A stretch of DNA of 64,000 nt from Lama glama (lineage: Eukaryota): contig CM052841.1 of NCBI GenBank assembly GCA_028534125.1, positions 68,262,001 through 68,326,000 of the forward strand. Direction: 5' to 3'. The notes beneath the pieces were generated by a model, which worked only from the letters and a program-made list of their open reading frames with translations, was not told the DNA's origin and ran no database searches. Positions 1 through 64,000 of the stretch are shown here, piece by piece. The position numbers and the translations under genes are program-made. Numbering within the stretch: the stretch's first letter is position 1; every line of letters starts with the position of its first letter.

Positions 1-504
1 TATTTGAGAAGCAAAGGGCCAGTTGTGGCCCAGGCCCACCTGGGGCCAGGTCTGGCCCAACGGGGAAGAGAAGGTGGGAGTGCCACCAGGCCCAAGGTCC
101 TTCTCCTGACCAGGGAAACGCCAGCCCTAGAGGACCGGGTCCACAGGGGCTCACCTGTGAGGACACACCGAGAGCTCAGGACCACATGTGCCTGCGAGGC
201 GAGGTCTGTGTTCTGTCCTGCCAGGGGCCCGAGCCCTGGGAGGCAGGGACAGCACGGCCACTTGTGCGGAATCCAAATGGGAGAGCAGAAGCCCTCATCT
301 CTCCAGTGGCTTCTGCCGCCATGCCCAGACAGCTCCCAGGCACTCGGCCCCAGCAGCATCTGACCCTCCAGAAAGCCCCCAGCCCCTCATCCCACAAGTT
401 CAGACTTGAAGGACCAGAGGGGATATGGCTTGTCCAGGAAGTTGCGGGAGCATGGGCTCGGGGTGGACTGTCCTGGCACAGTGTCTCTGCCACTCACCAC
501 TGCT

Positions 505-650
505 GTGTCCCGGGGGCCTCAATTTCCCCTCTTGACATGGGGGTAGCACTAAAGCGCGTCTCGCAGGAATGTTGTGAGAATCAAATAAGATAGTGCACAG
601 CGCATTCGGAATGGTGCCTCGTACATGCTGAGCAACTGATCCTTCAGTTA
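505..650 (+). mobile_element. MIR SINE fragment
   Basis: GCCTCAATTTCCCCTCTTGACATGGGG...GTTGTGAGAATCAAATAAGATAGTGCA...GGTGCCTCGTACA resembles the MIR core/3' consensus. Confidence 0.7.
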
Positions 651-785
651 CCGCCCATCCTCATCCCATGTGTCCCTACCACCAAGGGCAGGGGCCAGCA
701 AGAGACCCCTGCGAAGCTCTGGGGGTCTTGCCCCACCCCCATCACTTCTGTGGGAATCTCCTGGCCGAGGAGCAGTGCAGGCTGA

Positions 786-10555
<9,770 letters not shown>

Positions 10556-11700
10556 GACGCCCTGCCCGCCCTCCTCTGCCCCCCTCCCCCGCAGACAGAC
10601 AGACAGACGGACGGGACAGCGGCCCGGCCCACGCAGAGTCCCGGAGCACGACGGGGTCAGGGGAGGAGCGCCCCCCCAGCCTCCCCCAGGCTGCGCCCGC
10701 CTGCCTGCTGGTCGGCCGGCTGGCCGGTCCACCCGTCCCGGCCCCGCGCGTGCCCCCGAGNNNNNNNNNNNNNNNNNNNNNNNNNNNNNNNNNNNNNNNN
10801 NNNNNNNNNNNNNNNNNNNNNNNNNNNNNNNNNNNNNNNNNNNNNNNNNNNNNNNNNNNNNNNNNNNNNNNNNNNNNNNNNNNNNNNNNNNNNNNNNNNN
10901 NNNNNNNNNNNNNNNNNNNNNNNNNNNNNNNNNNNNNNNNAAGGCCCGAGGGAAGCCCACCCGCCAGAGACTGCCCACCCTGGGCCTCCCGTCCCTACAT
11001 CTGCCCTGCTGCTGGCCGGCAGCCCCTACTGGACTGAGGCACGGACCAGAGCGGCTGAGGACGGGCCAGAGCTGAGCGGGCTGGGCAGGGCCACAGGGCG
11101 CTCCGGCAGAGGCAGGGCCCTGGGGTCTCTGAGCAGTGGGGAGAGGGGCTGACTTGGCCCCAGGCGGAGGGGCTTGGAGCAGAGACTGAAGCCCCATCCT
11201 TCCCCCAGCCACCACCAGAGCCACAGTGGGGGCCCTTGGCCACCCCCTCCCACAGCACCCGCACCTCACCGCCTCGCTCCACCTCTCCTCTTCTTGCTCA
11301 CGCCCCTCCTCCGCCTGACCCCATCCTCCGAGCTTGCCCTGCCTTTCCCCTTCTGCAGACCCTGACCCTCCCCCCCAGCTGGCAGCCGCCTCCCAGGGGG
11401 TGCTCCAGCTCCCCATTGCCTCCCACCTTCTCTGGACTCTGCAAGGGCTGAGCCTTCTCTTTGCTTCCTCTGGCCTGCAGCCCAGGATGGGCTTCCCCAG
11501 ACGCTGGCGCAGGACTGTCCTCAGCCCTGCGCCCCACCTTGTACAGGCCCAGCCCCTCCCGTGTCCCGGCGCGTGCCTTCCCCCAGCAGCCTGTGTGCAG
11601 CCGCGGGCCACCCCTCTGCCCCAGGGGCCGGGCGCGCACCGCCCACCCCCGCCCCGACCCGGTGTGTGCAGTGGTGATGCCTAAAGGAATGTCACGAAAA
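10556..11700 (+). other. GRIN1: GRIN1 3' UTR (alternative C2' coding segment probably hidden in gap 10761-10940)
   Basis: Follows the stop codon; contains (CAGA)n-CGGACGGGACAG and ends ...GTGGTGATGCCTAAAGGAATGTCACG, resembling the recalled end of mammalian GRIN1 mRNA. Confidence 0.75.
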
Positions 11701-11787
11701 TTTCGATCTCTGTCGCTTGTTGATGCCTGCAGGGAGTGTGGAGGAGGACACGGGGTAGGGAAGGATTCGAGGGCAGCCGCGGCCTTC

Positions 11788-12855
11788 TCAGGCTTGGGCG
11801 GCGGCGTTCTCCGTGCTCCCAGGGTCCGCAGGCGAGGCCGGGCCGCGACCGGGATCCGGCAGTCTCCTCGGCCGGAGGCGGGCGGCGGCGGCGCGGCGCC
11901 GGCGGCGCGCGCGGCAGGCGGTGAACACGGAGCCCAGAGCCATGCAGGCAGCTAGGCTGGCGAGGAAGGAGACGGGCCCGAGCGCGTAGACCACGGCCAG
12001 GTCCCGCGGGGCAAGGGGCTGCCCGCAGTGGCTGAAGGCGGCTTCGGAGAAGGCGGTCAAGGGGCTGAGCGTCAGTCGCCCGGGCGACACGCAGAGCAGC
12101 GTCTCGGCCTCTGCGGGACACAGGCGCGGAGTCAGGCGGCGGCCGCGCAGTGGCCCGCCCCGGCCCGCGTTCGCCCCCAAGGGCTCACCTGGCGCGGGGC
12201 GCGGGTGCCTGCGCAGCCAGGCGCAGAGCGGGCGCAGCGCGCAGCCGCAGGCCCAGGGGTTGCCGCGCAGGCCCAGCGTGTTGAGAGCGGGCAGGCCGGC
12301 CAGCAGGCCGGGCGCGAGCGCAGACAAATCGTTATCCTGCAGGCTGAGCGCGCCCAGCAGCGGGAGCGCGCCTAGAGCCGCGGGCTCCAGGCGCGCCAGC
12401 TGGTTGTCCGCCAGCGAGAGGACGCGCAGCGCGCGCAGTGGCGCGAAGGTGCCGGGCACCAGCGTCTCCAGCTGATTGGCGCCGAGGTCGAGCTCCTGAA
12501 GCGCGCCCAGGCCCCAGAAAGCCCGCGCGTGCACCCAGCGCAGTCCGTTCTCTCGCAGGTCCAGGCGTAGCAGCGCGCCAGCGCCCACGAAGGCGCCAGG
12601 CGGCAGCGCGCGCACGCGGTTGTGGTCCAGCAGCAACGCGCGCACCGGCCGGCTCAGGCCCGCTGGCACGGCGAGCAGCGCTCGCCCCGAACAGTTGGCC
12701 TGGCCGTCTGGCGCGCACGCGCACGCCTCGGGGCAGTGAGGGGCGCCCTGAGTTCCCCAGTGGGCGGCCGCGGCAGGCGTCTGGGTCCAGACTGGCCACG
12801 GCGACAGCAGCAGCAGCAATAGCGGCCGCTGCGAGAGAAAGGAGGGTCTCCGCAT
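11788..12855 (-). CDS. LRRC26: Leucine-rich repeat protein 26, BK channel auxiliary gamma-1 subunit (329 aa)
   Basis: Exon 1 12855-12189, 78-nt intron, exon 2 12110-11788. Signal peptide, LRRNT (CPEACAC), LxxLxLxxN repeats, LRRCT (NPWACGC), TM helix, poly-Arg juxtamembrane tail. Confidence 0.96.
   Translation of the reverse strand: MRRPSFLSQRPLLLLLLSPWPVWTQTPAAAAHWGTQGAPHCPEACACAPDGQANCSGRALLAVPAGLSRPVRALLLDHNRVRALPPGAFVGAGALLRLDLRENGLRWVHARAFWGLGALQELDLGANQLETLVPGTFAPLRALRVLSLADNQLARLEPAALGALPLLGALSLQDNDLSALAPGLLAGLPALNTLGLRGNPWACGCALRPLCAWLRRHPRPAPGEPLGANAGRGGPLRGRRLTPRLCPAEAETLLCVSPGRLTLSPLTAFSEAAFSHCGQPLAPRDLAVVYALGPVSFLASLAACMALGSVFTACRARRRRRAAAARLRPRRLPDPGRGPASPADPGSTENAAAQA
12111..12188 (-). 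ncRNA. Candidate mirtron (LRRC26 intron; positional equivalent of human MIR3621)
   Basis: Short GC-rich intron GTGAG...CCGCAG with complementary arms (CGCGG/CCGCG, GGCGG/CCGCC). Human MIR3621 is recalled to occupy this intron. Confidence 0.4.
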
Positions 12856-13895
12856 GGGGGCAACAGTTGGAGGCCAGTTGCCTGCGTGTCCCCAGAGACC
12901 GTTCGTCCCGGCGGCGTTCGCACAAATGTTAACTCTCCAACCGGAGCACCCTCAGTTCCTGTCCCACGACTGGTCTCACGCCTAGGGCGGAGGCTGGGCA
13001 CCTAGCCAGCACCCGGCACTGCCAGCCACCTGTCCCAAAGCGCCAGGCTCCTCTTGGCTCCGTGCCAGCAGCAGCATGACTAGCCTCCACACCCCTCCTC
13101 ACCTGCTTGGTCCACCACCCAGTGCCCAGGTGAGGCCTGAGCAACTGGACCACACCAGCCCCTGCCCCTCACCTCCCAACGAACTCATGGATGCGACTGC
13201 AGAATGGAACACGGTGCACCCTGCTCCTCACCCCAACTCTGCCTGTCTCCAGCTTAGCAAAGTGATTCTAGCCAGTAGCTCCCACCAAGTAGCCCCCGCC
13301 TAGGGGTGGTCCGGTGCCCGTGGTGGGGATTGTTCAGGCACTAGCACAGGATGGGGGCCTGAGCCCAGGGGATAGGCTGTGGGTGGAGGGGGACTGCACA
13401 CCTGAGAAAGGGGAGATAGAGTCACATTGGCCCCACTCCGCCCTCCAAGGGCTCTCCCAGAACTTCAAGGAGATGGCACAGGTGGGATGGGGCACCAGCT
13501 TCCAAGTCCTTCTGTCAGATGCTTCTCCCTCTGGAGTCAGCAGAGCTGCAGGTACTGTCGTGGCACTTTGCTGGGGTGAGAGTGGGGGTGGGGTGGACAG
13601 GGACCCAGGGAGCCTGCCAACTTCATGGCACAAAGCAGCAGGAAGATGCAGAGAGGAGCTGGGCACAACAGAACAGGAGGAAATGGAAACACAGGGTGCG
13701 ACTCCCGGCCCTGGAGGGTGGACAGCAGGGGCCCAGCATAAGCACTGGGCACCCCCACTGAAGACCCAGGAGATGACCCAGGGGTGCGCAGCCCCCTCCC
13801 CCACCACAGGATGCATCTGCACAGGCGCAGGGAGGACAGCACAGAATCATTAAATATCATTTAATTTCCCATCCCCCAGTTGCCTGAAGCCCTAC

Positions 13896-14880
<985 letters not shown>

Positions 14881-17224
14881 GTCCAGCCCCCGGCCCCAGG
14901 CCATACCTCTGGACGGAACTTGTCGGAAGGCGCTGACCTCACAGTGGAGCTGTGAGGCAGGGAGGGTGGGGGCAGGGCCTCATCTGGTGCCTCAATGCCC
15001 TTAGGCCTAGGAGCCCTGGGCAGGCAGCCCTGGGGTAGGGCAGGTAGGGTGGATAGGGCGTCACTCTGGAGGGCTGCCCTGGCCTCCAGGGGAAGGCGCT
15101 TTGTGGTGAAGGGGCAGGGCCTGCACTTAGGCCCCCAGGCTCATGGAGGAAGTGGCCTGGAAACCCAGAGAGGTCCACAGTGGGCAACCCCAGGCCTTAG
15201 TTTCCCTGTCAGAATAAGGGCTGCAGCAGCTGAGGCAGGGCCTGGGGTCCTGCTATCTGTTGTCACCACCCATCCCCGAAGGCTGGACAAGCAGGGGCTG
15301 AGGGGCCCTGGAGGGGCCCGGGGCGGGCCTGCACCCGCTGCCCCCATGCTGGTCCCAGCGACGTTTCCAGAACACCCTGTAGGAGCAGGTGGCTCAGAAA
15401 TGGTTGCAGCCAGCAACTGAGGCTCTGGCTCAAGTGTGTCTTCACAGGGAGAGCCCACTGCCCCTCGGAGGTCTGTTTCTTGTGCCACTTCCCCTGACCA
15501 GGAAAGTGGTGCCCAGAGTCGCCACGGGCTGGCATGGTTGGGGTTAACCTAGCTCCTCCCTGCCTCCTCCCCTTTGAGGCCTCCTCCCTTGTCCCTAAGG
15601 ACATGCCAATCAAACCGCCTAGGCAGCAGGAGGAAATACCCGCCTTGTCCTCGCAGGGGATGGAGTTGGGGGAGGGTACAGCTGGGCCACAGCCAGTCCT
15701 CACCACTGGGGACCTCCCTGACTTTCACACAGGTGTCCTCTTCTGGTGGCAGTGCCTGGCACACCTCTGCACCTGTTGAGTGATGCTGTGACCTGAGACG
15801 CTGGGTTTTACCACACTCGCTCGCAAGCTGAGTCCAAAGGCCCAGGAGCCCGGGGGCTGGCACTGCCACCCTGCTAGGCCAGTCCAGCAGGTCTGCAACC
15901 TACTTAGGATGACAAAAGTACACTCAGCCCGGTACAGGCAGGAAGCCCCGCTTCTTGTAACCAGGGCACAGCCTGCCTCAGAAGAGATGGACAGGTGGAC
16001 CCCAAGGGAGAGAGCCATCGGCCTGTCCTCAGATTAGGCTACGTGCCTAACCCCTGCCACTTCCTCCTTCAACCCCACCCCCAGGCAGAATTCTCTGGAG
16101 TAAGAAGGAAAGGTCCTAGAAGCCAGACCGACACTAAGGGCCCCTGTGCAGAACAGGCCAAAGCGGAGAGGTGTGGGTGAGCACGGAGGAGAGGACTGGG
16201 GGCAGCGGGCGTGGCTCAGGTCTGGCAGCGCACCGAGGGCAGGAACAGGACAGTGGAGACACTCGTTCCAAGAGTTTTTGTCACCTGCAGGGACAGCACC
16301 ACCAGGACAGAGCGGTTCCCGCCAGACAAGCAAAGGTCTTGGCCACGGAGGCTGTGGCACCCAGCACAGCTCTGAAGGCCTCAGGCCTCGCAGAGCCAAC
16401 ACCTTCCCCACCTCTTGGGACCTCAGGGCGAGGGCAGTGCCAGGCCCCCAGTGCCGGCCTGGCAGGACCCTGCGCCCTGGACACAACAGGCCTGTGCAGC
16501 AGGACACCTTGTGCTGGGAACACTGAGGCCCCGGGCGTGCTTCCTGGCCCCACACTGAGAGGCGTGGAAGGAACTGGCCTTTCTGAAAGCTCACTTCATT
16601 TTAAGCCCTGAGCACCGCCACTGCTTGACACTAGCGCGGGACAGGTGGACAAACGCCTGGTCCCTCTCACCACAAGGTGAGTCCCAGGCAGCCCCTGGTG
16701 CTGGACATGAGAAGTTCTCACCAGGGGGTGCCTCATACGTGGTGATGGAGCTGAGTCCCAGCAGCAGCCTTGGGGCTCTCAGCCCAGCAAGTGGGCACCA
16801 GACCCTTAGGCCAGGCATAGGTCTCCTTTCAAAGGTCAGAAGGGTGAGGCTGGAGCAGGAGGCCCCTCTGGAGGGCAGCTCAGGAAGGTCTCCCAGGCAG
16901 CCAACCCACAGCAAGCTCCTGCCTGAGCCACCAGCCCGGCATGCGCCTTGGCTGGCTGGAGTGGCCTGGGAAAGCCACGTGCATGACTCCCAGTGGGAAG
17001 CCCAACACAAGTGTGCGGCTCCCCTCATCTGCCCCTGGGAGGGGGGGCAGGCTCTGCCAGCTTGACGTGGGAGAACCTCGGTCACGTGCCCACGAGGGGC
17101 CCACAAAGCCACCAGGACAGTGTAAGGATGAAGAACCACCTGCTTTACTCGGCACTCGGGGCTGCGCAGGATGTAGGGATGCCCCCGCCAGCGGGACCGG
17201 GCAGGGCAGGCCCCGCGGAGACGG

Positions 17225-20200
17225 TCAGCTGCAGTTCTTGGGCAGGCGGTAGACGCCGGCGGAGTAGACAAGCTGCTGGTCCCGCACCTTCTTCTGCAGG
17301 AAGGCCTGGAGCTCGGGCAGGTCGATCTCGGCCAGCGCGGGGCCGGTCACCACGAACATGCGCAGCATGCTGTACATGCGCTCCAGCGACAGGCTCTCCA
17401 GGTTGGTCAGCATGGCCTGGATATATGTCCAGAAGAGCTGTGGGGTACAGCGGCCAGGTTGGCTGCCACCTCAGCGCCCCGGCACCACTCCCTGACGCCC
17501 CACCCCCACGTCCCACCCGGCGCTCCGTCCCCCGCACCAGCAGCTCCTCCTCCTTCTGGTCGGCTTGGGAGGCCATGCCCGAGTCGCTCTCGTCGTCGCT
17601 GTCGATGAGCACCATGTTGTCCCGGTCCTGAGGCCGCTCTTCCTCCACCACCGAGAAGGTGCCGGCCGGCTCCTCGCGCAGCACGCCCTGCTGCAGCCAC
17701 ACTGACATGCGCCGCCGCAGCAGTGCCACGGGCATCTTCACCGCCTTGCTCAGCTCCTCCAGGGTCCAGCTGGCTGCGGGTAAGGGTGGGCACGCTGGGC
17801 GGGGCAGGGCCTCCCTCGGCCTCGCCAGCCCTGCTCAGCAGGACCCGCCCAGAAAGGGGCCTGGGAGGGGTGGCCCCAGGCCATCCGCCCTCTGCCAGAC
17901 ACTGAGCAGTGCCCTGGTGGGCTCACCTTGGTCCTGGAAGTACAGCAAGACCACTGCCTGCACAGGGGTGACAGCCACAGACAGGGTGCGGTCGGCCAGC
18001 TCCACATCCATGGTCACCAGGCCCAGGGTGTGCTTCCAGCTGAGCGTCCGCATGGCCTGCGGAGGGCCGGGGTTAGCACAGGCAGCTGGGCTGGGCTGGC
18101 TGAACTAGGCTTGGCTATGCAGCACCGGGTGAGCAAGGGGCTCCCTGACCTGCTTCCCCATCCCTGAGCAGGCAGGTGGACAGGCACATGGCGGGGCTCC
18201 AGTTCCCACATCCTTAACCAGCACAATCTACTGAGAGCCACTGTATCTCCGAAAGAGACGTCCACGTCTTAATCCCCAGGGCCTCAGAATGGGACCTGAC
18301 TTGGAAACAGGGTCTTTGCAGAGGCCATTAAGATGAGGTCACCCTGGAGTCACATTGGCTCTAATCTAATCCAATCGGTGCCCTTGTAAGAGGGTAGACG
18401 GTGTGCAGACAGACACAGGGAGACGGCAGCAGGGACTGGAGGGCCACAGGCACCACCAGAAGCTGGAAGAGGTGGGAAGGACTCGCCCACAGCCTCCAGG
18501 AGCAGAGCCCTGACACCCTGACGGCAGACTCCGGCCTCCAGAGCTAAGCGCCGTCTCAGCCGCCTGGTCAGTGGTACTTTGCTACAGTAGCTGCAGGGAA
18601 GTGGCACAGAACTCAGCCCTGGGAGGGGGCACTGCTGTACAGATAATACTTTTTTAAAAACCTGGAAGGGGCTGTGGTGGTGGAGGATTGGAAGAGGCCG
18701 GGAAAGTTTTGGGCCACGTGTTTGCAAGCCCAGGGTGCCCTCCTATTGGTACAAACACATGGTACAAATACATGTCATTCTCCTGAGGTCTGTTGAAACA
18801 AGAAACGTATCACTGGAAACTGGAGTAAAGCTGGCCCTTACTAAGAGGTGGAAGAGACCTGTTCTGTTGGGTGGAAAGCAGAACTTTCGAGGGATGGACT
18901 TGGATATTTGGCTGAGATTTCCAAGTAGAAAGTGGAAGGTGCAACCTGGTTTCTAACTGAAAGGGAAACCGAAGGAGCCGGTGAGCAAGAAGGAACCAGC
19001 ACCTGGTGATGTGGACCTTTGCCCACACGCTCCGTGGACAGAGCCAAGAGCGTGGTCCCAGTGGGGAGCCGTGTCCAGGTGACGCCAACCAGCAGTGTGC
19101 GGGAAGCTGGGACAGAGAGGGTCCATGAACAGTGTGAAAGCCCCAGTCTAGCAGACTGGGCACCGTGACCCATACAGAGGCCAACGAGGTTTCTGAGGAT
19201 TTCATGCCGCCCTGAACAGAAAGGGAGGGGTGGCGTGGCTCTAAGGGCAAAGCTGGGCCGCAAAGCTGAGTGGAAGTTCCTCCACTAGGTTTCAGGATTG
19301 CTTAGGCCTGGGGCCCTCTGTTCCCTTCCGGATTCTCCACGGGAGTGCCTGCCCCTCCACTGGACTTTGGAAGCAGAGAGATACTTGCCTGGCTTCACAG
19401 CTGAAGAACTGCATGCCAGTGCTCACACTGCCCCGACCCGGACGCTACTTAGGCGCTGAGCTGTGGGGCTCTGCGCTGGGGCTGCGACAGCTGACTTTTG
19501 GGGATGCTGAACTTGGCTAAGCGTACTTTGCATGTGAGAAGGACATGAATTTTGGAGGCCAGAGGGTGGACTCTGATGGGTTGAACTGTGACCTCTGAAG
19601 AAGAAAGTCCTAGTCCCCAGGCCGCGAACACCAGTGACCGTACTTGGAAATCGGGTCAGTACAGACGCAGTTAGTTAAGACGAAGTCTTAGGCGGGCAGA
19701 GTGGGCCCCCCTTCAAGTTACTGCTGGCCTGTCGGTAGAAGAGAGAAACCTGGACACAAAGATGCTGGGAGAGACCACGCGCCGAGAGGCCGGGGCTGCA
19801 GGGATGCGCCTACAAGCCAAGCGCGCTGGCGCCCCCCAGCAGCTGGAGGAGGAGCACGGCCCTGCCAGCACTTTGATCCCAGCCTTCTGGCTGCCAACAC
19901 CGAGACCATAAATTTCTGTGTTCTGAAGGCCTACCGGCATGGTGCTTAGCTGCGGCCACCCCCAGGACACAGACAGAGCCACTGGGCCGAGTGCCACTGA
20001 GTCCCTCCGCTAACCCGAACCCTAACCCTTAGGAGAAAGCAACAACCGACCCCGCTTTGCAGAAAGGGAAGGGAGGCCAGGCTGGAAGCCTGCCTGGGCC
20101 ATGAACAGGCACTCGAGCTCCAGGCCGCGCCCTCGACAACCGCCTCTCCAGGCTGCAGCAGGGCAGGTGCAAGGCCCAGTGGCGGACGACACGGCCCCCC

Positions 20201-23200
20201 ACACGCGTTCGGCACAGTCCTCAGGCCAGGAGCCCAGTTGGTGGGAGGCACAGGCACCCTGGCCACAGGCCCGCCCTCTCGGGGCCTCCCTGGGGCCTGC
20301 CCTGGCCACTCCAGCGTCCGGCTGGCGTTGAGACGAGGTGTGCTGGAGTGGCCGGCATGTCGGGTCCATCAGGCTGGGAAGTATGCCGTGTCTGAGATAG
20401 CACCAGAACCAGGGTCACACTCAGGCGGAAGCCAGCAGGGCCGCTCCCAGCAGGGGTGCTGGAGAGCAGAGGGAAGCCGCGTGCCAACAGGACAGCCAGA
20501 GGGCTGGGGGAGGGCACCGAGCATGGGTGGACCAGCCGCGTACCTATTCTCAACCAGGAAGAGGTGGGGAGCAGTGCTGAGGCCCCACAGAGGAGCTGCT
20601 CCGGGGGCGGGAGCAGGGGCAGGAAGCAGGGGGTGGCTGGGAGCCACCAGACTCTCAGAGGCTGCAGGCCAGCTCCTGCGGTCCTGCCACTGCCCCGCCT
20701 CCCCACCCCGGGGCCCCCCGCCCTTGCCTGTCACTGGAAGTAAGGCCACTCGAGGGACTGGCCGTCCTGTGCTCAGCCCTCCACCCTCAGACACTAGGTT
20801 CCTCAGCCTTCATAGCAGCTGCATCTAGACCCAGGGCCACCTCACAGCAAACCTCCAGAAGCTGTCACCCCTCCTGCAGCCAGGCCTGGCCTAGCCCCCA
20901 CCTGCTGCCTTCCTGGGGCTCCATCCCGAGGGCTCCCTGAGCCTCAGCTTCTGGCTCCTCACCTCCAGGGGTGTCCCAGGTCCCTCCAGGGCTCGGGATA
21001 TGCACCCTGCATACCTGTGGCTCCGTTCTCTGCTCGGGTGCCTTGCATCCCCTCAGGCCTGTGGCCTCTTGGGCCCTACACCCCACTCCTCAGACTAAAT
21101 GCCCCAGAACCTGCTTTTCCACCCGTCCCCAGAAACCTAAGACAGGTGTGCTGACTCCCTTCTCTCTCCCAACACTTCTCCACCGAAGCATCACCTGGAA
21201 GGAAAGGTCCTCTGTGCCACTGACCCCTGCCCATGCCAGGCTCCATCCGCCCACACCTCTTGCCTGGACCCCCTGCCCCGGGACTGCTGGGTTCGGCCCC
21301 GCCGGAGGGACAAGCAATAAACTCAGCCAATGGACCACCCTGAGCCCATGGCCCTGACCACCCACACACCCTGTGGCACTGCCCCTTCTCTCCTCCTCAC
21401 CAGAGCCTTGTGGCCCAGGGACCTGACAGCAGATGGCACAGTCCTGGTCCTTGAGTGTCCCGGGACCAGAAAGCTGCTTCCAGGGAAACAAGCCAGGGGA
21501 GGGGCAGGATGGGGATGGGCACAGAAGTCAAACACCTCAAGAGCAGCCTGGACGCACCCTGGACATGCCCTGGGCACATGCCAGATGGGCCCCCGCCCCT
21601 GACTCTCCCTCGGGAGAGCACAGCACCCCAGGCCCTGGTCCTGAGGTCAAGAGCGTGGACCGTGGAAGCAGCAGCCCGGGGGCAAGCCCACCCCAGTGCT
21701 TTTGGAGAGAAAGCGCAGGTGCACACACACTCCCAGGAGGGGAGGGGCGGCTGTGGGTGGCGTGCAGGACGCAGACACAGGGGAGGGACACCCAGTCAGG
21801 ACACGGGCCCGTCGGCCCCCTGGAGGCGCAGCAGTACCTTCAGCTTCTCGTATTTCTTGCAGTAGACGTCCAGGGCCTCCCTGATGTCCTCGGGGACCTC
21901 CAGCTTCTCATCCTTAAATGGCGGCCAGAACTCACTGGACAGGATGACGGCGTAGACCCCAAACGGCGGTTGCTCCTCCACAGGCCGCTTCTCGTCCTCC
22001 TCGCGAATGTTGGCATTGATGCGGCGCGAGTCCGCCATGTCCTGAGGGGGAGACCAGGCCTCCTGAAGGCTGGGCTGGTGGGGACGGAGACTGGGCAGTG
22101 GCAGGAGCCCAAAGAGCCCACCTTGAGCATGACCTCGCAGAAGTGCATCGGGGCCTCGCCGAAGCGCAGCTTCAGCAGCTCCACGTTGCGGATCTCCCTG
22201 GAAGGGTGCGTCTCTGAGGGCTGTGGCATGCCCTGTCCCCACCTGCACCTGCAGCAGTGCCTCACTGCCCTCCCCAGTGCAGGGATGCCCCTCGGCCAGG
22301 AGGAGAGCCAGGGAGCACCGCCCAGACCCAGCCTGCACATCCCTGGGCCCACTCCCTCCCCAGGAGGCCCGGATCGTCACCCACACCACTAGGGTGGCAG
22401 AGGGCAGCCCTCGGGACTGAAGGCCACACCTCGTCCAGACCCAGAGTGGCCTGTCGGGCCTTACCGCTCAGGGCTGAAGCTGAGCTGGTGCAGCAGGCGG
22501 TCAGCCAGCAGGGAGCGGTACTCATTGATGAAGAGGTCCTTGCTGCCGTAGATGCTGACCAGTAGGCTGATGATGTCGGAGGAGCGCCGCTTAGAGCTGG
22601 ACTTCCCTGCACAGCACAGGCACCACTGGCACCTCTCAGAGACAGAGGCAGCGCCATCTGTGCCCGGGGAGGGCCCGCCCAGCGCAGCCCATGAGGCCCA
22701 GGTCTGGATCCCAGGTTGGGGTGAGGGGGTGCACCGGCTGCCCTGAGATCTGCTCCTCCCCCAACCCCACGAAAGCAGCAGAGGCGGGTGGGGCAGGCAG
22801 GGTGCCCTCCTACAGGTCTGGACGGGGACACAGTCCACCACCACAGCACATGCAGCAACAAGCTGTAGACAACCCCCAACAGTCCAGAGCGCAGCAGGGC
22901 CGGCAGGCACTGACCTGGATCTGCATCCACAGGGTCAGGGACCCAGTCCTCTGGCTCACCAGAGTCATCCTCACTGTCCTGGCCGGTCTCCAGGCTGGCA
23001 GGGTCTGTCTTGGACAGCTCAACAGCCAAGTCCCCGGTCCCATCCGAGTCCCCGGTCAGCCCCGCCACAATCTGCCGCACCGTGTCCTCCCGTGTCCTGC
23101 CAAGTGTGACTCCTCACTGCCTGTCCCACCTGACCACACGACCCCACCTGACCCATGCAGCCAGCTCCGGTCAGCCACATGCTAACAGCAAGCCCGGTAG

Positions 23201-26200
23201 ACTTTCCCATGACCCCCAAAATCAAAGAGCCACCATTTTCGGACGACAGGAGCTGAGATGATCAGACAGACTCATTTGTGAACAAGAGGCAGTAGGAGTG
23301 AGTCAGGGAAGCTCCAGATGTTACCCAGTCCAGGTCCCGAGCCTCTACTGCCCACCCTGGGGTCTCTGGGCGGCTGAGACATGGCACTCACTCAAACACG
23401 TTGTCCAACAGAGAGCCTAAGGGTTTCTGCTCCCTGTGGTAGGGAGGGTCAGGCACAAAGGCCCACTCCTCCATGACAGCCCTGGCCCCATGGGGGCAGC
23501 ACCAGGCAGAGAGAGGTGGGGGTGTGCATGGGGACCCTGGGTTACGGGCACAGGAGCCGGCACTGGCAAAAGGGAGGAGCCCTGGCCCGGGAGATGGAGC
23601 GGCCCTGGTGCCCCCGGGCCGCGTCTGGCTCCACCACCAACGCGGGCAGCTCGGCTGAGTGGAGATGGGAGCCCAGTGCTCCCGAGTCTGAGCAGCTCCT
23701 GGGAGCCAGCCCAGCACTCACCTCAGGTAGCGGCGTATGGGCTCACAGGCCACCTCCAGGACGACCATGGAGGGGTCCAGCACGCGCAGCGCCTTGATAG
23801 CTGAGATGTAGAGGGTGATGATGTCACACGTGTTCACTCCTATGGCCGGGAAGGCACAGGGACAGGAGGCAGCCACGCTGGTAAGGTGACTGGCAAGCCG
23901 CCACTGTGACCTCACCCCTCAAGAGGCCAGCTGCCACTCTTCACCTCCCACCTGCTCACGTGCGCTTTCTCCCTGCGCTGAGTGGGGTCTGTCCTGAAGG
24001 GATCGGGCACTGCCCTTGCTCCCTACAGACTGCACAAACTGCTTCTTAACCTACTCCCTCCACAGGCCCCAAGGCTGGAAGGCTGGACCCTAGGGCTCCT
24101 GGATCTGGACCCGGAGGCTAAAAGGTACCTGGGTGAAGGAGCCGTGTCTCCAGGGCAGCTTTGAGGGACACGAGCAGCTGCTGCCTCTGGTCGGTCCGCT
24201 CCAGGCAGTACTTGAGGTCTTCGACAGCTGGCCGCGAATCTGGGAAGTCTGAAGGAAGAGAGCAGGTCCTGGCACGTGCACACAGGGCACATAGCCGCTG
24301 TGCACGTGAGAAGACACTCATATGGGCTGGGGGGTGAGCAGCCACGCCCCCACCTGACCCCAGGGAGAGGCGCCTGCTGCAGGCCTAGTGTGGCTCTCGC
24401 ACCTTCCCGTGCCCACACACTTGACCATGACTGCCCTGCAGGGCAGACAGACAGCAATTCCCAAGGGCCAGCCCAGAGCCAGGACGAGACACCACAGTCC
24501 CAGGTGTACCCGCCCCTACTCCCCGAGAGCTGACGGGCAGAGGCTCGGGGAGGCGGCTCCCCGGCAGGCACGCCCACCTCGGATGATGCTGAAGAGCTCC
24601 TCAATGCGCAGGCCAGCATAGATGCGGTAGAAGAACCTCTGCACGTGGCAGCGCCACCGGCGCAGTGTGTTGCCAGCCTCTGGGGACGTGGGCCTGCTGG
24701 GGCCATCCTGCAGAAACACCTTGCCCAGCCAGCCGACCACCCTCTCAATCCACTGTCAGGAGAGCACAAGTGTGGGGATTTGGGGGCTGAGCCCAGAACA
24801 GGCGCTAGGAAAAGCCACGCAGCTACCCACCCTGCTGGCTGGCCCCAGGGCCACCTGCTCTGGAGTCCCAGAGTACACCGAAGTCAGCAGGATGAGGGGC
24901 TCAAAGGGGGCCTCCCAGGGCCTCCATCAACGCACACCCAGGCCCCTTCCACACACCCAGGGCCCATGCTCATCTCTGGTGACAGTGACTCTGAGGTAGG
25001 GCAGCAGGTCCGAATGCACAGGCGCACCCTGGGAGGCACACGCACAGCCACCCCTTCCACACACAGGCAGCGCAACCCTCAGTGGGGGCGCTTTCGAGCG
25101 CGCGCACATGAGCCTACAGGAGACGCTGCCACACAGACCCGGGGAGGGCACGTCCTCCACAGGCTGTCCGGCCGCTGACAAGGCTGTCCAATCTGCCGCC
25201 TGGGGACAGCACATCTGCCTCACAGGCCTCCGGGCTCACACCTGACCACTGCCACAGATACACCTGCTTTGAATAGCATACCCATCCCCACCACTGCAGC
25301 TTCGCTCCAGTCTCAAGAAACAGGGGCTAGGAAGTGGTGAAGGAGGACAGGTGGGAGGTGGGAGCAGGCTGACAGCCCCCATGCTTGGGCCCAGCTTCTG
25401 TGGAACCCAGAGCTGAGCCTCAGACTATGCCCCAACAGCGTGGACACCCTGAGGCCCCCCCAGGAAACCCCAGGCTGTGACACTGCTTCCAGCCATGTGA
25501 TCCCGCACAGACCTCACCAAGCACACCATGGGCTCTTCCTTGCTGTCACCATGGTGGGCCCAGAATGACCAGCCTGCACTCAGCACCAAGACGGATGGCT
25601 TCACCCACCAGCGAGGGCCTGATTCACCCAGGTCTCCATGCCCTGGCAGCTTCTACAGCCAGGATGTCCGTTTTGCCAGAAACCTATTCTCTGGTCCATA
25701 AGGGACAGGGCCTGAAAGGGGTCCTCACCTTATGGAACTCACGCAGAAAGGAGCGCTCATACTCGCCCCGGCAGCGGTCCTCCATCCTCTCCCGGGTCAC
25801 CTGGTGCAGGGTGGTGGTCACGGCCTCGGCACTGACCCGCTCCAGCAGACTGAGCCTGTGTCTAGAGGAGAGCCCTGCCCGTGGAGCACACAGAGCACAC
25901 CAACAGGCACCCACCGCCACCCTCAGCACATACCTCCCCACGGACCTCCTGGCAGGGACACAGCTGCACCAAGAGCTCCAAGGAAAAGCTCCTGGGAGGA
26001 CAGAGGGCTGGCAAGGGGCCACCTGCCCTCCCCAGCTGGCCCACCGCCCACGCTGGGGCACTGGCCTTCCCCATGGGACCAGCATATCTAGCCACAAGAA
26101 CCAAAGCTGCAGGAACACTCCCAGAAACACTCCTAAAACAACAGCTAAGTGAGTTACCACTCTGGCCACACATGCAGAGATGCAGCTGTTTGTGCTTTTC

Positions 26201-27927
26201 AGTGCGGACCACGGCCAGTAATTGCAGACTCATGAGAAAACAAAGAACATTTCCGTGTAACTGTCACCTAGGAGAAACCCAGCAAAAGCCCTCAGGGACT
26301 CCCTGGCCCCGTCCAGCAACAGGGCCACGCCCCGCGGCCAGCCGGAAGACTAGCAGCTGCGCTGCTGCCACTTCACTCAATGGGACAAAACCATCACACG
26401 TGGTCAGGCAGCAGAGGGACCGCACAACACAACCCGACTCTAACAGCAAAATCCTTTCCTCCTCAAGAGGTCAGAAGGGCAACCTGTTCATCCAACATGT
26501 TGGTCTAACTTCTGACTTGCTCTAGACAAAAGAAATAGCAAGCCCCTTTTTACAATTACAGAACAGAATAAATATCATTTTTCCACCCAAAAGCTACAAA
26601 AAGCACAGCAGAATTCTACCAGACCCAAGAAACTTGGAATCATGTAATCTAAGTCTGAAGCCCTTAAATCTAAGTGCCAGCAAAATATGGAACTCTGAGC
26701 TAGTGTGACAGACAGAAACAACCTGTGTTCAGGACAAAAGGTACAAACTCACAGCACACAGATGCTGAGGACTCTCCCTCTGTCATGCTCCTGGCTATCA
26801 CGACAAGCAGCAGAGACCCCCAGCTCTGCCACCTGTCTCACCAGCTCTCCACAGAGGCCAGCTGGGCCCAGAAGAGCAAGGCGGAGTCAGGAGGAACAGG
26901 GGCCTAGCCACGCAGGTGTGAGTACTCACAGGATCTGGCTGAGCTGGTGGAACTGCTCCAGCGCCTGGCGGCACCAGCACTGCTGTTTGTCACTGCCACA
27001 GCCTGCACACAGGGGGCTCTGCAGAAGGCGGTAGTACCGGCGGCGGGCATACCTGCTGTCCAGTTCTCCCTCCAGTTCTGGATCTGTACCTCCTTCCCCT
27101 TTTCTCTTACTCTGCATATAAACTCTCAAGAAGCGCCCATAAAGACGCTGGATCATCTCCTGAAAAGTTCTGGGAGTGGAAAAAAACAAGACGCCCCGCA
27201 ACGTGGTGTGGACCTTTTCCCGAAGCCCCTGAGCGCCGGTGCCCATCAGCAAGCCCAAGCGAGTCCATTTCTCCAGGAGCTCTAGACTCCGCAGGTAGGG
27301 ATCCAGGCGGCTCTCCAGCAGACCGAAAGCATCAAGGAGCAGAAGAAGGCACTGGGGCTCATCTGCACAGTTCTCGCGCTGGCAGATGGCATTCCAAAAC
27401 TCTAGGGAGATGTTGGCCTGCAGGTCATTCTGCAGCACCTCTACGAACCACTCCTCCAGGACCGAGTGCAGACCGTGGCCTCGGAGAACCTCCACCGCCG
27501 CCCGGAGCTCCTCCTCCTTTGGAGGGACCGCGCCGCTGGTCCGGGAGGATGCCTGGAGTACAGAAAACTGTGGGGAGAAGGGAATACAGCGCAGAGGTGG
27601 AGAGGGCGGTGATAGGTGGGGAGAGGCGAGGAAGAGACGGAGCGAAGGGGAGGCTGCGGAAACCCCGCTGCCCTTGCTCGCACGGATGCAGAGCCGACGC
27701 TAGGGAAGGGCTGTCGAACACGGAGGGACCGTAAAGAGAGGAGGCGAGACAAGCGGACGACGGAGGAAGCCGTATGAACCCGCCGCCCTCTTCCCGGGCC
27801 TCACCAGTCCCAGTGCGGCCGGTGGCACCAGCCCGGTGCTCACGGTATTCCAGGCCACCAGCAGTTCCTGTGCGGGCCCGGGGTCGTCGTGCGCCTCAGC
27901 AGACGCCTCCTCCACCGCCGCCGCCAT
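17225..27927 (-). CDS. ANAPC2: Anaphase-promoting complex subunit 2, cullin-like (824 aa)
   Basis: 13 exons: 27927-27805, 27552-26930, 25861-25729, 24752-24578, 24248-24129, 23839-23722, 23096-22915, 22606-22465, 22197-22122, 22041-21838, 18056-17927, 17773-17538, 17437-17225. Cullin motifs SKDLFINEYRSLLADRLL and ILSSEFWP, C-terminal winged helix. Variant PAS AGTAAA at 17149-17144. Confidence 0.98.
18230..19977 (+). mobile_element. ERVL-MaLR (MLT1-type) provirus: LTR ~18230-18608, internal ~18609-19571, LTR ~19572-19977
   Basis: Two diverged copies of MLT1 LTR motifs (ACTTGGAAAxxGGGTC, TTAAGAxGAxGTC, AGCTGGAxGAGG, CCCTG..ACxxTGA) flank MLT-int-like sequence ending CATGAATTTTGGAGGCCAGAGGGTGGAC. 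Antisense to ANAPC2 in intron 10. Confidence 0.8.
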
Positions 27928-28117
27928 CTGCACCCACCAGTTCCCAGAGCCTCCCGGCGTGGCGCGCGGTGATGACGCAGGCCTGGGCGCGCGCGCACAG
28001 CGATGACGCACGCGAGAGGCGCGCGACGGTGACGTCAGCCGTGGTCACCCCCGTGCGCGTGCGCGGGAAGCGATGCGGTAGCGGCGGTTGGAGGGAACGG
28101 GACCCCGGGCGACGACC
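27928..28117. promoter_or_regulatory. Bidirectional CpG-island promoter ANAPC2/SSNA1
   Basis: Start codons 190 bp apart head-to-head. Full CRE TGACGTCA 28030-28037, TGACGCA half-sites 27973 and 28004, NRF1-like TGCGCGTGCGC 28054-28064 overlapping E2F-like GCGCGGGAA. Confidence 0.85.
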
Positions 28118-29339
28118 ATGACCCAGCAGGGCGCGGCGCTGCAGAACTACAACAACGAGCTGGTCAAGTGTGAGCAGCCGCGCGGCGGGGCCCACCGGGC
28201 AGACTGGGAGGAAGTGGGGCTCGCCGGCTTGCGGGCCTGAGCAGTAGGTGGCCCGCAGCGCGCGGTCTGGCGTGTTGTACGGTCCGTGCGTGGGTGTCCC
28301 GGTCGGGGCGGCGCGGACGCCGTCTGGCCCTGTCCAGCGCACAGCCACAGCGTGGCCCGCCCCGAGTGCTGGGTATCTGGAGAGTGAGCACGCACGGCGT
28401 CCCGGGCCCGCGCCCGCGGTCTCGTGCGGTGCCTTCTTTAACCCCGAGACCCCGGGACGCAGGACACTGGCCTGGCTCGGGCGGAAGGTGGCCCAGCTGG
28501 CACCGAGGCCCTCCACTATCCTCTTCCCCACAAAGCGGTGGGCTCCAGAGTGGGAGGGGTGGTGTTCTTCCAGCCCTGGGCCCACAGCGCGTGCCCTTCT
28601 CGGCCTACCTTAGGCATTGAGGAGCTGTGTCAGAAGCGGGAAGAATTGTGCCGGCAGATCCAGCAGGAGGAGGATGAGAAGCAGCGGCTGCAGAATGAAG
28701 TGAGACAGCTGACCGAGAAGCTGGCCCGAGTCAACGAGAACCTGGCTCGCAAGATCGCCTCTCGGAACGAGTTTGATCGGACCATTGCGGAGACAGAGGC
28801 AGCCTACCTCAAGGTGGGGCTGGGGGCCTGCATGCTGGGCAGAGTCCCTCAAGACTTTCTGGCCTGGGGCGCCCCCACATAGGCCATAGGCCCACTGTGG
28901 AGTGACAGATATAGCATGGCTGTCAGTGTGGCCCGGGTCCTGTTGTTTGCACCATGCTTGTTACTACATCACTCCTTCCAGACACTGAGCAACAGAGTGG
29001 CAGCAGGAGCCAGAGCCAACCTGGGCCTGGCTTCCCAAAGTGTAAGGAAGGGACTTTGAGCTAGACTCAAAGGGAAAAGGGCCTTGCAGACCCTGTCCGC
29101 CCGTCCCTTCAGGCTTCCTTGTCCCACAGACCCTGTCCTGCTGTCCCCTGGCACAGCATAGGATGAGGGCTGGACTCCAGAGCTTTCCCACAGGAGGAAC
29201 AGTGACAGCTGTCTCACGTCTCTGTTCTCAGATCCTGGAGAGCTCGCAGACCCTGCTCAGTGTCCTGAAGAGGGAAGCAGGAAACTTGACCAAGGCCACA
29301 GCCTCAGAGCAGAAGAGCAGTGGAGGCAAGGACAGCTGA
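28118..29339 (+). CDS. SSNA1: SS nuclear autoantigen 1 / NA14, coiled-coil microtubule protein (119 aa)
   Basis: Exons 28118-28169, 28614-28813, 29232-29339: [29 protein letters not shown]...SSGGKDS*. AATAAA at 29740-29745. Confidence 0.97.
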
Positions 29340-31522
29340 TGGGCCCCGGATGGAGGGCCCACCTCCACTGTAGTCAACCCCCAGAAAGTGTTTTCAAAGC
29401 TTCTGTCCCTCATGGCAGCAGTTTCCTTCCCTTGGTGTCTTCAGTGCTGCCAGAGGCAGCTGCCAACCTCCACTGGCTCTGGGTGACAAGAAAGCCCTTG
29501 GTGTGGCCCAGCAAGTGGGGGTCCTGGCCCCACACTCACACAGGTTCTGGGTCAGCCCTACTCAGGGCCTCTCTGAGGCCCCCACACTCCCTTGGGCTGC
29601 AAGGAAGAACCTGCTTCTAGTCTCAGCACCATAGGAGGCCCCTCATCTTGTTCCTCAGCCAGCAAGTGCCTAGGTCAATGGGGGACAGGCTGGGGCCCTC
29701 CTTCACCTGAGAGCTTGCCCTCGGGGCATGTGACTTATCAATAAAAGTTGTGTTTGTAAAGACCTGTGCTGGTTTGCTGCCTGTGTCAGGAGTGTGCCAG
29801 ACACCCCCAGACCCAGAACCCCTACCTAGCTACAGTGCAGCTCCTGGGAGGGGAGAGGGGCGCCTGGAGTGGCTTTCCCTGTGACTGGCCTTGCTGGCCT
29901 TGAGGACAGAACTAAGGGTGCCCCTAAGCATTTCCTGTGACCCTCATCACCCACTGTCTTTCCCTGCCAGGGCCACTGGTCCTGTTCCCTGCCATGCCCT
30001 GGTGTCCTGCAGGAAGCCTGGCTCAGGGAGAGGCTCTTCCTGGGTTCAAGTCCTCCAACAAGGGCTGCTCCCCAGCTCTGTGATTCCAGACTCGACTCTG
30101 CGAGACAGCACAGCAGCCTCCCCGGTTGTGCCTGCCTCCCAGGCAGCCTGGGGCTCAGCCCCCCATCCTGAGTCACTTCTCGGTCCATCTGTCTTGACCT
30201 GTTGGCACCCACGGGGTTCCTACCACCATGGTCTGGGCGGTGCAGGAGCTGGGCCAGGCGGATTGGGAAGTATGTATTGGCTGAGAGGGTCTGGAGAAAC
30301 CTGGGCCCATCCCTCCCAGGAAAATGTGCTCCCTCCCAAGCCTGGCCAGGTGGCATCTCCCATGGGCCTGACTCTCCAAGAGGAAAAGACCTGTATCCAA
30401 TGCTCAGATTGTAAGCAGCCTGGCTCTGCACAGGCAGCTGAGAACGTCTCCAGACGCAGCCAGCCCAGCCAGGCACCAGGTCCCTAGCAGGCAGCTCTGT
30501 CTTGTCACCTCTCCAAATTCATCAGATTTCCAGGCTAGTACAACCCCAGGGGAGTGGTCTGCCTGCTACAGCCTTCCCACAGGCTCCTGTGGGCAAGGGA
30601 ACCTTCTGATCCCGGAGGCAAGATCCCAGAGGCTCTGCCCACCTTCTCGATCCACTCCCAGGCTCTTGGCCTGCACTCCCATCCCTGTTACCTAGAGCCT
30701 AGGCCCCTGTACATGCAGTTCCAGGCCCAACCACAGCTCCACCTCTAGGGGACAAGGGGAGCCCCAGAGCCTGGGGATGCTCACAGGGCAGGCACAATGA
30801 GGTCCCTATTCCGGCCAAGCGGGTGGCTGGGAAGGGAAGCAGGACATCTAGGGCCATGGGGGTGGGGAGAGCCTGGACTACTGGGGCTGCGAGCTGCCGG
30901 GGGCAGGCTCCCCCGGGCACAGAAGTGCAAGCTAGGCTTCCATCACACCGTGTGGGTGGCCTCCTCCCCACTGCCAGTGCCTCCATGTTGCCCAGCAGAC
31001 CCCACTCCTGCTCCCCCTTCTCAACCTGAAGAACATGCAGGGAAGGTGGAGGCAGCCTCATCCAGTGCTGTTTATTGAGTCCATCAGCAGAGGCGGGAAG
31101 ACTTCCCGTTCACCAGAAGCGGAGTGGCTCATGCTGGGGGTGTGGGCTGGGGCCTTGCAGTCCTACAGAGGACAGGCAGCCGGGTCAGCCCCCCACCCTG
31201 GACACACCTGACAGCCACTGGGCACGGTGTCTAGCAGGACCCCATCCCTCCTTCACAGGCAGTGTCCCCAAACGAGGGTCAGGGAACGAGACCCAGACAG
31301 CCCCATAGGAAGAAGCTGTGCCAGGTTCCTAAGGCTCAAGTCCTGACTACTAGCCTGGTTGAGACCTCAGGAAGAGAGAGTGGGAGCTGGGAAGGCAGGG
31401 CCTGGCAGGTCAGGGTGGTGGGGGAGGGCGGGTGCAGAATGAGTGTGGTGCTCTCAGGCACTGCCCAACTCCCAGGGCCCCACCCCTGGGGCTCAGCCTT
31501 GCCCATCCTGGTAGGGCCGGGG

Positions 31523-34500
31523 TCAGAAATAGAGGGCTGGCTCGCTTCGGAAGTCCGAGAGGTCGTTCTGGCTGGCAGGGGTGAGCTGAAAGAGAAAGGC
31601 ACAGAGGCAGCCAAAGGGGCTCGTCCAGACTTTAAAGACCCCCCCCTCCACCCCCGCCCTGGGCATCTGCCTGCCCCGCCCTGCTCACCATGACCTCTTT
31701 GGACGGTGGCTCCATCTCACTCGGAGCCTGCTCCAGCGTCTGCTCCTGCCACTTGCTGAAGGCCATGGAGTGTTTTGGAGTGTAGCTGGACAGGCCTGCA
31801 GGCCAAGTGGCACATGGGTGGATGTGTGGATGCGTGGACATGTGGCCCAGGCTCCCACAGAGCCGCCCATCCCAACAGGTGGGCACTCACCTGAGCTGCC
31901 GTTTGGCGGCCGAGGGCTCTCAGGCCCTGCGCTGTTCACAAACGAGGCTCGAGGCAGGAAGAGCACGAAGGGCTGCTCCTCAGCCCCATCTGAGCCGGAC
32001 CCCTCCTCCTCGTCCTCCTCCTCCTCCTGCTCCTCCTCCTCGCTCTCCTTCTCAGCCTCTCCCTCCTCCTCCTGCAGGGAGCTCTCTGGGGGATACTCAA
32101 ATGTGGTCTGTAGACTCTTGTCGTTGAAGGAGATCTTCATCTAGGGGCAGGAGGCACATCAGCCAAGGCCCTGCTGCCCGGCCCCCAGGGCTCTTCCAGC
32201 CGGACAGAGCCGGGTGCGGTGACCCCGACCCACAAAGCGTGCAGTGGGGGGTGTCAGACCAGAGCAGGAGCAGAACCCACCATCAGCCCTTCAGAGGTTG
32301 TAAGAGGTGGGGGGCTGCCCCTCACCAGAGATGACAGAGTGTGCAGGCCCAGGGCCACCCCTCCCCGTCTCCAACCCCAGGATCACATCACCCTGAGTGG
32401 CCCACCCCTCCCAAGGAGCAGACCCCAGCCAACACCAGGAGCCCAAAGCCTTGGGGTTTCCAGAAAGGCCACTCCCAGGATTGGAGGTCTGCCTTCTCAG
32501 GGAAGCAGGGTCCAGGTGAGGCTGCACTTGGGAGCCCCTATCTTTGCGGGAGGCCTATATCTCCAGCGGAGCCCACAGCCTTAAGCTTCCAGAAGCTTCT
32601 CTTGTTGGCAGGGGCTTCTCTCCAGGGCCAAGTTCATATCCCAGCTAGCCGGGCACCTGGACGATCCTGCCCGCCACACGGACCGCTGCTGCTGGGCAAG
32701 GGCCCAGCAGAGTCAGAGCCAGGACCCCAAGGGCCCAGAGAAGTGCTGAAGCCAGGCGGTCACCATGTGCTGTCACCACATTTTACAGCCTGAGTCAGAG
32801 GAAGCTCGGGGCTGCACCAGTGACCCTTTCCTCCCACCCGAGCTGCCCATGTGGCCCACGTCCACACTGCCCACCCTACAGGCTCCAGAATTTCATACCC
32901 GGGCAAATCCTCCCCTTCTCCGTGGCCTCGGAGCCCAGACTGGGCTACTGGTTCTGAGGGGCAGTGGGAACAGGCACCGGCAGGGGGACCACAGGCTCTG
33001 AGGGTCAGGATCCTCGCCCTTGGCGCCCCGGGACTGGGCTCCCCACCAGAGCCACTCGCCCCTCGAGGTCTGCTCAGAAGGGCTCAGCCAGGCCCTGCGG
33101 GTCGGTAATGAACATGAGAGCTGCCCGCCTGTAGCAGATGGGAGCAGCCCCGGTGGAGCTCGAAATATTAAACTCCAGGGCACAGGACACCGGCAGCCAG
33201 CTCAAGTTCCTCCTCTTCCCCTGGAAGGAGCCAGAGGCAGGAGCCAGGCCCTCAGGCAAAGAATCTGGGGGCCCAGGGACAGCAGGACGGGCAGGGGCCT
33301 TGCAGGAGGGCTGGGCTCGCAGCCCTGGGCGGCAGAAGGGCCCTGGCCCCAGGGGACACACGGCGGGCCGGCCAGGAGCGGGATGCCCGGCTCCGTAGAG
33401 CCAGCATCCAGAAACAAGGGCACACGCTCCTGCCATGCCGCCACACTCTCCCCACAGCCACACGTGTGCACACAGCCCCACACTGCCGTGGGCACCTCCA
33501 GGGCCCACTGCGCTCCTGGACCACCCAGTCTCAGCACAGCTCCCACAAGGACACCAACCGCGCAAGCCGCTAGCACAGCCACAGCTCCCCTTGACCTGGC
33601 CATCTGCACAGATGGGCAGTCAGGGACCTGAGCAGACTGGCAGACCACCACCAAGGTGGGCAAAGCCAGGATTGAGACGTTCGCTCCTCTCTCTCAAAGG
33701 TGTGCTGCCCCTCACCTTGCCCTGCCCTAAAGCGGGCCCTACCCGAACCTCCAGCTGCCGCCACAGGAGGCCAAGCAGGGCAGAGGCCTGGCATGGGTGA
33801 TCACCAGAGCTCGCAGCAGCCCACCTGCTGCCAGCCAGCCCAGGGATGGAGTCACCTGGCCCCTAGGACCCTGGACCTCTGGGACGCAGGGACAGAGACC
33901 CCAGGAGGAGCCAAGGCAGGATGGGGCCACTAGCACAGGGATGCCCCCGTGCCCCAAGTCCCCACAGGGAACGGTGCTCCTGGGCATGCGGCATTGTCCC
34001 TGACGACCTGGAGTCCCCTAGGCCCATCCCCCGCCACTGAAGAGGAGGGTAGGGCCAGCTGCCAGGCCCTAGCTGGATTAACATGCCCTCATTAGTCCAC
34101 GTGACCAGCGCCTAGCAGGGAGGCTGAGGGGGCTGGGTGAGGACAGGCACCGAGCCTGGCACAGCCTGGCCAGGCAGGGACAGGGCAGTGCTCACAGGCC
34201 AGTCTGCACCCAGCTGGGGCCCGGGGCCCAGGTCACGTCCCACCTCCCCTTCCATCTCCAGGCTCCTCGAATGAGTCTGCCCGGCCAGGCTCACAGGTCT
34301 CCCTCCTCTGAGTGCAAGTCTGTGGGTCACAGGACATCCCATGACTCATGCTGTGGGCGGGGGGGGGGGGCCCAGCCTCCAGACCCCAGGCAGACAGAAT
34401 GGGAGGGGGCGTGGCCAGGAGCTGGCACCTGTACACACCTGGTCACTCAGCTCCTAGGGACTTTGCCCGCTGCAAGGTGCAGCCAGCAGGTGGGTCCTGG

Positions 34501-37500
34501 CTAGGCCTACTTCCTGCCTCTCACGGGAAGAGCACCCTTTGTTCCCTCACCCCACCCTGCCTATGCACGCCCAGCTTGGGTTACTGAAGGGCGTCCACCC
34601 TGGACTCTGGGCTGGGAGCTGGGCTCCACCAGCCCCAGGCTGGGCTGAACATCCGCCCCACCCTGCACTCCCCAGCCTGCTCCCATCCCCCACTCAGCCT
34701 GAGCTCAGGGGCCCGCGGGACCACCCCAAGCAGTCCCTGCAAAGCTCTCACAGCCACCAGGTGGGATGCCTGGGGTCGAGGGCAGCCCCCAGCCCAGGGC
34801 AGACCCCCGCTGGTGGGGAAGCTGAGTGGCAGAAGTCCCAGGCTGGCTCCGGTGGTCCTGGGGCTCTAGAAAGACCACTGTGGGGTGGCCTGCAGGAAGA
34901 GGCTGGGGAGCGGAGAGGGTGAAAAAGGAGAACAGAGAGGAGATGCAGCTGCACGCAGGAGGGGCCGCAGCATCCCGGGGAAGAGCAGGTGCGGAGCAGA
35001 CCCTGAGGGCAGCAGCATGGGCTGAGGGGAGGTCTGAGGACCAGAGTGGTCTGCGTGGGGGTGGCTGTTACACCGCAGGCGAGGATAATGGCTCAGTGTT
35101 GAGGCTCAAGCCTTGGGGACGTGGCCTGCTTGGGCTCGGCAGAGGACCAGCAGGGAAGAGGGTGAGGAGGGCAGACAGGAGGGGAAGGAGCTGCCAGACA
35201 GGCAGGAGCCCGGCCAGCCGGCACCTCACAGAGGGGAGACGCCCACAGCGCCAGCCCCACAGGAGGCAGGTGTGGAGGGCTGTGGGACGGCCCCGCCCAC
35301 TGGGACAGTGAGGGGCAGGGGCAAGAGGGGGCGCGGCGGCAGTGCCTTGCAGCAGCCAGCTCGGGCATCCAGGTAGGGAGATAGGGCTGTTGCGATTCTG
35401 CCAAGAGATAACTAAGTGGGGATGTGTGCCTGGCTGGCTGGGCGCCCCTACCACCCAGGGCAGGGCGGCAGCCCTCCAAGGCCAGGTGAGATCACTGCGC
35501 CCTCCACTGAGGTGCCATTCTAGGGGCAGGCCCCACCCCTAGAGAGCTGCACCCCACCTGCCCCTGGGAAAAGGCACCAGCGCCTCCCACCACTGTCCTG
35601 GGTGGCCCCTGAGGTCCTGCTGGCCTCCAGGCCACCACGTCCCTGGAGTGTGGGCCTGGAGGAACAGGATGGCGATCCAAATCACAGGCTGGCAGGGGTG
35701 GTCTGGGTGAGGATGAAGACCCTCAGCCCGAGGCCTGGAGGAGCAGCAGGCGAGTGGAACAACAGGGAATGGGCAGAGCCCAAGGGCAGCCCAAGGTCAC
35801 CCTGAATGGCTGGGCAGCCGCACGCCTCCATCGCACCCAACAGGTGTTCAGGCTCTTCCTGGGCAGGGCAGCTGGTGCGTGCCCAGGCAGAAAATCACCC
35901 CTAGCAGCTCACAATGCTCTGGCAGGGCCCTAGCCAGGCCGCCTGGCCATGCCAGGCCTCATCCATCTGGACCCCCGACCACACAGGCTGGCATGGAGAC
36001 TGGAGCCCGGCCTGCTTCTTCCTATCATGTCTTCCTGCCCCAACCACCATCAGGACCCTGCCCTGCCCTTTTAACCCCAACTTAGCCACAAGTGACCCCC
36101 ATAGCTCTGACCCCAGCTGGGAAGAGAATGACCAGGCTTAAGGCTGCAGCCCTCCAGTCCCAGAAAGCAGCTGGGCTCACAGGATAAGGGCAGCCGGGTG
36201 AGGACAGGGCCTCGAACAGCTGCACTTGGTTCCTGCCCCCCAAGCTCCATGACCTCCTCCGGACCCCACAGCCTCATCTACAAAGCAGGGAGCACTATCA
36301 CCTCCACTGCCCGAGGCCAACGTGGGAAAGGACGGCCTCCCAGAGCATCCACGGTCAAGGGTCAGGAAGCAGAAGGAGGAGCAGGCAAGGTGGAGAGGAC
36401 AGGGGGTGGGGCTGGTGACCATGGCTGCTGGCTGACCACAGCACTGCCTAGAGGGTGAGGCAAGGTTAGGCACGCAGGACGGTGGGGGCGGGGCCACCGG
36501 AAGCACTGTGGGCGATGAGCGTGGATGCCCGATGGGGCAGATGGAGCTGGCAGGAGGGCCAAGGCCCTCACCCAAGAAGGGGCAGGTGATACAGGGAGAG
36601 AGGGAAGGGCCAAGGCCAACTCTGAGGCAGAAAGTCAAAAGGAAGCAGAGGAAGGAGGTGGCACGTGTTAGTAGACAGCGACAGCAGAACAGCAGGTAGG
36701 GGGCTCTGGTGACACAGGGCACATCACCCCCACTGCTCCAAGGAAACAGGCTGGGGACAAAGTTGGCCTAGGTGTGGGCAGCCACAGGAGAAGCCGGCCA
36801 GGCACCATCTTGGCTCCAGGGGAAGGTGCATCTGCCCAGTGCGCCTGCTGACTGGAGTCATGTGGGGATGGCCTTGGAATCTGCCCCAGGGCCAGACTGA
36901 GGAACTAGCTGCTAGAGTGACTAGGAAGAATCTGAGGAACGCTTCCTCATGCCCAGAGGGTTCCAGGCCACCAGGCAGCCCTGCTGGGAGAGTGAGGCTC
37001 CAAGAGGGCTCCTGGCCCTGCACCTGGGGCTCTCTCTGGCTTAAAGTCTCTCCCCTCAATGAGGCGAGTGTCTTCAGCGCAGCCCAGCATCACACCCAGG
37101 CTCAGACAGGCCTGGCACACACCAGGAGTGGGATAAACACTTCCAAGAGGCCAGTCCTGCTAAGCTCTGGGCCACTATGCCTCTGGGAGCTGAGAGCCAT
37201 TCTGAGCGGCTCCCAGTGCTGTGCCTCTAGGCTGAGAGGGAGGTAGGAACCTGACCCCACCCAAATCAAAGGTCTCCTGCCCCTTTCCCCTTCCATCCTG
37301 GCACCTGCTACTCGTATAGACCAAGACTCCTGAAGAACATGCCAGGCTACCCCCTCAAAGCCACATGAGGGCGGGGCCAACAGCTGGACCAACGACGGGA
37401 CAGGCCTGCCCAGCCAATTCCAGACAGCGCCTCAGGAACCAACAGGCAGACCTGGCACTGGCTTGACTGACTCTCTCCACCAGCCTCTCAAGGTACAGAG

Positions 37501-39567
37501 CAGGCAAGGTGTCCCCATGGGCCCAGGGTCATTAGGGTTCCACTGGAATCCAGACCAGAGATTCCCTGCCAACTCAGCCTCCCCTGGAGCCTGCATAGCC
37601 ACCAGCCCCAGCTCCCCTCTGTCCACACAGAGGCTATACCACACCCAGGCTAGGTGTCCTGGAAACAAGGTACATGCTACACTCACAACTCTGTGACCCA
37701 TCACCTCGCCCCCTCCCTGCTGGTGACTCTGCCCCACACTGACCTTCTTTCTTGAGGAGCCAGCCTTGGTGAGGCAGGACTTCTGCAGGGCCAGGTAGCC
37801 GCCAATCACCTCGATCTCGTGCACGGTGGGGTAACGCTTCTTCAGTGCTGTCCCCAGGGCAGCAGGTGGCTCCGAAAGTCTGCCTGGCCCCTCCTCCTCA
37901 GCCTCCCTAGGCCTGGCCTCCCCACTGGCCTGCCGGGCCGCTGGCTTCCTCTTGGGCACCACCGTGAACGTGTTGCTCCCTCGGTGCTGGAGCAAAGTGG
38001 ACTGCTCAGGCCTGGTGGGTTGTGGGTGGTACTGGGGAGGCCCACCAGCCCCGGAGCAGGGCAGTTTGGCTTCTTGGGGGAACTCGTCCTCCGAGTCTAC
38101 CTCGTCAATGAAGGTGACCGGCAGCCCTGGCCTCCCAGGCTCCCCACCATTCTTGGCCAAGCCGGGAATCCTGAAGCCCTGGGTAGGCTCAGCTTCAGTG
38201 GCGGCCAGTGGGGACAGGGGTGGTGAGGATGGCCTCTGCCACCTAACAGCCGGGTCCACAAGGGCACTGGCTGGCCTGGGGCATCCCCCTTCCTCAGCCT
38301 CCAAGGGGCTCCTCTCACAGACAAGTACACCATCCTCTCCAGGCACCTGCTGGGCCTCACGCTCCTGCTGGGAGGCCCAGCCAAGCTCTCCTTCTGGAGA
38401 CCCCACAGACTGCCTCCCTTCCCCAGGGTGGGCTCCGGAAGCCTTGCACTTGGGGATGAACACGAAGGAGTTTCGGGAATTCATGCGAAGGCTGGCCAGG
38501 GCCCGGGCCTGGATGTCCCCAGTGGGGATCGTGTCCGCGTCTGGCTTGGAGGCCGGCCGTATCTCGAAGGAGTCGTTGGCGCTGGTGGCCGAGGAGACCC
38601 ACTGGCGCTGGCTGGGAGTGGCACTGGCAGGGCTGGGCGTGAGCAAGGCCGGGGGCGCGGCTGGAGTGGCACTGGGGGTCCCGGGACTGGGGGACGGGTG
38701 GGCGGGGGCCTCCTCGGACTCCACCTTTGGCTTCCACTCGCCCGTCCCAGGCGCGGATCCCGCGAGAACGTTGGCAGCGCCGGCCCGGGACTCCAAGGAT
38801 GCGGGCCCGTTGGGGAGCGGGCGAGTGCCCGCGCTGCGGTTCAGACCTCGAGGATGAACAGTGAAGGAGTTGCTGCTGGTCTTGTGCAGGAAGTCGCTGC
38901 GCCGGGGCCCGGGGCCAGGACCTGCGACGCGGACCTCGGGCTCCAAGCAGGCGGCGCGCTCGCCCACGCGCGGGACGGCGGGGCCAGGGGAGGGCGGAGG
39001 CGCGGGGCGCCCGGTCTCCGGGCTCCCGCGACGGCGCGGTACCACCGGCGGGTCGAACTTCTGGAGCAGGCGGCTCACGCGGCCGGGAGGCGGCGGTGCC
39101 TCGTACACAAGTACCTCGGCGGCGCGGATGCGGGCGGCCGGGCTGGGGCTCGGATCCGGGCCGGACGCGGGTGCCGGCGCCGGCGGGAAGCCGGGAGCCG
39201 ACTCGATGATGAGGATGTTGTCCGCGCGGATGGTGCGCACGCCCGGCACGAGGCGATACAGCTCCAGCAGCTGCTCAGCCGGCCGCACCCCCGGCCCCGC
39301 CGCGCCCGCGCTGCCGCCGCGCCGCGCCCCTCGCCGCCGCTCCGACTCGAGCCGCATGAACGGGTTCTCGCGCAGCGGGCCCAAGCTCTCCGCCAGCACC
39401 AGCTTCTCGGCGGCAGGCCCCGTGGGCTCCGCCTCGCCAGCTTCGGCGCCCAGCGCCGCGCCTCCACCCAAGGCGGCCAGCTTGGCCCGCTTCCGCTCCA
39501 GGATCTCCCGTTTCCAGGCAGGCATCGCGGTGCGGGACCCCGGGCCTGGCCGCCCCAAACCAGCCAT
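31523..39567 (-). CDS. TPRN: Taperin (747 aa)
   Basis: Exons 39567-37744, 32140-31891, 31795-31689, 31585-31523. N-terminal PAWKREILERKRAKL, KRYPTVHEIEVIGGYL, PP1-binding KISF motif, poly-Glu tract, C-terminal SEPALYF*. AATAAA (-) at 31076-31071. Confidence 0.96.
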
Positions 39568-39599
39568 GCTGCCGAGCGGCTGCCAGAGCCAGCGCGCAC

Positions 39600-39900
39600 C
39601 GGGAACTGCGGCCACCGCCCGCCGCCGGCCTTCGCGCCCCGGCCACGCCCCTCTGGCCTCAGCCCATTGGAAGAGGCCCATTCAGACCCGCCCCGCACCC
39701 GGAGGCCCCACCTACGGCAGGGTAGGATGGCCGGCGGTGCTGATTGGAGAGTGCTCCCGACCCCATCTTCCCGCAGACCTCACTGGACAGCGCCCGTCGC
39801 CGGAGCAGGCCCCCATTGGGGAGGCCCCATTGGACACGCCCCCTACGCCTCACAGCGCTCTTCGGAGGCCCCCACTTCCGCCTCTGCTCCTTCGGCCCGC
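39600..39900 (-). promoter_or_regulatory. TPRN CpG-island promoter with four CCAAT boxes and GC boxes
   Basis: ATTGG on + (CCAAT on -) at 39666, 39743, 39815, 39829; GGCCACGCCC and CCCGCCCC boxes. Confidence 0.65.
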
Positions 39901-41231
39901 CGCTGCCGCGGGGCGGTGCCCGGAGGAGGCGGGCCCTGACCGGCCGGCGGACCTACAACCCTGGACACCTGCTGGCGGGTGCCGTTGACCGGGCTCAGTC
40001 CTTCCTTTTCGTGCCAGCACTCAGCCCGCCTATTACCCCTCTCCAGAAAGCTAGGTGGAGGAAGGGCCATCCTAGGACCAGAAGGCTGTCCCGCTCCCGT
40101 AGGCAGTGCACCGGCTGCACACACAGGCCTGCCGCCTCCTGGTGTTGGTCCCTCTCGGTCGAGGGACTGCCCACCTGCGGTCCGCGGTCCTCAGTCCCCT
40201 AACGGACTTACGGAGATGCCAAATGCGGGAGCCGTACCCAGCGCTGAGAAATTTCTCAGGAGTCCCTAGCCTTTGCCCAACCCCCAGAATCCACTCTTGC
40301 TCAGACAAGTGAGCTCTGCCCACACTTTGTCATCCAGGGCCCACCAAACACGGACCGCAGTGCAGAAGCTGTGAGTAGGTACAGAGGAAGGGCCACAAGC
40401 AGGGCCACAGCTCTCCAATGCAGACAGAGCCACAAAAGCCAGGGCGTGTATTGCACCCTGTTTTGCCTTTCCATGTTACTCCTTCTTCATCTGTTGAATC
40501 GCCCCCATCCCAAGGCCGGCAGGAGTGCCACTGACCCTGAGGGCACAGCTGCTCTGCTCGCTTGCCATAAGGAAGCTTACTTCCCGTGGAGGGCTGCACA
40601 GTGCCCACCACATTCTTTCAGGTTTGTTGGACACAAGGAGAGAAGGGAAATTCTTCGAGCACAGTTGTTACCTGCCCTACAGTCAGCAACTGTTCAGCAA
40701 TGACACTACAGCCTCTCATGCCCCTCCCCTTTCAGGGACTAGGCTCCACGAGCCCATGGGGCTCTGCAGAGCCCAGGGGCTGGTCTCAACCTGGCATGCG
40801 CTTCTCAGTTGGTGGCTCCCACAGCAGCCTACAGCTACCACTACTTTAACAGCCCTGTCTGTTAAGCTGGAGAAGAGAAACTGGGTTTCAACCTTTCAAG
40901 TGTTCCTTCAGGACTCTCCTCAAATCACCTTTCCAGAGGGAGCTAAGTCCTTCTAATGCTCCTCACGCTATGCCGACAGGATTACCTAATTCTGAGCCAC
41001 CACAATAAAATGAGGGAACGACGAAACACACAACCTAAAAATATTAGAAGGAAACCCACTCCCAATGGTCAGCTTGTATCTGGTTTTGACACATTATGCC
41101 AATCCTGGGTAGGAGACATTCTCTTAGCAGGGGGACAAACCAGACTAGTCTCCAGCTCAGGCATCTCGGTGGTCTCCATGCCACGCGGCAACCATCCCAG
41201 GAAAAGGGTCACAAAGCTGCTTCGCTAGAAT

Positions 41232-41712
41232 TAGGGTCCACAAGCTTGTTCTGTAAAGGGCCAGACAGCAAATATTTTAGCCCAGTGGTTCTTACCTGGG
41301 ACGGTCTTCCTCCAGGAGACCTGGCAACATCTGGAGATTTTGGGCTGTCATAAGTGAGGGGTACTACTGGCATCTAGTGAGTGGAGGCCAGGGATGCCAC
41401 TAAACCTTCCACAGTGCTCAGGACAGCACCCCTCCTCCCCCTCCCCCAACAAAGAACGATCCAACCTAAAAGGCAGGCAGCGCCGAGACTAAGAGGCCCT
41501 GTGCACCAGGCCCCAGGTGGCTGTCAGATGACCTTGTGCACCAGGCCCCGAGTCACTGTTAAACAGCGCTGAGACTGAGGCCCTGTGCACCGCAGCCCCT
41601 GGGTCGCTGTCAGATTCTTCTTTGCTTTTACAAACCTTGGAAAATGTAAACATCTTCGTTAGCTGATGGGCAGTACAAAAACAGGCACTTGGCCACAGTT
41701 TGCTGACCCCTG
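41232..41712. mobile_element. MER58-type hAT DNA transposon interrupted by MER20
   Basis: 5' part TTCTGTAAAGGGCCAGACAGCAAATATTTTAG; 3' part AAAATGTAAAC...GTACAAAAACAGG...AGTTTGCTGACCCCTG. Confidence 0.7.
41283..41501 (+). mobile_element. MER20 hAT-Charlie DNA transposon
   Basis: CAGTGGTTCT...TGGCAACATCTGGAGA...TACTGGCATCTAGTGAGTGGAGGCCAGGGATGC...AACAAAGAA...CCCTG, about full length. Confidence 0.85.
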
Positions 41713-42892
41713 CTCTGCAGATCAGCAAGGCCCACAAAGACCACACTGCTAAGAACCAAGATTCCAATATCACACAAACTACTTGGCAGGTTCTCAACAC
41801 AGGCCTCCCCCGTGTTGTCATCACCCTGGCTCCGCAGGCAGGAAGCCGGGATTCTCTGGGGGAACTGACCCCCATCTGCCCATGAAACTCTAGCCAAGTT
41901 CCAGCCCTCCTTACAACCTCAGCTCTGTAACCAGCGCCACCACACAGCAGGGGGCATCTCAGCATTCATCGTGTTTCACCCTCAAGAGGTCAGGCAAACA
42001 CTACGCATTTCAGCAAAACATTCTCTTATTTTATTTTTATCTCAGCAAATGTTCTCATTTGGCACCTGCCTGGCATCAGACCAAAGACCTCAGGCTGACT
42101 AACGTGGGCTGAAGTCATTTGCAAACTTCTCATTTGTAGGTCTCAAGTCCTGTGAGCATCAGAGCACCTGTTCCTCTCTGGTCCCTTAAGGAGGCCTACA
42201 TCTGTCTCAGGTGCACTAACAGCGCCGGCCACAAGGTGGTGGAAAGTCGCGATACTGCAAACTGCTGGGACAGGAAGCCGAGCAGCACCATGAAAACAAG
42301 TTCTTTTCTCCAGCGACAGTTCTCCAGATAGGGTCCCAGTCATGCTTATTCAACATATTCCTGTCTGCCTGGGTTGGAATGAAGAAAGGGCCCTCCTCCC
42401 CAGTAGCACAGAGGAGAAGACACAAGCTGGTTTACAACTTTTTAGAGCTCAAGCATCTAAGGAAGTCTTGTCTGAAGGGATAGGGTTAGTTAGCTCTCAG
42501 GTCAGTGCTGCTGGCCAGAGGACCCCCCGGGGCCAGCTTTGCAGCCTTTGCATGGGGGTATTTTCCCAGGATCCATGAAAATACTCAAGAGTCCATCAGG
42601 ACATTTTACTTGTATGCAGTTTCCAACTGTCAGATGAGTTCAGGACTGTCTGGCCTGGGGCCCTTCTTAGGATCTCAATTCAGGATTAGCTATTCAAAGC
42701 ATGAAATAAGAGAGAATACATTTTAAAGATCAAGGCTGCTCTTTTTAGCCCTGCTGAGGAAACAATTTGAGATATGATTTGTATAGAGAAAACTGGGCAC
42801 TCAGCAGGACACAAGCTGGCTTTCAGACCCAGACTTCTCTGATGCGGCAGAAGTGGGTCCTCAGGTTGGGGTCCAGCATGTCCTCTGCGAGG

Positions 42893-43303
42893 CTAGTTGA
42901 CCCGGCAGGCGCGGATCATGAGCAGCTGTAGGAGAATGAAAACCGGAGAAGTGATCAGGCCGAACCAGAGCTCCCGAGTCTGCTCCACCAGCTTCTGGCA
43001 CAACAACATCTCGAAGACAAACTTGAGGCTAAGAACCGTGAGGACCCAGAAAAGGCGGAGCACGGCCAGACGCTTCTCTCCGTCCTGGAAGAGGCGCACG
43101 GAGACGATAGTAGTGAAGTAGGTACTGAGCCCGTCAGCAGCGAAGAAGGGCACGAACACGTTCCACCAGGAGAGGCCGGGAGCCAGGCCGTCCACACGCA
43201 GGGCCAGCAGCACGGAGAACACCAACAGGGCCAGCAGGTGCACAAAGATCTCGAAGGTAGCGAAGCCCAGCCACTGCACCAGCTCCCGGAGCGAGAAAAG
43301 CAT
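42893..43303 (-). CDS. TMEM203: Transmembrane protein 203 (136 aa, intronless)
   Basis: MLFSLRELVQWLGFATFEIF...LLMIRACRVN*, several hydrophobic segments. AATAAA (-) at 42035-42030. Confidence 0.97.
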   Translation of the reverse strand: MLFSLRELVQWLGFATFEIFVHLLALLVFSVLLALRVDGLAPGLSWWNVFVPFFAADGLSTYFTTIVSVRLFQDGEKRLAVLRLFWVLTVLSLKFVFEMLLCQKLVEQTRELWFGLITSPVFILLQLLMIRACRVN

Positions 43304-51615
<8,312 letters not shown>

Positions 51616-52563
51616 GGGGTCGTCCTGCTGGCCGTGGCTACTCCCGCCAGTGGTCTCAGGGGGGCCCTGTCTGATCCCAGCCGGAGGACTGTCAGCTCTT
51701 CTGCACAGCTGACTCAGCTCCCACCCTCACCCTGACCCTGCTACCTGTCCACCACCCAGCCTACCCCTACACCATGGCTCCAAGTCTGCCCCTCCCCTCC
51801 TTCCAGGGTTCCTGGGTCCTGGTCAGGTTGGCTCCCTGGGCTGCACCACCCCACCCAGAGCTTAGGACCTGAGCGGCCGGAGGAGGCCCCCGGCAGCACA
51901 CCCTTCGTCGCCCTGTTCCAGGACAGACCCCACAATAAACGATGGCCTCTGGGTGGCTGCTTCCCACCTGCTCCTCCTGGTGTTGTCAGGGTCCTTAGGT
52001 GGGAGGTGGGCCCACAGCTCACTGCATGGGAATAGCCCACCCAGGGTGGGCACAAGTATACTGCCGCTCAGCCAGGCACTTTGGTGCTTGATTCTGATGC
52101 GCTGGGGTCCAGCTGTTTGCCCACCTTATACAGGCTCCGCTCTGGCCCCTGCAGCCAAGCAGTGGGAGGCCTGAGGCACCAGGCCAGGGTGCTCCAATCC
52201 ACTGGCCCCAAAACAGAGGCCCTGGGCCCTGGGCGGGGAGGGGCGTGGCCCAAGATGGGGTGCCAGTGGGAGTGGAGTCCCCGCCCCTGGGAGGGGAATT
52301 TTTGTTGGAGAAGTTGGGCGGGCCTACGCACCCTGCCTCCACCTAGAATCGGCTGGCTGGCTGGCAGTCAGTCACTCCCTGACACGCAGATCCCCAAACC
52401 TGGGGCGGGGCTGGGGCAGATCCTGTTGGGGACAGAACACAGGGCCTAGGAGCTGGCCCGGCAGCTGGGGACCAAGTGAAGTTCACGTTGAGTGAGGCTC
52501 GAAGCCAGGAGGAGGCGGCCATTGCTGTAAGGTCAGTGCCAGACCCTGCCCTAGAGGGCCACA

Positions 52564-53460
52564 CTGAACTTCACAGCCTTAACCACCCCCATCGCAGCCC
52601 TGGAGTCCCCGCCCACCCATCCTGACTCCTGCCCTGGGGCTGCCACCCCTGAACTGTGCCCTAGGGCCCCCACTCATGGCCCCACTGACCTCAGCTCTGG
52701 GCTCACCAGTCCGCCTTCGGCTTCTCTGGGCCCTGAGCACCTGGATTCACTGTGCCAGGTGCTGGCAGACGACGGGTTGGACAGCAGGGCCCCTGCGAAC
52801 CTCCAGGGTGCCAGGATTCTGGACAGTGAACCCCTGCTGGGGGCAGCAGTCATAGACTGCCCCTGGGCCCCCACAGAGGACGGGGACGAAGACGAGGAGG
52901 AGCAGGCTGGGGAGCAGGGGGAGGAGGAGGAGTGTCCCGTCTGCACAGAGCCCTACCGGTCCGGTGAGCACCAGCTGGCCCTGCTGAACTGCGGTCACAG
53001 CCTGTGTGCAGGCTGCCTGCACCGGCTGCTGGGCGCGGCCCCCAGTGCCGACCTGGGCCGGGTGCGCTGCCCGCTGTGTCGCCAGAAAACACCCATGCTT
53101 GAGTGGGAGATCTGCCGGCTGCAGGAGGAGCTGCTGCAGGCCGACGGGCCCCAGCGCCCCGCGCCCGCTGCTCCCCTCGGGCCCCTCCACGAGAGCCCCG
53201 GGCCCTGGGCCCGCCTAGAGCACCGCTACCAGCTGCACTTCCTGACGAGGCCCCTAGGCGGCCGAGGCTGCCTGCCCTTCCTGCCCTGCCCGCCCTGCCT
53301 GGGTGCCTGGCTCTGGGCCCTGCGGGAACGAGGGCCCTGCGCCCGCCGCATGGCGCTGCTGGGCCTGCTGGCCCTCGAGCTGCTGGGGCTACTGCTCATC
53401 TTCATGCCGCTCATACTGCTGGGGCTGCTCTTCGTGCTGCTGGACGGCTCCAGCCGCTGA
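52564..53460 (+). CDS. Unnamed RING-HC (C3HC4) protein with C-terminal transmembrane region, RNF183/RNF186/RNF223-like; start uncertain (candidate CTG at 52564 or 52600)
   Basis: Frame open from 52555 to TGA at 53460. Acidic tract, then CPVC-x15-CGHSLCAGC-x17-CPLC, then ~34-residue Leu-rich hydrophobic stretch. GC boxes at 52231-52290 and 52402; AATAAA at 54253-54258. No in-frame ATG before the RING. Confidence 0.85.
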   Translation: MNFTALTTPIAALESPPTHPDSCPGAATPELCPRAPTHGPTDLSSGLTSPPSASLGPEHLDSLCQVLADDGLDSRAPANLQGARILDSEPLLGAAVIDCPWAPTEDGDEDEEEQAGEQGEEEECPVCTEPYRSGEHQLALLNCGHSLCAGCLHRLLGAAPSADLGRVRCPLCRQKTPMLEWEICRLQEELLQADGPQRPAPAAPLGPLHESPGPWARLEHRYQLHFLTRPLGGRGCLPFLPCPPCLGAWLWALRERGPCARRMALLGLLALELLGLLLIFMPLILLGLLFVLLDGSSR

Positions 53461-55025
53461 GAAGAGCCCGCCGGGTCTGCCACCAGCACGGCCTGGGCTT
53501 GAGGTAGCCATGGCCACCAACGGATGGGAGGCCCAGACTGGCCCAGGCCCTGGAGCCGTGGGGCCTGATGGCCAGGCTGAAGAACCCAAGGTCGATCAGG
53601 GCACTAACTTTCAACCCAGACCCAAGCCTCGGACCCAGGGCCACCCAGAAGCCTCTGACCCAGCCGGAGACTCCACACTGCCCTGCTGCCCAGACGCTAG
53701 CCAGTGGTGCCTAAGGACAGCACCAGAGGAGGCCTGTGACCAGGGCCCGAAGTGCCCCTCGAGGGACAGGCCCCATGCTGACACTGGGCTGTCCCCGCTC
53801 TCCAGCCTGGCCTGTCTGCAAGAGGGGCACAGACACCGCGGACACAAAAATGAACAGAGGCCTGGGTCAAGTGCTCGGAGTGGGTGGGGCCCTCAGCAGG
53901 CACCTGCCCACGTTCCAGCTGAGAGTCAAGTGTGTGTTCCCTGAAGATCAGGGTAGCCGAGGGGAGGGCCCCTGCTGCACAGGCCCGGCCCACAAAGGGC
54001 CTCCTCTGCCGCCGGGCTGGGGTCCAAGTGGTGGCCCTGAGCAGCCCCAGGGGTGGAGGGGAGTGGCAGCACATGCCCCTCAGCCACAAGGGACCAGGGC
54101 GGGCCCTGGGGCCGAAGGCACCCTCACTCCCCTGCAGCCCCCCATGGCTGAGCCTGGGGCCTTTATTTGAGGGACAGACGCAGTCACAGCACCCCCCTCG
54201 TGGGCTCATTGGTGGCACGCCGAGCCCTGTGCCCGGCACAAGAAATGCTGTCAATAAACAGCTGCTCCTGACAGTGTCGTGACTGAGTCCTTATCGTCAT
54301 CACCCTGCCTCCACCAACTAGGTGACAGAGCCCCTTCTTCAAATCCAGGTCGTCTGAGTGCCAGACCCAGGGCCCTGAGGGCTTCACATCTGACGGTGAC
54401 TGCAGCCAGCCTGTGTCCCAGCCTCGGCTCAGACTGGCCCGTAGGCCCTTCTCACACCACCTCAGAGAGCCATGCGGGCACCAGGAGCCGGCTGGACGGA
54501 GCTGTCTGCCTATAGGCTGCACTCACGTTCAGCGGGCAGTGCAGAGGAGATGGCCTCCCTTTGCCTGGCTGGGCCTGCTTTGTGCACCTGCCCACACAGT
54601 CCTGCCTGGTGCATACAAGCAGCTGGCTCTGCGCAGATGCACAGGGCCTTCACGCACACACGCACACGGTCAGGCCCAGCCCTCCCAAGCAGCACGCCTG
54701 GCCCAGCCTGGCCCCCAGCGAGCAGAGCAGGCCTACCCCCAAGCAGCACCGGGCCTTCCTCTGGCTGCTCCAGCAGAGACCCTGTCTGGGCGGTAGCCCT
54801 GGGTACCCACCCTGGCCCAGGCCTGTGCACAGACCGAGGCTTCAGTCCAGGGAACAAGGTGCAAACTTTGGCAAAGAGTTTTAATGGCAAAGTTGGCTGC
54901 AGCGACAATGCCACGCGGGTGGGGGCCAGAAGCTGTGGTGGGCAAGGGGTCAGCGGGCAACAGGGCAGGGCCAGATCCCTGAAGAAGCAGCGAGCGAGGA
55001 CCGGTGGGCGGCGGGTGAGTGGGCA

Positions 55026-55823
55026 CTACATGATGGAACAGGCAGACAGCGGGTTCCGCACGTGGCAGGTGCACGCGGCCCCACAGTACTGCCGGAAGGT
55101 CTGGTAGCAACTGCCCTCAGGCTCGCCCCCCCACTGGCCACCGGATGGGGCGGTCAGCGCCTCAGGTGGCAGGCGGCTCAGGATGGACGTGTTGACAGCC
55201 AGCGCAGCCAGGCCGTAGTCAGTGAACAGCACAGTCTCACGGCGGCAGGTGGGACAGGAGATGAACTTGTATTTGGGGCAAGACTCGTAGAGAATCTGCA
55301 GGCACTGCTCACACACAGAGTGCAGGCAAGACAGCACGCGGGGCCGCCGCTGAGTGACGTTGTACGTGTGGCCGCAGGTGGGGCACTCGAGAGGCTCACC
55401 TGCGGCTGATGCCGCTGCTGCTGGGGCCCCTGAGGCAGCAGGGCCAGGCCGAATCACATACTGATTCACGATGACCTCGTCCGCGGGTGCCACTCGGGGG
55501 AAGCCCAGCTCCGCACTGCCCTTGCGGGACCGACGTGGCAGGGGTGGGGTACGGGGTGCCCCTTCCAAGGCAGGCATGTCCCCCCCACATGCCTGGTTGA
55601 CGATGATCTCTGTGTCTGAGGGCCAGGCTCGCTTGGGTGCCAGAGCCGGGGTGGGCCGGGGTGCAGGTGGGAAGCAGGGGGCGGCCGCCTGCAGCTCGGG
55701 GAACTTCTCAGGGTGGACGATCTTCATGGCCTCCATCTTGAGGATGACATGGGGGCCCTTCAGGCAGGACATGAGGAACCCTGGCCAGCCACTGCCCGCC
55801 TCTGGCCCAGGGTCAGCCGGCAT
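55026..55823 (-). CDS. RNF208: RING finger protein 208 (265 aa, single coding exon)
   Basis: MPADPGPEAGSGWPGFLMSCLKGPHVILKMEAMK..., RING CPTC...CLHSVCEQC...CPTC, ends CSIM*. ATTAAA (-) 54885-54880 and AATAAA (-) 54167-54162. Confidence 0.96.
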   Translation of the reverse strand: MPADPGPEAGSGWPGFLMSCLKGPHVILKMEAMKIVHPEKFPELQAAAPCFPPAPRPTPALAPKRAWPSDTEIIVNQACGGDMPALEGAPRTPPLPRRSRKGSAELGFPRVAPADEVIVNQYVIRPGPAASGAPAAAASAAGEPLECPTCGHTYNVTQRRPRVLSCLHSVCEQCLQILYESCPKYKFISCPTCRRETVLFTDYGLAALAVNTSILSRLPPEALTAPSGGQWGGEPEGSCYQTFRQYCGAACTCHVRNPLSACSIM

Positions 55824-56449
55824 CCGGCTGTCTCCAGTCAGACTGGGTGTTCGGGTGGATGGGAGAGTTGGGTGCGGCCGGGGGGGAGGGGAGGGGGCAG
55901 CATCCTGGTCCCGCCAGGCCTGGTGGGGACCCTGGCCGCCCTGTGGACTCCTGGGGGTGGCTGGCAAGAACTTGGGGGGAAGGGCCCCACCCAGTGGCCA
56001 CAGTGGCTTCTCTGGTCCAGTCCTAGAAGGAGGAGAAAGGGGCGGGGGAGGGGGAGAGGAGCAGGGGCAGGGGGGCGTGGGAGGCTGCCCTGGGCTGGCA
56101 GTCGGGCCCAGGGGCTCACCCAGGGTCTCCAGTTGCCGAGGCTGGCGAGGGGGCGTTGGGGGGGGTCCCCCTGCAGCCGAGATCAGCAGTCCCGGGGCCG
56201 GGACATCCGGGCAGGCAGGGGCTAGGTGGGCCCCATGGCTCCAGGACAGGGCGCCCAGGGAAGGCAGCTAGCCTGAGCCCTGGTTGCGGAGGAACCCAGG
56301 CCCCAAGCACGGCGGCGGTGGGAGCAGAGGAGAGGCCTGGACGAGGCCCGAGCTGCAGGTGAGAGACAGCGTGAGGGCAGCGCCCGGGCCCACCCTCATC
56401 CTGCACAAAAGACAGGGCGCCCGACCTCTGACCCTGACCCTCGCTGGAC

Positions 56450-57000
56450 TCGGAACCCAGCCCCCTCCCCAACCCCCGCCCCCCAAGCCCGACCTCTGCC
56501 CAGGAGTGGGGGCCGGCGAGTGGCGACCCCGCGCTGTCCCGCCCCGCCCGCACTCACCTGCCCCAGCCTGGCGTCCCCCGGCCGCGCGCCGCCGCCGCAG
56601 AGGTTGTCTCAAAGGCAGGCCCGAATGCGGCGCCCGCGCCTTGGCCCGGCGGCTCCGGAGGCTCCGGCGGCGACCTCGGGCGATGGCGTGGCCGCGGCGG
56701 CTCCCGGGGGCGCNNNNNNNNNNNNNNNNNNNNNNNNNNNNNNNNNNNNNNNNNNNNNNNNNNNNNNNNNNNNNNNNNNNNNNNNNNNNNNNNNNNNNNN
56801 NNNNNNNNNNNNNNNNNNNNNNNNNNNNNNNNNNNNNNNNNNNNNNNNNNNNNNNNNNNNNNNNNNNNNNNNNNNNNNNNNNNNNNNNNCCCCTCGATCC
56901 ACCGCGAGCCTGGCGCCGGCTCTCGGGGTCGCCCTCCCCTTCCCCACACCCCCGCTGGCAGCGTGCGAGTCAGGACCCCCGCGGCGTCCCCACCTCCAGT
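56450..57000 (-). promoter_or_regulatory. CpG island with probable non-coding first exon of RNF208
   Basis: CpG-dense; minus-strand donor CAG|GTGAGT at 56558/56557; partly masked by N-run 56714-56889. Confidence 0.6.
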
Positions 57001-58199
57001 CTCCCTAACCCCGTCCCTGCCTGGCTGACCCTGGGTCCTGGTCAAGACCCCCACCCCAGTTCTGGAGGGGAAATCCTGCTTTGAGGTCTCACAGTGCCAG
57101 AGGAAGGAAGGGAAGGAGAGAGTCCAGGGGTGGACCCAGGAAAGCTGGTTCCCAGGACCCCACCCTGGGACTGCCTTGTGTCCCGCCAGAGAGTCAAGGT
57201 CTCTGCTTGTCTTTCCACTTGGCCACCAGTGGGAATGCTTCCGGGGCTTTCTGGCTCACAGGTGCAGCGGGGTGTTTCCAGTGCTGGCAGGCTCCAAGAG
57301 GGCAATGGTATGAGCATGAGCAGGGGTGGCATCGAGGGAGTAACAGTGGTTGGGAGCAAGCTCCCAGGGCAGGGCAGCTGGACAGATGGGTGGTGTGAGA
57401 GGTCTGCAGAAGGTCAGACAGTCGGTCAGGCCACCGTCGGCCAGCTCACAGAGGTCACGTACCTACACAGGGTGGGGTGCCCCTTCTGGCATCTCGTCAG
57501 GGCAGCAAGCACTGGGTTGTCACACAATTGTGTGCTAACCTGACCCCACCCAGCAGAGAGGCCCCATTCCTTTCTGCTTCCTCCTCAGGCCAGCCTCCCC
57601 AGCTCCCTTGGGATATACCCTCTGCCTGTGAGGAGCCCTCAAGTGAGAGGGAGAACATGCTGGCAACTACAGGGCAGGGGGCCAGGGCTGCAGGGGCCTC
57701 TAGAGTGCCTTTTCCTGACCTGCCAGGGCCACCATGTGGCATGCTGGCACTCCTCTGCCTGGCACTGGGCCCTGCACCTGACCCTGAACAGCCCCAGCCT
57801 CTTCTGGCCACAGCTCCTCTCCTCTGTACAGTCCAAACTGCACCTGGCTAGAGACCTAGCTCCCAGTCCTGCAGATCGACAGAGCCCAGAGAGAGATCAG
57901 TGTTCCTGATGAAGGGGCCCACTTGGGCTGGAGAGGTAGCCCTCGCCCATAGCGTTTGAATTTGCGGCTCTTTGCAACCTCAGGCCTGTGCCTAAGTTTA
58001 CTCTGCCATTCAGGGAGAGCAGGGGCCTGTGGGAGGGGCGGCGAGGGCCTTATGGGGCCCTGGCAGGAAGATAGGGCAACCGAGGCAGCCCCGGACAGGG
58101 GAGGGCCGGGGGTCCAGCCTCCGCCAAGGGCTTTGCTCATCTCATGCGCACTCTGGGAACGTATTCAAAGTGGCACCGGCCACCAGGCCCTACTCCCTA

Positions 58200-58720
58200 A
58201 CAGCGGCCCTGCCCCTAGGGATGAGGTCCAGCCCCGTGCAAGCCTCCCGATCCGGGCGTTTCAGAGCTGGGCGGCCCAAGCCCATCCCGGACGGTCTGAG
58301 GCCAGCTGACCCCGAACCGGATCTTTGGGGAAACCGTCGAGCGCGGAGACTTCTGGGGAATAAAGTTCCCACCAGCCTCCCTCATCCCCAGCCCGATCTG
58401 TTTTGCGCATGCGCCAGCCTCCGCCTCTCAACGAGGAGCAGAGTCTGTAGGGGTGGTGGGCGGGGTTTCCGGCGCCTGCGCAGTGGGCCTCTGTCGCCCG
58501 CCGCCTAAGTCCGGGTCTCTCGGCCCGTTTCGCCCCGTATCCGGTGCCCCATCGGTAGAACTTGTGTCCAGACCGGTCTGACCGGCCCCACACAGGCCAC
58601 TCTGATCACCTGGCCTCTGGGCCCCGTCTGGTTTGATCCCGCCCTTCCTGGGGGTTCCCCCGCGAGCTCCACGGGTTAGGGATGTGGGTCCAGGCCGCAC
58701 GCCACTGCCCCCGTCGCCCC
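58200..58720. promoter_or_regulatory. CpG-rich promoter-like element with NRF1, ETS and GC-box motifs
   Basis: TGCGCATGCGC 58404-58414, GGGCGGGG 58458-58465, TTTCCGG 58466-58472, GCGCCTGCGCA 58472-58482. Confidence 0.6.
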
Positions 58721-59731
58721 AGAGGGAGCTTACCAGTGCCAGGCCCAAACTCACGTGATCGCATCCACTGTCACCCCCGTCTACAGCGACCCTGTATGGC
58801 GCAAGCTATGTGCCACCTTACAGATGAAGGTGGGAGGGGGTGCAAGGGCCAAGGACGGGGATGCTGAGGAGGGACTTGGGGCCCACGAGCCGACCGCGAA
58901 GGGAAACCGTAGTTTCTTGTATGAGCTAGAAGCGTCACTTGTGTATGAAGCCCATGTCGCCAATCTTAAGTACGTTTTATTGGCAAAAGTAAGTAAATCA
59001 AACATTTTTTTATCAGTTAAAAAACAGCAAAGCTCCGCGCAGTCTGTTCACAAACACCTTGATCTCTGCCTGCGAGGTCGAAGCTGTGAGTGACAGTGGG
59101 CACCTCTTCCTTCTGCTTCAAAGCAGGGGCTTTGAGGTGTGTGAGTGATGCCCGGGGACCCCAGACGACCTGCAGGCCTGGACTCTGTGGACCTGACCCC
59201 AGTGACCTGCAATCCAGCAGGGCCAGGACATGCCCCAGATGTGTTGAGTCTGAGTCACCCCGAATGGCAATGTCCCTCAGAGCCCAAGCCTTGGGCACCA
59301 CCCATCTGAAAAAGGAAGGGTGGGTGGGCACTGTGCTGGAAGAGCTGGGCCTCCTGGGATCTTGGGAACCCTGTCTGGGAGCCCCGCCCATGGCCCCGCC
59401 CCTCCCCAGTAGGGAAAAGGCAGCAGCCAGTCCCTCAGCTCACAGACACTGGGACCTGGCCCAGAGGACAAGAGGACTCCTTGCTACCATCACCACTTCA
59501 GGTGAGTCCTGAGCTGAGGGGCTCCCCCACCCACCCAGGACCAGCTTAGCTGCATCTTCCAGCCTCCCCCACCCCAACCCAGCTCCATCGCAAGGCACTG
59601 CCTCTCAGGGAAGGCAGAGGACCCCTGGGGCACAGCTGGGAGACACTTGCCTCCTTGCACATGCACTGACACACAGACCTTGAACACTCTTGGCATTTCC
59701 ACAGCCTCTGCCACCCCTGCCAGGCTGGGCC

Positions 59732-60121
59732 ATGGACCCCCACAACATGATGGTCAAGAACCCATATGCCCACATCAGCATCCCGCGGGCTCACCTGAGG
59801 CCTGACCTGGGGCAGCAGCTGGAGGCGGCTCCATTCTCCTCAGAGTCGCAGCCTGTGCCTCTGGGGCCCTGCACCCTGGAACCCGCCAAGGAGGCCCCAG
59901 GGTCCAAGGGGGCCAATTCCATCCAGGGCCAGCAGGCCTGGCAGCCACCCGGCAACCCCTGCAGCAGTGGGCAGCGCCCGGCAGGACTGACATATGCGGG
60001 CCTGCCGCCAGTTGGGCACGGCGACGACATCGCTCACCACTGCTGCTGCTGTCCCTGCTGCTCCTGCTGCCACTGCCCCCGCTTCTGCCGCTGCCACAGC
60101 TGCTGCTGCGTCATCTCCTAG
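59732..60121 (+). CDS. CYSRT1: Cysteine-rich tail protein 1 (129 aa)
   Basis: [31 protein letters not shown]...[28 protein letters not shown]. Acceptor ends at 59723, upstream donor CAG|GTGAGT at 59501/59502, AATAAA at 60399-60404. Confidence 0.95.
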
Positions 60122-62533
60122 CCTGGCCCCCGCCAGGCCGTCGGGCCTGCTGCTGGACCGCTGGCACAGCAGCCGGGCCGGCCTCTGCTCAGGCGACCAC
60201 AGCGGTGCCCAGACTGTTGGGACAGCCACTGGACTGTTGTCATGGGCATTGGCCAGCCCCCACCCTGGCCAGGGGCACCTACTTGCCAAGAAGGCTAATA
60301 TCTCAGCTCATGCCCCCCAAAACAGAGCCCTGAGTGCCGGCTGCAGTGGCAGCCCTGGGGACACTCTTGACCACCCCTTCAAGGCCCAGGGCCCAGGCAA
60401 TAAAGCAGAGTGAGCTTTGTTTCGGCGACTCTTCTCCCTTGCTGCTGCCCCTTTTGGGAGGGGTCCCAGGCTAGACACCACAGGCTGCCAGCCTCTACGG
60501 GACATTTGGGGGTGGGGAAGCCATTGTCTCCTGACCACCTAACCTGCACTGCAGGTCTCAGGTCTGCCCTGAGAAAAGCTGGACAGGCCTGGGTTTGAGC
60601 TGCACTGCGTTCCCCGGGCCAAGGCTGAGCCTGGGAGACAGGTCAGTCAGTGGGTCAGACAGCAGGAGGATGCTGTGTGTGGTCCTGGGTGGGTAGAGCC
60701 CAGGAGAAGCCTCCAGGAAGAGGACCAGGGTGGCGGCCAAGTGGTGGGAGGGACCAGCACTGGCAGGTTTCTGGGAGGGGAGCCCAGGCGGCCAGCACCA
60801 AGCCCTGCCCACCTGTGAGTCACTGCCCTACCTCGGCTGGGCATTTTTCTGGTTTCCCTCAAAACATCCAATTTCTGAGCAACCGCTGTGTGTGACTCCC
60901 TGCTGTCCTGCCTTTGGGGCCCGGGCTTCCTGGCGGGGTGGGTGAGTGGGCAAAGATGTGGGACCAGACCCGCCTCCCACCTGTCCAAGCAGCGTAGCAC
61001 AACTGTGTCAGGGGACATGGGAGGAGCTGAGCAGCTCGGCACCGGGGTGAGGCGAGGATGCTGGTGTGGAGTGTGAGCTGGGGGGGGGGTGGCTCTGAGC
61101 ACCCTTACATTTTTGGGGCTGGGCGGAGAAAGCTGGAGGAGGAAGCTGAGCTGGCCTTGCAGGAAGGACTGGTCCTGGTGCCGGCCCTCCTCATCCCTGG
61201 TGACTGGCCACATGGCAGGACCGGTCTCAGGTATGGGCAGACACATCAGTGGCCTGACTGCAAAGGGACTCAGGTATGCCAGGATCCAGCCCCTGCCCTA
61301 TGGCTGGCCCCTACAAGAAGATTGCCCTACCCAGGCCAGCCACAAAAACCCATCTGACCAGTCCAGGAGGCTGGGGGCAGACTGCTGGGGTGCTAGAAAT
61401 AAAAAGAGGGCCCCTCTGACCCCTGGCCTTCCCTAGCCGGGCAGAGAGGGTCCTGGAGGTCCTGACCCCGTCCCAACCCCTCCCCACACACCCCATTATC
61501 CTGTGCACACAGTCCTTGTAAGTGGACTGGCCCAGGGGCTTTGGCCAGGTGGATGCTAGGGGCAGGCAGCCTCTGATAGGGGCGTCCAGGGCTTCCTACG
61601 GTGCCCTCCCCCTCAGGGAGTTTCTGGGTGGTCTGTGTGTGTGTGAGCGGGGATCTCCACACCAGTGCCTGAAGGCCTCCTTGGAGCCTTGTGGGGCTGG
61701 CCACTGCCCCATAATGGGAACACAACAGGCCCAGCCCAGGCAGGGACAAAGGCACTGGGACAAGTCCACAGGGACATGCACAAAGGCATTGAGCCACGGA
61801 GCAGCAGGACCCCTCAGGGCGCTGAACTGGTGGGAGTCCTGGCAGGCTTCCTGGAGAAAGTGATGCCTGAATTTAAGAGCTTGAACTGAAAGCCAAAAAG
61901 CTCTCCCATTGTTGGGGATAGGGGTTAATGGGACACGAGTGAGCATGAGTGCGCGGGTTTTGGACGCAGGTCTGGGTGGACAAGGCGAGAAAATGGGCAG
62001 TGTTGAGGAGTGACACTGAGGCCTGGGTGAGGGGTTAGTGGAGCGGGGTCTGAGCGTGGACGGGCGGGGCGGTTGGAATGGGGGGCACCTTATCTCCTGC
62101 TGAGTTGGTGGTGCCGATGGATCTAGTTGCAAGCTCTTTGTGGCTGAAAGGGGAGCCCATGTCTGCCCGCAGCCACCACCTGCCTCCCTGCTGACTGGTC
62201 TGTGCTCAACCAGTAACGCGAGCCCCAAGGAGGGAGCCGCAGGGCACCCTGGGTCCCCCCCACCCCGGCCACCCCGGCCACCCTCTGGCTGGGCATAGGG
62301 CACCCAGCAGAGCGGATGCAGGTAAGAGAGGCCTGGGGCTCAGGCAGGCTGGGGTGGGTGGGTGGGGGCCAGAGATGGTGCGAACAGCAGGCCAGGATGC
62401 TGCCCAGCCAGCAGCCACAGGAACCCAGGCTGCACCCAGACCCTGGTGTCTGCTAGCCCCAGTGGCCACCACTCAGCCTCCAGGTCTGTGGAGGCCTGGG
62501 TTCGTGTCCTCTGGGGTGAGCTCCCGGTGCTGA

Positions 62534-63076
<543 letters not shown>

Positions 63077-63524
63077 GCTCCCGGCAGGGGAGCTGCTGCC
63101 TGCGCCAGGCCTGCCTCAGAACCTCTGACCACGGCACAGGCAGCCGGGAGCAGCCTGGGGGCAGTGTCCTGGGTGCCACCCCTCGGGGGTCACAGCCTAA
63201 GGCCTGGAGCTGTGCCCAGAGTACCAGGAGACTCTGCAGAGGCTGGAATCCCAGCCAGGATTCCCAGGCCCCTGTGTGCAACAGGGGGTGGGGCACTGCT
63301 GTCAGAGTCTCGCTTGGACCAAATGCAGGGCATGGCTCCTGAAAGGGTCTGATGGCCAGTCCCTGGGGTCTGGGCTGCAGGTCGGAGGGCCAGAGCCCAG
63401 AAAAGGCTAGTCTTGGTCGTGCTGGAGCAGTTTCCCTCCTCAACAAAGTGTCCCAGAGGTGTGAGCTGGCAGCGGAGGGAGGGCCACTTCCTTCACCTCT
63501 GGCCTGTGAGGCAGCCCTGTGAAG

Positions 63525-63655
63525 TTCATTCACTCAGCTGAGCTCACTGAGCTCCCACCGTGTGCTGGATGCTGGTTCAGGAGGGTCGTCTGCAGGCACA
63601 GTCACCTCTGTAAAAGGTGTCCAAGGAGCTCCAGGCCCAGTGAGGTGGGGACAGG
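63525..63655 (-). mobile_element. L2 3'-terminal fragment
   Basis: TTCATTCACTCA...CACTGAGCTCCCACCGTGTGCTGGATGCTG...AAGGAGCTC resembles the antisense L2 tail. Confidence 0.45.
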
Positions 63656-64000
63656 CCCGAGGTGGCACTGCTCAGAGCTGCCACCCACCCCCACACGGGG
63701 CTCTCGGCTTCCTTCTACCTCCCAGTGGCCACCATGCAGACTGTTCAAGGGGAGCAAAGCAGGTGCCGGAGATTACGGATGCAGACACCCCCCAACCTGG
63801 CTGCAACAGCCCCACCCCCACACAGGAAGGAGCTGTCACTCAGGAGCCCTGGGAGGGCTGCTGGGCCGGGCCAGGGCAGTGGGTGGCAGGATGGGAGAGA
63901 CGGACAAGAGAATGTGCTGAGAGGACACTCAGAAACCTCCTTCCAGGGGTCAAAGTCCTCTGGGCACAGCGGTCGGTGGGCAGCCAGCAAGGTGTTTGGA

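What the first reader, a model, noticed from the sequence alone, without database searches (positions are those of the whole stretch)
52555..53460. Unnamed RING-HC/transmembrane E3-ligase gene with no AUG start: candidate CUG initiation
Seen: the frame is open for 301 codons after TAG 52552-52554. It encodes a Pro/Ser-rich N-terminus, an acidic tract, an intact C3HC4 RING and a long hydrophobic C-terminus. The first in-frame ATG (53095) lies after the RING. In-frame CTGs occur in Kozak-like contexts at 52564 (GCCACA-CTG-A) and 52600 (GCAGCC-CTG-G). The nearest strong donor (AAG|GTCAGT, 52531/52532) supplies no in-frame ATG. The locus has its own GC boxes and AATAAA (54253). Established: this architecture matches the RNF152/182/183/186/223 endolysosomal/ER ligases. 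Inference: a real, poorly characterised gene starting at a near-cognate codon. I recall only an unnamed LOC-type annotation at the human position.
Basis: partly seen in the sequence, partly recalled or inferred. Interest (0 to 1): 0.8.

Follow-up and report, generated by a model that had tools for sequence, protein, structure and literature searches.

The report
Membrane RING ligase gene lacking AUG start
This alpaca stretch is a real, conserved but unstudied membrane-anchored ubiquitin-ligase gene that has no usable ATG ahead of its catalytic domain. Comparison with about 100 other species suggests, but does not prove, that translation starts at the CTG at 52600.

Summary
After TAG 52552-54 the frame is open for 301 codons. 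It encodes a disordered Pro/Ser/acidic N-terminus, a complete C3HC4 RING and a C-terminal membrane helix. The first in-frame ATG (53095) lies after the RING.

The window is alpaca, and the gene sits between NDOR1 and RNF208. NCBI predicts it as 'ring finger protein-like' in over 100 mammals, birds and reptiles, so the gene itself is not new. NCBI's alpaca model is flagged 5'-partial because it found no ATG either.

What is new is comparative evidence on the start:
- Ortholog models share one reading frame only from the Leu encoded by CTG 52600 onwards.
- Just upstream, contiguous ORFs of different species read the same DNA in different frames.
- That Leu is present in 38 of 42 placental NCBI models. 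Its neighbours imply a purine at -3 and G at +4.
- 38 of 42 have no Met between it and the RING.
- Birds, reptiles and opossum start with ATG.
- The alpaca leader has no ATG for 420 nt.

Best reading: CUG initiation at 52600, giving a 286-aa tail-anchored E3 ligase (confidence about 0.55). An unseen ATG-bearing exon is therefore not excluded.

The parts
52231..52408 (+). Putative promoter region with four GC boxes (52231, 52281, 52316, 52403). It lies about 300-470 nt downstream of the NDOR1 poly(A) signal (51934).
   Evidence: The transcription start was not determined (no reads).
52256..52675 (+). ATG-free stretch of 420 nt that covers the presumed 5' leader and the first 25 codons after CTG 52600.
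   Evidence: Dinucleotide shuffles expect 3.5 ATGs; 0.75% of shuffles have none.
52383..52531 (+). First exon of NCBI's 5'-partial alpaca model (a different frame from the RING frame). It is preceded by TGA 52380-82, contains no ATG and ends at donor AAG|GTCAGT.
   Evidence: translation identical to residues 1-49 of P0001.
52532..52664 (+). 133-nt intron of NCBI's alpaca model. It would remove CTG 52600 and 21 codons that other placentals keep in frame. It is probably a device of the gene predictor, and is unverified.
52552..52554 (+). In-frame TAG that closes the RING frame upstream.
52564..52566 (+). First in-frame CTG (gccacaCTGa), the less likely start. The segment around it ('RATLTFTAP') is read in another frame ('EGH.DL') in 14 ortholog models.
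52600..52602 (+). Proposed initiation codon CTG in the context gcaGccCTGg (G at -3, G at +4). It corresponds to a Leu kept in 38 of 42 placental NCBI models and marks where frame conservation begins.
52600..53460 (+). Proposed coding sequence: 286 codons plus TGA.
52600..52929 (+). Disordered Pro/Ser-rich N-terminal region ending in an acidic tract. It is 38-67% identical to other placental orders, with the frame kept in 59 models.
   Evidence: pLDDT below 50 for most of residues 1-96.
52676..52855 (+). The only ATG before the RING (ccactcATGg). It is out of frame and opens a 59-codon overlapping ORF. It is not conserved: it exists only where the main frame reads His-Gly.
52933..53079 (+). C3HC4 RING finger, from C127 to C175 in ORF numbering.
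53095..53097 (+). First in-frame ATG (KTPMLEWEIC), after the RING. This Met is conserved as an internal residue in the mammal, bird and reptile orthologs examined.
53335..53454 (+). C-terminal hydrophobic helix (tail anchor), followed by only a few residues.
   Evidence: helix 246-285, pLDDT about 90.
53461..54275 (+). 3' untranslated region with AATAAA at 54253-58. Its end probably overlaps the 3' end of RNF208 on the opposite strand.

Best explanation
The locus is the alpaca ortholog of a vertebrate gene that NCBI calls 'ring finger protein-like'. It encodes a tail-anchored RING-HC ubiquitin ligase.

Protein (inferred from the domains, not tested):
- The RING and the roughly 110-residue disordered region before it face the cytosol.
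- A single helix at the extreme C-terminus holds the protein in an internal membrane.
- The RING recruits a ubiquitin-loaded E2 to ubiquitinate membrane-proximal substrates.

Start codon (inferred):
- In alpaca, and probably in most placentals, the mRNA has no AUG that could give a RING-containing protein.
- Scanning ribosomes cross an AUG-free leader and start at the CUG at 52600, which sits in a strong Kozak context.
- CUG is decoded by initiator Met-tRNA, giving a 286-aa protein.
- Ribosomes that miss the CUG would meet the out-of-frame AUG at 52676, or the AUG at 53095, which would give a 121-aa product without a RING.

Shown here: the gene, its domains, its conservation, the absence of an AUG in the genomic stretch, and the position where the conserved reading frame begins.

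Inferred only: the transcript structure, use of the CUG, membrane topology and ligase activity.
For: 1. Real gene: 107 orthologs at E 1e-175 to 1e-32, from placentals to lizards, and about 35 bird models of uniform length. The RING ligands are invariant.

2. No AUG: there is none in any frame from 52256 to 52675, then one out-of-frame ATG, then 53095 after the RING. NCBI's own alpaca model is 5'-partial for lack of a start.

3. The coding frame begins at the 52600 codon.
- 59 models share one frame from that Leu to the RING.
- The 15 codons upstream are read as 'RATLTFTAP' in 25 models and as 'EGH.DL', the same DNA in another frame, in 14 models.
- Both classes include contiguous ORFs called on Logan contigs, so splicing does not explain the difference.
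- Other species' models match the alpaca upstream DNA in all three frames.

4. The Leu is kept in 38 of 42 placental NCBI models.
- The residue before it is T (27), A (8) or V (1), which implies a purine at -3.
- The residue after it is G (29), E (5) or A (3), which implies G at +4.
- The alpaca DNA reads gcaGccCTGg.

5. 38 of 42 models have no Met between that Leu and the RING. The Mets that do occur, for example in primates just before the RING, are lineage-specific.

6. Predicted N-termini differ even between close relatives such as Meles and Mustela. This is expected if the predictor is forced to find some ATG.

7. Sauropsids and opossum start with ATG. MAFFT places the opossum Met3 ('MAMGSQEP') in the Leu column ('ATLGSQP').

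8. ATG depletion: 0 observed against 3.5 expected over 420 nt (p about 0.0075), and 1 against 6.2 over 839 nt (p about 0.0005).

9. Protein architecture: RING modelled confidently, C-terminal helix 246-285 at pLDDT about 90, N-terminus disordered; hydropathy.
Against:
- No mammalian ortholog DNA could be fetched (closed; one search gave only a bird). Whether the conserved Leu is CTG in other species, and the -3 and +4 bases there, are inferred from amino acids only.
- The comparison rests on gene models and ORF calls. Species whose N-terminal frame is broken would simply show shorter models, so there is ascertainment bias.
- BLAST finds no significant similarity between the first 40 opossum residues and placental N-termini. 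The Met-to-Leu correspondence is therefore only suggestive.
- NCBI's alpaca model splices out the CTG (intron 52532-52664). If RNA supports that intron, this start is wrong.
- No significant RNA structure lies downstream of the CTG (z = -0.9).
- Some species (rabbit, shrew, galago) have their own in-frame ATG a few codons upstream.
Confidence: 0.55

Rival explanations
1. An ordinary AUG start is supplied by an upstream exon that the genomic reading misses. The true mRNA would be spliced so that an ATG-bearing exon joins the RING frame downstream of TAG 52552. One arrangement that is in frame on paper runs from ATG 52255 (cccaagATGg) to a donor GCA|GTCAGT at 52367/52368, joined to the acceptor at 52664/52665. 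A read-through from NDOR1 is another possibility.
For: - A good-context ATG at 52255 and a phase-compatible donor/acceptor pair exist.
- NCBI's model already uses the 52664/52665 acceptor.
- Many ortholog models have long N-terminal extensions built from upstream DNA.
- Transcript structure is unknown.
Against: - Any such splice removes the codons from 52600 to 52662, which 59 models keep in frame.
- The peptide after ATG 52255 is matched only partially, by one whale model, and the upstream DNA is used in all three frames by different species' models.
- Upstream extensions differ even within one family.
- The acceptor-like AG at 52596-97 cannot be conserved in the many species whose residues there are Ala-Thr, Thr-Thr or Val-Thr.
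- The donor has C at +3 and A at -1, a weak match to the consensus.
- NCBI's pipeline still found no ATG and marked the alpaca model 5'-partial.
Confidence: 0.15
2. Translation starts at a non-AUG codon other than 52600. Candidates are CTG 52564, ATC 52591, or several weak sites used together.
For: - CTG 52564 has A at -3 (gccacaCTGa) and follows the stop directly.
- 'RATLTFTAP' around it is well kept in whales, carnivores, many rodents and some bats.
Against: - In 14 models (horse, bovids, deer, several bats, Acomys, Erethizon, heteromyids) that segment is in a different frame from the RING, so a start there cannot be a shared solution.
- +4 is A, not G.
- The codon at the ATC 52591 position varies between species (V, S, T, I, A).
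Confidence: 0.1
3. The alpaca copy no longer makes the RING protein. The start was lost in camelids. The mRNA would then yield nothing, the 59-codon out-of-frame peptide from 52676, or only the 121-aa membrane protein without a RING from AUG 53095. On this reading the intact frame reflects a recent loss.
For: - There is no ATG ahead of the RING, a TAG lies 16 codons upstream of the conserved Leu, and NCBI's model is partial.
- No other camelid model was found for comparison.
Against: - The ORF has no stop or frameshift over 286 codons.
- It is 75-86% identical to other placental orders in the RING, middle and membrane parts.
- The lack of a conserved ATG is shared by most placental orders, not special to alpaca.
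Confidence: 0.12
4. It is a chance open frame in GC-rich DNA, not a gene.
For: - The region is 67% G+C, where stop codons are rare.
- A 125-codon open stretch has a chance of roughly 5% (my estimate from base composition).
Against: - 107 orthologs with invariant RING ligands.
- Pfam hits above gathering scores.
- 4-8 stops in each of the five other frames.
Confidence: 0.01

Closest known systems
NCBI 'ring finger protein-like' / 'uncharacterized protein LOC...' gene models (P0001 from Vicugna pacos, and orthologs in over 100 vertebrates)
   Same: It is the same gene. P0001 is 100% identical over 88% of the ORF. The neighbours are NDOR1 upstream and RNF208 downstream.
   Different: The models give every species a different N-terminus, and the alpaca one is 5'-partial with an intron that removes the proposed start. 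None was seen to carry a non-AUG start. No functional paper on the gene was found. A human entry, LOC122513141 (UniProt A0A2R8Y4M4), is listed as a RING E3 in PMC13061254 and called an unknown ER-membrane protein in bioRxiv 10.1101/2024.10.01.615885. It may be the human ortholog, but I could not verify this.
RNF183 family (RNF183, RNF186, RNF182, RNF152): tissue-specific membrane RING ligases of the ER and lysosome (review PMC7313026)
   Same: C3HC4 RING followed by a C-terminal transmembrane helix. The nearest language-model clusters are named RNF183, RNF183-like, rnf152-like and RNF182 (scores 0.88-0.95).
   Different: No member reached E<=1e-3 in the word-based search. Pfam RNF152_C is absent. 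The RING is preceded by about 110 disordered residues instead of lying at the N-terminus. Localisation and substrates are unknown.
RNF208 and RNF224, the neighbouring small RING genes in the same window
   Same: Compact RING-HC genes in one cluster. The RINGs are 32-33% identical to this one (E 1e-8 and 3e-9 for the pairwise comparisons).
   Different: Both begin with ordinary ATGs and lack the long C-terminal hydrophobic helix. Similarity is confined to the RING.
Mammalian genes translated only from non-AUG codons, as listed in PMC9789052 (EIF4G2, TEAD1 at AUU, STIM2 at UUG, TRPV6 at ACG), and POLGARF (CUG, PMC7059407)
   Same: No usable AUG for the conserved protein, conservation of coding sequence upstream of the first AUG, and a near-cognate codon in a good Kozak context.
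   Different: Those cases have ribosome-profiling, reporter or protein evidence; this one has none. Here sauropsid and opossum orthologs use AUG, and some placental lineages (primates, rabbit) have their own AUGs.

Membership tests
RING-HC (C3HC4) E3 ubiquitin ligases | Eight zinc ligands in the order C-C-C-H-C-C-C-C with RING spacing | tested here: met
   C127, C130, C146, H148, C151, C154, C172 and C175 are all invariant in alignment A1. Five Pfam RING models score above their gathering thresholds.
RING-HC (C3HC4) E3 ubiquitin ligases | RING fold | tested here: met
   The AlphaFold2 model has pLDDT of about 80-90 over residues 110-165. Sequence matches to solved TRIM32, TRIM23 and NOT4 RINGs reach E 1e-8 to 1e-3.
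RING-HC (C3HC4) E3 ubiquitin ligases | E2-dependent ubiquitin transfer | not testable with these tools
   Needs an autoubiquitination or E2~Ub discharge assay.
'Ring finger protein-like' ortholog group (NCBI name) | Full-length sequence orthology | tested here: met
   P0001 is 100% identical, and 106 further proteins score E 1e-132 to 1e-32 with matching RING, middle motif and C-terminal helix.
'Ring finger protein-like' ortholog group (NCBI name) | Position between NDOR1 and RNF208 | tested here: inconclusive
   Seen in the alpaca window.
RNF183 family (RNF183/186/182/152) | High sequence homology among members | tested here: not met
   No RNF183, RNF186, RNF182 or RNF152 protein appeared at E<=1e-3 among the 8000 candidates scored. 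Pfam RNF152_C did not match at E<=1. Only language-model feature similarity was found.
RNF183 family (RNF183/186/182/152) | RING at the N-terminus | tested here: not met
   The RING starts at about residue 112 of the 286-aa product.
RNF183 family (RNF183/186/182/152) | One or two C-terminal transmembrane domains | tested here: met
   A single hydrophobic helix spans residues 246-285 of 286.
RNF183 family (RNF183/186/182/152) | ER or lysosomal localisation and tissue-specific expression | not testable with these tools
   No expression or localisation data were obtained.
Tail-anchored membrane proteins | A single membrane helix at the extreme C-terminus and no N-terminal signal peptide | tested here: met
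   The hydropathy maximum covers residues 250-286, and only about 5 residues follow the helix. The N-terminus is polar and disordered. Insertion pathway and topology are inferred.
Genes with exclusive non-AUG initiation | No in-frame AUG upstream of an essential conserved domain in the mRNA | tested here: inconclusive
   True for the contiguous genomic sequence 52256-53094 and for NCBI's spliced model. The real transcript was not seen.
Genes with exclusive non-AUG initiation | Coding conservation upstream of the first AUG | tested here: met
   59 models keep one frame from the 52600 codon to the RING, and 38 of 42 placental NCBI models have no Met there. This is protein-model level only; no dN/dS or PhyloCSF score was computed.
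Genes with exclusive non-AUG initiation | A conserved near-cognate codon in a favourable context | tested here: inconclusive
   Alpaca has gcaGccCTGg. In other species only the residues are known (Leu in 38 of 42, neighbours implying R at -3 and G at +4). Their codons are unknown.
Genes with exclusive non-AUG initiation | Ribosome initiation or an N-terminal peptide at that codon | not testable with these tools
   Needs initiation-site Ribo-seq, reporters or N-terminomics.

The most novel reading that the evidence does not exclude
A vertebrate membrane E3-ligase gene lost its AUG in the stem placental lineage, plausibly by a single ATG-to-CTG change at the ancestral start position. It has since been translated from that CUG, in a preserved Kozak context, for about 100 million years. 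A few lineages (primates, rabbit) later acquired their own AUGs. This would make it one of the very few mammalian genes whose only functional product depends on a non-AUG start. It would also mean that the current predicted N-termini are wrong in most species: too long where an upstream ATG was borrowed, too short in primates.
Probability: 0.35. Interest if true: 0.7.

Novelty: new member of a known kind. Interest (0 to 1): 0.55.

Why it matters
- Mammalian genes translated only from a non-AUG codon are few: PMC9789052 names four such genes, among just over 60 reported non-AUG-initiated proteoforms. Each is a test bed for how start-codon stringency (eIF1, eIF5, eIF2A) controls protein output.
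- A conserved E3 ligase whose whole output depends on a CUG would probably be made at low levels that respond to stress. That is a plausible regulatory design for a ligase, but it is untested.
- Automatic annotation gives this gene a different, probably spurious, N-terminus in almost every species, and a truncated or partial one in alpaca and primates. A defined start would correct more than 100 database entries and give the right construct for functional work on an unstudied ligase.
- If the CUG reading is wrong, what remains is an ordinary, already predicted RING gene with an unresolved first exon.

Tried and rejected
- **Reads:** The look-up of sequencing runs listed four RNA-seq runs from reproductive tissue and ten probable RNA runs holding 0.37-0.39 of the sampled words, and DNA-like runs holding 0.95. 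Those places were not sent to any search tool afterwards.
- **Metagenome scan:** No codon-level comparison, dN/dS or CTG-conservation check among mammals was possible.
- **Acceptor at 52596-97 (cgcAG|CC):** considered as the reason the frame starts there. Rejected as a shared explanation, because the residues at that place in most species (Ala-Thr, Thr-Thr, Val-Thr) cannot encode an AG at that position.
- **TAG 52552-54 as an acceptor:** rejected. It lies only 23 nt from the donor, and the segment after it is out of frame in many species.
- **RNA structure after the CTG:** not significant (z = -0.9).
- **Opossum comparison:** MAFFT aligns opossum Met3 with the placental Leu, but BLAST gives no significant N-terminal alignment. 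I kept this as a hint only.
- **RNF228:** a newly named human single-exon RING gene, checked as a possible identity. Rejected because it lies at 2q36 near PAX3.
- **Large HMMER search of representatives:** not run. Orthologs were already plentiful and the claim does not rest on the absence of relatives.
- **Spliced NCBI model:** checked exon by exon.
Full report
**What is there**

The window is alpaca: the best protein hit, P0001 ('ring finger protein-like, partial [Vicugna pacos]'), is 100% identical to the ORF. On the + strand, TAG 52552-54 is followed by 301 sense codons and TGA 53458-60.

The product has four parts:
- a Pro/Ser/Leu/Glu-rich N-terminal part ending in an acidic tract;
- a C3HC4 RING, matched by five Pfam RING models above gathering score at residues 126-178, with all eight zinc ligands invariant from mammals to birds;
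- a conserved middle segment (GPWA.LEHRYQLRF...GCLPFLPCPPCL);
- a very hydrophobic C-terminal helix (Kyte-Doolittle up to 2.96).

An AlphaFold2 model built on 43 orthologs shows residues 1-96 as disordered, the RING at pLDDT about 80-90, and a long terminal helix (246-285) at about 90. The five other frames over the same span have 4-8 stops each.

**Surroundings**

- NDOR1 ends upstream on the same strand: last exon '...RFQMETWA', stop at 51613, AATAAA at 51934.
- RNF208 lies downstream on the opposite strand (55026-55823). CYSRT1 (59690-60121) and RNF224 (62609-63076) follow.
- The RINGs of RNF208 and RNF224 are 32-33% identical to this one, and nothing else aligns.

**The start problem**

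- In alpaca there is no ATG in any frame between 52255 and 52676. The ATG at 52676 is out of frame and opens a 59-codon overlapping ORF. The next ATG, at 53095, is in frame but lies after the RING.
- The ATG at 52255 is in the RING frame but runs into TAG 52447.
- NCBI's own model (P0001) joins 52383-52531 to 52665-53457, which I checked exon by exon without joining the pieces. Its first exon is preceded directly by TGA and holds no ATG, which is why the model is labelled partial.
- The ATG-free run of 420 nt is unusual for this composition: 3.5 are expected and 0.75% of dinucleotide shuffles have none. Over 52256-53094 there is one ATG against 6.2 expected, which 0.05% of shuffles reach.

**Comparative evidence**

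I aligned the ORF with 105 ortholog models and ORF calls and classified their upstream parts.

- *Frame.* From the Leu encoded by CTG 52600 to the RING, 59 models share one frame and are alignable throughout. In-frame length differences include a 9-residue block 'CPGxxxPEL', which is present in alpaca, whales, bovids, horse and primates and absent in carnivores, bats and rodents.
- *Upstream segment.* The 15 codons just upstream appear as 'RATLTFTAP...' in 25 models and as 'EGH.DL...' in 14. These are the same DNA read in two frames, as the alpaca sequence itself shows. Both classes contain ORFs called on contiguous Logan contigs, so splicing is not the cause.
- *Further upstream.* 'RSVPDPA' (most orders) and 'GQCQ' (whale, Myotis) are again alternative frames of one segment. 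BLAST of the alpaca upstream DNA translated in three frames finds matches to other species' models in all three.
- *Conclusion on frame.* Frameshifting length changes are tolerated up to a few codons before the 52600 codon and not after it.
- *The Leu and its context.* The residue at that codon is Leu in 38 of 42 placental NCBI models. The residue before it is Thr (27), Ala (8) or Val (1), so the base at -3 is a purine. The residue after it is Gly (29), Glu (5) or Ala (3), so the base at +4 is G. Alpaca reads gcaGccCTGg.
- *No shared Met.* 38 of the 42 models have no Met between this Leu and the RING. The Mets that exist are lineage-specific, for example just before the RING in primates.
- *Unstable predicted N-termini.* They differ even between badger and ferret.
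- *Outgroups.* About 35 bird models start with a conserved 'MEPAAGEEAEPGPQP', and a bird metagenome locus shows the ATG in the DNA. Lizards and turtles also start with Met, and opossum starts 'MAMGSQEPEP'. MAFFT places the opossum Met3 in the Leu column ('ATLGSQP'). BLAST gives no significant alignment of the first 40 opossum residues, so this is only a hint that the CTG sits where the ancestral ATG was.

**Reading**

The simplest account is that placentals have no shared AUG for this protein and start at the CUG homologous to 52600. This gives a 286-aa tail-anchored ligase in alpaca.

I weighed four alternatives:
- an unseen ATG exon (one in-frame combination exists on paper: ATG 52255 to a donor at 52367/68, joined to the acceptor at 52664/65);
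- another near-cognate codon;
- loss of the RING product in camelids;
- a chance ORF.

The first would delete codons that all orders conserve, and it relies on a weak donor. The third fits poorly with an undisturbed frame that is 75-86% identical to other orders in the RING, middle and membrane parts. The last is excluded.

**What is missing**

Those places were not sent to any search tool again.
The codon identity of the conserved Leu in other species, dN/dS and PhyloCSF-type tests are therefore undone.
- An RNA fold around the CTG was not significant.

**Comparison with known things**

- The gene is already predicted by NCBI in more than 100 vertebrates, but I found no paper on it.
- A human entry, LOC122513141 (A0A2R8Y4M4), is listed as a RING E3 (PMC13061254) and described as an unknown ER-membrane protein (bioRxiv 10.1101/2024.10.01.615885). 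It may be the ortholog; this is unverified.
- RNF228 is a different gene at 2q36.
- The protein works like the RNF183 family (RING plus C-terminal membrane helix; PMC7313026), and language-model features place it nearest to clusters with those names. It fails the sequence-homology and N-terminal-RING criteria, so I do not file it as a member.
- As a non-AUG gene it would join EIF4G2, TEAD1, STIM2, TRPV6 and POLGARF (PMC9789052; PMC7059407).

**Handling notes**

- P0067 (labelled Homo sapiens) was printed once. P0067 and P0069 were left out of all alignments.
- P0017 and P0018 look human or ape. They were in the alignment and were left out afterwards.
- No human contig was fetched, saved or compared.
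- N runs in the window were left as they are.

**Verdict**

The gene is real but already predicted. Non-AUG initiation is the best-supported reading, with CTG 52600 as the specific candidate, at moderate confidence (0.55). Transcript and ribosome data are still needed.

Noticed in passing
window 54145-54275: This gene's AATAAA (54253, + strand) and a minus-strand AATAAA (TTTATT at 54162) downstream of RNF208 suggest that the two convergent genes have overlapping 3' ends.
   Followed up: no
window 55026-55967 (-), 59690-60121 (+), 62609-63076 (+): RNF208, CYSRT1 and RNF224 follow in the order known from the human 9q34.3 region (order recalled from memory). The RNF208 and RNF224 RINGs are 32-33% identical to the RING studied here, with similarity confined to the RING.
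   Followed up: partly
window 51391-51615 and 51934: The last NDOR1 exon ends '...RFQMETWA' with its stop at 51613 and AATAAA at 51934. Whale models of the RING gene start at an ATG that in alpaca lies at 51942, directly after the NDOR1 poly(A) signal. That is probably a predictor artefact or a read-through transcript.
   Followed up: partly
window 52676-52855: An out-of-frame ATG (ccactcATGg) opens a 59-codon ORF overlapping the N-terminal coding region. It exists only in species where the main frame reads His-Gly (alpaca, whales, carnivores, some bats). It could divert ribosomes that skip the CTG.
   Followed up: partly
window 52627-52653: A 27-nt in-frame block ('PGAATPELC' in alpaca) is present in alpaca, whales, bovids, horse, primates, colugo, rabbit and anteater, and absent in carnivores, bats, rhinoceros and rodents. 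It looks like a short duplication of the 'CP.xxxP' motif and shows recurrent 3n length change in the N-terminal region.
   Followed up: no
window 2501-2696, 8207-8419, 10318-10537, 10761-10940, 56714-56889: Five runs of N (176-220 bases each, 985 in all).
   Followed up: no
   Followed up: no
L001:2600-3250: A JGI metagenome contig (Ga0065711_1006090) carries a bird ortholog with an ordinary ATG start ('MEPAVGEEAEPGPQP'). This is host DNA in a metagenome.
   Followed up: partly
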